Under the pieces are notes generated by a model. The model worked only from the letters and a program-made list of their open reading frames with translations, was not told the origin of the DNA and did not search any database. 42,051 nucleotides of DNA from contig JAULTB010000003.1 of assembly GCA_038801655.1 (NCBI GenBank), positions 1 through 42,051 of the forward strand. Direction: 5' to 3'. This document shows, one piece after another, positions 1 to 42,051 of this stretch. The position numbers and the translations under genes are program-made. Origin of the DNA: Candidatus Methanosuratincola thermotaenarum. GTDB lineage: Archaea; Thermoproteota; Methanomethylicia; Methanomethylicales; Methanomethylicaceae. Numbering within the stretch: the first letter of the stretch is position 1; each line of letters begins with the position of its first letter.

Positions 1-2
1 GG

Positions 3-299
3 ATGCTCTCTACTGGCGCAGCTGCTGCGAACCAGGGCGCCCTAATGATCGTGGGATCCCCTGTGGTCCAGAATGATGTGCTGTACCTGACTGTCAGGAA
101 TATAGGGAACGCCGACGCTAATATTTCGTCGTGCCTCCTAGGGGGCCAGAATGCAGCCCTTAACTATAAGATCCAAGCAGGGCAGAGCATGGTGCTCAAC
201 ATCAGCTTCAGCAATGCCAACTTCGCCGCTGGGACCATTCTCAAGGGTTCACTGAACACAGACCAAGGGATCTTGCCTTTCAGCGCCTTCGTCCAGTAA
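3..299 (+). CDS. 3' part of a small Gly/Ala/Asn-rich protein, possibly a pilin or FlaF/FlaG-like accessory subunit of the downstream pilus genes (5' end may lie outside the window)
   Basis: The frame is open from the window edge to TAA at 297-299. It lies 46 nt upstream of the pilus ATPase gene on the same strand. No catalytic motif; assignment is by context only. Confidence 0.3.
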   Translation: MLSTGAAAANQGALMIVGSPVVQNDVLYLTVRNIGNADANISSCLLGGQNAALNYKIQAGQSMVLNISFSNANFAAGTILKGSLNTDQGILPFSAFVQ

Positions 300-345
300 T
301 CCCCTTTTTTTTATCTGTTCCATCCAGTCAGGAAGTGGTATTGGT

Positions 346-2067
346 TTGCCTTTGTCAGGCAGGCGGAGGGATCGGGGCGGGATCGGCTCAAGGTCCTTCG
401 AGAGCCTCGAGGAAGAGGTCTTTGAAAGGATAGATCGTCGATACAGCTCCCCAAAGGGAAGGTTTGATCTGCCTGCATTCAGCATCAAGGCTTCATACGT
501 GCGCCTCTCGAACTATGAAATTATAGAGAGCTACGCTGTCGGGCTATCGACAGTCTATATTACAAAGGACATGGAATACCTGATCAACGACCCTCCCCTG
601 ACCCCTGAGGAGCACAAGAGATTGGGCGACATCGCCTCCAAGCTCCTCTTCATCATGCCAGCCTCGGCTGTCGGTGACGAGCGGCAGTTCGAGGAGTACC
701 TGAAGAGGGCCGGCCTCACCGACCAGAGGTACAAGTATTTCCTGAAGAGGGAGATTGTCGGGTATGGCCCCCTCGACCCGATGGTCTCTGACCCAAAGGT
801 CGAGGACATAGTCGTAGCCTCCTCGAGCAGCCCGGTCTCGTGCAGCCACTCCGACTACGGCACCATGCCCAGCAACGTCCGTTTCAGGAGCGAGGAGATC
901 GACAGGTACGTGGAGAAGCTCGTCCACATCTCAGGCAAGTCTGTATCGCTCTACAAGCCCATCCTGAGCATTAGGCTCCCGAACGGGTCGAGGCTCTCGG
1001 CCTCCTACAAGAGGGAGGTCTCGGTCGAGGGGTCGAGCTTCATAATCCGCAAATTCCCAGAGAAGCCCTGGTCAATAACCTCGCTGATGCTCATGAACAC
1101 GCTGTCGCCTGAGATCGCGGCTTGGCTGATGATGCTGGAGGAGCACCGCAAAGCGTTCCTCGTCTGCGGATCAATGGGGACAGGAAAGACCTCGATGATT
1201 AACGCCTTGTGCAACCTGATGCCTGAGAGGGCTGTTATAGTCACCATAGAGGACACGCCCGAGCTCAGGCTCGCCCACCCGAACAGGTTCTCGCTGGTCG
1301 TCAGGGAGTCCGCGACCCTCGACGAGCGTGGCGAGATAGGGATGTTCGCGCTGGTCAAGGAGGCGCTCAGGATGTCCGCCGACTACATCATAGTGGGTGA
1401 GGTTAGGGGCGAGGAGGGGAGGATCTGGGCCCAGGCGATTATGACTGGCCACGGGGGGATCACATCCCTCCACGCCGAGAGCCCATCCTCTGCACTCGAG
1501 CGCCTCCTCTCCACGCCCATCTCCGTCGAGAAGGGCGCGTTGAAGTCGCTGGCTGGCATACTCTGCTTGGGGAGATCCACATATTTCGCCGAGGGCCGCC
1601 AGAGGCAGCGGAGGCGGGTCCTCAACTACTACGACCTGAACCCTGACCTGACCCTCACGCCAATCTTCTCTTATTCATCAGAGGGGGATCGGTTCGGGCA
1701 CGACGAGTCGAGGATCCTCTCCTCCAACTCCGCAAGGAGGGTTATGCAGGAGACTGGCTTCTCGGAAAAGGTCTTCTTGGAGAGGTACCGCAGGCGGGTG
1801 GCTTTCCTCACCAGGCTCCTCCAGGCCGCCAAGGTGAGGCCTGAGTATAGGGAGTACCTTCTTGTTGCTAAAGCCGTATGGCTCTTCCAGTCCTCACCTG
1901 AAGACTTTGACCCTGAGGACATTGTCTACTCCGGCGGATCATTCAAGGTAGGCCCAGAAGCCTTATCGAAGGGTCTGAGCGTGAGCCTGGACTCGAATGA
2001 CGAGGCGGCCTCGCATGCGCCGCCTCCCAGAGGTGCCCGTGGGCGGGTGAAGGCTCTCGATGCCTGA
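346..2067 (+). CDS. Archaeal type IV pilus/archaellum-type assembly ATPase (FlaI/PilB/VirB11 superfamily)
   Basis: Walker A is VCGSMGTGKTS. The Asp-box/Walker B-like motif is ADYIIVGEVRGEE and the His-box is TGHGGITSLHA. The N-terminal YEIIESY...INDPPLTPEE is typical of FlaI-like proteins. The start is uncertain: TTG 346, or in-frame GTG 499. Confidence 0.85.
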   Translation: MPLSGRRRDRGGIGSRSFESLEEEVFERIDRRYSSPKGRFDLPAFSIKASYVRLSNYEIIESYAVGLSTVYITKDMEYLINDPPLTPEEHKRLGDIASKLLFIMPASAVGDERQFEEYLKRAGLTDQRYKYFLKREIVGYGPLDPMVSDPKVEDIVVASSSSPVSCSHSDYGTMPSNVRFRSEEIDRYVEKLVHISGKSVSLYKPILSIRLPNGSRLSASYKREVSVEGSSFIIRKFPEKPWSITSLMLMNTLSPEIAAWLMMLEEHRKAFLVCGSMGTGKTSMINALCNLMPERAVIVTIEDTPELRLAHPNRFSLVVRESATLDERGEIGMFALVKEALRMSADYIIVGEVRGEEGRIWAQAIMTGHGGITSLHAESPSSALERLLSTPISVEKGALKSLAGILCLGRSTYFAEGRQRQRRRVLNYYDLNPDLTLTPIFSYSSEGDRFGHDESRILSSNSARRVMQETGFSEKVFLERYRRRVAFLTRLLQAAKVRPEYREYLLVAKAVWLFQSSPEDFDPEDIVYSGGSFKVGPEALSKGLSVSLDSNDEAASHAPPPRGARGRVKALDA

Positions 2068-3769
2068 CGGGGATTCCGGGTTGCTTGCGAGGCTCTCAAG
2101 CCCGATAGCCCGCCGCCTAAGCCTCCGCCTGTACCAGGGCGAGCTTTTGGTTTCCCCAGACTCATATGGCAGGAAGGTGGCGGTTGTTGCCATGATCTCA
2201 TCCGCCATGTCCTCCGGGGCTTTGGCTCTCCTGGCTCTGGGGCTCTGCGGCCTGGCAGCCGCGCCTCCATGGCTGCTGATCGCAGCCGGGGCGGCTGCCC
2301 TCCCTTCATGGTTCTTCTTGGCTTATCTATGCGCGAGGCCACTCCTTTCATCGATGAGCAGGAAAAGCGCCTGCGAGAGGGAACTCCCGTTCCTGACAGC
2401 CTTCCTTGCAATCGCCTCTGCATCGGGAATCCCTGTCCAAGCCGCGCTTGAGAGGCTTAGGCACTCGGCATTCCTGCACGGGTTCAGGAGCGAGGCACAG
2501 AGGATCGAGAAGGTCAGGCGCCTCTATGCGCTCCACCCGTATGATGCCATGATCTTTGAGGCAAGGCAACACCCCTCCGATCGCGTAAGGGATCTCTACT
2601 TCTCTGTTGTCGCCGCCCAGAAGCAGGGCGATGCTGTGCCCTCGGTGCTCAGGGATGAGCTGATGAAGGTCTTCTCGCACCTCCAGGGAACGATAAAGAC
2701 CCTCTCAGACAAGTTCTCCATGATCGCCTCTGCGGAGATGATCGCTTTCATACTCGTCCCGATGGGGGCGCTCACGCTCGGCACAGTATTCAGCTCGGCG
2801 GTATCGCTGCCTACCCTGGTGGCCGCATGCATTGGCCTCCCGAGCCTAACCGCGGTCCTGCTGGGCATAATGATCGATTCGTCCCTCCCTAAGGAGCTCA
2901 CTGCCCCTATGCCGATGAAATGGTTCTCAATGGCGCTTGCTGCCATCCCTCTTGGCGCGATCCTGGCCGCAATCCTCTGGGTTTCGGGGATCCATGTTCC
3001 AGCTTACCTTCCATTCGGCGCAGTCCTCCTCGCCTCGCTCGCAGCAGCCTCTTTGCACTACAGCCCAATGCGGAAGGAGATCAGCCAGATCCTCGCCGCC
3101 CTCCCTGCCTTCACCAGGCTCGTAGCCGAGGAGGTGAAGAAAGGGAACTCGCCAGGCATGTCCATAATACACTTCTCTGAGGCGAGGGCTTTCAACCGGC
3201 ACTTCGACAGTTTCCTGCACAGGATATCTGCCTTCCTTAAGATAGGCGTGCCGATATCAGAGGTCGCAAAGGCAGTGCGAGCCCCATGGGTCGTCAAGGC
3301 AGCATTCGAGCTGATAGACGAGTCCGAGAGGATGGGGTCTGAACCGAAGAGCCTCGACCACCTCTCCGAGCTCGTCTCGAACCTGAGCCTCTGCATGAGG
3401 GCCCTAACGTCCCAGACCCGGCTCTTCACAGCTGTGAGCTACATGAATACAATCGTGCTGACTTTCACCACGGTGGTCGCGGTAGACGTGATCGGGAGGC
3501 TATTCGCTGGGGCCCTCGGCAGCGTAAGCATCAGCCTGCCGTTCGGCCTCTCGTTCATGACTGGATCCCAGTTCGAGGTCGCATCTGCAGTCGCGTACAT
3601 AGCAGTCATTTACGACGCATTCCTGCTCGGCATAGTCGGCGGCAAGCTGAGCAGGGGAGGATCTCTCGCGGACGGCCTAGTGCCCGCAGCAATTTGCGTA
3701 GCAATCTCGATTGCCGGGTTCTTGGCATTCCGGGAGCTAGGCCTGATAAGGTTCATCTTCGGGGTTTGA
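2060..3769 (+). CDS. FlaJ/TadC-like polytopic membrane platform protein (type II secretion system F-domain family)
   Basis: The ATG overlaps the ATPase stop by 8 nt, so the two form an operon. The 569-aa product has many hydrophobic helices flanking two soluble helical segments, the usual FlaJ/TadC layout. Confidence 0.7.
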   Translation: MPDGDSGLLARLSSPIARRLSLRLYQGELLVSPDSYGRKVAVVAMISSAMSSGALALLALGLCGLAAAPPWLLIAAGAAALPSWFFLAYLCARPLLSSMSRKSACERELPFLTAFLAIASASGIPVQAALERLRHSAFLHGFRSEAQRIEKVRRLYALHPYDAMIFEARQHPSDRVRDLYFSVVAAQKQGDAVPSVLRDELMKVFSHLQGTIKTLSDKFSMIASAEMIAFILVPMGALTLGTVFSSAVSLPTLVAACIGLPSLTAVLLGIMIDSSLPKELTAPMPMKWFSMALAAIPLGAILAAILWVSGIHVPAYLPFGAVLLASLAAASLHYSPMRKEISQILAALPAFTRLVAEEVKKGNSPGMSIIHFSEARAFNRHFDSFLHRISAFLKIGVPISEVAKAVRAPWVVKAAFELIDESERMGSEPKSLDHLSELVSNLSLCMRALTSQTRLFTAVSYMNTIVLTFTTVVAVDVIGRLFAGALGSVSISLPFGLSFMTGSQFEVASAVAYIAVIYDAFLLGIVGGKLSRGGSLADGLVPAAICVAISIAGFLAFRELGLIRFIFGV

Positions 3770-3872
3770 TTCCTTGTTCCGGAATGCCTTTCGCTGCTTT
3801 ATTGTGGCAGTCATCGCTAATGCGGAGCCGTGCCTGCAGACGCCACGGTTTTTGCACTGAAAGGTCAAAAGG

Positions 3873-4136
3873 TCAGAGTGCAGAGATTATCATGCTCACT
3901 ATCAAGAGGGCCCAGCCAAGCAGAATTATTATCCCGAGTATCTTCTTTCCTGCGCTCACCACCATGAGGAGGATGTATGCTGCGGTGAGCGACACGAGCA
4001 GGGCTATAGTGCTCGCAAACGCATCAGAGAGCTCAGGGCTCACTTTGAAGATCGTCATGCTCAGTATGCTTTCTATGGCCCACCTCAGCCCGTTGAAAGC
4101 AATTCCTATCAGGTTTATTATCCATCCGAACTCCAT
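3873..4136 (-). CDS. Small hypothetical membrane protein (2-3 TM helices)
   Basis: 87-aa ORF with strongly hydrophobic segments (GIIILLGWALLIVSMIISAL). It is convergent with the pilus operon. No family recognised. Confidence 0.4.
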   Translation of the reverse strand: MEFGWIINLIGIAFNGLRWAIESILSMTIFKVSPELSDAFASTIALLVSLTAAYILLMVVSAGKKILGIIILLGWALLIVSMIISAL

Positions 4137-4238
4137 TTTGATCCAACCCTAATAATAATCTGACACAATATAACACTAACGGAGGGTTATCTGGGATCCT
4201 GAGCCCTTGCAAGTAATGCTGCTTGGGCACCCATTGCC

Positions 4239-4796
4239 TCAAAAAGTCAAATCCTTCCCCTTTTCCTCCCTTACCTTTTCCCTCATCTCGTTGAACCAGG
4301 AGGGGAACCTGATCTCGCCCCCGAAGTCTTGCGGCACGTGCGGCTTGAGGTCGAGCACAGGCGTCCCGTCGTACAGATCGAGCCCTTCGACCTCCAAGAC
4401 ATTCCCAACCCTCCTGACAAGCCTGACCACGCTCAAAGCGATGGGGTTCGGCCTGTGGGGGGAACGGGTATTGAATACCCCGACCTCAGGGACTTTTTCG
4501 GGGTCTTCGGCATACTTGGCAAGCCACTTCGGCCTGACCTTCAGCACCTTCCTCTCATCGGCTTCTACCCTGTCCAAGAAGGCGACGACTATTATGTGCG
4601 AGAATCCCTCAATGCCTTCGAGCCCCTCGGAGTACTCTTCGAAGATCTCGATCCTACCTGGGACCCCGTCGAAGCTTTCGCCCACTTCTGATTTGGCGTA
4701 CCCTGTCCTGACGATGCCAATCGGACTGACCGCTATCTCCTTGATCCTGATTGAGGGAAAATCCCCAGAGCCCGCCATGCCAAATCCACCGCGCAA
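4239..4796 (-). CDS. trmO: TsaA/TrmO-family tRNA methyltransferase (UPF0066/YaeB)
   Basis: Family-typical strings: GIVRTGY, GFSHIIVVAFLD, NTRSPHRPNPIALSVVRLV, LEVEGLDLYDGTPVLDLKP. Confidence 0.75.
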   Translation of the reverse strand: MRGGFGMAGSGDFPSIRIKEIAVSPIGIVRTGYAKSEVGESFDGVPGRIEIFEEYSEGLEGIEGFSHIIVVAFLDRVEADERKVLKVRPKWLAKYAEDPEKVPEVGVFNTRSPHRPNPIALSVVRLVRRVGNVLEVEGLDLYDGTPVLDLKPHVPQDFGGEIRFPSWFNEMREKVREEKGKDLTF

Positions 4797-4815
4797 CCCT
4801 TGGTCTATCCCAATA

Positions 4816-5112
4816 TTACGTACCAGCCTTCCCTTTGCCGCTTATCTTTTTACCCAGAAACTCGAAGAACTCTTCCCCGATCTCGCCCACGTACCTCTCC
4901 CCAGAAACGAAGACTGCAGGGGTCGACTCGACGCCCATCTTCTCAGCCTCCTTGAACCCCTCTTCGGTGTCAATGTCGTACTTGATGAGCCTGACAGCCT
5001 CCTGGCTTGAGTTGAGCTCGCTTACCTTGGAGGAGATTATCCTGTCCGCAGCCTGGCAGCCTGCGCAGTTCTCGGACTTGAAGAGGACGACCTCTATCGG
5101 GAGCCCTGGCAT
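4816..5112 (-). CDS. Thioredoxin-fold / glutaredoxin-like small redox protein
   Basis: 98 aa with a CAGC (CxxC) motif after the first beta strand and a TPAVFV cis-Pro-type motif. Confidence 0.6.
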   Translation of the reverse strand: MPGLPIEVVLFKSENCAGCQAADRIISSKVSELNSSQEAVRLIKYDIDTEEGFKEAEKMGVESTPAVFVSGERYVGEIGEEFFEFLGKKISGKGKAGT

Positions 5113-5164
5113 TTTCGGTCACATTGATCGTTCTGTGCAAACCATATATATCTTGTTTTGATAA

Positions 5165-5686
5165 ATGCCTCTGGTCGATATGGGGAAGCGGGAGCATCTT
5201 TCATACAAGGCAATCTGCCCTGGCTGCGGCGGGGAGACCCTTGCGGTCGAGGAGCTCTACGACGAGATCCCTGGGCTGGGCATGGCCGTCCTGGTCTCGA
5301 TGTCCTGCCCTAAGTGCGGGGTTAGAGGGTACCACGAGATCCCGCTTGAGAACCGGGGAATAAGGAAGATAGAATTCAGGGTCTCGGGCGGGAAAGACCT
5401 CAGCGCGAGGGTGATAAGATCGCCCAGCGGGAGGATACTGATACCAGAGCTGGGGCTAGAGCTCAGCCCTGGATCCAGGCCAGTCGGTTTCGTGACGAAT
5501 GTCGAGGGGGTGCTGCAGCGCTTCCTCGAGGTCGCCGAGCAGCTCGCGGGCATCGAGGAGGGCCCGAAGAAGGAAGAGGCAGAGAGGGCTGTAGAGAGGA
5601 TAAGGTCTGCAATGGGCGGATCCCTGCCCTTCACGATCATAATAGAGGACGACCTCGGGAACAGCGCTATAATACCGCCAGATTGA
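5165..5686 (+). CDS. ZPR1-type zinc-finger protein
   Basis: Zinc ribbon of CPGCGG ... SCPKCG, followed by the beta-rich ZPR1-like body ending FTIIIEDDLGNSAI. Confidence 0.6.
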   Translation: MPLVDMGKREHLSYKAICPGCGGETLAVEELYDEIPGLGMAVLVSMSCPKCGVRGYHEIPLENRGIRKIEFRVSGGKDLSARVIRSPSGRILIPELGLELSPGSRPVGFVTNVEGVLQRFLEVAEQLAGIEEGPKKEEAERAVERIRSAMGGSLPFTIIIEDDLGNSAIIPPD

Positions 5687-5689
5687 CCC

Positions 5690-6835
5690 TCAGGCAACAG
5701 CCAAAGCCCCTTCCAGATCCGCGATCAGGTCCTCCGTGTCCTCAAGCCCGACAGAGAGCCTGACGAGCCCATCTGTAATTCCAAGCTCTCTACGCTCCTC
5801 GGGGCTTATGTTCTTGTGGGATGACGACACAGGGTGGGTCACCAACGTCTCTGCCCCTCCGAGGCTCGGGGCAGTCTTTATCAGCTTGAGCCCGCCCAGG
5901 AATTTCATCGCGCTCTCCAGGCCTTCGAGCTCGAATGAGACCACGCCCCCGAATCCGCTCATAAGCTCCTTTGCCCTCTCGTGGTTGGGGCTCGACTCCA
6001 GTCCGGGGTAGTGGACCTTCTTTACCTTCCGGTGCCCCTCAAGGAACTCTGCTATCTGCTGCGCCTTCCTGTTCTGCTCCTCTACCCTGAGCTTCAGGGT
6101 CTTCAACCCCCTTATCACAAGGTATGCTGCGAATGGATCCAGGCTCCCTCCAAGGTTCCTCCTCCACTCCCAGGCATTGTCTATGCCTTCCTTCGGTCCG
6201 ATCAAGATCCCGGCGATCGCGTCGTTGTGGCCGCCCAGGTACTTAGTCGCGCTGTGCACCACATATTTTGCCCCTGCTTCGATCGGCCTGAAGTTTATGG
6301 GCGTGGCGAATGTGTTGTCGACGATCAGGGTGGCCCCCTTCCTGCGGCAGGCCTCGGCGATCCCTTTGATGTCAGGCACATTCAAGGTTGGGTTGGTGAT
6401 CGACTCCACGAAGACGAGCTTGGTCTCGCTGCCAATCTCCCCTTCCAGCCTGTCGTTCAAGACACACTTGACCTTGATGCCGAACTTTTCAAGAGACCTC
6501 ATTAGGATGAGGCTTGCCCCGTAGACCTCCTTAGAGGTAACAATCGTGTCCCCTTGCCGGGCCAGGCTTAGCAGGAGGGTCGAGATTGCTGCCATTCCTG
6601 AAGAAAAAGCCAAGCAATCCTCTCCACCCTCGAGGGCCGCCATCTTCCTCTCGAGCAGGTTTACGGTCGGGTTGTCCTCCCTGCTGTACTTGAGGTCCCT
6701 CCCGCGTATCTGCTTCCCGTTCGGGTGCTTGAAGATGGCTGTCTGGTAAATCGGCGCTATTATGTCGTCTCCCTCTGCACACCCGTGGTGGATCGCGGTA
6801 GTGCTCAAGCCCCTCCTTCTTTCCATGTTCAGCAC
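5690..6835 (-). CDS. Cys/Met-metabolism PLP enzyme (cystathionine gamma-synthase/beta-lyase or O-acetylhomoserine sulfhydrylase family)
   Basis: Full-length match to the family pattern: PIYQTAIF, DNTFATP, and the PLP-lysine motif HSATKYLGGHND. The start could be the M at 6826. Confidence 0.85.
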   Translation of the reverse strand: MLNMERRRGLSTTAIHHGCAEGDDIIAPIYQTAIFKHPNGKQIRGRDLKYSREDNPTVNLLERKMAALEGGEDCLAFSSGMAAISTLLLSLARQGDTIVTSKEVYGASLILMRSLEKFGIKVKCVLNDRLEGEIGSETKLVFVESITNPTLNVPDIKGIAEACRRKGATLIVDNTFATPINFRPIEAGAKYVVHSATKYLGGHNDAIAGILIGPKEGIDNAWEWRRNLGGSLDPFAAYLVIRGLKTLKLRVEEQNRKAQQIAEFLEGHRKVKKVHYPGLESSPNHERAKELMSGFGGVVSFELEGLESAMKFLGGLKLIKTAPSLGGAETLVTHPVSSSHKNISPEERRELGITDGLVRLSVGLEDTEDLIADLEGALAVA

Positions 6836-6968
6836 CTCGCATTATACTAACGATATTATATTTTAATCTATCTATTTATTATTCACAGTAATAGAATCCA
6901 TTTCCCGACTTTCCAGCCCACAATGTTAAAAGCCTGACCCCCCAAGTAACGGGGGGAGCGGAACCCCT

Positions 6969-7433
6969 GTGATCACGCTCTATTTCGATGGCCTCTGCAT
7001 GCCCAAAAACCCGGGTGGCGTGGCAACTTTTGGGTACGTCATTTATTCAGACGGCAAGAAGCTCAACGAGGGGTGCGGCCTCGTCGGGGCGGGGATGCTC
7101 GGCGATGACGTCTCAAACAATGTCGCGGAGTACCACGCGCTGATAAGGGGCCTGGAGCACCTCCTCTCGATCGGCTACGATGGCGAAGTCGAGATAAGGG
7201 GCGACAGCCAATTGGTCGTAAACCAGCTCTCCGGCAAGTATGCAGTCAGGGCCAGGCGCATAGTGGATCTCCACAGGAGGGCAGAGGATCTCCTTAGACG
7301 CTTCAGCAAAGCCACCCTCAAATGGATCCCAAGGGAGGAGAACGGAGAGGCAGACCGCCTGAGCAGGGTGGCTTTCGAAGAATTCCTCAGGAGGCACTAC
7401 GCGGAATACAAAAGGTATTATGGATCATCGTGA
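6969..7433 (+). CDS. rnhA: Ribonuclease HI (type 1 RNase H)
   Basis: DEDD residues sit in the expected contexts: LYFDGLC, NNVAEYHALIRGLE, IRGDSQLVV, ENGEADRLS. GTG start. Confidence 0.8.
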   Translation: MITLYFDGLCMPKNPGGVATFGYVIYSDGKKLNEGCGLVGAGMLGDDVSNNVAEYHALIRGLEHLLSIGYDGEVEIRGDSQLVVNQLSGKYAVRARRIVDLHRRAEDLLRRFSKATLKWIPREENGEADRLSRVAFEEFLRRHYAEYKRYYGSS

Positions 7434-7510
7434 ATTCCAGCCTTAAAAATTCCAAATGATCAAGCCATAAATAAATTCTTTAGAAAGGGTTATAACAAAA
7501 AGCAACTTTT

Positions 7511-9976
7511 ATGATTAATGTGGTATTGATGCAGCACAAGGCATTCGTGGTCGCGGTTCTGCTGTTGATCTATATAAGCAGTGTTGCCCTGCCTGTGGGC
7601 TCGGGGCTTTACGAATCTTCTTTTGACCCGTATATTGTGATCGGGAACGCCTCTGTCGTCATCTCCGGCGACAACGGCGCTGCATCGACAGTGACGTCCG
7701 ATTTGGGGGATTTCTCAATAATTGATGGGCTGGCAGCAGGCATTTATGACGTGGAGGTCTCAGCCCCTGGGTACATCAGCGCTTACCTAAGGGGGGTGAA
7801 CATATATGCTGGGTACCTGAAGGACCTCGGCGTGATCAGCCTGAGCCCGTCCGCACGAATCGAGGGGATGGTTGTCGGGCCGAATGGCGAACCCATATCC
7901 AACATATCTATGCGCCTTGTGGACGAAGGGAGCGGTTCTGTTGTGGCCTTCACCCGATCTTCTGACTCGGGGGCATTCACCTTCGATTCGAACGTGAGGA
8001 GTGGCAATTATTCTATAGTCGGTTACATAGATCCTTACTTCCCCGCCTATGGCTTTGGGTACATCACCGGATCTGTCAGCGGCATCGCTGCGGCTGAGGG
8101 GCAAACGACGTCGGGGATCCTGATCCGCCTCAACGCATCGGGCATAATTGCAGGCACTGTCAAGGATGAAAGCGGATCGCCTGTGGCGGGGGTGACGTTG
8201 AGGGCTTTCAGCGTCGAAGGGCAATCAAGGTTCGCTTTCGCAAAGACCGACAGCCTTGGGCGGTTCAACATATCAACGAACCTCCCCAGCGGCAGGTACA
8301 ACCTGACGATATACGATGCAACCGGTTTTGTCTTTGATCCGATCTCGGACTCCGCCACTGTGAATTTGACTGCAGGATCTACGTCGACCGTTGACTTCGC
8401 GCTCAAGCGCTCTGGGATCATCTCGGGCAGGATCGTTTATTCGGACGATTCTCCGGCTGGATCAATACTCGTCTATGCTTTCAGCAGCGACAACAGGTAC
8501 TTCGGTTATGCCTACTCCAATTCAGACGGTACTTATTCGATAAGCACAGGGCTCGGTACCGGAAACTATACCGTCATTGCCAACAACGAATTCTCGAAAT
8601 CCAAGGCTGTGCCCGTAACGGCTGGCTATGAGACAGGGAATGTCGACTTCAAGCTCTCCACGATTGGGGCTGCAAAAGTAATAGTCTCGGGCAAGGTGCT
8701 CGACTCCATGAACAGGCCGATATCTTCGGCCATGGTATTCTCACCTACGGACTACACGTCGAGCTCGGATGATGGGAGCTATACAATCGAGATTGCCCTG
8801 CCCACTGGTCAAAGTTCCATCACTGTGCCGCTGACTGCGTCGAAAAGGGGATACTACGACGGCGCGATCAATATCACTGCCGTTGCCGGTCAAGGGGAGG
8901 TTCGGGCAGACATAACCCTGGTTGAGATGCCGAAGGGATCCGTTGCTGGAAAAGTTGTCCATGGCCCGCCGAAGGAGGACACTGCGCTCACCATAGGCTC
9001 TGAGTACGCAAACATCATGGTAGGTCAAGAGTTCACCGTTTTCGGCTCGTCCCCGGCTTCAGGAGACGGAACCGTGGTGTATCTTGTGTCCAAGAACGGT
9101 ACAGGTTTCATTTATGCAGGGAACTCATCCATGACTGATGGCAGGTTCGCATTCAGCATGGTCCTGGATGCCCCTGGCATGATACGGATAAGGGCATACT
9201 GGTCAGGCGACAATCAATACAACCCCGTCGAGTCGAACACATTATCCATAGAGGCGTTCGACCCCTCCTCGAAGACCCCTGTGGAGATAGCGATGTCCTC
9301 GACGGCTGCCAGAGTCCCACCCGGATCAAGGATAAAGCTGACTGGGACCGCCGCCCCGCTGAAGGATGGGGTATTGCGGCTGTACGGATCGGTGAACGGA
9401 TCAGCCTTCAATGAAATAGCCAACCTTACCCTGATCGAGGGCACCTTCTTCCACACAGTGGCGCTCAATGAGGGTGGAGTCTACTCATTCTACGCAGTCT
9501 GGCCTGGCGATGCCAGCAGCTTCGCCAACAAATCAGGGACCGTCACTGTAACGGTGACCCCAGGGGTGAAGGTCACCCCTACAGTCACGCTAAATTCATC
9601 CAAGACAACGGTCACGCTCTCAGAGAACGTGACCTCCGTTCCTGTTGCCATCTACGGCAGGATTTACCCGCCGATCGCAGAGACCCAGGTTATAATCACT
9701 GTCACCGACCCCGAAAACGTGAAGACGAATATGACCGTGAGCACGAACGACTCCGAGTTCAGCCTGCAGCTTAACTTGAACAAGCGTGGGACTTGGTCCG
9801 TGGTGGCCGGCATACCTGAGGGGCAGATATACTCCTCGTCCGCCTCTTCGCCCCTGGCAATCGCCGCTGAATATTCCGGGGGTGCCGACAATACAATGAT
9901 TTACATCATCGGGGTTGGTGTCGTCATACTGGCGCTCGCAGTTGTCCTCTTCATCGTATTCTCCAAGGGCAGGTGA
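7511..9976 (+). CDS. Large secreted surface protein with repeated carboxypeptidase-regulatory-like (CarboxypepD_reg) beta-sandwich domains and a C-terminal membrane anchor
   Basis: N-terminal signal/TM is AFVVAVLLLIYISSVALP. Motifs of the type G.V.D..G.P..GV..R recur. There are many N-x-S/T sequons. The C-terminus is a TM helix plus a basic tail (IIGVGVVILALAVVLFIVFSKGR). Confidence 0.75.
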   Translation: MINVVLMQHKAFVVAVLLLIYISSVALPVGSGLYESSFDPYIVIGNASVVISGDNGAASTVTSDLGDFSIIDGLAAGIYDVEVSAPGYISAYLRGVNIYAGYLKDLGVISLSPSARIEGMVVGPNGEPISNISMRLVDEGSGSVVAFTRSSDSGAFTFDSNVRSGNYSIVGYIDPYFPAYGFGYITGSVSGIAAAEGQTTSGILIRLNASGIIAGTVKDESGSPVAGVTLRAFSVEGQSRFAFAKTDSLGRFNISTNLPSGRYNLTIYDATGFVFDPISDSATVNLTAGSTSTVDFALKRSGIISGRIVYSDDSPAGSILVYAFSSDNRYFGYAYSNSDGTYSISTGLGTGNYTVIANNEFSKSKAVPVTAGYETGNVDFKLSTIGAAKVIVSGKVLDSMNRPISSAMVFSPTDYTSSSDDGSYTIEIALPTGQSSITVPLTASKRGYYDGAINITAVAGQGEVRADITLVEMPKGSVAGKVVHGPPKEDTALTIGSEYANIMVGQEFTVFGSSPASGDGTVVYLVSKNGTGFIYAGNSSMTDGRFAFSMVLDAPGMIRIRAYWSGDNQYNPVESNTLSIEAFDPSSKTPVEIAMSSTAARVPPGSRIKLTGTAAPLKDGVLRLYGSVNGSAFNEIANLTLIEGTFFHTVALNEGGVYSFYAVWPGDASSFANKSGTVTVTVTPGVKVTPTVTLNSSKTTVTLSENVTSVPVAIYGRIYPPIAETQVIITVTDPENVKTNMTVSTNDSEFSLQLNLNKRGTWSVVAGIPEGQIYSSSASSPLAIAAEYSGGADNTMIYIIGVGVVILALAVVLFIVFSKGR

Positions 9977-10044
9977 TCCCTCACTGCCCTACCCAATCTT
10001 TTTAAAGATCCGCCCTGATAGACTCTGAAACCGCAGGTGTCGCT

Positions 10045-10947
10045 ATGAAATTTGCCACATTCGAGCAAGGCTCAAAACTCTTCCCCGGCGTTGTTGCCGG
10101 AGAATACTTGGTCCGCCTGGACTCCTTCGAGCCGATCAAGGAGATTGCCGAGGGGGCAAATCTCAGCCTCCTCTCCTTCATAGAGCTCGCAGACGGGGAT
10201 CTCCTCTCGTCTCTGAAGGAAGCGGTCGGTTCCCTTTCCGGATCCGAGCTGCCCGGGATGGAGGAAAGGCGAATGGCAGTCAGGCTTGATGAAGCGCGTC
10301 TGAGGGCACCGATCACGAGGCCCCCTGCAGTCTTCTGCCTTGGCTTCAACTTCAGGTCACATGCGCCCGAGCTGAAGAGGCCTGTCCCTGAAGTGCCGGT
10401 CGTATTCATGAAGCCTTCGAGGTCTGTTGTCGGTCCTGATGACGAGATCGTGCTGCCTAAGGCCTCAGCGAGGGTTGACTATGAGGTCGAGCTCTGCGTC
10501 GTGATTGGGAAGGGCGGGCGATATATACCAAGATCCGAGGCATATTCCAGGATCTTCGGGTATACGGTCCTCAATGATATAACAGCGAGGGACATACAGC
10601 AGAGGGACTTCTCCCTCGCCAGACCGTGGCTTAGGTCGAAAGGCTTCGACACATTCGCCCCCATCGGGCCCTTCATTGTCACCGGCGACGAGATCGGAGA
10701 CCCGATGTCGCTGCAACTCTCGCTTAGCGTGAACGGGGAGGTCAGGCAGAGCTCGAGGACAAGCGAGATGATCTTTGACGTCCCATCTGTGGTCGAGTAC
10801 ATATCCTCTTTCACGACCTTGGAGCCTGGGGCGCTCATTGCGATGGGGACGCCTGAGAAGATTGGGCAGCTCCACGACGGGGACATTGTAGAGGCAACAG
10901 TCGAGAGGATAGGGACGCTCAGGAACAGGGGGGTGCTGGAGCGATGA
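10045..10947 (+). CDS. Fumarylacetoacetate hydrolase (FAH) family protein
   Basis: C-terminal FAH domain strings: VDYEVELCVVIGK, GYTVLNDITARD, KGFDTFAPIGP, LEPGALIAMGTP. Confidence 0.85.
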   Translation: MKFATFEQGSKLFPGVVAGEYLVRLDSFEPIKEIAEGANLSLLSFIELADGDLLSSLKEAVGSLSGSELPGMEERRMAVRLDEARLRAPITRPPAVFCLGFNFRSHAPELKRPVPEVPVVFMKPSRSVVGPDDEIVLPKASARVDYEVELCVVIGKGGRYIPRSEAYSRIFGYTVLNDITARDIQQRDFSLARPWLRSKGFDTFAPIGPFIVTGDEIGDPMSLQLSLSVNGEVRQSSRTSEMIFDVPSVVEYISSFTTLEPGALIAMGTPEKIGQLHDGDIVEATVERIGTLRNRGVLER

Positions 10948-10998
10948 CCATGGATTTTTATATAGAAGCGGGATTATCGTTTAAGGGGGCTTACCGAA

Positions 10999-12162
10999 AT
11001 GGACTATGATGCCGTGGTCGTGGGCGCTGGCCCTGCAGGCTTGATGGCCGCGAGGAAGATCGCTTCAAAGGGCTTCTCGGTTTTGATCCTTGAGAAGGAG
11101 AAAGACCTCGGGACCAGGGCATGCGCCGAGGCCGTCTCGGTCTCAGCCTTCGAGACTGCTGAGATCCCTCCGTCCCCATCCCTGATTTCGAACACAATAA
11201 ACGGGGCATACGTCTTCCCTCCCGACGAGACAAAAGGCGTCAAGATCTCAGGGGGGGATTACCGCGGGTACATACTCAACAAGCAGCAGTTCCTTTACGC
11301 CTTGGCAAGCCAGGCGGTCTCGGCGGGGGCCGACCTCGAGATGAGATCCGAGGTCAAGGACGTCAAGATGGATGGCGGGGTTGCAAAGAGCCTGATCTAT
11401 TCCCACAAGGGCGAGGACAAGGAGATCACGTTCAAATACCTCGTTGGCGCGGATGGCGTCGGGTCCAGGGTTGCCAAGTCATGCGGGTTCGACCTTTCCG
11501 GATTCGAGATCATCCCGACGATACAGTACGTGATGGTGAATTGCAAGGTCCCAGAGAAAGACATCATACGCATCTACATGGGCAATGAGGTGGCCCCTCT
11601 GGGCTACGTCTGGATATTCGCAAAGAACGAGTATGTTGCCAATGTTGGGATAGGCGTCAGGGGTAAGCCAGCGAAGCCCTACTTGGACAAGTTCATCGCC
11701 TCCCACCCAGATATTTTTGAAGGCTCAAGGATTGTGAAAGAGGGGGGCGGCGGCGTGCCTGTCGGCGGCCAGATCAGGGAGATAGTGAAGGGGAATGTCC
11801 TGCTCTGCGGGGACTCCGCTGGGCAGGTGATTCCGATCACAGGCGGGGGCATCAGGACAAGCATGGGGGCGGGCAGCATAGCGGGCGCCTGCGTCGCAGA
11901 GGCGCTGGAAGCAGGGGACTCCGGAGCTCTAAGGAAATACCCCGCGTCGTACGGCGAGTACTGGGGGGCGAGGATAAGCAGGAGCCTCAAGGTGCTCAGG
12001 GCGCTCGAGGCACTCGGAGATGACGACCTGAACCTCCTCGGCTCGATGATGAGCGGCGACGATATTGTCGACCTGGCGAACGGCCTCGATGTGAAAAGGG
12101 TCGTAGCGAAGTTCTCGAGGCACCCAATCCTCGCGATGAAGATTGCCTCAAAGATACTCTAA
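10999..12162 (+). CDS. Geranylgeranyl reductase family flavoprotein (digeranylgeranylglycerophospholipid-reductase-like)
   Basis: N-terminal FAD fold is DAVVVGAGPAGLMAARKIA. GADGVGSRV and LCGDSAGQVIPITGGGI are typical of the family. Confidence 0.85.
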   Translation: MDYDAVVVGAGPAGLMAARKIASKGFSVLILEKEKDLGTRACAEAVSVSAFETAEIPPSPSLISNTINGAYVFPPDETKGVKISGGDYRGYILNKQQFLYALASQAVSAGADLEMRSEVKDVKMDGGVAKSLIYSHKGEDKEITFKYLVGADGVGSRVAKSCGFDLSGFEIIPTIQYVMVNCKVPEKDIIRIYMGNEVAPLGYVWIFAKNEYVANVGIGVRGKPAKPYLDKFIASHPDIFEGSRIVKEGGGGVPVGGQIREIVKGNVLLCGDSAGQVIPITGGGIRTSMGAGSIAGACVAEALEAGDSGALRKYPASYGEYWGARISRSLKVLRALEALGDDDLNLLGSMMSGDDIVDLANGLDVKRVVAKFSRHPILAMKIASKIL

Positions 12163-12239
12163 ATATTTTTTCTGTTTTACAGTTTTTGTACAAATATGAC
12201 AATAGAAAGTCTAATTAATGGTTTGCCTTCATAATAATT

Positions 12240-13379
12240 ATGAAGGAATGCGTTCTGATGCAAAGCGATCGCCTGATCTATCCTCTCGCAGCATCCGCTG
12301 CCTTCGCCCTTTCCGCCGCCTGGCTAGCGATCTTCCCGATTGGCGCGCAAATAAACTACAGCAACCTCCTCATGGAGGGCGTCATACTGGCGGTCTTGCT
12401 GGTGGGCAGCCTGTTCTTGCACAATATGGGCGCCTACCTGAAGTCCGGGTTGGCCGCTCTCTCAATGGGCTTCCTTGTTGGCCTGCTTGGCGAAGTCACG
12501 GCGGAGCCTGAGATCGTGGGCGCCTTCTTGGGCGGCCTGCTCAAGGCAGGGGGTTTTGTCTCAACCATCTATGGATTGGCAGCGTTGCGCGGGAAAATTA
12601 GCGAGGCGTCGCTGGAAAGAATGCCGCTGGGGTCGCCGAAATCCAGCGATTCGATCCTCGCGGAGGTGCCCGAGGCTGAAAATTCTAGCCTTGAGGAAGT
12701 CAAGCGCCTCGCGGCAATAGGCAAGGTCGCGGCAATGGTGGGTCACGACATGAGGAACCCTCTCCAGGCAATTGTCTACGCGGTTTACAACACCGAGGAG
12801 GAGATCAAGGGCCTGCCTGAGAGTGCGAAAAAAATGCTTGAGGAGCGTGGCTTCATCGATTTTCTCGAGATGCTGAAGAGACAGGTCAATTTCATGAGCA
12901 AGATGGCGGCTGATCTCCAGGATTACGCCAAGCCCACAAAGCCCGCATTCCATGCGGTAGACCTGCGCGAGATCGTCGAGGAAGCGCTGAAATCAGTGAG
13001 CAGGCCTGAGGGCATTTCCGTTGTGGTTAATTCTGACCCAGCACTGGGCATGATAAAGGGCGACCCCCAGCTCATAAGGAGGGTCTTCGCAAACATAATA
13101 TCCAATGCCTACCAGGCCATGCCAGGAGACGGATCCCTCGAGATCTCGATGGTGAGGGAAGGAAATTGCGCCAAGGTGTCCTTCAGCGACACTGGGGTGG
13201 GGATATCCCCTGAAAACCTCAAAAAACTCTTCGATCCGTTCTTCACCACAAAAGCAAAGGGGATGGGGCTCGGCTTGGCCATTTGCAAAAAGATGATAGA
13301 GGCACACCGCGGGTCAATAGAGGTGGAGAGCGAGCCGGGCAAAGGCACGCGCTTCACAATCAGGCTCCCAATAGGGTAA
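12240..13379 (+). CDS. Membrane sensor histidine kinase
   Basis: Hydrophobic N-terminal third. H-box is GHDMRNPL, N-box is NIISNAYQAM, G-boxes are DTGVGI and GMGLGLAI. No response regulator is adjacent. Confidence 0.85.
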   Translation: MKECVLMQSDRLIYPLAASAAFALSAAWLAIFPIGAQINYSNLLMEGVILAVLLVGSLFLHNMGAYLKSGLAALSMGFLVGLLGEVTAEPEIVGAFLGGLLKAGGFVSTIYGLAALRGKISEASLERMPLGSPKSSDSILAEVPEAENSSLEEVKRLAAIGKVAAMVGHDMRNPLQAIVYAVYNTEEEIKGLPESAKKMLEERGFIDFLEMLKRQVNFMSKMAADLQDYAKPTKPAFHAVDLREIVEEALKSVSRPEGISVVVNSDPALGMIKGDPQLIRRVFANIISNAYQAMPGDGSLEISMVREGNCAKVSFSDTGVGISPENLKKLFDPFFTTKAKGMGLGLAICKKMIEAHRGSIEVESEPGKGTRFTIRLPIG

Positions 13380-13455
13380 TCGGATCAACGGAATGACGGA
13401 TACAACCCTTATTAGACAAATTTGGCGATGTATATTTGCTGCATTATAGGGTGTC

Positions 13456-13881
13456 ATGATGAGCGCTTTGAACGAGATGATAACGCGGGGGAGGATCCAC
13501 CTCGAGCTCGGCAAGAACGAGGACGCGATCGTCTATTTTGATCTCGCCCTTGAGATGGATCCCGAGAACGCGGTGGCTTGGGGAGGAAAGGGAATCGCCT
13601 TCGTGAACCTCGGCATGTACGACGAGGCGCTTGAATGCTTTGACAAAGCAATCTCTTATGATGCTGAGCTCGCCTTTGCATGGGAAGGGAAGGGGATCGC
13701 CCTCATGAGGAAAGGTCAGGTCGAGGAGTCGATCCCGTTCTTCGACATGGCGCTGAAGATTGAGCCAAAGTTCGCGAGGGCCGCTCAGAACATGGCGATC
13801 GCGCTCGAGAAATTGGGCAGGAAAGAGGAAAGCGAGAGGTACCGTTCGCTAGCCGAGTCCTTGAAGTCCCGCCCGGGATGA
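13456..13881 (+). CDS. Tetratricopeptide (TPR) repeat protein
   Basis: Three to four 34-aa repeats of the form A..Y.D.AL..DP....AW..KG.AL...G...EA. Confidence 0.8.
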   Translation: MMSALNEMITRGRIHLELGKNEDAIVYFDLALEMDPENAVAWGGKGIAFVNLGMYDEALECFDKAISYDAELAFAWEGKGIALMRKGQVEESIPFFDMALKIEPKFARAAQNMAIALEKLGRKEESERYRSLAESLKSRPG

Positions 13882-13887
13882 GGCGAA

Positions 13888-14310
13888 TCACTCGCCCATC
13901 ACTTGGACAACGACCCTCCTCCCTGTCCGTGGGCCGTCCAGCTCGAGGAAGAATAGGCTCTGCCACGTGCCGAGGGCAAGCCTGCCCCCCACGACAGGGA
14001 TCGCCACCGAAGGCCCGAGATAGGTCCCGGCCAAGTGCGCATCGGCATTGTCGTCTATCCTGTTGTGCGCCCAAGCCTTGCCCTCCGGGAAGTCCTCTGC
14101 GGTCTTCCTGAGTATGTCCGATTTGAGCCCCTCCTCGTCCTCATTGACTATTATTGCGCTCGTGGAGTGGGTCGTGAATGCAAGACAAATCCCCGAGCGG
14201 ATCCCGCTCTCAGCCACTGCGCCTTGGATCTCACTGGTGATGTTGATTGTTTCCCTCCTCTTACCCGTGTCGAGGACCAATTGTTTTGTGAAAACCTTCA
14301 GATTTGACAC
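13888..14310 (-). CDS. YjbQ/UPF0047 family protein (secondary thiamine-phosphate synthase family)
   Basis: Family strings: INITSEIQ, GICLAFTTHSTSAIIVNE, DDNADAHL, LALGTWQSLFFLELDGPR. Confidence 0.8.
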   Translation of the reverse strand: MSNLKVFTKQLVLDTGKRRETINITSEIQGAVAESGIRSGICLAFTTHSTSAIIVNEDEEGLKSDILRKTAEDFPEGKAWAHNRIDDNADAHLAGTYLGPSVAIPVVGGRLALGTWQSLFFLELDGPRTGRRVVVQVMGE

Positions 14311-14355
14311 CAGAAATAACTAGGGAAAGGTGGCGTAAAAAGTTGAGGATCGCAA

Positions 14356-15066
14356 TCAGAGCTCGAGCGCCCTGCGCAAGTCCTCAATGACCTTGGCAAG
14401 GTCTTCCACCACGGCAGAGATCAGCTCTTCGCCCTTCTCCTTGGTCGCCTTCTTGGCGTCTCCGGTGAGGGCGATCTCGTAGAGCCTCTCGTCTATCTTC
14501 TTCGAGTATATTTTAAATTCAGGGTAAGTCACCTCGTGCCTGGCCGCAAGGTATATGTTGACCTTGCCCTCGTCCACAGCCAGCATTGCGCTCGTCTCAT
14601 CTTCCCCTGCGTGGCCGGGGGAAGAGAAGAGGTTCTTTTTACTTGTCCCGAGGTCCTTCCACCAATCGAGCACCACCACAGAGAGCCCTGTCCTGCTGGC
14701 CGCCTGCCTGGCTGCCATCTGAATCGGGGTTGCGTTGCCACCATGGCCATTCAGGACAACAACGAGCTTGATGCCGTTCCGCCAAGCCTCCTCAAGAATA
14801 CATTCGATGTATTTGAAGAGGGCCTCCGAGTCTATGTCGAAGGTCCCTGGGAATCCGCGCATCGCGTGGCAGGACCCGTAGAATATTGTCGGCATCACGA
14901 TGGCGCCGGTCAGATCTGCAGCCCTCCGCGCAATGTGCTCGGGGAGATCGCTGTCTGTCCCCAGTGGCAGGTGGTCGCCATGCCTCTCAATGCTGCCGAC
15001 GGGAAGTATCGCCACAGATTTGTCCATTTTTTCAAAGTCAAACCCATTCATGTCCTTAAGGATCAT
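14356..15066 (-). CDS. Creatininase-family amidohydrolase (ArfB-like)
   Basis: Metal-site motif is AILPVGSIERHGDHLPLGTD, plus VVLNGHGGN and GHAGEDETS. The start was chosen at M18 of the track ORF; the upstream extension looks non-native. Confidence 0.8.
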   Translation of the reverse strand: MILKDMNGFDFEKMDKSVAILPVGSIERHGDHLPLGTDSDLPEHIARRAADLTGAIVMPTIFYGSCHAMRGFPGTFDIDSEALFKYIECILEEAWRNGIKLVVVLNGHGGNATPIQMAARQAASRTGLSVVVLDWWKDLGTSKKNLFSSPGHAGEDETSAMLAVDEGKVNIYLAARHEVTYPEFKIYSKKIDERLYEIALTGDAKKATKEKGEELISAVVEDLAKVIEDLRRALEL

Positions 15067-15187
15067 CACGGGGCACCCTCTGCCATAGCTCTGCAGGCAG
15101 GCGTATAAAAAAGACACCGTTCGCCTTCAAATTTTGGCACGCAAGGTAATATATCGGTCGGCGCCGGTTATTAATTGAGGACTGCTT

Positions 15188-16405
15188 ATGGTAAGGATCG
15201 GCATCATAGGGAAGACAAACGCCGGCAAGACGACCCTCTTCAACGCGATCACAATGATGAACGCAGAGGTCTCAAACTATCCCTTCACCACGAAGGAGCC
15301 AAATGTAGGCATCGGGTACGTCAAGACTGCGTGCGTATGCAAGGAGCTTGGGGTGAAGGACAACCCGCAGAACTCTGTCTGCATCGATGGCTGGCGTTTC
15401 ATACCCGTCGAGGTTGTGGATCTGCCAGGGCTTATCAAAGGGGCATCTGAGGGCCTCGGGCTCGGCACCCGATTCCTCTCGGTCGCAGCCCAGGCAGACG
15501 TGATCCTGCATGTCGTTGACGCCTCGGGGAGCATAAATGCGAATGGGGAGATCTGCGAGCCGGGGATGGGGTCGCCCTTGGCTGACTACTACGACATAGA
15601 GGAGGAGCTGTTGAGATGGTACACCAAGAACCTCCTGGAGAACGCCGACAAGGTGAAGAGGGCCCTCCAGAACAAGGCCGTGACACTGGCAGCGGCGCTA
15701 TATGACATACTCTCAGGCATAAAGGTCACCTACCCCCAGATAAAGGAGGCCCTTTCCAAGAGCAGGCTCGAGGGTATGCCGTTCGAGGACTGGGAAGAGG
15801 AGGAGTTCAGGGCATTCGCGACCGAGATAAGGTATCTCTCGAAGCCGACGCTCATAGTCGCGAACAAGATGGACAGGCCTGTGGCGGAGAAGAACCTTGC
15901 TGGGCTGATTGAGACCTTCGGCAGGAGCTTTGTGATCCCTGTCTCCGCAGAGGTCGAGCTCCTTCTGAGGCGCGCCGAGAAGGCGGGGGCGATATCTTAC
16001 ACGCCGGGGGACGAGAAATTCGTCGTTAAGGACGCCGGCAAGCTTACGCCCAAGCAGAAGTGGGCCCTCGAGTATATCCAGTCAAGGGTCTTCGACAAAT
16101 GGCTACGCACCGGGGTAGACCTCGCAGTGACGACCGCTGTGCTCAAGCTGCTCAGGATAAATGTTGTTTACCCGGTAGAGGATGCGAAGAAGTACTCGGA
16201 CAAGAAGGGGAATGTGCTCCCTGACGCATACTTGATGCCGCAGGGGTCCACGCCAAAGGACCTCGCAAGGCAGATCCACTCAGAGCTCTATGACAACTTC
16301 TTGTACGCAATCGACTCTGTTAGCGGGGTCCGCCTCCCCAACGATTACGCGCTGCGTGACCGCGACGTCATCACAATAGTCACAACACGGAAGAGGAAAG
16401 CCTGA
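15188..16405 (+). CDS. OBG/YchF-DRG-type GTPase with C-terminal TGS-like domain
   Basis: G1 is GKTNAGKTTLFNAIT, G2 is NYPFTT, G3 is DLPGLI, G4-like is ANKMD. The C-terminal beta-grasp segment ends VITIV. Confidence 0.85.
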   Translation: MVRIGIIGKTNAGKTTLFNAITMMNAEVSNYPFTTKEPNVGIGYVKTACVCKELGVKDNPQNSVCIDGWRFIPVEVVDLPGLIKGASEGLGLGTRFLSVAAQADVILHVVDASGSINANGEICEPGMGSPLADYYDIEEELLRWYTKNLLENADKVKRALQNKAVTLAAALYDILSGIKVTYPQIKEALSKSRLEGMPFEDWEEEEFRAFATEIRYLSKPTLIVANKMDRPVAEKNLAGLIETFGRSFVIPVSAEVELLLRRAEKAGAISYTPGDEKFVVKDAGKLTPKQKWALEYIQSRVFDKWLRTGVDLAVTTAVLKLLRINVVYPVEDAKKYSDKKGNVLPDAYLMPQGSTPKDLARQIHSELYDNFLYAIDSVSGVRLPNDYALRDRDVITIVTTRKRKA

Positions 16406-16456
16406 AAGCCAATTTTTATTAATCCTAGCACCACTTATTCCCAAAAGGGATTGGTT

Positions 16457-17149
16457 ATGGAGTATGATATAAAGTACAAGCCTTCCTATGCGATGGCCGT
16501 CCTGAAGCTGAAGGATGGGGAGTCTGTTGTCGGGGAGTCAGGCGCAATGACGTACATGACCCCGAACATTGAAGCCCGCACGCGGACAAGGTCGGGGATA
16601 CTTGGTTCGCTTGGGCTGAAGCTGCTCGGCGGGCAATCCTTCTGGGTAACCGACTACTACGCTAAAGGCGGCCCGGGCGAGGTCGCATTCGTTTCAGCAC
16701 CGCTGGGGGACATCGAGCACCTCGCGCTCGACGGGAAGAACGGCTGGATCATACGGAAGGAGTCCTATGTCGCGTCCTCGCCTACCGTGGATTTGGACAT
16801 AAAATGGGAGGGCTTCTCGAGGGGGCTTTTTGGTCAAGGGCTATTCATGATAAAAGCCTCAGGCGCAGGCGATCTCTTCATCAACACATTCGGCGCGATT
16901 GATCGGCATACGTTGGGCCCTGGCGAGCAGCTTATAGTCGACAACTTCCACCTTGTCGCATTCAACAACACGTGCACATACAGGGTCGAACGCTTCGGGG
17001 GCATGAAGGAGACGCTGCTCAGCGGCGAGGGTCTGGTAACCAGGATAACAGGGCCCGGGGAAATACTCCTCCAGACAAAGAACCCGAGGGAATTTGCAGA
17101 CTGGATATGGACCCTGATTGAGCCGCGCGTGCAGTCCAGAGCGAGATGA
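16457..17149 (+). CDS. AIM24/TIGR00266 (DUF124) family protein
   Basis: Typical beta-rich pattern: Y.I...P.....V.L..GE.V..E.GAM..M, LFGQGLFM, LVTRITGPGEILLQT. The ATG at 16457 is preceded by AGGGA. Confidence 0.75.
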   Translation: MEYDIKYKPSYAMAVLKLKDGESVVGESGAMTYMTPNIEARTRTRSGILGSLGLKLLGGQSFWVTDYYAKGGPGEVAFVSAPLGDIEHLALDGKNGWIIRKESYVASSPTVDLDIKWEGFSRGLFGQGLFMIKASGAGDLFINTFGAIDRHTLGPGEQLIVDNFHLVAFNNTCTYRVERFGGMKETLLSGEGLVTRITGPGEILLQTKNPREFADWIWTLIEPRVQSRAR

Positions 17150-17161
17150 GGGTGCCCCTCA

Positions 17162-17695
17162 TTGGAAGAGCCCGTCTCATCCTCCCCTATTTTTTCCGGC
17201 AGGGCAATAAGCCTCAAAGTCGAGGATGTACGCTTGCCAAGCGGAAAGCTTGCCCGCAGGGAGACCGTGATCCATCCTGGGGCCGTGGCCATCGTGGCCT
17301 TGGAAGGCGGAGACGTCCTACTTGAGCGGCAGTACCGGCACACGGCGAAGAGAGTGATCTGGGAGATCCCGGCTGGGACGATCGAAAAAGGCGAGGGTCC
17401 AGAGGAGTGCGCCAGGAGGGAGCTGACCGAGGAGACGGGATACACGGCGGAAAAGATGGATCGTGTATTCAGCTTCTATGCCGCGCCTGGATACAGCACA
17501 GAAATCATACACCTCTTCCTAGCCCAGGGGCTGAAGAGGTCATCGAAGAAGCTGGATGAAGACGAGGAGATCGATGCTGTATTCGTCCCGATCTCGAAGG
17601 CTATTGAGATGGTCAGGGAAAACGAGATAGAGGACGCAAAGACTGCGATAGGGATACTCTTCTTCGAGAGGTTCTTGGGGAAGGCCATGGGGTGA
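17162..17695 (+). CDS. NUDIX hydrolase (ADP-ribose pyrophosphatase-like)
   Basis: Nudix box is GTIEKGEGPEECARRELTEETGY. TTG start. Confidence 0.8.
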   Translation: MEEPVSSSPIFSGRAISLKVEDVRLPSGKLARRETVIHPGAVAIVALEGGDVLLERQYRHTAKRVIWEIPAGTIEKGEGPEECARRELTEETGYTAEKMDRVFSFYAAPGYSTEIIHLFLAQGLKRSSKKLDEDEEIDAVFVPISKAIEMVRENEIEDAKTAIGILFFERFLGKAMG

Positions 17696-18228
17696 TGGGT
17701 TTGGGAGACGACAGCGTCCACATCTCCCGGATCAGGAAGAGCAGGGGTCAGGGATTCGAGCGCGATCTCGTTAAGAGGTACCGCGCTGCTGGGTGGTGGT
17801 CGTACAGGACCGGGGGCAACAGCGCATACCTACCGGACGTGATGGCCACAAACGACAGCACCGGCGAGCTCGACGTGGTTGAGGCAAAAGCAGGCGCAAA
17901 GGACCACCTTTATGTTGAATGGGACCAGATCGAAAGGGACATCTTCCTCATAAATGGGTTCAAGCTCTACCCGAAGCGCAGGATAGTGCTCGCCTTCAAA
18001 TTCCTCTCAAAGAAGCGTAAGGGTGACGGGTACCTCAGGAGGGAGCTCAGGGAGTTCTACAAGCTTGTGCCAGAGGAGTTGTGGGGTCCCCTCAGGGGGC
18101 AGACGATATGTTGCCACTATGAGAGGGGCAACGACCTGCCCGACTACTCGCCGCCGTTCAAGATCAAGGGCAAGAAGGTGAAGGTGCAAGAAGATCGCGG
18201 GGAAGGCGGCGAAACCAGCGGGGAATGA
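17695..18228 (+). CDS. Hjc-like PD-(D/E)xK nuclease (archaeal Holliday-junction-resolvase fold) with a Lys/Glu-rich C-terminal extension
   Basis: GQGFERDLV...R...LPDVMA...LDVVEAKA matches the Hjc pattern G..fE-(x)n-PD-(x)n-E.K. The start overlaps the Nudix stop (GTGATG). Confidence 0.5.
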   Translation: MGLGDDSVHISRIRKSRGQGFERDLVKRYRAAGWWSYRTGGNSAYLPDVMATNDSTGELDVVEAKAGAKDHLYVEWDQIERDIFLINGFKLYPKRRIVLAFKFLSKKRKGDGYLRRELREFYKLVPEELWGPLRGQTICCHYERGNDLPDYSPPFKIKGKKVKVQEDRGEGGETSGE

Positions 18229-18373
18229 TGCGCCGGATACCTTTCTTGATCCTGCCGATTGATCATCGGCGCTGCACATCCGCCTCAAATCAATGCCCCT
18301 TCCCAAAGAGGCATGGCTTGATTGGTGCGGGCATTAAAAGCTTATTTCTGACCCGCTACAATTATCTCGGAGG

Positions 18374-18778
18374 GTGTGCGAATTGCCTTCTGACTCGGAC
18401 GACGAGATCGAGATTATAAAAAAGCGCAAGCTCCTCGAGATGGAGCGCAGGCTAGCAGCAATGAAAAAGGCACAGGCCGAGGCGCCGAGGAAGGTCGATG
18501 AAGATCCGCTCTCGCTCGTGAAAAAGCGCCTGATCGGGAGGGGACCAGAGGTCTTGGAAGCAGCCCTCTCCCAGTACCCCCAGGCAACAATGGAGGTTGT
18601 GAAGTACATCGCTAACCTGTACAGGACGGGCAAGCTCAACGAGGACATCCCTGGGGAGGACCTTTACGAGCTCTTCTGCAACTTGGGGATGCCCGTGAGG
18701 CTCGAGACCTCGATAACATACATAAAAGACGGGAAACGCGTCCCGCTCAGCCAGAAGTTCAAGACCAATGATGATTGA
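18374..18778 (+). CDS. PDCD5/TFAR19-like dsDNA-binding protein
   Basis: Acidic N-terminus and IIKKRKLLEMERR, then LSLVKKRL...PEVLEAAL...VVKYIANLYRTGKL, as in archaeal PDCD5 homologues. GTG start; an alternative TTG lies 9 nt downstream. Confidence 0.6.
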   Translation: MCELPSDSDDEIEIIKKRKLLEMERRLAAMKKAQAEAPRKVDEDPLSLVKKRLIGRGPEVLEAALSQYPQATMEVVKYIANLYRTGKLNEDIPGEDLYELFCNLGMPVRLETSITYIKDGKRVPLSQKFKTNDD

Positions 18779-18816
18779 CCCGTTCGCAATAAAAAGAAAA
18801 TAAGGAAAGAAGCAGC

Positions 18817-19926
18817 CTATTTTTTGAGGCTCTCGAGCACAAGCTGCGAGAGCGTCTTTATTGGCGGGTAACCTGCCTCCTTGGGCAATCCGCCCATGTG
18901 GTACATGCAGAATGCGCATCCTACGCCGACCTCTGCGCCCTTCTCTTTCGCTTCGGACATCAGCATCTCCGCCAGCTTGTTCGCGATATCGGGGTAAAGC
19001 GGCTTCACGCCCGCGGGAGCCCCGCAGCAGACCGCCTCCTTCCCGCTCTCTTTGTATTCGACCAGATCGCCGATCCTCAGCAAGACCTCCCTCGGAGACT
19101 GAATCGTCCCGGTCCTCCTGACCAGGGGGCAGGGATCCTTGTAGATTATCCTCTTGCCTTGGGCTGCGCTGGGGCTGATCCTCCCTTCCTTGACAAGCTG
19201 ATCTAGCAGCTCAGAGATATGCAAAACCTCGTACTCCGGCTTCCTGAACAGCGCAGGGTACACGTTCTTGAAGACATCGTAGCACGAGGGGCACTCGGTG
19301 ACGACAGTCCTGGCGCCTGTGGACTCGAAGAGCGCCGTGTTCTTCTCGGCGAGCTTCTTGGCCTCCTCGAGCATTCCGGTATCAATTAGGAAGAGCCCGC
19401 AGCACCACTCCTTTTCCCCGAGGGTTGTGAAATCCACGCCGGACTTGATCAGGAGCTCCATAGTCGCCTTCGCAGTCTCTGGAAGCTTGATCCCTGACCA
19501 GCACCCCGGCACATAGAGGTACTTTGCCTTCTCAGGGGGCTTGAACCCTTCTGGCAGGCATGCGGTGCGCTTCTCGGGAGGCGCAGCCATCGGCGATCCC
19601 ATCTTGATTATGGCATCTGCTATCGTCTTGTACTTCTCAGGCACCATGTTCCTCTTCCGCAGCTCTGCTCTCGCAGCCTGGACGACGACAGAGATCGGTA
19701 TGTCCATCGGGCAGGAGCTATGGCACCCGTCGCACCTGGTGCACAGGTACAGGGTCTTCAAATCCTCCTCATTGAGATCCTTGCCCTCGAAGAGCGAGAT
19801 TGCCGCCTCGACCTTGGCCATGGCCCCGTACTTCGGGTTGTTCGTCGCTTTGAAGAAGGGGCACACCTCGACGCAGGCTCCGCAAAGGGTGCATGTCGAA
19901 GCAATTTCTGGGATATTCTCTAACAT
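18817..19926 (-). CDS. Fe-S oxidoreductase with a 2x[4Fe-4S] ferredoxin domain plus two CCG domains (HdrD/GlpC/GlcF-like)
   Basis: Cluster motifs are CTLCGACVEVCP and CTRCDGCHSSCP. CCG-type motifs are EWCCG and AVCCGAPAG, with CPSC and CAFC. The start is set at MLENIPE; the track's 59-codon extension runs into the grpE promoter. Confidence 0.8.
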   Translation of the reverse strand: MLENIPEIASTCTLCGACVEVCPFFKATNNPKYGAMAKVEAAISLFEGKDLNEEDLKTLYLCTRCDGCHSSCPMDIPISVVVQAARAELRKRNMVPEKYKTIADAIIKMGSPMAAPPEKRTACLPEGFKPPEKAKYLYVPGCWSGIKLPETAKATMELLIKSGVDFTTLGEKEWCCGLFLIDTGMLEEAKKLAEKNTALFESTGARTVVTECPSCYDVFKNVYPALFRKPEYEVLHISELLDQLVKEGRISPSAAQGKRIIYKDPCPLVRRTGTIQSPREVLLRIGDLVEYKESGKEAVCCGAPAGVKPLYPDIANKLAEMLMSEAKEKGAEVGVGCAFCMYHMGGLPKEAGYPPIKTLSQLVLESLKK

Positions 19927-20005
19927 CAGGTACACCTGTGATTTATTCCTCATGCAGACTCTTATCCTTTGGCAGGGGCGCATCTGACGGACATGCGTGA
20001 GATAT

Positions 20006-20034
20006 ATATATTTGACTGCGATATAATTGACTGC
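20006..20034. promoter_or_regulatory. Tandem direct repeat ATATA(T/A)TTGACTGC x2 in the divergent hdrD-like/grpE promoter region
   Basis: TTGACTGC occurs at 20012-20019 and 20027-20034, each preceded by a TATA-like ATATA(T/A). The repeat lies between divergent starts at 19926 and 20081. Confidence 0.3.
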
Positions 20035-20080
20035 TTTTGTCGGGGGGCATGCGTTGCGAACCGAAGGATCTAGGGGCAAT

Positions 20081-20659
20081 ATGCAGGAAGAGGGCATGTC
20101 CAAGGCCCAGGAGCCATTGGAAGATCAAAAGGGGAGTGAACTGGAGCGGCTTCAGGAAGAGCTGTGCATGTACAAGGAGCAGCTGGGCGCCCTCCAGCGG
20201 GAGCTGGACGAGTCCAAGAGCAGGCTCAAGTACATGCAGGCGGACTGCGAGAACATAAGGAAGCGATCAGAGAGGCAGATGGAGGAAGCAAGGCTCTTCG
20301 CCACTATGCCGCTGCTGTGCGACCTGCTCGAGGTGATAGACGAGCTCGAGCTCGCGCTGAGGAGCGCCTCCGTATCAGACCAGGATGGAGCAGTCCTGCA
20401 AGGGGTCGGGATGACCCTCAAGAAAATGAAGAAGATCCTGGAGAAGCACGGCGTCTCCCCGATCGAATGCCTCATGAAGCCGCTGGATCCGGAGAAGCAC
20501 ATGGTCGTCTCCAAGGAGGAGAGGGATGACCTGGAGGAGCACACGGTCATAGAGGAGATAAGGAAGGGCTACCTCCTCAGGGATCGGGTAATCAGGCCGA
20601 GCGTGGTGAAGGTCTCGGTGAAGCCTTCAAGGTCAACAAAACCAAAGGAGGAGAATTGA
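20081..20659 (+). CDS. grpE: Nucleotide exchange factor GrpE
   Basis: Coiled-coil N-terminus, then the GrpE C-terminal beta domain (HMVVSKE...[22 protein letters not shown]). It lies directly upstream of dnaK. The start is ATG 20081 (or 20096). Confidence 0.85.
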
Positions 20660-20660
20660 T

Positions 20661-22547
20661 ATGGCATCAAACATACAGCCAGGAGAGAAAATTATAGGAA
20701 TAGACCTAGGAACAACCAACTCTGCGGCTGCCGTCTTCGAGGGCGGCAAGGCCACTGTAATACCGAGCGCAGAAGGTCCGACTGCTGCAGGGAAGATGTT
20801 CCCTTCAGTGGTCGCATTCACCAAGGACGGGCAGCTGCTCGTCGGAGAGCCTGCAAAGAGGCAGGCGGTAGCCAACCCGGAGGGGACGGTATTCGAGATA
20901 AAGAGGAAGATGGGCACCGACTATAAGGTCAATATATACGGGAAGGAATACACGCCGCAGCAGATCTCCGCCTTCATACTGCAGAAGATAAAGAAGGATG
21001 CCGAGACATACCTCGGCACAACAATAAGGAAGGCCGTAATCACAGTGCCGGCGCACTTCAACGACAACCAGCGCCAGGCGACGAAGGACGCTGGCGAGAT
21101 TGCGGGCTTCGAAGTGCTCCGGATCATAAACGAGCCCACGGCTGCCTGCTTGGCTTACGGCGTTGACAAGCTCGACAAGGAGCTCAAGATACTTGTCTTC
21201 AGCTTCGGGGGCGGCACGCACGACGTCACGATAATGGACTTCGGCAAAGGCGTATTCCAGGTGCTGTCCACGAGCGGCGACACAGAGACTGGAGGGGCTG
21301 ACATCGACAAGGCTCTCATGGATTACATCGTTGATGAGTTCAGGAAGCAGACCGGTGTCGATCTCAGGGGCGACCGGATGGCGATGGCGAGGCTGAAGGA
21401 GGCTGCAGAGAGGGCAAAGATCGAGCTCTCGACGCTCCTCACAACCGATATCGATCTCCCGTTCATCTGTGCAGACGCATCTGGTCCGAAGAACCTCCAC
21501 ATGACGATAACGAGGGCTAAGCTCGAGGAGCTTGCAGCCCCTATTGTCCAGAAGACCGAGCGCACGATCATGAGGGCGCTCGAGGACGCGAAGCTTACGC
21601 CTTCCCAGATCGACAAGATCATCCTCATCGGGGGCACGACCAGGATGCCGCTAGTCCAGCGCTTCGTCGAGAAGATACTGGGCAAGCCCGCCGAGCGGGG
21701 CGTGGACCCGATGGAGTGCGTTGCGATCGGGGCAGCGATACAGGGGGCTGTGCTCTCTGGCGAGGTGAAGGACATCCTGCTCCTTGACGTCACGCCGCTG
21801 TCGCTCGGCGTGGAGACCCTAGGCGGCGTGTTCACTAAGATAATTGAGAGGAACACCACCATCCCCACGAGGCGCAGCCAGATATTCACAACTGCTGCCG
21901 ACTTCCAGACTGCGGTCACTATCCACGTCCTCCAGGGCGAGCGGGCGATGGCGAAGGACAACGTCTCGCTTGGGATGTTCAACCTCGAGGGCATACCCCC
22001 GGCGCCGCGCGGCGTCCCCCAGATCGAGGTGACATTCGACATCGACGCGAACGGGATCCTCAACGTCACGGCAAAGGACTTGGGGACGAACAAGGCCGCC
22101 TCGATCAGGATAACCGCCTCGACCAAGCTGTCGAAGGAGGAGAAGGAGAGGATGATCAAGGAGGCGGAGCAGTTCGCCGAGCAAGACAGGAAGAAGAAGG
22201 AGGAGGCCGAGCTCAGGAACAACGCAGACAGCCTCGTCTACACGGCGGAGAAGACGAAGAAGGACCTTGCTGACAAGCTGAAGCCTGAACAGTCGGGCAG
22301 GATCGACGCCGCTGTGGCCGCCCTCAAGGAGGCGCTTGCAGGCACCGATGTAGAGAAGATAAAGGCGAAGTCAGAAGAGCTGACAAAGGTCTTGCAGGAG
22401 GTCGGCACCGCCATATACCAGCAGGCGGCAGCCGAGTACCAGAGGCAGCAGGCGCAAGCAGGGGCCCAGCAGGGAGAGCAGCCCCCTCCGGGCGGACAGC
22501 AGGCGCAGGATAAGAAAGTCTACGATGCTGACTACAAGGTTGGCTAA
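20661..22547 (+). CDS. dnaK: Hsp70 chaperone DnaK
   Basis: Unmistakable Hsp70 signatures: [16 protein letters not shown]-like [35 protein letters not shown]. Confidence 0.97.
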
Positions 22548-22621
22548 CCTTTCCCCGTAATTTTTTTAGGAATTTGGCAAAACGCTGAAATACCAATCCA
22601 ACAGGCTGAGGATCGGTAGAG

Positions 22622-23755
22622 ATGGCAACAAAAAGGGATTATTACGAGATTCTTGGCGTCCCCAGGGACGCGACGCCTGAGCAGATAAAGGACGCATACC
22701 GGAAGCTGGCCCTCCAGTATCATCCGGACAGGAACAAGTCCCCGGACGCCGAGGAGAAGTTCAAGGAGATCTCCGAGGCTTATGCCGTACTATCCGATCC
22801 TCAGAAGAGAAGCCAGTACGACATGCTCGGCAGAGCCGGGTTCAACCAACAGTACACCCAGGAGGACATCTTCAGGGGCGTCGATTTCGAGACCATATTC
22901 AGGGACTTTGGCTTCGGAGGGTTTGGCGACCTGTTTGAGATGATCTTCGGCGGGGGCAGGGGATATGGCGGCTTCGGGAACAGGAGAATGAGGGGCAGCG
23001 ACCTTGTCTCTGAGGTCAGGATCACCCTTGAAGAAGCCCTAAAGGGGACCGAAAAGGAGATCGAGATATCCCGAAGCGAGGCGTGCAAGCAGTGCTCAGG
23101 GTCTGGTGCTGCCCCCGGATCTTCGCCGAGTACTTGCACAAGCTGCGGCGGGACTGGCCAGGTCCAGCGCGTGCACTCGAGCGGTTTCGCAAGGTTCGTC
23201 CAGATCGCCTCCTGCCCCGCGTGCAAGGGATCCGGATCAATAATCGAAAAGCCATGCAGCGCCTGCAAAGGATCCGGCGTTGCCAAGGTCAAGAGGAGGA
23301 TCACGGTCAGGATCCCGCCCGGGGCGGAGGACGGGATGCAGCTGAGGCTGAGGGGCGAGGGAGACGCATCCCTGAACGGTGGCGTGCCTGGGGACCTCTA
23401 CGTCAACGTTACGGTGATCCCGGATCCGCGTTTCAGGAGGGAAGGCCCGGATCTCTACTACGAGCTAAAGATAGGCTTCCCTCAGGCCGCGCTGGGGGCT
23501 GAGGTGACCGTCCCGACGCTTGAGGGGCCTGTGCAGATGACCATCAACCCAGGGACGCAGCCGGGCACAATCCTCCGCCTCAAAGGCAGGGGTCTGCCCA
23601 AGCTCGACCGCTTCGGGAGGGGCAGGGGCGACCAGTTCGTCGTTGTCAATGTGACAGTCCCAGAGAGGCTCACGCCGAGGCAGAGGGACCTCCTGAAGGA
23701 GCTGGCAAAGGAATTCGAGCAGCCCCTCAAGGAGAAGAGGAGGTTCGGTTTTTAG
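22622..23755 (+). CDS. dnaJ: Hsp40 co-chaperone DnaJ
   Basis: J-domain with YHPDRN, a G/F region, and four CxxCxGxG zinc motifs. Ends at TAG 23753-23755. Confidence 0.95.
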
Positions 23756-23838
23756 CCCCCGCCTTGATCAAACCGTGCCACCCGACAAGGTGCAATGCTT
23801 TAATACCACCTTGATGGAATTTATCGGGTCTGATCAGC

Positions 23839-24561
23839 ATGCCTGATAGCATACTCTACTGGAAGGGGTGCATGTCGCGCCTCAGGACGAAGAGCATCTC
23901 TGATTCGACTATGGAACTCTTCCGAAGGATGGGAGTGGAATTCAAGACCCTCGGGGAAAGCGAAGGTTGCTGCGGCTCTGTGCTGCTCAGGACTGGGCAG
24001 ATCGAGGCTGCAAAGAAGGCGGCCGAGTCAACAATAGACAGAATCTCTTCGGCCGGCTTCAAGGAGGTTGTTACCGCCTGCCCGGGCTGCTTCAGGACCA
24101 TGGCCTCAGAGTACCCGATAATTGCAGGCCAAGCCCCATTCCGGGTCCGCCACATATCCCAGTTTTTGATGGAGAGGAGATCTTCGCTCGAGGGCAGGTT
24201 CTCCAGAATCGATGCGAAGGCTTGCTACCATGATCCGTGCCACCTCGGAAGGCACATGGGCGTGTATGAGGAGCCCAGGGATCTCATCAGGATGGTGCCC
24301 GGGGTTGAGCTGGTCGAGATGAAGGACAACCGGTCTAAGGCGCTCTGCTGCGGATCAGGCGGGGGCGTCCGATCTGCATACCCTGAGCTCTCAAGGGAGG
24401 TCGCCAGGAGCGTAGCCGGCGGTCAGGTTCCTGGCGGTGTCAGGCTATTGATCACCGCATGCCCGTTTTGCAACTACAACTTCAAGGATGCCTGTTCCAA
24501 TTCAGGGCAGATCAGGGTGGTGGACCTGCCTGAACTGCTCCTTTCTGCTTGGAGGGGATGA
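23839..24561 (+). CDS. CCG-domain Fe-S protein (LutA / HdrB-like)
   Basis: Two CCG-type modules: EGCCGS ... ACPGC, and ALCCGSGGG ... ACPFC. Confidence 0.75.
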   Translation: MPDSILYWKGCMSRLRTKSISDSTMELFRRMGVEFKTLGESEGCCGSVLLRTGQIEAAKKAAESTIDRISSAGFKEVVTACPGCFRTMASEYPIIAGQAPFRVRHISQFLMERRSSLEGRFSRIDAKACYHDPCHLGRHMGVYEEPRDLIRMVPGVELVEMKDNRSKALCCGSGGGVRSAYPELSREVARSVAGGQVPGGVRLLITACPFCNYNFKDACSNSGQIRVVDLPELLLSAWRG

Positions 24562-24564
24562 TTG

Positions 24565-25857
24565 ATGGGGAGCGATGACTGGCTGGCTTTCAAGCGTGAA
24601 GAGTTCAAGAGATGGATGGAGGACGAGAGGCGGAGAACTGGGCTAAGCCGGGCGGTCGCTGCTTACACGTCCGCCAAGGCCAAAGCGCTCTCCCGCCTCC
24701 CTGAGCTCGAGGACATGCGCAGGGAAGTCCGGAAGATCAAGGAACGATCAATACAACAAATGGACGAGCTCGTGAAGATCACAATGGACTCCGTGAGGGA
24801 AGTCAAGGGCGAGGCGTACCTTGCGAGGGACGCCGAGGAGGCCAGGGAAATTATTTCGGACCTTGCCGGAAACGGGAAGCTCGTCGTCAAGTCAAAGTCT
24901 CTGACAGGGGACGAGGTCGGGATAAACGAGATCCTCGAGGAGAGGGGAAACAGGGTGTACGAGACCGACCTCGGCGAATTCATAATACAGCTGAGGAAGG
25001 AGAAGCCCACCCACATCATAAACCCATCAGTCCACGTCCCGAGGGAAGAGGTTGCGAAGACCTTCTCAGAGCTCTTGGGAAGGCCCGTTAGCTCGGAAAT
25101 ACCCGCCCTCGTGGGCATTGCGAGGGATTACCTGAGGGAGAAATTCTGCAATGCTGATGTCGGGATCACCGGGGCGAATGTGGTCTCTGCCAAGACTGGC
25201 ACGATCTTCATTGTAGAGAACGAAGGCAACGCGAGGTTCGTCAGCAATGCGCCGCCGAAGCACATATGCCTAACGGGGATAGAGAAGATTGTCCCGACCC
25301 TCTCTGACGCCTTCAAGGTGCTCCAGGTGCTGCCGCCGTATGCCACAGGCGTGCTCATGTCTGCTTATGTTTCCATGATAACGGGCCCGAGCAAGACAGC
25401 GGACATCGAGAAGACGATAGTCTACGGCGCCCACGGCCCGAAGGAGTTCCACCTGGTCCTGCTCGACAATGGCCGCAGGAGGATGGCCGAGGACGAGGCG
25501 TTCCGAGAGGCCCTCTACTGCATCCGATGCGGGGGCTGCATGTACGAGTGCCCGGTGTACCGGATCATAGGCGGGTCATTCGGGAACAACTACTTCGGGG
25601 GGATCGGGCTGATATGGAGCGCATTCACCACAGGCGAGGAAAAAGTCGCTGCCGCAGTGGACGCCTGCACCAAGTGCGGGAGGTGCAAGGAGGTCTGCCC
25701 GCTCGAGATCGACACGCCCCGCATGGTCGAAAGGCTGAAGCAAAGGCTCGTCAAGAGGGGCTTTGTGCAGCCAAAACACGCGGAGATAATGGAGAGCATA
25801 CTCAAAAAAGGGAACCCTTTCAACGAGGATGAGGGGGAGGATCGTTCTAGAGTCTGA
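24565..25857 (+). CDS. LUD-domain iron-sulfur protein (LutB-like)
   Basis: LUD/DUF162 body (VGITGANVVSAKTGTIFIVENEGN) plus CIRCGGCMYECP and CTKCGRCKEVCP. The start abuts the LutA-like stop (TGA TTG ATG). Confidence 0.8.
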   Translation: MGSDDWLAFKREEFKRWMEDERRRTGLSRAVAAYTSAKAKALSRLPELEDMRREVRKIKERSIQQMDELVKITMDSVREVKGEAYLARDAEEAREIISDLAGNGKLVVKSKSLTGDEVGINEILEERGNRVYETDLGEFIIQLRKEKPTHIINPSVHVPREEVAKTFSELLGRPVSSEIPALVGIARDYLREKFCNADVGITGANVVSAKTGTIFIVENEGNARFVSNAPPKHICLTGIEKIVPTLSDAFKVLQVLPPYATGVLMSAYVSMITGPSKTADIEKTIVYGAHGPKEFHLVLLDNGRRRMAEDEAFREALYCIRCGGCMYECPVYRIIGGSFGNNYFGGIGLIWSAFTTGEEKVAAAVDACTKCGRCKEVCPLEIDTPRMVERLKQRLVKRGFVQPKHAEIMESILKKGNPFNEDEGEDRSRV

Positions 25858-25868
25858 ACTAGACCATC

Positions 25869-26492
25869 CTAGCATTCATTCTTTTCTCTTGACACTCCTT
25901 CCTTGTCAAACTTGGGGATCTTGGGGAGCGTGCGTTCGAGCTCGGACTCAGCCCTCATCTGCGCCTCCTGCATTATCTCCTCGGACCCCTCCATGGCCAC
26001 CACGCCGCCTCGGACCGCCTCTGTGCTAGCGACATTCACCATCAGCTCGTCCATTATCTCATTCAGCCTTGAGAACGACTCTCCTGACTCCGACATTATT
26101 GTCGGGACGCTCCCGCAGACAAGGTCGAGCGAGGCCCTGGCAACCGAGATGTCCTTGGCGAAATCCCCATATTCCTTGACCGTCATGAGCCTTATTGATA
26201 TCTGCTCGAGCGCAAGGGAAGCGGCAGTCATTGCCTTGATGAGCTTCCTCACCTCGCCGATCTCGTTCGCGTATATCTTTGCCCTCCTGATGTCCCTGTT
26301 CTGGTAGTGCTGGACGACCTTCTCGAACAAGACCCTGTCATAATTCCTGATCCTTGAGAGTTTTATGTTCAGGGCGGCCTGCTGCTGCGTCAGGATCCTT
26401 ATCGCCTCTTCGATCATCGGGCGCATGGGCCCCTTGAGTTTTGTTTTAGGTTCGCCAAAGCCGCTCTTTCTTAGCAGGCCCATCTGCCTCAT
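25869..26492 (-). CDS. ESCRT-III/CdvB-like (Snf7 superfamily) coiled-coil protein, core domain only
   Basis: About 208 aa with a basic N-terminus and an acidic C-terminus. The segment LFEKVVQHYQNRDIRRAKIYANEIGEVRKLIK resembles the archaeal CdvB helix-2 region. The start is at MRQMGLL with a TATA-like box upstream. The family call is from recalled pattern, not a search. Confidence 0.4.
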   Translation of the reverse strand: MRQMGLLRKSGFGEPKTKLKGPMRPMIEEAIRILTQQQAALNIKLSRIRNYDRVLFEKVVQHYQNRDIRRAKIYANEIGEVRKLIKAMTAASLALEQISIRLMTVKEYGDFAKDISVARASLDLVCGSVPTIMSESGESFSRLNEIMDELMVNVASTEAVRGGVVAMEGSEEIMQEAQMRAESELERTLPKIPKFDKEGVSREKNEC

Positions 26493-26603
26493 CGTTGATA
26501 ATTTTTCATTCTTATAGTATAAAAGCTTCGCAGCGGCTAAGCAAGAAAGAATGCGAATAGTACATATACCCCTGAGCACAACTAATTCCAGAGGTCGACT
26601 GCG

Positions 26604-27287
26604 ATGCTGGGCTCCGGGCACATCGGTTTCTGGTTGGGGCAGAGGAGCGAAAAAGAGGCAATTTCTGCCTGCGAGAAGCACTTGGAAAAGATATTCGCGA
26701 TCGTGAACAAGTTCAAGGCATTCATAGACACTTACTTAAATGGCGACCTGGAGAAGGCGAAGGCCTTGTCCAGCGAGATCATTTCTCTTGAGAGGGAAGC
26801 CGACAAGATAAAGGAAGGGATAATCAACGATCTGATGAAGTCATCGCTCCATCCAATGGATCAGGACGAAATAATACGCCTGGTGATGACCTCTGATGAC
26901 ATTGCCGCCCACGTAAAGTCAGCAACTAGGAAGATCCAGTATGCGCACCCGAAGGACATACCTGATGAAGTGAAGTTCAGGCTCCAGGAATTGGTGGGAG
27001 TCCTGCTCGAGGAAGCGGTGAGCCTGATGGATACAATCCAATCGCTCCTGAAGAGGGACGGCGGAGTGGTCTCGAAGGCAGAGAAGACCGAGCGCCTCGA
27101 GGAGAAGATCGATGACCTCCGTGTCGACCTCATTGCGAAGATCCTCGTCTGGGGAGACTCTGCCGAGCATGTGAGCGACTGGCTCATGATAAAGGAGGTC
27201 GTGGAGAACATAGAATCGGCGTCTGACCGCATGGAGGATACCGCGGATCTCATAAGGACTATTGCAGTCCTCAGGAGCCGGGGATAA
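26604..27287 (+). CDS. DUF47/TIGR00153 (PhoU-like) phosphate-transport-associated protein
   Basis: Four-helix PhoU-like repeats: ISLEREADKIKEGI, DQDEIIRL..SDDIA, IESASDRMEDTADLI. It neighbours a PiT transporter. Confidence 0.7.
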   Translation: MLGSGHIGFWLGQRSEKEAISACEKHLEKIFAIVNKFKAFIDTYLNGDLEKAKALSSEIISLEREADKIKEGIINDLMKSSLHPMDQDEIIRLVMTSDDIAAHVKSATRKIQYAHPKDIPDEVKFRLQELVGVLLEEAVSLMDTIQSLLKRDGGVVSKAEKTERLEEKIDDLRVDLIAKILVWGDSAEHVSDWLMIKEVVENIESASDRMEDTADLIRTIAVLRSRG

Positions 27288-27515
27288 AAAACTCAAGACT
27301 TGATGCGCTGGAAATAAAAATTCAACCCAAAACCAAAAATATTTTATTTGGCTAAAATACGCGCCTAACCTAAAAAGGCGCAAATGGGTCGGCAAGCAAT
27401 CAAACAACAACCATACGAAAGCCGAGTCATTGCATCGAAGATCGATCAGATGTACCCTAATCTATGAAGTATGCGGACAAACAGATCCGGTAGAACACAA
27501 CTGTGGCTGCCTAAT

Positions 27516-27560
27516 GGAGGGTTTTTACACGGAGGGTTTTTACATGGAGGGATTTTACAC
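27516..27560. repeat. Perfectly phased 15-bp tandem repeat x3 (GGAGGGTTTTTACAC / GGAGGGTTTTTACAT / GGAGGGATTTTACAC)
   Basis: Read directly from the sequence. It lies inside a 480-bp spacer between convergent genes. Confidence 0.9.
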
Positions 27561-27766
27561 CCTTTGCTTTGGGGGAGAGCCAAAAAACTGCAGGATTGTG
27601 CCGGTCGATATGGGCAAGGCGAGAGCCAAGATGAGGGTCAAGCCAGTTGCAAATGTCGGCAGTGTGGATCTCGTCAATTGTTGGGCGATGCGCGCCCCAA
27701 TCAAGCCTTAGCTGCCGGATGTCAGTAAGATTAATTGAGGCAAATATCTTTTATTGACGGTGTCGC

Positions 27767-28777
27767 TCAAGCTACGATCATTTTTATCAGGTAGACCACC
27801 GCCCCGCTCAGCAGAATATTCGCTGGGACTGTGATCAGCCAGTAAGCGATCAGGTAAACTGAGGTGCTCCTACTCATTTTTTTCTTTGCCCCAATGCTGG
27901 CGCCCAAGATCGCCCCAACTGATGCATATGAAGTCGAGATCGGGAGCCCGTAGCCGGACAGAATGTAAGGCACGGTCGTGAAAAGGTAAACCACCATTGC
28001 ATTGGAAAGACTGGCTGCGAGCCCTGTGGGGAGATCGAGCCGTGTGACCTTGAACGCCAAGGTCCTGATCACCTTTGGACCGAATAGAATGGCGCCCAAG
28101 ATTATGCCTATTGTCCCAAAGATGGCTAGCTCGACCATGGCCACCGAATCAGGGATCTGCTCCATCTTCGAGGCGATTGTAATGTAGACCCCGGTTGCAT
28201 TCGCAACGTCGTTGGCGCCGAAAGAGTAAGCGCTGAAGCAGAGCGACCCGATCAGGAGGATCTTGAAGAATTTCTGAAGCTTGATCCCATTGTTTTTGTT
28301 CGCATAACCGTCGATCATCTTGAACAGCAAGTAGGCAAGCGCTAGGCTACAGAGGGGGGACGCGATCCAGCTGATGACTATCGTGCCTAATACGCTCAAA
28401 TTTATGCCGCTGAGGCCGAACTCCACGAGGCCATATCCGATGACCGCACAGATGATGGAGTGTGTCGTCGAAATGGCCATCCCCCTCATCGTCGCCAGAA
28501 AGATCCATATGTTCGCAGACAGTATTATCGCGAAAGCACCCACAATGTCGATCTCTGGCACGATCCCCTTGCCTATCGTCTTCATGACCATTGATCCCTG
28601 GAGGACTGCCCCTAGAAAGACAAAAATGCCAAAGAACATAAGCGCCCTCTTCAGCGTCAATACGCCTGAACCGACAGCTGCACTTGTGGGGTTTGCGGCG
28701 TCGTTCCCCCCGAGGTTCATGGACATCACAAAGGCGAGGAGAAGTCCAAGAGCCAGCAGGATCATTGAGACGTCCAT
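27767..28777 (-). CDS. Inorganic phosphate transporter, PiT (PHO4) family
   Basis: Duplicated signature GGNDAANP / GANDVANA and about 10 TM helices. The start is at MDVSMILLALG (ATG 28777), preceded by GGGTGG. Confidence 0.85.
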   Translation of the reverse strand: MDVSMILLALGLLLAFVMSMNLGGNDAANPTSAAVGSGVLTLKRALMFFGIFVFLGAVLQGSMVMKTIGKGIVPEIDIVGAFAIILSANIWIFLATMRGMAISTTHSIICAVIGYGLVEFGLSGINLSVLGTIVISWIASPLCSLALAYLLFKMIDGYANKNNGIKLQKFFKILLIGSLCFSAYSFGANDVANATGVYITIASKMEQIPDSVAMVELAIFGTIGIILGAILFGPKVIRTLAFKVTRLDLPTGLAASLSNAMVVYLFTTVPYILSGYGLPISTSYASVGAILGASIGAKKKMSRSTSVYLIAYWLITVPANILLSGAVVYLIKMIVA

Positions 28778-28960
28778 GCAACCACCCTGAACCGGATGTA
28801 CTGCTTGACGTCTAAAACTATGATCCATTAAAAAGGTTTCTTAAGGCGTTTTTCTGCCACCGATCGCATTGCAAAAAAGAAGGAAAGCTCAATGGTGGGA
28901 ACCGTATTGAGCCTTCAAGCGCCGATAGTAACTCCACGTCAGGATAAAATAAGCGATTCT

Positions 28961-29031
28961 GGAATTGAATTCAGATCTGGGTTTGGTAAAAAATTTGGCT
29001 GAATCAACTGCTGGTTCAGTAGTTCAATTCC
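28961..29031 (-). terminator. Long hairpin downstream of the HTH gene (possible terminator or RNA element)
   Basis: GGAATTGAA (28961-28969) pairs with TTCAATTCC (29023-29031), extendable to about 11 bp. An inner CTGAA/TTCAG stem is present. On the minus strand it is followed by a T-rich run. Confidence 0.3.
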
Positions 29032-29048
29032 TTGGGAAGGTCCAATTT

Positions 29049-29309
29049 TCATTCCTTTTCCTCTTGGGCAATCAATGTCTCGAAGATCTTCTTGATGATC
29101 GATTCGTCCTCAGAAAGCCTGTGGTCGCTGGCCCCGCCTTCAATTGCGATCAGATCGGGCTCGCTTATGCCTGTCCTTGAAGAAAGCTCCTCGATCGTCA
29201 TCCCCTTGCTGTACCTGAGCGTCCTGAGCATGAGCCCAGGCTGGCCGCTCTTTCTGTATACAGTGATGAAATCTTCCCAGGTAGCCTTGAAAACCATTCG
29301 ACACACCAT
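29049..29309 (-). CDS. XRE-family helix-turn-helix protein
   Basis: LRTLRYSKGMTIEELSSRTGISEPDLIAIEGG is a classic Cro/C1-type HTH. Confidence 0.7.
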   Translation of the reverse strand: MVCRMVFKATWEDFITVYRKSGQPGLMLRTLRYSKGMTIEELSSRTGISEPDLIAIEGGASDHRLSEDESIIKKIFETLIAQEEKE

Positions 29310-29375
29310 ATATCATTCCGTTGCCCTACAAAAAAGCCTTCCCCCTGCAGAATGCGCTGGATCAGCCGGCGTGGC

Positions 29376-30161
29376 TCAGAACTCGAACTTCCTTATTATG
29401 TTCTTCTCTTCTGCTCCAGTGATCTCCGCTATGACATGGATGTAATTGCCCAGGCCTGAGCTCTCAATCCTGGGCTTAAGAAGCTCGTCTATCTGGAATA
29501 TCCCTGCGGAGTTCGACAATGAAATCCTAACTATCACCGGCTTCTCTGGCGCGATCCCTTCCTGTATCCTCACCTTTTCCACGCTCAGCGCCGAGACCGA
29601 GTGTATGTCGATCTTCCCTGCCTCAAAGGGGAGCCTGGCCCTCCCTTTTTCCATGTCGAGGGCATCTGCCACCTTCACCACGCCCCCTTCCAAAGTCAGC
29701 GGTCTGTGAGGCTCTTCGTGCGATACAATCGCATGCATCACTTCCGAAGTCACAACTGCTGCGCCATGGGGGCTGTAGGCGCCACCAAGTATCGACTCCA
29801 GCGCGTTCATCGCGACAGCCGCGCCGAACAGCTCGTGCCCCTCCCTGGCCACGATCATTCCTGCATCATGGAAGAGGGCTCCAAGGACGACTACCACCTC
29901 CGCATCATCTTTCTCCATTGCATAATCCTTCACTATGCTCGGCACAACGCCGTTTTTCATAAGGATCCTGAGTATCTTAAGAGCCGAATTCGCGACTATC
30001 TTGACGTGCGTGACTCCGTGATCGGTGTACCCGAGCCGCTCGATGGCCATTATGTTCGAGCACTTCCAAATCGCCTTGAGCCTCTCATTTCTCTCGATCT
30101 TCTGGACTATTGCCTTCAGCTTTTCGTTGCTTCCGCAAGGCAGGCTGAAGTCAAGGGACAT
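29376..30161 (-). CDS. HD-domain metal-dependent phosphohydrolase
   Basis: H...HD signature: HGVTHVKIV ... LGALFHDAGM ... HAIVSHE. The start is set at MSLDFSL to avoid overlap with the marC-like gene. Confidence 0.75.
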   Translation of the reverse strand: MSLDFSLPCGSNEKLKAIVQKIERNERLKAIWKCSNIMAIERLGYTDHGVTHVKIVANSALKILRILMKNGVVPSIVKDYAMEKDDAEVVVVLGALFHDAGMIVAREGHELFGAAVAMNALESILGGAYSPHGAAVVTSEVMHAIVSHEEPHRPLTLEGGVVKVADALDMEKGRARLPFEAGKIDIHSVSALSVEKVRIQEGIAPEKPVIVRISLSNSAGIFQIDELLKPRIESSGLGNYIHVIAEITGAEEKNIIRKFEF

Positions 30162-30210
30162 GTTCAGACCTCCATTCAGACAGAGACAGCTCGCCGTCCA
30201 GCCGCCGGAT

Positions 30211-30807
30211 CTACCCTCCGATATATGCTCCAACTAGCCCGCTCCTTATCATGCCTATCGCGATTGCCGATAGTATGAATGCCATTATCCTTGATATAAT
30301 CGTTGAGCCTGCCCTTCCCAGTACCTTCATGAGCTTGTTGGAGGATCTCAGGAGCGCCCACTGCAGGATTACATTCGTTATTATTGCGAAAAATGCCACC
30401 AACGGACCGTTTGGAGGCTGCATCAGGTACATGACCGTGTAGATGCTCCCTGGGCCGGCCATGAGCGGGGTTGCTAGGGGGACTATTGCGACATCTTCCC
30501 TGTTCATCCAGCGCCCCTCCTCCTTGCCCAAGAGGCCTTCGATGGACATTATGAACAGGAGCACCCCGCCAGCTATCTTGAAGTCGTTCATTGATATGTT
30601 GAAAAGATCGAGTATATACGATCCTATAACCGCAAAAACGACTAAAATCACGAACGCAACCTTCACCGAGTCGTTCAGTATTTTGTTCTTTTTCTGCGCC
30701 TCAAAAGAGCTCGTGAAGGCATGGAAGAGCGGGACATTGCCTATGGGGTCAAATATGATGAACAGCGTAAGGAAGCCCTGGAAATATATCCACAAAGTGT
30801 CGACCAT
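30211..30807 (-). CDS. MarC/UPF0056 family integral membrane protein
   Basis: 198 aa with six hydrophobic helices. The N-terminal FIIFDPIGNVPLF motif is typical of MarC-family proteins. Confidence 0.8.
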   Translation of the reverse strand: MVDTLWIYFQGFLTLFIIFDPIGNVPLFHAFTSSFEAQKKNKILNDSVKVAFVILVVFAVIGSYILDLFNISMNDFKIAGGVLLFIMSIEGLLGKEEGRWMNREDVAIVPLATPLMAGPGSIYTVMYLMQPPNGPLVAFFAIITNVILQWALLRSSNKLMKVLGRAGSTIISRIMAFILSAIAIGMIRSGLVGAYIGG

Positions 30808-30866
30808 GCTCAGCCACTTTAATCTCTAACGAAGTTATATATCAGCATTAGCTGAAGAAGATAGTG

Positions 30867-32051
30867 ATGCCTAGTGAAAGGTTTGACAAGATCTGCCCGT
30901 CGCCGATCTCGTTCCTGGAAAAGGGTTGCGCCCCCCCAGTTGGAGTCATAAGGTTCGATGTGGCAGAGCCAGATTTCCCGCCCCCAGAGGAAGCCGTGGA
31001 GGCGACAAGGCATGCCTTGTCGAGCGGCAAGTTCAAGTACAGCCCGAGCCGGGGAATTCCAGAGCTTAGGGAGGCATTGGCAGCCTTCCTAAAATCGACT
31101 CGGCAGATCGAATATTCCATGGACGAGATCCTTGTCACTACAGGGGGCAAGTTCGCGAACTATGCCTTCTTCGCTTCGCTGCTGAGCCCGGGAGACTCGG
31201 TCGTCCTCATAAAGCCTTTCTGGACCAGCTTCAAGGCAGTGCCCGAGATGCTTGGGATAAGGACGGTCGAGGTGTGGGCGACAACGCCTTACCATCTGGA
31301 TGAGGAGGCGCTCAAGTCAGTGGTCGATGGGAGGGTGCGCGCCATCGTCCTGAACTCGCCGAACAACCCCACCGGGGGCATTCTTGGCGAGTCCGATCTA
31401 AGGCTGGTCAGAGATTTGGCAGAGGACCACGACCTGCTTGTCCTATCCGACGAGATTGATTGGGCTTATGTCTACGCCGATAGGCGCTTCGTCTCCCCCG
31501 CTTCAATAGAAGACCTAAGGGACCGGGTGGTAGTGACTGACGGCTTCTCCAAGGTCTTCTGCATGACCGGTTGGAGGGTGGGCTTTGCAGCAGGGCCAAA
31601 AAAACTGGTAGACCGCCTGCACATGGTCCAAGAGCATGCAGTGAGCTCGCCATCAACATTCGCCCAATACGGCTGTCTGCGGGCACTTGAAGTCTACCGG
31701 GAATACCTTGAGAGAAACCTTGCGGCCTGCAGGAGCAACCTGGGGATTGTTTTGGAGAGGTTGAACTCGACCGGTGCGATAGAATGCCCCAAGCCGGAGG
31801 GCGGATTCTATGCCTATCCAAGGATAGACCCTGCCCTCTGTTCCAGCCTGGAATTTTGCAAGGGTCTCCTGGAAAGCGAGGGGGTGGCTGTGATTCCGGG
31901 CGAGTATTTTGGAGACGACAGGAACCGCTTCAGGCTCTGCTATGCAGTCAAACAAGAATTGTTGGAGGACGGCCTCGAGAGGGTAGCCAGATTTGTGGAA
32001 GTCCTGAAGAGCAAAAACCGCCATTCAACAGGGAAGAAGATAAAAAAATAA
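30867..32051 (+). CDS. Class I/II PLP-dependent aminotransferase (aspartate/aromatic type)
   Basis: NSPNNPTG, the PLP-lysine motif FSKVFCMTGWRVGF, and C-terminal RLCYA. Confidence 0.9.
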   Translation: MPSERFDKICPSPISFLEKGCAPPVGVIRFDVAEPDFPPPEEAVEATRHALSSGKFKYSPSRGIPELREALAAFLKSTRQIEYSMDEILVTTGGKFANYAFFASLLSPGDSVVLIKPFWTSFKAVPEMLGIRTVEVWATTPYHLDEEALKSVVDGRVRAIVLNSPNNPTGGILGESDLRLVRDLAEDHDLLVLSDEIDWAYVYADRRFVSPASIEDLRDRVVVTDGFSKVFCMTGWRVGFAAGPKKLVDRLHMVQEHAVSSPSTFAQYGCLRALEVYREYLERNLAACRSNLGIVLERLNSTGAIECPKPEGGFYAYPRIDPALCSSLEFCKGLLESEGVAVIPGEYFGDDRNRFRLCYAVKQELLEDGLERVARFVEVLKSKNRHSTGKKIKK

Positions 32052-32063
32052 AAAAAACAGATA

Positions 32064-32207
32064 TTACTTCGACGAAGCCCTGAAGAAAGCCCCGCAGCTC
32101 GGGCACTTGTAGAGCCCGACTGTAACTGCCTTCTTGCCTTTGGGAGCTAGCGTCCAAGTTTTTTCTGGTTTTGCGACCTCAGTTCCGCATTTTGAACATT
32201 TTGCCAT
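32064..32207 (-). CDS. 47-aa zinc-ribbon protein (CxxC...CxxC), not in the supplied ORF track
   Basis: Manual translation gives [50 protein letters not shown] is at 32207-32205 and TAA at 32066-32064. A+T-rich promoter-like DNA lies upstream. Confidence 0.6.
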
Positions 32208-32467
32208 TTTTTACCATCTCTGGATTTATCATTATCATTGGTCTGGGTTTAAAAGGTTTACCAAAATCTTCCGCACCGATCTCCCGTAGATTCTGGCGTG
32301 CATGTAGTGACAGTTCTTGCACGCCCCGAAGAATTTTTGTTTACCAGTTTACTTTTATATAAAGAAGTAGGGGGGAAATTTAAAAAATTGCACAATTTGA
32401 TGACCTCATTTTTCCCCAAAAAAAGGAAATGTTATAATGCGCATGCTTCCAATCAGATCTGATCCTA

Positions 32468-32836
32468 ATGACTACTTCGTTTATACTGGACTCGAGCGTG
32501 TGCAACCACAAAAGCAGGGCGGTTGCCATATTCGAGGCCGGATCAATCTCGTTTGTTGTCGAGTCTTCCTGCCCTCTCGTGAATGACTTTGGCAGGTCTT
32601 TATCCTCGTCACCTCTGAAGGTAAGGGAGATCACGAGGAGGATCTGCGAGAACCCGATTTACCTCAAGGCAACCGAGAACAATGTGCACCCGAACTGCAT
32701 TGTGCCCTGTGGCGTGGCGATGTGCGGATGGGCTGAAGCAGGCCTGGTCTCAAAGACGCTCTTGGAGAGGTTCCCTTCGCAGTGCGCCACATACGAAGGA
32801 GGCGGAGGGCGGGAGATCGATCTCAGTAAGCCCTGA
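32468..32836 (+). CDS. Hypothetical Cys-rich protein (122 aa)
   Basis: G/C-ending codon preference resembles neighbouring genes. A TATA-like GTTATAAT sits about 30 nt upstream of the ATG, so the mRNA looks leaderless. The CIVPCGVAMCG cluster is present. No family recognised. The 3' end overlaps the convergent ACT gene by 14 nt. Confidence 0.45.
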   Translation: MTTSFILDSSVCNHKSRAVAIFEAGSISFVVESSCPLVNDFGRSLSSSPLKVREITRRICENPIYLKATENNVHPNCIVPCGVAMCGWAEAGLVSKTLLERFPSQCATYEGGGGREIDLSKP

Positions 32837-33203
32837 TCCCTGCCTCAGACAGTGCATTCTTGGCTTTCGATTCGTCGTCGACCTTCACCACTATCCTGCC
32901 CATGTCCATTGTGTACGCATAGTCGACATTGATGCCTTTCTCGCCGAGGACCTTGACCGCGTTATGGAGATCTTTCATGTCTATTATGATCACTTCAACC
33001 AGGTTCACTGCAGTATTGGCGTTCCTAAGCACTTCTGCAGCCTTCTCCGGGGCATCCAGTATGCACCTCACGATGCCATAGTTCCCCGCCTCGGCTATGC
33101 CCATTGCGAGGACCCTTATCTGGTTCCTTTCAAATAAGTCGATCACATTCGAGAGCCTTCCCGGCTTGTTCTCGAGGAAGATGCTGAACTGCTTGACCAT
33201 CAA
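32823..33203 (-). CDS. ACT-domain protein (PaaK-associated)
   Basis: Two ACT-like halves: FSIFLENKPGRLSNV ... and GINVDYAYT. It lies immediately downstream of the paaK-like gene, a common pairing. Confidence 0.8.
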   Translation of the reverse strand: MMVKQFSIFLENKPGRLSNVIDLFERNQIRVLAMGIAEAGNYGIVRCILDAPEKAAEVLRNANTAVNLVEVIIIDMKDLHNAVKVLGEKGINVDYAYTMDMGRIVVKVDDESKAKNALSEAGIRAY

Positions 33204-33211
33204 AAATCCCC

Positions 33212-34504
33212 CTAAATCTTCCTTAGGTCTATTATCCTTTGAGCTTTTCCTTCGCTCCTTGGCAGCGTCCTCGGCTCTGTGAGCTCGACAGCTGCGCTTA
33301 TGCTAAGCACATCCCTTAGCTCTTCCTCGAGGCGCTTCTGGAGATCCACTATCTCCGTCAGGCTGTCGCTCTTGAAGTCCTCGGAGACCTCCACCTTCAC
33401 AAGCAGGCGATCCAGCGGACCATCCCTGTCGACTACGAGCTGGTAGAATGGCGTTAGCCCCTCGAAGCCCGATATGACCTCTTCGATCTGGCTCGGGAAG
33501 ACGCAAATCCCCCTGATCTTCAGCATGTCGTCGGTCCTGCCAAGTATCTTCTTTATCCTTGCATGTGCTATGCCGCACTCGCAGACCTCGTCGTCCAGTA
33601 TTGTTATGTCGCGCGTCCGGTACCTGAGGAGCGGCATCCCCTCCTTCTCGAGCGTCGTGACTGCCATCTCCCCCTTCTCCCCGGGCTCGAGAACTTCACC
33701 CGTGTTGGGATCGATTATCTCCACTAAGTAGTGGTCCTCCCAGACGTGCAGACCGTTCTTCTTCCTGCACTCTATGGCAACGCCCGGGCCATTGAGCTCT
33801 GACATCCCGTAAATGTCATGCGCGGACTGCATGAACTCCTCCTCCAGGACTTTCCGTGTGCTCTCAGACCAGGGCTCTGCCCCCAATACGCCGACCCTCA
33901 GCTTAAGGTCTCTCTTCGGGGCAATCCCCTCCTCCTTTGCGCTCTCTGAAAGAAAGAGTGCATATGACGGCGTGCACGCCAGCACCGTTGTGCCCAGGTC
34001 TTTCATCAACTTGAGTTGCCTTTTCGTGTTGCCTGTGCTCGCGGGTATCACCTTGGCTCCTAGCCGCTCTGCCCCGTAGTGGAGGCCGAGCCCGCCGGTG
34101 AAGAGACCGTACCCGTAGGCAACCTGCACCACGTCTTCGCTCGTGACCCCGCAGACCTCGAGGCACCTCTTGTTGAGCTCAGCCCATGCGTCTATGTCCC
34201 TCTTGGTGTATGCCACCACTGTCGGGTTTCCCGTAGTGCCTGAAGACGCATGCATCCTTACGATCTTGGACTTCTCGACGGATATGAGCCCGAGCGGATA
34301 ATTGTCGCGAAGATCGGTCTTTGTCGTGAAAGGGATCTTCCTAATGTCCTCAGGACGGAAGTTTGTGATGTCGATCCCTGCCTCCTTCAGCCTTCGCCTG
34401 TAGAAAGGCGAGTTCTCGTAGACCCTGGCAACGACTTCTTTAAGCCTCCTTGCCTGCAGTTCCTTGATCTGCTTTTTATCCATCGTATACGCTTGAATGG
34501 ACAT
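33212..34504 (-). CDS. paaK: Phenylacetate-CoA ligase family (PaaK / F390-synthetase-like adenylating enzyme)
   Basis: AMP-binding motif is MHASSGTTGNPTV, plus YGMSE and the C-terminal DDMLKIRG. Confidence 0.85.
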   Translation of the reverse strand: MSIQAYTMDKKQIKELQARRLKEVVARVYENSPFYRRRLKEAGIDITNFRPEDIRKIPFTTKTDLRDNYPLGLISVEKSKIVRMHASSGTTGNPTVVAYTKRDIDAWAELNKRCLEVCGVTSEDVVQVAYGYGLFTGGLGLHYGAERLGAKVIPASTGNTKRQLKLMKDLGTTVLACTPSYALFLSESAKEEGIAPKRDLKLRVGVLGAEPWSESTRKVLEEEFMQSAHDIYGMSELNGPGVAIECRKKNGLHVWEDHYLVEIIDPNTGEVLEPGEKGEMAVTTLEKEGMPLLRYRTRDITILDDEVCECGIAHARIKKILGRTDDMLKIRGICVFPSQIEEVISGFEGLTPFYQLVVDRDGPLDRLLVKVEVSEDFKSDSLTEIVDLQKRLEEELRDVLSISAAVELTEPRTLPRSEGKAQRIIDLRKI

Positions 34505-34624
34505 ACTGGTCAGCTGGAATTATGGCGGAAACACCAATTTTATTCCTTTTGGCTAAGAATTCTCGACCACCGCCTGCCATACCTTAAAATACCATGCTGT
34601 CTTGGATGATCAGGGGGGATTTGA

Positions 34625-36001
34625 TTGAAGGTTGCTCTTGTCAATCCTCCTGCACACCAAAGTTTCGAAATTCAGTCAGCGCTGGGCTTGAACGCGCCGC
34701 CCTTGGGGCTGGCTTACATCGGCGCCGTCCTTGAAAGGGACGGCTATGATGTGACCATAATTGATGCACCAATCTTATGCGAGTCACAAGAAGGCGTGAT
34801 TAAAAAATTACAGTCGATGAAGCCAGATGTGATAGGAGTCACATCAACAACGCCAAATATAGGAGATTCTGTGAGTTTAATCACCAAAATCAAACAAAAG
34901 ATGCCAGACGCAGTTACAGTACTCGGAGGATGTCACATCACATTCATGCCTGAGGAGACGATGGGCACGTGCCCTGCGATCGATGTCGGGGTGATCGGCG
35001 AAGGGGAAGCCACCATGCTGGAGCTCGTGCGCTCGATCGAGGGCAGGAGACCATTGGAAACAGTTGACGGGATTGCAATTAGGAAGGGGGGGAAGATCCG
35101 AAAGACCCGACCGCGTCGCCTTATCGAGGATCTTGACAAGCTCCCCTTCCCAGCCAGGCATTTGTTGCCGATGGACAATTACACAGCCCTTGGGGAAAGG
35201 ACGCCCATAGGGAATGTGATCACGAGCAGGGGGTGCCCCTTCAGGTGCATATTCTGCGCTTCGTCTAGGCTCTATGGCAACACCTTCCGCGCGAGGAGCC
35301 CGGAGAATGTGTACGAGGAGATCAGTGAACTGGTAGACAGGTACAGGATAAATTTCTTTGAATTTGTAGACGACACATTCACAATAAACAAAAAGCGGTC
35401 TTTCCGATTGGCAGAGCTGCTCCGGAAACTCGACGTCTCCTGGGCATTCGGTTCTAGGGTGGACACAGTCTCCAGCGAAATTCTCCAGGCCTTCAGGCGA
35501 GCTGGGGCACTGATGTTCTACATGGGCATTGAGTCCGCCTCTGAGCGGGTCCTGCGCATAATGAAGAAGGGCATAACGCTGGGGCAAGTCAGATCAGCAA
35601 TCTCCTCCGCCAAGAAAGCAGGTCTGGAGGTGACCGGATCGTTCATAATCGGGACTCCTGGAGAGAGCAAGGAGGAGGCGATGCAGACCATAAAATTCGC
35701 GATCCAATCGGGGATTGACTATGCGCAGTTCACGGCGATGACCCCGTACCCCGGAACGGAGGTTTATGATTTCGCCAAAGCGAACAGTCTCATCGAGACC
35801 GAAGACTGGTCGAAATACACCACGATCAAGCCGGTCATGCGGACTTTCGAGATGACTGCTGAGGAGATCCGCTCGCTAGTCTCGATGGCCTACAGGAAAT
35901 TCTACCTACGGCCGAAGTTCTTGGTCATGCAGGTTGCCAAGAGGCGGATCCTCATGCTTAAGCCGATCCTAAAGCGGTACCTGGTGAAGAGGAGGTCCTG
36001 A
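34625..36001 (+). CDS. B12-binding-domain radical SAM protein (class B)
   Basis: N-terminal KVALVNPP...GLAYIGAVLERDGYDV is a cobalamin-binding Rossmann-like domain. The radical SAM cluster motif is CPFRCIFC. TTG start preceded by GGGGGGAT. Confidence 0.85.
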   Translation: MKVALVNPPAHQSFEIQSALGLNAPPLGLAYIGAVLERDGYDVTIIDAPILCESQEGVIKKLQSMKPDVIGVTSTTPNIGDSVSLITKIKQKMPDAVTVLGGCHITFMPEETMGTCPAIDVGVIGEGEATMLELVRSIEGRRPLETVDGIAIRKGGKIRKTRPRRLIEDLDKLPFPARHLLPMDNYTALGERTPIGNVITSRGCPFRCIFCASSRLYGNTFRARSPENVYEEISELVDRYRINFFEFVDDTFTINKKRSFRLAELLRKLDVSWAFGSRVDTVSSEILQAFRRAGALMFYMGIESASERVLRIMKKGITLGQVRSAISSAKKAGLEVTGSFIIGTPGESKEEAMQTIKFAIQSGIDYAQFTAMTPYPGTEVYDFAKANSLIETEDWSKYTTIKPVMRTFEMTAEEIRSLVSMAYRKFYLRPKFLVMQVAKRRILMLKPILKRYLVKRRS

Positions 36002-36047
36002 GAAGCAAGGTTGCACAGGGAACTCGAGTAGCTTATTGACCATGCCA

Positions 36048-36593
36048 TTATCCGCCAATCGACTTGATCAGCTCCTCCTTTAGGTCCCTCTGCAAAATCT
36101 GCTGGTAAGCGCTTACCGCCTTCGAGGATCTCTGTCCCAAGAGCTTCCTGCAGATCGAGGGGTCCCGCACAGTCTCCAGCAGCCGGATCGCGAAGGCATG
36201 CCTCCAACTGGCGACCCTTATCCTCCTCCCGAGGATCATCTCTGTGTACTTGTGGTTTATGTTGAGCGCCTGCCTGCGGGTCAGCCCGAAGATCCTTTCC
36301 TCTGCTTTCTTGTCCTTTGCATAGTCCTTGAGATATGGCAGTATCGAGGGCATTATCAGAACCTCGCGTGCATCCCCCTCCTGCCCTACACGGGCTATCC
36401 CATGCTGGAAATCAATGTCCCCTTTCCTAATCGAGATCAGCTCGGACGTCTTCATGCCTGTCGTCGGATAGAGGCTCATCAGGACGAAGTCCCTAAGGCT
36501 TATCTCCCTCTTCCTGTACAGGGACCTTATCCTGTCCAGGAACTCGCCGACTTCCGACCATGTTGGGACATCGTCAAGTTTCAGCTTTGCCAT
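36048..36593 (-). CDS. Short tyrosine-recombinase-like protein, catalytic domain only, with degenerate active-site residues
   Basis: Paralogous along its whole length to the next gene. It has TGMKTSE (Arg-I is Lys), ASWRHAF (His-II is Ala, Arg-II kept) and LLGQRS (His-III is Gln). The Tyr is kept in SAYQQI. Confidence 0.75.
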   Translation of the reverse strand: MAKLKLDDVPTWSEVGEFLDRIRSLYRKREISLRDFVLMSLYPTTGMKTSELISIRKGDIDFQHGIARVGQEGDAREVLIMPSILPYLKDYAKDKKAEERIFGLTRRQALNINHKYTEMILGRRIRVASWRHAFAIRLLETVRDPSICRKLLGQRSSKAVSAYQQILQRDLKEELIKSIGG

Positions 36594-36617
36594 TTTTGAT
36601 TACCATCATGCCTTCAG

Positions 36618-37181
36618 TCAGTTTATCTTTATCGCGTCTGAAACCTCTTTCATCCTGTCGCCTATCGTGAAGTCCAGATAGATCTTAACGGTCTCCAGCC
36701 TCGAGTGACCGATCAGCCTCCTGCAGAGCTCAATGTCCCTTGTCTTCTCGAGGATGCGTATCGCGTAGGCGTGGCGCAGGGCGTGGCTCCTGATGCGCCT
36801 GCCCAAAAACCTCTGCGTGTACCTGTGGGTTATGTTGAGCACTTGGCGCCTGCTCAGGTCGAATACCCTATCGCCCTGTACCTGCTTGAAGTACTCCTTG
36901 ACAAATGTCTTCAGGTCCTGGCTGAGGATAGTCTGCCTGGCGAATTCGTCCTTCTTCTTCAGCTGGGTTATTGTAATGATGTTGGTCTCGAAGTCAAAGT
37001 CGGACTTCTTGAGGAGCAGGAGTTCAGACGTCCTTATCCCGGTCGTGGCGAGCAAGCCTATGACGCAGAGGTCCCTGAGCGGTGCCTCGCCTTGCCTGTA
37101 AGCCTTGATCATTGAGCCGACGAGGACCTCAACCTCCCTCCAGGACGGGACGTCCCTCAGCTCCAGCCTCTGCTTGGGCAC
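36618..37181 (-). CDS. Short tyrosine recombinase (phage-integrase family), catalytic domain only, canonical active site
   Basis: TGIRTSEL (Arg-I), a K-rich beta hairpin, HALRHAYA (His-II/Arg-II), and LIGHSRLETVKIY (His-III and Tyr). GTG start with a TTTATA-like box about 40 nt upstream. Confidence 0.8.
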   Translation of the reverse strand: MPKQRLELRDVPSWREVEVLVGSMIKAYRQGEAPLRDLCVIGLLATTGIRTSELLLLKKSDFDFETNIITITQLKKKDEFARQTILSQDLKTFVKEYFKQVQGDRVFDLSRRQVLNITHRYTQRFLGRRIRSHALRHAYAIRILEKTRDIELCRRLIGHSRLETVKIYLDFTIGDRMKEVSDAIKIN

Positions 37182-37232
37182 GCATTACACCCTGTTTCCC
37201 TATTATGTCGGATCGGAGGGTATAAAATCTTT

Positions 37233-37796
37233 TCAAAGATCCAAAACAACATCGAACAAATCCATCAGCTTTCCAAGCTGCAGCCTTTCCTTATCGTTTA
37301 TTCCAGACCCCTTGTCGCCGAAGAAACCCCCCCAGTAAGCAGTCCCAACAAATGTCATCGCCTGGGCCACTGCTTCACCGAGCAGCTCTGCGCTTCCGGA
37401 CTGCAGGTAGATTGTAATGTCGTTCGCAAAAAGCACAGGCGTTGGCGATGCAATGTACTGTGATAAACATGGCTCGATCGCTAAGGCATTCTGCTTGGCC
37501 AGGCACACAACTTCTTCTGCGGTGGAACCTTCGAGTCGTGGTGCAACTATGCGCTTAGGCGCAGCGTATAGTATCCGCGCCCTTGTCGAAGCGGGAATGG
37601 CAAGCCGCCCGCCCACCTTTCTACCCCCCACGGGCTTCTCTTCCGGGGCCATGTCGATCACTGTTATTGCGCCGGGTCCTTCCGACTCGGCAGCCTCAGC
37701 CAGGAGGCGGCTTAGCAGGGCGGTCTTACCTCTCCCGACCTCCCCGCGTATCAGCGTCTTCTTGCCCTTGATCGCCGCGTAGCTAATCCCATTCAA
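37233..37796 (-). CDS. Uncharacterised P-loop NTPase, translationally coupled to thiW
   Basis: Walker A is GEVGRGKTALL, followed about 25 aa later by ITVIDMAPE. There is no ABC signature. The TTG start is preceded by GGAGGGG at 5 nt and overlaps the thiW stop by 14 nt. Confidence 0.7.
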   Translation of the reverse strand: MNGISYAAIKGKKTLIRGEVGRGKTALLSRLLAEAAESEGPGAITVIDMAPEEKPVGGRKVGGRLAIPASTRARILYAAPKRIVAPRLEGSTAEEVVCLAKQNALAIEPCLSQYIASPTPVLFANDITIYLQSGSAELLGEAVAQAMTFVGTAYWGGFFGDKGSGINDKERLQLGKLMDLFDVVLDL

Positions 37797-38307
37797 TTAC
37801 GCCCCTCCTCTTCAGGGCCAAAATTACAAGATAGCCCATTAATGCCCCGGGGACGCTGCTCATCAGGAAAAAGACTGTGAACAGCTGCCACTGGGCAGTC
37901 AGCCCGAGAAATGGGGGCAACTGGGCTGCACCAATGGCTGGCGCAACCAGGAACGCGCTCAGCAAAGCCCCGATCGCTGTGCCCAACGGCTCTGTGAGGG
38001 CTACTGCGTCTTTCCTGACTAAATAATTGTAAACCAAACCGACCACCAATGCGCCTGGGATCCCACCAGGCAAGGCAAAAAAAGTGCCCGTCCCTATGCC
38101 TATCCGTATTATGCCGATCAGCCCGGCCACAATGCCCGCGTTAAGCGGACCGAGCAGGATTCCTGCAACCACATTTACCATATGTTGGAAAGGGAAGACC
38201 TTTGTTGGTCCCACTGGGAATGCCCCTGGGAAAATCGATAAAGAAACACCAAGCGCAACAAATATTGATGAAAGGACTAACCGGTAAGTTGGGGTTTTTA
38301 AATGCAT
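37783..38307 (-). CDS. thiW: ThiW-type thiazole/thiamine-precursor transporter S-component
   Basis: VFPFQHMVNVVAGILLGP ... GTGTFFALPGGIPGALVVGLVY matches my recollection of ThiW, and a TPP riboswitch lies directly upstream. The in-frame TTG at 38364 (GGAGGG 9 nt upstream) is an alternative start. Confidence 0.75.
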   Translation of the reverse strand: MHLKTPTYRLVLSSIFVALGVSLSIFPGAFPVGPTKVFPFQHMVNVVAGILLGPLNAGIVAGLIGIIRIGIGTGTFFALPGGIPGALVVGLVYNYLVRKDAVALTEPLGTAIGALLSAFLVAPAIGAAQLPPFLGLTAQWQLFTVFFLMSSVPGALMGYLVILALKRRGVIEWD

Positions 38308-38371
38308 TATTTTTTTATTCTTGTAATTAGGCTTTTTCTCAAGATTTTGCCTTTTTGAAGCCAAACAGCAT

Positions 38372-38455
38372 GTCCCTCCGCTGGAATTGCCCAGATCAGG
38401 TTCAAAGGGTCGGCGACGGATCAAGTCACCCTCTCAGCCCCTTTCCAGGAGCTCC
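38372..38455 (-). promoter_or_regulatory. TPP (THI-box) riboswitch aptamer
   Basis: The minus strand reads CUCCUGGAAAGGGGCUGAGAGGGUGACUUGAUCCGUCGCCGACCCUUUGAACCUGAUCUGGGCAAUUCCAGCGGAGGGA. It carries the invariant CUGAGA, ACCC...GAACCUGAUCUGG.(U)AAU.CCAGCG and closing GGGA elements. A TATA-like CTTATAAA sits about 30 nt upstream (38483-38490). Confidence 0.85.
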
Positions 38456-38746
38456 CCCTTTGCACTCCAACTTTCCTGTAAGTTTATAAGTATTCCTATT
38501 ACCTGTTTATAGGGATGGCAAACATTTTTTATTTTAATAGTCAAAACATTTAAACTAGATAATAAAAATTTAAAATTTAGGATTTTTTACCATAATTATA
38601 ATAAGGATTAATAATATTTAATATTATATGGCTTTTCTTATCTTGTTTAAGTTAGTGCTAACCAAATCAGCGAATATTAAAAATTTTTATAAAAATAAAA
38701 GTTATCTATATTTTAAAAAATAATACGAAAAAATTAATTTAAATTG

Positions 38747-38946
38747 GACGGTTTTAGCCCACCATCAAATCGCGTTCCCTGAGCGGAAGCCAATGTTTTA
38801 AGTGTCTCAGGGGGCGATAAGCGCACTGGGCTTTAGCGGTTGGGCAGGGATGAGTGAGAGGTCTATGCGACACGAAATATCCTTGCAGTTTCTGATGTTT
38901 GAGGGGGAATTAAATTTGAAGAATCGTCGCCCGGGGCCGCCGTTTT
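38747..38946 (+). ncRNA. Candidate structured ncRNA (G+C-rich island in an A+T-rich spacer); family not recognised
   Basis: Nested helices: 38756-61/38827-32 encloses 38774-83/38806-15 (10 bp, 2 G-U). 38836-45/38929-40 (10 bp, 2-nt bulge, 2 G-U) encloses 38846-51/38879-84. A TATA-like TTTTAAAAAA lies about 30 nt upstream and a T5 run at 38943-47. The G-U pairs work only on the plus strand. Confidence 0.3.
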
Positions 38947-38949
38947 TAT

Positions 38950-38980
38950 CATTTCCCAATCTAGGTGAGAATGGGAAATG
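38950..38980 (+). terminator. Perfect 9-bp hairpin followed by T-rich tract
   Basis: CATTTCCCA (38950-58) pairs with TGGGAAATG (38972-80) around a 13-nt loop. TTTTTCCTTTTATTTT follows within 30 nt. Confidence 0.25.
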
Positions 38981-39341
38981 GTGCAAAGGCGGGATCTGCT
39001 GAAATTTTTCCTTTTATTTTCTTATTATGGAAATTTTGGGAAATAAGAATTTTCGCGGGGGTTCTGAGGATTTAGGGGCGGCCTACAGGATCCCAAAAAC
39101 ATTTTTATTAAAAAATGATTAATATTTTAAATGAAAAAAATGCATTGGTATTCAGATTATTTTTTAATTTGCATTTTTATTTTCCAAAACGCTCCGCCCC
39201 CATTTTTGTAAATTAGTTTACTATGAACGCTAGAATCTAGATGCAAGTGAAAGAACTCTTGGTATCAGATATCTTGAGAGATTTGCTAAAAAACCATAAA
39301 TTATTATATAACAAAAGCTACCATTAACACAGGCGAGTGCT

Positions 39342-40145
39342 ATGGTCTTGACTTTCCAGGAGCTGCTTGGCGGATCGCGTGCAACCAAGGTCAACGCTAC
39401 GCTCCCCTGGCAAGTCGCGTTCTATGGGCCTGGGCCGCCGCCCGTCGTGGCGGACGTGCTCACCAGCGCCCGGAGGGGGGCTTTTTACGAGGAGATTGTA
39501 AAGCTATCGGACATACGGCAGAGGCACGATGCCAGGGCCATACTCGTATCCCCCAGGAGGCGGATCGGTGTGGACGATGCCCGGTTGGCAACCTCTTTCG
39601 GAATATATGTGGTCCTGGACGGCGACCAGGATGGCTTGAGCATGGCCTCAAAAGGGGCCGACGTGGGCGAGGTCAACTCTCGCTTTGTTGAGGCAGCCCT
39701 GAAAAATAGGAGCAGGAGGGCGGCTTCGGATTGCAGGTCTGCCATAATCGAACTTCTCCGGGAAAAGTGGCTCACCCTTGGGGAGCTGGTCTCAAGTCTC
39801 CGCCTTTCTTTCGATGCCAGGACGGTGACCGCCCAGCTCAGGTCCCTTGCGAGGGGCGGCGGCGTGCGTCTGCTGGCAAGGACTGTGGAGGGCGAGGGCG
39901 TTTACGGGCTTCCCGGCATCCAGTACCCCGTGAGGGGGGACCTGTCAAGGCCGTCTAGGCTCGCGTACCTGGAGAGGGCAGCGATCGAGATGCTTTCTGG
40001 CTCTGACCGGCCCCTGACTTCGTCTGAGATGAGCGAAAGGCTCAATGTGAGCCAGCACCAGGTGAGATCGCTTATGAGAAAGTTGGCTGGAGCGCGAAAG
40101 GCAGCAAGGGCTGGCGATGGATGGGTTTTTTCAGGGAAAAAGTAA
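39342..40145 (+). CDS. Orphan protein with an N-terminal alpha/beta domain (possibly PD-(D/E)xK-like) plus two winged-helix DNA-binding domains
   Basis: 267-aa G+C-rich ORF. A TATA-like TTATTATATA lies 32-41 nt upstream of the ATG, so the mRNA looks leaderless. wHTH-like segments are AIIELLREKWLTLGELVSSL...RSLARGGGVRLL and IEMLSGSDRPLTSSEMSERLNVSQHQVRSLMRKL. The N-terminus has FYGPGPPPVVADVL...YEEIVK...AILVS. Confidence 0.6.
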   Translation: MVLTFQELLGGSRATKVNATLPWQVAFYGPGPPPVVADVLTSARRGAFYEEIVKLSDIRQRHDARAILVSPRRRIGVDDARLATSFGIYVVLDGDQDGLSMASKGADVGEVNSRFVEAALKNRSRRAASDCRSAIIELLREKWLTLGELVSSLRLSFDARTVTAQLRSLARGGGVRLLARTVEGEGVYGLPGIQYPVRGDLSRPSRLAYLERAAIEMLSGSDRPLTSSEMSERLNVSQHQVRSLMRKLAGARKAARAGDGWVFSGKK

Positions 40146-40292
40146 CAAATTAATTTCGAAAATCGCCTAGATTAGGCAAAAATTGTTTATTTTTCAAAAT
40201 TGGATTTTCAAACAGCTTAAAGGCGAAAAAAATCCCAAGCCTTAAAAAATATCCTTACAGAAGGTAATAATTGAATATGTGTGTGCAAACTT

Positions 40293-41087
40293 ATGATGCC
40301 TGTCCATATCAACGACATTTACTATGAGCCAGAAAAACAATTTTGTGGACTGTACATAGCCTCAAAAATATCTATGCCTGAATTTGATCCTACTCTAGAA
40401 CTCCTTAGGATATTGAATGAAAATAAGGTTTGTTTCTTAAGCATATCTTCCCACAGAAGCGAAGACACCGTTCATAACTTCATAACTTTAGACCTTACAG
40501 ACGATCCTGAATTAAAAGAGTTGATTGTAAAACATATAAAAGAAAAATTTGGCAATCGGCTGGTATACTTCGAGTGCGCCGACTCCGGCGTCCCAGGGCT
40601 GATATACAACATGAACGGATACCCCGTGATCCTCAACTTATCGGGTCGCCCAATGCAGGTGGCTGCGATGACAACTTTGGGCTGGAAGAGCCTCGTGATG
40701 GGGATGATTAGGAGATACAAGGGCGACGCGATGCTGATGCTCTGGAACATGGGCAACGACTTCGGGGAGGCTCACGGGAGGACCCTTCTTGAGATGAAGG
40801 GGCTGAGCGACAGGCACCGGATCAGGATCGGGCTCGCGGTGCTCCAGGCGCTGGGCTGGGGGAATTTCGAGCTTGCAGAGTGCGACGAGTTCGGGAAAGT
40901 GGTGGTAATAAGGGCGAAAGAGAACTTCGAGGAGCTCATAACATGGGAGCTGCTCGACTACGAGAACCGCTTCCTCCTCGGGTTCTTTGTCGGGCTCGTG
41001 AGCAAGGTATTCGACAAGGCATGCAGGGGCACTGAAGTGAAGTGCATCAAGCTAGGAGACCCGTACTGCGAGTTCGTGATCAGGTGA
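40293..41087 (+). CDS. V4R (4-vinyl reductase) domain protein with an A+T-rich-encoded N-terminal extra domain
   Basis: The C-terminal 170 aa show the V4R pattern, ending GTEVKCIKLGDPYCEFVI. The N-terminal ~90 aa are encoded by visibly A/T-ending codons yet stay open, so they are coding. Confidence 0.8.
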   Translation: MMPVHINDIYYEPEKQFCGLYIASKISMPEFDPTLELLRILNENKVCFLSISSHRSEDTVHNFITLDLTDDPELKELIVKHIKEKFGNRLVYFECADSGVPGLIYNMNGYPVILNLSGRPMQVAAMTTLGWKSLVMGMIRRYKGDAMLMLWNMGNDFGEAHGRTLLEMKGLSDRHRIRIGLAVLQALGWGNFELAECDEFGKVVVIRAKENFEELITWELLDYENRFLLGFFVGLVSKVFDKACRGTEVKCIKLGDPYCEFVIR

Positions 41088-41969
41088 TCAAACAAGCGGC
41101 TCCGGACACGTGTCTGCCGAATACGGGATCTTCTCGACCTTGATAAGGAATTTCTGCCTGCTTGCCTTCACCTTCTCCAGGACTAGGCATTTTCCCCTCT
41201 CTGTTAGCGCGAAGACCGGGACAGCCGAACCAGCCTGAATCAGCGCCTTCCCCGCAGCCGCCTCCCTGATCCACTTGGATGCGCAACCCGACACCAAGTC
41301 CGCAACCTCGACCATCCTGAATGCATCCTCCTTACCGATCCCCGTCAAGTGGACTCCGAATATGAGCGCATCCGGGTGCTTTGCCCTTATCCTCTCGCCG
41401 TCTGCTGGGTCGGTTATAGTGACGGCAACATCCGAGCACCCCATCTGGTACGCAAGATCGGCCCCCTCGACTTGGTCGATCCTTGCGGTCTTTCGGTCCA
41501 GGACAGCCCCTCCTAGGGACTCTATCCTTTCGATGAGCCTTGGGATGGGCGAAGTCGAAACCAGCCCGGACATCCTCCCCCCTATCCCCTGGACCAGATC
41601 CGGGTTCGTAGCTATCACCGTCCCCGCTCCCTCGCAGACGATCACAGCCGCGCCAAAGATCTTCGCCCTGAGCCCTTGGCTTATCATTTCTGATGCGCCG
41701 AAGGTCACAAAGTCCTGCGATGACTCGAGCAGCCGGTCCCCAGTGCACATCCCATGCGATCTGATCCTGCCCTCAATGTTTTTGCGGACCTTCTCTGGGG
41801 TGATTATATCCACGGGGGTGGAGAACTTCTTCGCCAGCGGGCATTCCCTGATCATGGGCGGCCCGACCTCGATCACCAGCCCGCCCCTGACCACAACGCG
41901 GGACCTGCCTATCGCTTCAATCACGTGCTCGTCTTGATCGGGCATCTTTGCATCGAAAAGTTGATACAC
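41088..41969 (-). CDS. DUF2099 / methanogenesis-marker-8-like protein
   Basis: DEHVIEAIGRSRVVVRGGLVIEVGPP.I.ECPL, HGMCT.DR, AVIVCEGAGTVIATNPDLVQGIGGRMSGLVSTSPIP match my recollection of the family. The start is M1 (41969) or M9 (41945). Confidence 0.7.
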   Translation of the reverse strand: MYQLFDAKMPDQDEHVIEAIGRSRVVVRGGLVIEVGPPMIRECPLAKKFSTPVDIITPEKVRKNIEGRIRSHGMCTGDRLLESSQDFVTFGASEMISQGLRAKIFGAAVIVCEGAGTVIATNPDLVQGIGGRMSGLVSTSPIPRLIERIESLGGAVLDRKTARIDQVEGADLAYQMGCSDVAVTITDPADGERIRAKHPDALIFGVHLTGIGKEDAFRMVEVADLVSGCASKWIREAAAGKALIQAGSAVPVFALTERGKCLVLEKVKASRQKFLIKVEKIPYSADTCPEPLV

Positions 41970-42051
41970 GCCTTCGGATAATATCTCTTTTGCCGATGAA
42001 GATAGTCATGCAAACCGATGGGAAAGATGAGGGCCCCTAGGGTATCTGAGG

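Follow-up and report, generated by a model that had tools for sequence, protein, structure and literature searches.

The window analysed in this study is a stretch of 42,051 nucleotides from a methanogenic archaeon, Methanosuratincola (Thermoproteota), and it carries on its minus strand two adjacent tyrosine recombinase genes, which we call recA-type and recB-type. The recA-type gene (36618-37181, minus strand, GTG start) encodes a 187-aa protein that consists of the catalytic domain only and has the full R-K-H-R-H-Y set. The recB-type gene (36048-36593, minus strand, ATG start) is separated from it by a 24-bp gap and encodes a 181-aa paralogue of recA with a degenerate active site. The ORF calls placed both genes, with these lengths, where the original prediction had located them. 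Farther upstream of recA, the locus contains a 29-bp palindrome and the gene of a winged-helix protein.

Two recombinases without a core-binding domain

In the profile search (Pfam and NCBIfam), no SAM-like N-terminal (core-binding) domain was found in recA or recB. PF00589 was the sole Pfam match for each protein (E 1.1e-21 for recA and 8.5e-13 for recB), covering about positions 10-168 of the 172 in the profile in both cases, and the scores of 77.7 bits for recA and 48.9 bits for recB were both above the gathering threshold of 27.1. Both proteins matched the C-terminal two thirds only of the archaeal XerA model NF040815, within positions 87-263 of 263 (87-258 for recA), and their scores of 98.8 bits for recA and 71.7 bits for recB were below its cut-off of 220. 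The AF2 models (pLDDT 85 for recA and 88.4 for recB) superposed on the catalytic domains only of XerA and XerH, with a TM-score on the query of 0.70-0.79. The recB model showed the tyrosine-recombinase catalytic fold, the top Foldseek match of the recA model was XerA (4a8e), and the catalytic domain of Cre was also among the fold matches. In terms of both sequence and fold, the Xer recombinases XerA and XerH were the best matches. Accordingly, the prediction that both genes encode tyrosine recombinases without a core-binding domain is upheld.

An N-terminal domain has no room in front of recA because the gap to the upstream gene is only 51 bp. A split gene with the missing domain encoded nearby was also considered and rejected, as the neighbours, a P-loop protein and ThiW, have no SAM-like domain matches. 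The two recombinases share 41% identity over 165 aa (E 1e-43), which confirms that the adjacent genes are paralogous. Their alignment runs from one end to the other, so that they do not represent the halves of a single broken gene, and the concern that they could be fragments of one disrupted integrase is removed.

On the one hand, the catalytic pentad and Tyr are complete in recA, and R50, K75, H133, R136, H159 and Y168 were invariant in an alignment of 18 family members, in agreement with the canonical R-K-H-R-H-Y set proposed for the upstream copy. On the other hand, recB of the window has K48 at Arg-I, D at the position of the hairpin Lys, A at His-II and Q at His-III, and it keeps Arg-II (R131) and Tyr (Y163). 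The conservation figures for recB come from an alignment of 13 recB sequences, in which Arg-I is Lys in 13 of 13 and a 4-residue deletion removes the hairpin Lys in 13 of 13. His-II is variable in these sequences (A/E/S/D), as is His-III (Q/Y/L, with H in one lineage only, L087), and both Arg-II and Tyr are invariant (13/13). Such an invariant pair would not be expected in a subunit with a purely structural role. Aligned with XerA and with its orthologues, recB is seen to have lost four of the six catalytic residues, as the predicted degeneracy of the downstream copy with retained Arg-II and Tyr had implied. Considering that recB retains only these two residues, it is a recombinase by fold and not a predicted enzyme, and judging from its sequence it is most likely unable to cleave DNA.

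Distribution and expression of the pair

Relatives were examined as windows of up to 10 kb on either side of the homology match. The recA gene was found at the same syntenic locus in all chromosomal contigs recovered from the class, with one copy per locus and with housekeeping genes as flanking genes. The chromosomal recA sequences are 62-96% identical, form a clade with a bootstrap of 92, and show dN/dS of 0.05-0.10. The pair of recA and recB occurs in the Methanosuratincola, Methanomethylicus-like, L087-type and L004-type lineages, and it is thus conserved as a pair in several lineages. At the same locus, recA occurs without recB in L008-L010, L088, L105-L112, L119, L121, L135, L138 and L147, of which L088 has a broken upstream synteny. 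In the tree, recB forms a clade with a bootstrap of 100 and a branching that mirrors that of recA, and this clade is placed, weakly (bootstrap 47-54), outside recA and the mobile-element homologues.

The nearest non-chromosomal homologues of recA, at 48-50% identity, lie in two virus-like loci. The contigs of these loci carry a C2H2 zinc-finger gene, a P-loop and HTH protein and many ORFs without a family, and a check for closed circles found no terminal overlap in them. Among IMG/VR viruses there was no close relative, and the best match was at 31% identity. The link to mobile elements comes from the two virus-like loci only. In the literature search, we found no paper on tyrosine recombinases in Verstraetearchaeota or Methanosuratincola.

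The recB gene is not a pseudogene. Its dN/dS was 0.09-0.10 in four well-diverged comparisons and 0.28 in the closest pair, and recA and recB are co-transcribed, with RNA contigs of the metatranscriptome crossing the recA-recB junction. The depth of the metatranscriptome contigs is 5-14 over the ThiW and P-loop genes and then 23-52 over recA and recB, and a contig break falls at about 37184-37204. Immediately beyond the stop of the upstream P-loop gene and some 40 nt ahead of the recA start (GTG), the motif TTTTATA (37221-37227, minus strand) reads as a possible archaeal TATA box and is a possible promoter of the recA-recB transcript. Because recB is maintained and expressed, a non-catalytic partner or regulator is a reasonable reading, and this half of the original proposal is to that extent supported. 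The other half, an obligate heteromer resembling XerC/XerD, is not supported, since recB is confined to some lineages and recA is found alone in many.

A palindrome linked to recA

The original prediction recognised no att site, and this point needs correction. A strong candidate target lies at 38951-38979 (no strand assigned), outside the coordinates of the two genes, in the form of a 29-bp near-perfect palindrome, ATTTCCCAATC-TAGGTGA-GAATGGGAAAT, which we consider a candidate core site of the dif-like or att-like kind. Its inverted arms, RTTTCCCAWTMT, are 11-12 bp long and enclose a variable centre of 5-7 bp. The 42-kb window has one match, compared with 0.01 expected, at 1.8 kb from recA. 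Exactly one palindrome was found 1-3 kb upstream of recA in each of 31 chromosomal loci (21 distinct sequences), control loci totalling 812 kb gave no match, and the same type of palindrome was present in 2 of the 2 virus-like loci encoding the nearest recA homologues. The recA-only lineages carry the same candidate palindrome, apart from L088, which has none within 6 kb of recA. The palindrome is intergenic and conserved though its flanks diverge, and its linkage to recA persists though the intervening genes are exchanged, being ThiW and P-loop genes, a DsrE-type gene or a methyltransferase gene. It is near-symmetrical even where recB is present (in L005 it is a perfect 12-bp palindrome), which likewise does not favour an obligate heteromer. 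In other subfamilies of short recombinases, a palindrome of the type TTCCGAAA...TTTCGGAA or ATTCCCAAAA lies 0-100 bp upstream of the gene. The features by which archaeal dif sites are predicted, namely inverted arms, a spacer, an intergenic position, a single copy and conservation (PMC2958812), are those found in the palindrome.

An extra single half-site, ATTTCCCAAA (39035-39044, minus strand), lies 65 bp from the palindrome and is conserved in Methanosuratincola (L001, L011); an accessory role in binding is possible. Other recB-bearing lineages, among which L113 and L118 represent the L087 lineage, have extra half-sites in different places, and most recA-only lineages have none. This relation to the presence of recB is a trend only, a weak correlation with phylogeny as a confounder.

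The gene adjoining the palindrome (39342-40145, plus strand) encodes a 267-aa winged-helix protein of unknown family, which gave weak HTH matches only and no family or structure match. Its homologues occur in this archaeal class only and are all annotated as hypothetical. The gene is present in every chromosomal palindrome locus, where its start lies at a constant 360-420 bp from the palindrome, and is missing from the virus-like loci. The protein could be an accessory factor or, on a rival reading, the true binder of the palindrome. We rejected an Orc/WhiP-like initiator with the AT-rich gap as origin, given that the protein matches no known family or structure and that its homologues are all hypothetical proteins; the AT-richness of the gap is not conserved in other lineages.

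No tRNA or tmRNA target was found within the window. As in the inspection by eye that preceded this study, the repeat search over 30000-42051 gave no convincing flanking inverted or direct pair, but only short pairs of low identity. An AT-rich pair (I7) flanking a GC-rich island was rejected as chance-like and not conserved. The GC-rich island itself (38745-39000) was rejected as a small gene, because the called ORFs of 66-73 aa could not be aligned as proteins and the indels were not multiples of three, and as an ncRNA, because Rfam, with E values up to 1 allowed, gave no match other than the TPP riboswitch. No RNA contigs lie over this island, and conservation of its flanks does not reach past the genus. 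The palindrome was also rejected as an RNA stem, as the inner arm positions are often non-complementary. In public assemblies (Logan unitigs only), there were no inversion or excision joints at the locus, except for an 88-bp length difference in another strain.

Candidate functions of recA, recB and the palindrome

Our observations cover the structure of the genes, the state of their active sites, their conservation and synteny, purifying selection, co-transcription and the co-occurrence of site and gene; that the palindrome is bound, which reaction takes place and what recB does are inferred. Our tentative explanation, to which we give somewhat less than an even chance, is that recA is a minimal recombinase of the Xer-like type, that the site linked to it is dif-like, and that recB is a non-catalytic paralogue modulating it. 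In this case, recA would be an Xer-like catalytic domain without a core-binding domain, inherited vertically at one locus across Methanosuratincolia/Methanomethylicia, and its likeliest substrate would be the single palindrome. Each RTTTCCCAWTMT arm would be bound by one protomer, the strands would be exchanged in the centre, and recombination between two copies of the site would resolve chromosome dimers in the fashion of dif. The palindrome may also be a docking site for related virus-like elements, which have a recA homologue of their own as well as this type of palindrome. The recB protein would descend from an old tandem duplication, keeping the fold, the N-terminal P-x-W motif, Arg-II, Tyr and the C-terminal helix, while Arg-I (now Lys) and the hairpin Lys were lost, as were the two histidines in almost every lineage. 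It would probably act as a non-catalytic subunit or as a competitor on the recA half-sites, restraining or directing recombination, and would be an accessory, not a requirement.

Among known systems, archaeal XerA (Pyrococcus abyssi, PDB 4A8E; Thermoplasma, 5HXY) is the best match to both proteins. Like XerA, recA is chromosomal, with a complete R-K-H-R-H-Y set and one copy per locus recovered, and like archaeal dif, the candidate site has inverted arms of about 11 bp and a short spacer in an intergenic position (PMC2958812). In the loci recovered, such a geometry is found once per locus and is conserved. Unlike XerA, recA has no core-binding domain, scores below the cut-off of the XerA model and is accompanied in some lineages by a degenerate paralogue. 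By informal comparison, the RTTTCCCAWTMT arms showed no resemblance to dif, and the candidate site is gene-linked, whereas the dif of Thermococcales is not beside xerA (PMC2958812). The XerS/difSL and XerH/difH systems are similar in that one recombinase acts on a near-palindromic site, and XerH was among the best structural matches. Unlike recA, XerS and XerH are bacterial, have two domains and a length of about 350-360 aa, and are coupled to FtsK. XerS is genetically linked to difSL in a single-recombinase Xer system (PMC2731167), and archaea are without FtsK (PMC8371274).

A rather doubtful alternative is that the locus is what remains, after domestication, of a virus or plasmid that integrated long ago, with the palindrome as attB and with recA and recB serving the integration, excision or exclusion of elements, not segregation. 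This would fit with the nearest non-chromosomal homologues being in virus-like contigs (L089/L184 and L090) that bear the same palindrome, with the grouping of mobile-element recombinases with recA in the tree, and with the closest relatives in a library of 1.84 billion proteins, which were mostly short recombinases. However, one palindrome per chromosomal locus means that there is no attL/attR pair, and no locus was found with an element inserted at the palindrome. Moreover, the neighbours are housekeeping genes, and recA has been kept at one locus throughout the class under strong purifying selection.

The constant distance between the palindrome and the class-specific winged-helix gene counts against the Xer-like reading, as the palindrome could belong to that gene. 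In this case, it would be an operator of the winged-helix protein or of another factor, the linkage to recA would result from gene order, and the real target of recA would be elsewhere. Palindromes are typical operators, and L088, which is without the winged-helix gene block, is also without the palindrome near recA. Even so, we consider an operator unlikely. In the virus-like loci, the palindrome and a recA homologue occur without a winged-helix homologue, and related half-site palindromes stand beside other short-recombinase genes that lack such a neighbour. In addition, the 360-480 bp to either flanking gene start would be far for an archaeal operator, and arms of 11-12 bp around a variable centre of 5-7 bp are the geometry of a recombinase core site.

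Two paralogous recombinases plausibly sharing one site are also reminiscent of XerC/XerD. XerC and XerD are both active, each on its own arm of an asymmetric dif, whereas recB has lost four of the six catalytic residues and is missing in many lineages, and the arms of the present site are near-identical (perfect in L005). It is nevertheless conceivable, though quite improbable, that recB is competent in an unconventional way, either with its Tyr acting in trans to the recA site as in Flp or through a Lys/Arg/Tyr site, and that the pair is a true two-enzyme heteromer. In its favour, Tyr163 and Arg-II are invariant although four other catalytic positions changed, and the Lys at Arg-I is strictly conserved and not random. 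On the other hand, a change of Arg-I to Lys abolishes cleavage in the recombinases studied; for the Tn1549 integrase, for example, structures were reportedly obtained with an R225K mutant. The hairpin that bears the general-acid Lys is 4 residues shorter in recB, His-II and His-III vary freely among the orthologues, and recA is taken to work alone in the many lineages without recB.

The Xer-like explanation with a non-catalytic recB has a partial parallel in MrpR (YopR) of the Bacillus phage SPbeta, which has a recombinase fold, has lost the recombinase function and is a repressor binding a repeated DNA element (PMC10516654). The YopR structure 8bj6 was among the fold matches of recB (rank 50), and recB shares the recombinase fold and the loss of catalytic residues and may likewise act through DNA binding. 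Unlike recB, MrpR is phage-encoded and has no active paralogue as partner, and the 8bj6 chain has 320 residues; unlike MrpR, recB keeps the nucleophilic Tyr and Arg-II. Finally, a pair of invertases like FimB/FimE of Enterobacteria, which are both active and invert the DNA between two inverted repeats, here flipping a nearby promoter-bearing segment to switch expression, is very improbable despite the shared architecture of two adjacent paralogous genes for catalytic-domain-only proteins of about 190-200 aa, a weak match to tyrosine-type DNA invertase models (E 2.5e-9) and the inversion of the central 7 bp of the palindrome in the window relative to its relatives, because a single site copy in 42 kb provides no inverted-site pair to bound an invertible segment, all lineages have the same order and orientation of the genes around the site, no joints were found in public assemblies, one paralogue is degenerate, and the scores against the Fim invertase models NF007371/NF007370 were 36.9/33.8 bits for recA versus cut-offs of 222/221, with no match for recB.

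In the usual description of tyrosine recombinases, two domains clamp the DNA. In a 2021 classification, even the "simple" tyrosine recombinases consist of a core-binding and a catalytic domain (PMC8138268). At about 187 aa and with a 29-bp target that can be recognised, a conserved enzyme of the cell like recA would be the smallest such natural system in archaea and would make a compact candidate for in vitro work. How dimer resolution is controlled in archaea without FtsK is an open question (PMC8371274; PMC2958812), for which a gene-linked site and a natural dead subunit offer a concrete and testable model. In its most far-reaching form, which we regard as unlikely but worth stating, a catalytic-domain-only recombinase acting on a gene-linked palindrome would perform dimer resolution throughout the class in place of XerA/dif, a naturally inactivated subunit (Arg-I to Lys, Tyr kept), added in some lineages, would provide the control in place of an FtsK-type one, and related viruses would integrate at the site with their own enzyme. 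The recB protein represents a clean natural pseudo-recombinase under selection beside its active parent. Our literature search found no paper on viruses or plasmids of Methanosuratincolia, and the shared palindrome provides a handle for finding them.

Two short recombinase paralogues

Both members of the tandem were found on the minus strand, exactly where the original prediction had placed them: an upstream recA-type gene (36618-37181, 187 aa, GTG start) and a downstream recB-type gene (36048-36593, 181 aa, ATG start), referred to here as recA and recB. They are separated by 24 bp, and recA lies 51 bp from the gene upstream. The sole Pfam match of each was the tyrosine-recombinase catalytic domain (E 1.1e-21 for recA and 8.5e-13 for recB), covered at profile positions about 10-168 of 172. 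The top NCBIfam match of both was archaeal XerA, aligned only at model positions 87/93-262 of 263; membership in XerA failed on architecture and on score (98.8 bits for recA and 71.7 for recB, both below the cut-off of 220). The AlphaFold2 models were confident (pLDDT 85.4 for recA and 88.4 for recB) and superposed on the catalytic domains of XerA (4a8e, 5hxy) and XerH (5jjv) with query TM-scores of 0.70-0.79. The target TM-scores were about 0.4-0.5, indicating that recA and recB cover only the catalytic half of the solved proteins. Domain content, model coverage and fold thus agree with the description of both as catalytic domains only. Since the two proteins align end to end (41% identity over 165 residues, E 1e-43), they are paralogues, and their origin as pieces of one disrupted gene is ruled out.

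The catalytic residues of recA line up with those of P. abyssi XerA, and R50, K75, H133, R136, H159 and Y168, the full canonical set that had been predicted, were invariant in the alignment of the recA family (n=18). Compared with XerA and recA, the recB of the window has Lys48 at the Arg-I position (TGMKTSE), Asp at the hairpin-lysine position (GQEGDAR versus GKGGKDR), Ala at His-II (ASWRH) and Gln at His-III (LGQRS), and it retains Arg131 (Arg-II) and Tyr163. This degenerate pattern, described correctly in all its details by the original prediction, extends to the 13 aligned recB sequences: Arg-I is Lys in 13/13, the beta-hairpin is 4 residues shorter and without a conserved Lys in 13/13, His-II is replaced by A, E, S or D and His-III by Q, Y or L (H kept in one lineage), and Arg-II and Tyr are invariant in 13/13.

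recB is a working gene. Within Methanosuratincola, at dS of about 0.6-1.0, recA gave a dN/dS of 0.05-0.08 and recB one of 0.09-0.10; values from the most similar pair are noisier, 0.105 for recA and 0.28 for recB. In two metatranscriptomes from a mixed culture holding a strain about 92% identical, contigs 36245-37184 and 36373-37158 both span the recA-recB gap. Contig depth was 23-52 over recA/recB and 5-14 over the ThiW and P-loop genes, with a break near 37190, and a TTTTATA box (37221-37227) lies about 40 nt ahead of the recA start. We infer that recA and recB are transcribed as a unit of their own, located downstream of the ThiW operon; the latter is under TPP riboswitch control. The riboswitch (64.5 bits, 38356-38468, minus strand; Thermoproteota archaeon) precedes the gene of a ThiW-type thiazole-precursor transporter (37783-38424, minus strand), which overlaps the gene of a conserved 187-aa P-loop protein without family (37233-37796, minus strand) that may be a non-orthologous thiazole kinase. 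At L088, a locus of a relative, the P-loop stop codon and the recA start share a 4-nt overlap. The 3' ends of recB and a convergent B12/radical-SAM gene are 46 bp apart (36002-36047) and metatranscriptome contigs cross both, so their transcripts probably overlap.

Distribution and divergence of the pair

The lineage belongs to the Thermoproteota, class Methanosuratincolia (= Methanomethylicia = Verstraetearchaeota). We counted about 80 recA-type clusters at 90% identity, nearly all of 187-196 aa and, where named, all from Methanosuratincolia, and 15 recB-type clusters. Named homologues at 90-93% identity come from Candidatus Methanosuratincola verstraetei and M. petrocarbonis, and the sequence words of the window occur in oil-field metagenomes. 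Contig look-ups and two collection scans showed a consistent chromosomal order: H+-PPase, DUF2099, V4R protein, 265-aa winged-helix protein, non-coding gap, ThiW, 187-aa P-loop protein, recA, recB and the convergent B12/radical-SAM gene. The pair is kept as a pair in several lineages, namely Methanosuratincola, Methanomethylicus-like genomes (L005, L123, L125) and the L087/L113 and L004/L120 types; in many others recA stands alone. Among these, the radical-SAM gene follows recA by 13-50 bp in L010, L088, L104, L105 and L122, and an unrelated 363-aa repeat protein occupies the gap in the L107 type.

In a neighbour-joining tree, recA and recB formed clades with bootstraps of 92 and 100. The branching of recB mirrors that of recA, and one recA-only lineage is nested within recB-bearing lineages. 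recB is therefore an old gene that diverged in step with recA and has undergone at least one loss.

A palindrome linked to recA

No att site had been recognised by eye; comparison of the non-coding gap among relatives yielded a candidate. The sole conserved block of the gap is a 29-bp near-perfect palindrome, ATTTCCCAATC-TAGGTGA-GAATGGGAAAT (38951-38979). The pattern TTTCCCA-N11-15-TGGGAAA matched once in the 42-kb window against 0.01 expected, and 812 kb of bacterial Xer neighbourhoods, used as controls, gave no match even to a relaxed pattern. In 31 chromosomal loci, those of recA-only lineages among them, the palindrome occurs exactly once at 1.1-3.3 kb upstream of recA, and these copies represent 21 distinct sequences, 20 of them 29 bp long; all loci lacking it had too short an upstream flank, except L088. 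Half-sites follow the consensus RTTTCCCAWTMT around a freely varying centre of 5-7 bp, and the flanks are unconserved outside the genus. The genes between palindrome and recA vary by lineage (ThiW/P-loop, DsrE-type genes or a methyltransferase) and the linkage is retained; the genes themselves and their association with the site are solid.

The gap itself (38469-39341) is unusually long, about 870 bp, and AT-rich (about 40% GC), with a GC-rich island at about 38745-39000 and, near 38770, the block ACCATCAAATCGCG, conserved within the genus. RNA contigs, Rfam families and conserved ORFs were all absent from the gap; the island round the palindrome matches no known RNA and is not a conserved ORF, and the often non-complementary inner arm positions argue against an RNA stem. 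Other strains in the same samples diverge between about 38712 and 39297. The central 7 bp (38962-38968) read TAGGTGA in the window and appear as the reverse complement, TCACCTA, in the close relatives L001 (3625-3631) and L011, with the arms, including their one asymmetric position, and the flanks remaining collinear. The centres of L004 (TGAGGTA) and L005 (TACCTCA) are related likewise. A flipped centre might reflect a very small inversion of the loop type, or it might be a vestige of activity at the site.

Proposed roles and relation to known systems

The palindrome's geometry, its uniqueness within each locus, its conservation and its intergenic position are features from which archaeal dif sites have been predicted (PMC2958812), and bacteria offer at least one single-recombinase Xer system, XerS/difSL, whose gene is genetically linked to its site (PMC2731167). 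On these grounds we favour recA as a minimal Xer-like recombinase, with the linked palindrome as its predicted substrate.

Sites of the same type also occur outside the chromosomes. Beyond the chromosomal clade, the nearest homologues are P0084 and P0086 (48-50% identity). They are encoded on two mutually syntenic contigs of small ORFs, nearly all without known families (Logan assemblies L184 1-9618, = L089, and L090 1-4988). In both contigs a C2H2 zinc-finger gene overlaps the start of the recombinase gene, and a P-loop plus HTH protein and membrane proteins are also encoded; L184 (9.6 kb) additionally has two proteins of about 530 aa, one of which contains DUF2341. We interpret the contigs as virus-like or plasmid-like elements, which may belong to an undescribed type of mobile element from Methanosuratincolia or relatives. 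Each carries one palindrome, TTTTCCCATTCTATTAGGATTGGGAAAT and AATTCCCAAAACTATACTGTTTTGGGAACT, and L184 has an additional half-site at 4749. In the favoured reading, related mobile elements use this type of site and may integrate there. A rival reading, a domesticated integrase with an attB site, is less likely. No recombinant junctions were seen in unitig assemblies.

Distant short-recombinase subfamilies (about 180-190 aa; L126-L131, L141-L142) show palindromes of their own whose half-sites are related: TTCCGAAA...TTTCGGAA, 60-100 bp ahead of the gene, and ATTCCCAAAATG...TTTTGTGAAT, abutting the start codon. This weaker evidence (6 matches versus about 0.5 expected) suggests a gene-plus-site module common to the whole family. 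A single predicted library protein, P0109 (851 aa), has four tandem catalytic domains and no core-binding domain (PF00589, 4 stretches, 232 bits); it is a covalent tetramer, or else gene calling has merged several short recombinase genes that lie in tandem.

On the one hand, the palindrome lies at a constant 360-420 bp from the class-specific winged-helix gene (39342-40145, plus strand), and L088 lacks both the winged-helix block and a palindrome near recA; accordingly, the palindrome could belong to the winged-helix protein, or this protein could assist the recombinase as an accessory factor. On the other hand, neither virus-like contig encodes a winged-helix homologue. That the palindrome is a plain operator is unlikely.

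Considering that Arg-I to Lys mutants of tyrosine recombinases are a known basis for expecting binding without cleavage, recB should, by analogy, bind DNA and be unable to cleave it. It retains the fold, Arg-II, Tyr, a C-terminal helix and the D-V-P-x-W motif that the two proteins share near the N terminus. Arg-I and the hairpin Lys are missing, and so, in nearly all lineages, are the two histidines; that recB is active in some unconventional way is quite unlikely. The simplest role for recB would be a non-catalytic subunit or a competitor on the half-sites predicted for recA. An extra half-site in the window, ATTTCCCAAA (39035-39044), is conserved in L001 and L011, and recB-bearing lineages tend to have one near the palindrome, most recA-only lineages having none, in a small and phylogenetically confounded sample. 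That a recombinase fold can give up catalysis and turn into a DNA-binding regulator has a precedent in MrpR/YopR of phage SPbeta (PMC10516654), whose structure is among the fold matches of recB.

By sequence and fold, XerA and other Xer recombinases are nearest to the pair, and the suggested analogy with XerC/XerD breaks down on activity, co-occurrence and site symmetry. FimB/FimE resemble it in architecture; membership failed on score and on the absent invertible segment, leaving a Fim-like invertase very improbable. The simplest class in a classification of tyrosine recombinases has a core-binding plus a catalytic domain (PMC8138268), and a term search of a review of the archaeal enzymes (PMC8371274) found no passage on such short cellular ones. 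We infer the function of the pair; the picture that results is a family of minimal Xer-like recombinases, accompanied by a palindromic site in linkage and by a paralogue that is a natural pseudo-recombinase.

Follow-up and report, generated by a model that had tools for sequence, protein, structure and literature searches.

A ThiW-linked P-loop protein family as a candidate non-orthologous hydroxyethylthiazole kinase of Thermoproteota

A small P-loop gene overlaps thiW behind a TPP riboswitch

The window analysed here is a 42,051-nt stretch of DNA from Candidatus Methanosuratincola thermotaenarum, on whose minus strand a TPP riboswitch is followed by thiW and by the gene for a small P-loop protein (Table 1). 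The riboswitch was matched by RF00059 over its full length, scoring 64.5 bits where the gathering score is 54.3. ThiW was recognized by PF09512 (E 7.7e-35) and, over its cut-off, by TIGR02359 (E 9.4e-37), and its translation most likely begins with ATG at 38,307, because a longer ORF beginning with TTG would overlap the riboswitch. The start region of the P-loop gene consists of the Shine-Dalgarno sequence, the spacer cgtaa and the TTG codon (37,796–37,794), and since the thiW stop codon TAG lies at 37,785–37,783, 14 nt are common to both genes. The start position is kept in close homologues, with a protein beginning MKGISY. No promoter-like site that would separate the two genes was detected on the minus strand within thiW by a sigma-70-type scan, a method not made for archaeal promoters. 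The start codon, the ribosome binding site in the last thiW codons, the overlap and the joint position behind the riboswitch had all been described in a preliminary description of this DNA, and each of them stands, as do the two motifs GEVGRGKT and ITVIDMAPE that it had picked out in the protein.

Table 1 Features of the thiW locus in the window
Feature	Positions	Strand	Remarks
TPP riboswitch aptamer (THI element), thiW leader	38,356–38,468	−	Rfam RF00059, model positions 1–105 of 105
thiW, ECF-type transporter S-component for thiazole precursor	37,783–38,307	−	174 aa (most likely start); PF09512, TIGR02359
Shine-Dalgarno sequence GGAGGGG	37,802–37,808	−	Within the last thiW codons, 5 nt upstream of TTG; read from the sequence
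P-loop gene, 187 aa, TTG start	37,233–37,796	−	ORF; unnamed ThiW-linked family
Walker A GEVGRGKT, residues 18–25	37,722–37,745	−	G18, G23, K24 and T25 conserved in 93–100% of 98 members
ITVIDMAPE, residues 44–52	37,641–37,667	−	Strand beta-2 (model, 44–48) ending in conserved D48 and P51
Walker-B-like strand VLFAND, residues 121–126	37,419–37,436	−	Model strand 121–125
Tandem pair of short Phage_integrase-family genes, 187 and 181 aa	36,048–37,181	−	Directly downstream of the P-loop gene

Only one TPP riboswitch was found in the genome of the window, and likewise in each of two complete, single-contig genomes of its genus; in all three it precedes thiW and the P-loop gene. TPP riboswitches were also found before the ThiW/P-loop pair at the loci L009, L010, L011 and L027, and none was found upstream of P-loop genes that are unlinked from ThiW (L003, L017, L020, L023, L025). 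L027 has two of them with 68.3 bits each, one upstream of ThiW (647–758) and one downstream of the P-loop gene (2994–3105), of which the latter presumably serves the next gene. Methanosuratincola and a Methanomethyliaceae MAG share the synteny of the P-loop gene with the pair of Phage_integrase genes.

The P-loop protein belongs to an unnamed family

With the 187-aa protein, no Pfam or NCBIfam model reached its cut-off; the sub-threshold matches in Pfam, NCBIfam and PDB sequences were to many P-loop families and at the level of Walker A only. The ABC ATPase model PF00005 scored 14.9 bits (cut-off 25) over residues 2–43 alone, that is, the Walker A region, the ABC signature is absent from the protein of the window, and a string resembling [LFYI]SGG occurs in one of 98 family members, in agreement with the earlier statement that this is not an ATPase of the EcfA type. 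Likewise borne out is the lack of likeness to ThiM and ThiD: PF02110 (ThiM) gave no match at E ≤ 0.1, nor did the ribokinase-fold families of ThiD and PfkB match. For CobA/CobO/BtuR there was neither a Pfam match (PF02572) nor a PDB profile match to CobA, the KaiC and ATPase models of Pfam scored under threshold, and a PDB profile search reached only the Walker A regions of RecA and KaiC. NTPase_1/THEP1 (PF03266) obtained a language-model feature score of 0.80, a lead only, with no Pfam match.

A word-index search retrieved 61 clusters of the family at 90% identity, and an exhaustive search of 1.84 billion representatives retrieved about 256 clusters at E ≤ 1e-3 and 168 at E ≤ 1e-10, almost all with a length of about 165–210 aa. 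In the databases the members are called 'hypothetical protein' or, loosely, 'DUF87', 'HerA domain' or 'SAR1 GTPase', and the organisms named among them are Methanosuratincola, Methanomethyliaceae, Bathyarchaeia, Thermofilaceae, Nitrososphaeria, Pyrobaculum, Infirmifilum and Korarchaeum. Clusters of the ESM Atlas suggest that there are bacterial members in Thermodesulfobacteriota. Furthermore, we noticed a bacterial protein of 545 aa (P0190; L143 2781–4418, L144 1597–3234) in which a distant P-loop domain (residues 8–168, E 2.5e-14) is joined to a full MnmA tRNA 2-thiouridylase, surrounded by an AIRS-family gene, Carb_kinase, TusA, a Se/S carrier and a sulfur transporter.

Of 98 members, 93 carry Walker A. 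Positions with a conservation of 92% or more are G18, G23, K24, T25, D48, P51, G62, P86, R87, N103, N125, D126, G134, T148, Y154, G156, E170 and D182; the values are 93% for D48, 100% for P51, 98% for N125 and 97% for D126. The D48 region (ITVIDMAPE) might supply a catalytic base.

The predicted fold is RecA-like

An AlphaFold2 model computed from the 98-sequence alignment reached a mean pLDDT of 96.4 and a pTM of 0.92. Foldseek against the PDB returned weak matches (TM ≤ 0.54, probability about 1.0) to F1-ATPase, Rho, RadA/RecA, FlaH, KaiC and CobA. In an exhaustive structural alignment of the model, scored as VIA Z and with matches spanning 130–155 residues, the CobA adenosyltransferase (1g5r) came first with Z 13.0 and 143 of 157 residues aligned, followed by FlaH (Z 12.0), Rho (Z 11.9), the cobinamide kinase CobU (9vio, 8yep; Z 11.3), Rad51 (Z 11.2 for 9q25, 10.8 for 3lda), thymidine kinase 1 (2orv; Z 10.5), KaiC (about Z 10) and THEP1 (1ye8; Z 9.6). 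In the ESM Atlas the nearest structures were the family's own unnamed clusters (TM 0.82–0.89), then CobA (0.62) and KaiC-type proteins (about 0.61). Judged by Walker A, the Walker-B acid and these structural matches, the predicted structure is that of a minimal RecA-like (ASCE) P-loop domain in a family of its own. Thus, profile searches and Foldseek led to no confident characterised family, and the model is generically RecA-like.

CobA/CobO/BtuR, CobU and thymidine kinase 1 are the best single-domain structural neighbours of the model, but their identity to the P-loop protein is only 15–18%, there is no profile match beyond Walker A, and these enzymes do not have the family's motifs VIDxAP, APRLEG, ND and YxG or its widely conserved DKGSG. 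FlaH, KaiC and RecA-type ATPases share the predicted fold; the P-loop protein is much smaller and its context is a vitamin salvage operon. The fold alone cannot settle the function, because this class holds oligomeric ATPases as well as small-molecule kinases and transferases. A predicted complex of ThiW with the P-loop protein obtained a score of 0.00, which speaks neither for nor against binding.

The P-loop gene accompanies ThiW throughout the phylum

We surveyed 401 genomes of the phylum from 161 genera and counted the gene arrangements by hand from the coordinates. The P-loop gene is present in 125 genomes (50 genera), ThiW in 127 (51 genera) and both in 124, so that the homologues bear out the link to thiamine metabolism that had been drawn from the position of the gene in the window. 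The one genome with the P-loop gene and no ThiW is 80% complete. Among the three with ThiW and no P-loop gene, two have ThiW truncated at a contig end, and the third, G170, is 99% complete and the sole high-quality genome of this kind. In most cases the two genes are immediate neighbours, on the same strand in 89 of the 125 genomes and divergently oriented in 20; a further six have a divergent pair within about 2 kb. They lie on different contigs in eight genomes, all in the window's own family, and 12 kb apart in one; in the remaining one no ThiW was found. At 39 same-strand loci, a set that leaves out the fusions of L010 and L011 and two rows of reversed order, the ThiW stop is located between −52 and +92 nt from the first aligned P-loop codon.

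Thiamine genes occurred in every neighbourhood examined from distant family members. In Methanosuratincola petrocarbonis ThiW is followed by an overlapping P-loop gene, and in Thermofilaceae the order is likewise ThiW, P-loop. Infirmifilum lucidum (L004, 37% identity) and L007 have a CytX-like permease, ThiDN, ThiW and the P-loop gene; a Pyrobaculum-like contig and G019 have ThiW, P-loop, an ABC ATPase and a small protein without family, with ThiDN just downstream in G019. Further arrangements are a riboswitch, ThiW, P-loop, a 549-aa protein without family and ThiDN (L009); ThiC, ThiDN, P-loop and ThiW (L061); ThiW, P-loop, ThiDN and a DAO-type oxidoreductase (L056); ThiW divergent from an operon of a family-less protein, P-loop and ThiDN (L059); and a TPP riboswitch, ThiW, EcfAA', an EcfT-P-loop fusion and ThiDN (L010). 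The operons of L004, L007, L061, L056 and L010 hold every salvage step except the kinase for 4-methyl-5-(2-hydroxyethyl)thiazole (HET).

Two kinds of in-frame fusion were observed. P0108 joins ThiW (residues 16–177) to the P-loop domain (206–385) and is encoded behind a TPP riboswitch and beside ThiC, and P0169 joins EcfT/CbiQ (5–188) to the P-loop domain (234–409) in an operon that also holds a riboswitch, ThiW, EcfAA' and ThiDN; P0087 consists of a C-terminal piece of ThiW and the P-loop domain. Two word-index searches revealed no longer fused forms, which is weak evidence, and a search for related loci with P0169 returned only generic EcfT genes from Clostridia and others, all without a P-loop domain. 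Long open frames upstream of the P-loop gene in G145, G187 and others were considered as fusions; for G145 (L056) this was rejected, as the frame of ThiW is a different one and Pfam gave no match to the ORF.

EcfA and EcfA' resemble the P-loop protein in having Walker A, an S-component as neighbour and sometimes EcfT in the same operon. The P-loop protein differs from them in the missing signature and the low PF00005 score described above and is about 100 residues shorter. Moreover, it coexists with genuine EcfA/A': at L010, L008 and L062 the P-loop gene stands alongside a dedicated ECF ATPase module, and at L051 ThiW has its own EcfA-EcfA'-EcfT and the P-loop gene is elsewhere in the genome. 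The P-loop gene is therefore not simply a substitute for EcfA.

Phosphorylation of the thiazole is the step without a candidate

PF02110 found matches in 295 of the 401 genomes, but full-length ThiM, defined by model positions 1–245 and E ≤ 1e-68, in only 14. The other matches were partial and C-terminal and lay in frames about 290 or 510 aa long; those in P-loop genomes were rejected as ThiM since they are NnrD-type Carb_kinase proteins, as verified for two examples. True ThiM was found in none of the 125 genomes with the P-loop gene, and none of the 14 genomes with ThiM carries the P-loop gene. G170, which has ThiW and lacks the P-loop gene, carries true ThiM, and there is a chance of about 1 in 51 that the lone ThiW-positive genus without the P-loop gene would also be the only ThiW-positive one with ThiM. 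Mutual exclusion by itself carries less weight than this coincidence: ThiM occurs in about 7 genera, few independent lineages, and the estimated chance of zero overlap at the genus level is about 0.07. In the window's genome, which is about 80% complete, ThiM was likewise not found.

Full-length Thi4 was detected in 210 of the 401 genomes, by hand count in 34 of the 125 with the P-loop gene versus 176 of the 276 without it; 91 of the 125 lack Thi4, and it is present in none of the eight genomes of the window's genus. No true Thi4, no true ThiG and no ThiC were found in the window's genome at its completeness of about 80%. It does have two ThiN-domain genes, which together with the missing ThiC, Thi4 and ThiG suggests salvage of both thiamine moieties. 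These two genes (L043, L044) lie near each other on opposite strands of contig C12 of this genome (G000, 17,520–19,862), and one of them is probably a ThiD-ThiN enzyme, the other perhaps a regulator of the ThiR type.

ThiL and EcfT modules are present in complete relatives. With ThiL and ThiN present, those roles are already filled, and the presence of ThiL led us to discard the P-loop protein as a ThiL replacement. Organisms with the P-loop gene keep the coupling enzyme and ThiL and import the thiazole, and the sole step without a candidate is the phosphorylation of HET. The proposal that the gene fills a missing function in thiamine salvage, as a kinase or as an accessory factor, thus gains support from the linkage, the operons and the missing ThiM.

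Proposed function of the P-loop protein

From the genomic context and the phyletic pattern we predict for the P-loop protein the role of a non-orthologous hydroxyethylthiazole kinase, acting together with ThiW and trapping the thiazole after import, an assignment that we consider somewhat better than an even bet. In the proposed pathway, ThiW would carry HET into the cell and the P-loop protein would phosphorylate it with ATP at or near the transporter, the resulting HET-P being trapped. This would be the ThiM reaction, carried out by an unrelated fold. ThiN, within the ThiD-ThiN fusion, would then join HET-P and HMP-PP to TMP, and ThiL would make TPP, which when abundant would turn off thiW and the P-loop gene together through the riboswitch.

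The predicted reaction and the position in the pathway are those of ThiM (EC 2.7.1.50, PF02110), but the two proteins have no kinship in sequence or fold, ThiM being ribokinase-like and the P-loop protein, according to the model, RecA-like. In bacteria, ThiM is the usual partner of ThiW, as is reported to follow from the comparative genomics of Rodionov from 2002. The proposed trapping resembles the arrangement of the facilitator PnuC and the ribosylnicotinamide kinase domain of NadR, a P-loop kinase that traps the substrate by immediate phosphorylation. PnuC/NadR may serve as a working analogy, with different protein families, a different vitamin and a kinase of another fold class.

The predicted fold class can be read in both directions. 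It includes the small-molecule enzymes CobA, CobU and thymidine kinase 1, which is compatible with a kinase, but the RecA/KaiC/FlaH-like class consists mostly of oligomeric ATPases rather than kinases, and the conserved P86-R87 could be the arginine finger of an oligomer. The fusions to ThiW and EcfT suit a transporter subunit equally well as a docked kinase. Furthermore, the substrate of archaeal ThiW is a prediction, and another paralogue of ribokinase fold could act as the HET kinase.

The main alternative, which we regard as unlikely, casts the P-loop protein as an ATPase subunit that assists or energises the archaeal ThiW transporter. Docked on ThiW or EcfT, it would gate, regulate or power uptake and leave the substrate unphosphorylated. 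Such a role would be in line with both in-frame fusions, with the operons of L008 and L062 (ThiW, P-loop, ABC ATPase and a putative T component), with a predicted fold nearest to oligomeric ATPases, including FlaH, part of a membrane machine, and with R87 as a possible arginine finger. However, complete EcfA/A'/T modules share the operon (L010) or serve ThiW with no P-loop gene nearby (L051), and the P-loop gene is co-transcribed with ThiDN and ThiC apart from ThiW at L059 and L061. An accessory ATPase would also leave the HET kinase step empty in the 124 genomes that have ThiW and the P-loop gene and lack ThiM, and it gives no account of why G170, with ThiW and ThiM, is the genome without the P-loop gene. 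To our knowledge, no ECF transporter of another vitamin has such a P-loop partner. Between the two predicted roles, the evidence favours the kinase.

Less likely still, the P-loop protein might act on some other thiamine-related substrate imported by ThiW, as a thiamine kinase, a carboxythiazole kinase or a CobA-like nucleotidyl or adenosyl transferase on a thiazole derivative. The linkage to thiamine genes would fit equally, the substrate of ThiW in archaea is only a prediction, and the best structural match is an adenosyltransferase, CobA. Against this, ThiDN is kept in genomes without Thi4, often in the same operon, and the coupling enzyme therefore needs a thiazole phosphate and not whole thiamine; ThiL is present; and neither Pfam nor the PDB profile search found a likeness to CobA at the sequence level. 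It is very unlikely that the adjacency is merely inherited gene order and the function unrelated to thiamine, a reading that would accommodate the Methanomethylicia genera in which the P-loop gene lies away from ThiW beside recombinases without a riboswitch (L003, L017) and the distant bacterial MnmA fusion with no clear thiamine context, but not the near-perfect co-occurrence with ThiW across about 50 genera even where the genes are unlinked, the varied arrangements (upstream, downstream and divergent), the two kinds of fusion and the riboswitch control.

Returning to the hydroxyethylthiazole kinase, a bolder form of this assignment may be put forward only tentatively. The protein would be the first of a new family of small-molecule kinases with a RecA fold, docked on ThiW (or EcfT) from the cytoplasmic side and phosphorylating HET on its exit, in a predicted vectorial coupling similar to group translocation. 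ThiW could then function whether or not an ECF module is present, and this would be the standard route of thiazole salvage in many Thermoproteota and some bacteria.

Implications for archaeal vitamin B1 metabolism

The reaction and the partner ThiW are known; the protein family is unrecognised, and its predicted fold is unrelated to that of ThiM. In the literature on ThiW and thiazole kinases we found no description of the family, with a passing mention possible in comparative genomics of ThiR or ECF transporters; the most relevant papers are those of Rodionov on ThiR (2017) and on ECF transporters (2009). Among the Thermoproteota genomes sampled, about one in three import thiazole through ThiW, keep ThiN, mostly lack Thi4 and have no known way of phosphorylating the thiazole. 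These belong to Methanosuratincola and other methanogens of the Methanomethylicia, Bathyarchaeia, Thermofilaceae, relatives of Pyrobaculum and Korarchaeia. If the predicted kinase activity holds true, a gap in archaeal vitamin B1 metabolism would be closed, EC 2.7.1.50 would have a second, unrelated fold, and naming the family would correct metabolic reconstructions and predictions of auxotrophy for these mostly uncultured lineages. It would also offer a tractable model for the coupling of an ECF S-component to metabolic trapping.

Other genes in the neighbourhoods

The ThiW gene of one genus in the window's family has shifted into an operon of its own, ThiW-EcfA-EcfA'-EcfT (L051, G136:C13, 2663–5625), and the P-loop gene has stayed at the old syntenic site beside a recombinase gene, with about 820 nt upstream that hold no called gene. 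Several ThiW operons contain, after the ABC ATPase genes, family-less proteins of 193–244 aa (L062 5513–6247; L008 6579–7160; L052 2051–2677), which are probably divergent EcfT components missed by PF02361; this model gave no match at all in G043 and G170. In genus g69, the family-less protein between the divergent ThiW and the P-loop and ThiDN genes has 450 aa (L059, 3196–4548, plus strand), its stop codon overlaps the start of the P-loop gene, and only weak GTPase-like matches to cobW, HypB and the GPN-loop were obtained. The 549-aa protein encoded between the P-loop gene and ThiDN at L009 (5609–7258, plus strand) is hydrophobic, belongs to no Pfam or NCBIfam family and might be a further transporter, possibly of the pyrimidine moiety.

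Follow-up and report, generated by a model that had tools for sequence, protein, structure and literature searches.

The thiW locus and its gene neighbourhood

The window, the 42,051-nt stretch of contig JAULTB010000003.1 from Candidatus Methanosuratincola thermotaenarum that was analysed, carries on its minus strand a TPP riboswitch aptamer (38356..38468) followed by two overlapping genes. The first gene, thiW (37783..38364), predicts a 193 aa protein that matches PF09512 (7.7e-35, 120.7 bits) and the TIGR02359 equivalog model (127 bits, cut-off 84.35). When compared over the 174 residues from an internal ATG at 38307, the predicted ThiW shares 95% identity with that of M. verstraetei LCB70 and 87% with that of M. 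petrocarbonis LWZ-6. LCB70 (locus L005) has the most similar thiW of the relatives, at 94% protein identity. The second gene (37233..37796, minus strand) overlaps the end of thiW by 14 nt and predicts a P-loop NTPase of 187 aa, proposed here to be the second member of a riboswitch-controlled unit. There is no Pfam model for this protein family, and its members are mostly annotated as hypothetical. The P-loop gene lies directly downstream of thiW in nearly all of the thiW loci fetched (e.g. L005, L010, L025-L028 and L041), and this adjacency spans Methanomethylicia, Nitrososphaeria, another Thermoproteota family and Desulfobacterota.

Directly past the thiW/P-loop unit are tandem genes of the phage integrase family, predicting proteins of 181 and 187 aa (36048-36593 and 36618-37181, minus strand). 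On the other side, the thiW promoter is separated from the next gene by an 870-bp spacer (38469-39341), most of which is very AT-rich, although an island around 38760-39000 is GC-richer. The spacer contains no notable ORF, no tRNA and no Rfam match.

ThiC was not found in the complete genomes of the genus. In the same genomes, Thi4 matches are confined to a short N-terminal part of the profile, while matches to ThiM (hydroxyethylthiazole kinase) and ThiE (TMP-TENI) are weak, partial and located inside much longer frames. The medium used for the M. petrocarbonis isolate was supplemented with B1, and yeast extract was essential (PMC12244365). Taken together, these features indicate that the riboswitch probably governs uptake of thiamine or a precursor in an auxotroph and, given that ThiC was not found and that the Thi4, ThiM and ThiE matches are partial, the thiW/P-loop pair may import and phosphorylate thiamine or a precursor. 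The thiW leader is the sole TPP match of the window's genome (RF00059 search of the 1.09-Mb, 80%-complete assembly), which marks the pair as the only predicted TPP-controlled unit in an apparently thiamine-auxotrophic methanogen.

Fold, conservation and 5′ end of the TPP aptamer

A THI-box aptamer on the minus strand had been proposed from a reading of the sequence alone, with a covariance search as the suggested check. That search, with RF00059, covered the model in full (positions 1-105) and returned 64.5 bits (E 1.5e-10), which exceeds the curated gathering score of 54.3. Together with compensatory changes over 17 loci (below), this leaves the aptamer as a certain, genuine member of the class. 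The aptamer core, P2 through GGGA, occupies 38373..38458 and is backed by covariation and pairing counts. In the Rfam structure, 38455-38458 pair with 38406-38409 (P2), 38448-38452 with 38437-38441 (P3), 38425-38430 with 38412-38417 (P3a), 38398-38400 with 38375-38377 (P4), and 38391-38394 with 38381-38384 (P5), all on the minus strand. The CUGAGA motif (38432..38437) forms the pyrimidine-sensor joining region J3/2, and both this motif and the ACCC...GGAGGGA block are present as the sequence-only reading had quoted them.

Pairs were counted in an alignment of 17 sequences, the window plus 16 loci of its taxonomic family. Over the whole Rfam structure, P1 to P5, 84% of 476 cells are paired, a level reached in none of 500 shuffles, and sliding the partners out of register lowers the value to 34-55%. 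P3a is paired in every sequence and all six of its pairs covary. Covariation is also seen in P3 and P5, and these three are among four aptamer helices with compensatory changes. The columns of the ligand-contact motifs CUGAGA, ACCUGA and GCG.AGGGA are invariant in all 17 sequences. Two further measures were uninformative: the fold of the whole leader (z = -0.69), and an extension of P2 into J2/4 via the A-rich 5′ end, which is pairable in 13-14 of 17 sequences and shows no covariation.

A TATA-like box, TTATAAAC, at 38482..38489 (minus strand) is a probable archaeal promoter. It is an AT-rich 8-mer whose distance from the aptamer is fixed: in each of the 16 family loci with available upstream sequence it ends 23-28 nt before P2. 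The centre of an archaeal TATA box usually lies at about -26/-27, and this spacing, applied to the position of the box, predicts a transcription start site (TSS) near 38459 ± 3, only 0-5 nt before P2. A start at this position would explain why a 5′ strand for P1 is missing. The spacer upstream holds two further features conserved within the genus, another TATA-like box (38503-38510) and the motif GGTAATAGGAA.

Transcript data were taken from four metatranscriptomes of one study on a mixed culture, which cover the orthologous region of LCB70 (L005). RNA contigs start at L005 positions 1541, 1548 and 1609, within the aptamer (L005 1501-1613), and continue into thiW. They also cover the LCB70 orthologue of the P-loop gene. 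The 3′ two-thirds of the aptamer is thus joined to thiW in RNA, and a TSS downstream of the aptamer is excluded in LCB70. In all four runs the 400 nt upstream lack cover, and missing cover upstream of L005 1541 was not counted as evidence for a TSS there. Contigs from three runs start 35-45 nt or further into the aptamer (L005:1541-1613), not at the predicted TSS, and these internal starts may represent either loss of 5′ ends or a real internal 5′ end.

Putative ribosome-binding site, probable start codon and proposed mode of control

The sequence GGAGG at 38375..38379 (minus strand) is a putative Shine-Dalgarno (SD) sequence embedded in the aptamer. In the Rfam alignment its first G comes from the conserved GCG, its second G is unpaired and its AGG is a strand of P4, and the nucleotides of the ribosome-binding site hence form part of the ligand-binding domain. 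The fourth pair of P4 is unpaired in 16 of the 17 family loci, which makes A38377 the first paired base of the SD. GGAGG is complementary to CCUCC at the 3′ end of 16S rRNA, which is GGAUCACCUCCU (...CACCUCCU) in two complete genomes of the genus; the window's own genome has no assembled 16S.

A first test of SD usage, in which a 5-mer SD was found for 604 ORFs against 524 in the control, barely discriminated and positional profiles were therefore used. Relative to candidate starts in the window's genome, SD-like 4-mers are about 4-fold enriched when they begin at -12/-11. The maximum for GGAGG falls at -14 to -11 ahead of ATG, and ahead of TTG candidates its frequency is elevated between -16 and -12. 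The GGAGG of thiW begins at -15 in the genus, 2-3 nt beyond the genomic optimum, a spacing that is longer than optimal but usable. In other genera of the family GGAGG begins at about -12, which is optimal. GGAGGGA is also present in 10 of 31 bacterial aptamers and, because it is common there, no claim is made that the first G of the SD is an adaptation. The sequence-only reading had assigned the SD-like GGAGG to an in-frame TTG, and had correctly placed the end of GGAGGG 9 nt before that codon. Comparison supports the assignment but relocates the element, which lies in the 3′ strand of P4 and the G of GCG and not in P1.

The in-frame TTG (38362..38364, minus strand) falls 7-8 nt after GGGA in all eight loci of the genus and is the sole in-frame start common to them. 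Public gene calls in the relatives give proteins of 192-193 aa (98-100% coverage of the 193-aa query), and in nine more distant loci of the family thiW opens with an ATG, GTG or TTG 3-6 nt past GGGA. The choice of TTG 38364, made earlier from the sequence, is therefore well supported by comparison as the probable true start of thiW. The mechanically predicted ORF began further upstream, at a TTG (38424) inside the P3a loop. This codon is a substitution unique to the window's genome, with CTG in the six genus relatives that have the position, and it is the reason why the supplied ORF runs through the aptamer. Comparative evidence thus agrees that the N-terminal extension is spurious, and corrects the thiW start in this genome.

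Out of frame, ATG 38371 does open the 10-codon ORF MLFGFKKAKS (38339..38371, minus strand) pointed out previously, which is probably non-functional. The ATG is replaced by CTG in L003 and L007 and by ATC in L006, i.e. it is missing in three of the eight genus loci, and GGAGG begins merely 8 nt before it, outside the preferred range. On these grounds the short ORF was rejected as a conserved regulatory element. GGAGGG does lie directly upstream of this ATG, with a gap of 2 nt and not of 3 nt as had been given.

These features suggest that the leader is probably a minimal translational OFF switch, lacking a separate expression platform, in which the ribosome site is occluded directly. The aptamer would constitute nearly the entire 5′ leader of the thiW/P-loop operon, with transcription predicted to begin within a few bases of P2 and thus leaving no closing P1 stem. 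GGAGG is supplied by the aptamer itself, from the G of GCG in the pyrophosphate pocket and the 3′ strand of P4, with the predicted start, TTG 38364, 8 nt past the terminal GGGA. Binding of TPP would lock the P4/P5 arm against P2/P3. Three pairs of this arm hold the AGG of the SD and the pocket includes its first G, so that the locked arm could hide the SD, and probably the nearby start codon, from the small ribosomal subunit. Synthesis of ThiW would then fall, as probably would that of the overlapping P-loop protein through coupling. We infer the OFF direction from the function of the regulated gene. When TPP is absent, the weak P4/P5 hairpin could be opened at a growth temperature of about 55 C. 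Growth of the M. petrocarbonis isolate spans 35-65 C and is best at 55 C (PMC12244365). In the model of the apo RNA, it costs 8 kcal/mol at 37 C to open the region from SD to start, and 5-6 kcal/mol if the temperature is raised to 55-65 C. The nearest-neighbour model also leaves AGG about 75-80% paired even when no ligand is bound, and the ON state would therefore depend on the ribosome or on heat to open P4.

The aptamer and the start codon are separated by just 8 nt. No run of at least 5 T occurs between the aptamer and the coding sequence at this locus, and no conserved alternative helix or anti-SD segment was found between the aptamer and the SD. There is consequently no room for either a platform of the thiM type or a terminator. 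A terminator-like hairpin at 38366-38383 was discarded, with one match against 1.3 expected by chance and no conservation, and to our knowledge hairpin terminators are not used by archaea. The same features make it unlikely that the aptamer acts mainly at the RNA level, whether through premature termination, Rho-like or aCPSF-type cleavage or 5′-end-dependent decay, with any translational effect secondary. Decay in the 5′-to-3′ direction could be affected by folding of an aptamer predicted to lie at the extreme 5′ end, and T5 tracts do follow a short upstream ORF (uORF) in some thiC leaders of other Thermoproteota. However, oligo-T is missing here and the start follows after 8 nt, the distance that is constrained throughout the family is that from GGAGGGA to the start codon, as a translational mechanism predicts, and a 5′ structure stabilised by ligand should shield the mRNA, the opposite of what feedback repression requires.

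Direct occlusion of the SD would also lose its force if ThiW were translated from ATG 38307 (38305..38307, minus strand; codon 20 of thiW), with the TTG-initiated tail an untranslated leader and the riboswitch either exerting no direct control or acting from afar. ATG is the preferred start codon, and the tail is poorly conserved as protein: differences at the three codon positions number 136/145/182 in the tail against 110/52/448 in the core (eight genus loci), consistent with weak constraint and little purifying selection. Against this, the ATG, called the conservative start in the sequence-only reading, is found in the window's genome alone among the eight members of the genus, being ATA in L002, L003, L004, L005, L006 and L009 and ATC in L007. 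Apart from the TTG, L007 and L009 have a single in-frame start within 130 nt of the aptamer, the adjacent GTG (starts at +8 and +11). The tail, from TTG to codon 20, is 19 codons long and free of stops in all eight loci, and it is included in the 192-193 aa gene calls of the relatives. As had been noted previously, ATG 38307 is not preceded by an SD. Initiation there in place of TTG is accordingly improbable, and ATG 38307 is best regarded as an internal Met codon that could serve as a second start outside the control of the switch in this genome.

In the sequence-only reading, a P1 helix formed by CUCC and GGAG closes the aptamer, its 3′ strand is the SD, and TPP-stabilised P1 sequesters it. 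Bacterial riboswitches commonly sequester the SD by a mechanism linked to P1, and GGAGG does stand before the conserved TTG. However, both the Infernal/Rfam alignment and covariation assign CUCC to P3, as 5′ strand of the hairpin GCUCC/GGGGC, and the GAGG of GGAGGGA to P4, as the 3′ strand opposite CCUG, while the preceding G is part of the conserved GCG of the J5/4 pocket. The P1 that Rfam assigns in the window is just GCA/UGC, with two mismatches at its flank. Across the 17 family loci only 47% of P1 cells are paired, and the in-register run from the junction averages 0.8 bp with 2.2 of the first 5 positions pairable, which is about the chance level. The same script applied to bacterial flanks (27 of 30 flank pairs from Desulfobacterota aptamers) gives 4.6 bp and 4.3 of 5 positions, usually as CGCU/AGCG. 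When flank-flank duplexes were searched freely, energies were better than those of shuffled flanks in one of the 17 family loci and not in the other 16. Neither of two other candidates was retained. Rfam's own P1 (GCAAA/CAUGC) has only 3 pairs and is not conserved, and a longer helix between the 5′ leader and the start codon, at -7.9 kcal/mol in the window and -9.4 kcal/mol in L005, is at shuffle level in other members of the genus. The comparison thus gives good support to the view that this family of 17 loci has no conserved P1. A CUCC/GGAG closing helix can be considered highly improbable and, while the core idea of a ligand-dependent OFF switch that sequesters the SD is supported by comparison, P1 would not be the means. 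TPP aptamers normally need P1, and its loss would suit an inactive relic that was acquired or inherited with thiW and no longer regulates, but compensatory changes in P3, P3a and P5, ligand-contact motifs that are invariant across at least five genera, and retention of an RF00059 match in 15 of 24 family genomes render a relic scarcely credible.

Distribution and comparison with known riboswitches

RF00059 matches were found in 15 of the 24 other genomes searched from the family, distributed over five of ten genera and including 8/8 in the genus, and in none of 16 searched genomes from other families of the class. Across Thermoproteota, 30 of 151 sampled genomes (about 20%) have a match, these being spread over several other families. 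Earlier riboswitch counts, for any class, were 6 in Crenarchaeota, 1 in Thaumarchaeota and 1 in Korarchaeota (McCown et al. 2017, PMC5473149). TPP aptamers are hence far commoner in Thermoproteota than older counts suggest, and the statement that archaeal examples are few and mainly of the Thermoplasma type is outdated. The thiW/P-loop loci of Desulfobacterota and Nitrososphaeria were searched with flanks of up to 3 kb. No RF00059 match at the gathering score was found at any of them, nor in one whole Nitrososphaeria genome. The association of riboswitch and thiW hence seems confined to some Thermoproteota, and the idea that bacteria donated a riboswitch-thiW cassette was rejected on the basis of these searches.

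Leaders that appear to be of the same minimal design are found in other Thermoproteota families. In L050, L052 and L053, GGAGGGA is followed by an ATG, at +4 to +6, ahead of genes for small membrane proteins, and the downstream transporter genes differ. In contrast to the thiW leader, L045 and L047, from other families of the phylum, show an evident P1 and a platform of roughly 45-50 nt. With L048, L054 and L055 they represent a single Thermoproteota genus in which P1 is GGUAGCU/AGCUACC and a downstream segment, CUCCUUCUUCUACCGCC, is complementary both to GGAGG and to the 5′ strand of P1. This arrangement resembles a classical strand-exchange platform and precedes the gene for an ABC substrate-binding protein.

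Some thiC leaders of Thermoproteota have a short uORF directly after the aptamer. In L014 (1350-1500, minus strand), which belongs to the same family as the window but to another genus, an ATG at +5 past the TPP aptamer opens a 40-codon uORF whose TGA stop overlaps the GTG start of thiC (GTGA), and this suggests riboswitch control of thiC by translational coupling. L044 and L046, from another Thermoproteota family, have thiC starts 84-86 nt past GGGA, and L044 includes a 14-codon uORF at +6. The spacers of both contain a T5 tract, a possible archaeal termination signal.

The TPP riboswitches of Methanomethylicia and several other Thermoproteota might form a distinct minimal subclass, with the aptamer at the 5′ end of the mRNA, no P1 or platform, the SD in the pyrophosphate arm and control by direct occlusion, although we advance this broader grouping tentatively. 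If it is correct, direct occlusion would be a mechanism not listed for the TPP class in a 2024 JBC review (PMC10907184), and the uORF-coupled thiC leader of L014 would extend the same principle. The question bears on how an RNA switch of bacterial style is connected to archaeal gene expression. We know of no experimental demonstration that a riboswitch controls translation in archaea. The thiW leader is a very simple test case, in that its approximately 100 nt are entirely aptamer and contain the ribosome site, and the genus has cultured representatives, LCB70 and LWZ-6, that are grown on B1-supplemented media.

Archaeal TPP riboswitches have been reported in Thermoplasmatales (Rodionov et al. 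2002, as cited in PMC5473149), and that report aside, no specific prior description of archaeal TPP expression platforms was found in the literature searched. The Thermoplasmatales examples resemble the thiW leader in their archaeal host and in the position of the aptamer ahead of thiamine transport genes, but they belong to another phylum, the thiW leader being from Thermoproteota, class Methanomethylicia.

The E. coli thiM type shares with the thiW leader the aptamer core P2-P5, the CUGAGA, ACCUGA and GCG-AGGGA motifs, a location in the 5′ leader of a thiamine-related gene and an expected TPP-responsive repression of translation. However, thiM has a P1 and a separate platform with a strand-exchanging anti-SD, neither of which is seen here; the thiW leader carries its SD within P4, and just 8 nt separate the aptamer from the start. 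For the Desulfobacterota sample, the median distance from GGGA to the first long ORF is about 85 nt, and only one doubtful case of 31 falls within 8 nt.

The TPP class is treated as the model for strand exchange, and SAM-II and preQ1 are among the riboswitches that act by direct occlusion (PMC10907184). The thiW leader resembles the latter ('Group 1' in that review: SAM-II, SAM-III/SMK box and preQ1-I/II) in having its ribosome-binding site within the ligand-binding domain, such that binding of the ligand itself would hide the site and no separate platform would be needed. The direct-occlusion riboswitches differ in fold and ligand, being pseudoknots or small junctions with SAM or preQ1 as ligand, while the thiW leader has the two-armed TPP fold, for which occlusion is predicted from the position of the SD in the P4/P5 arm.
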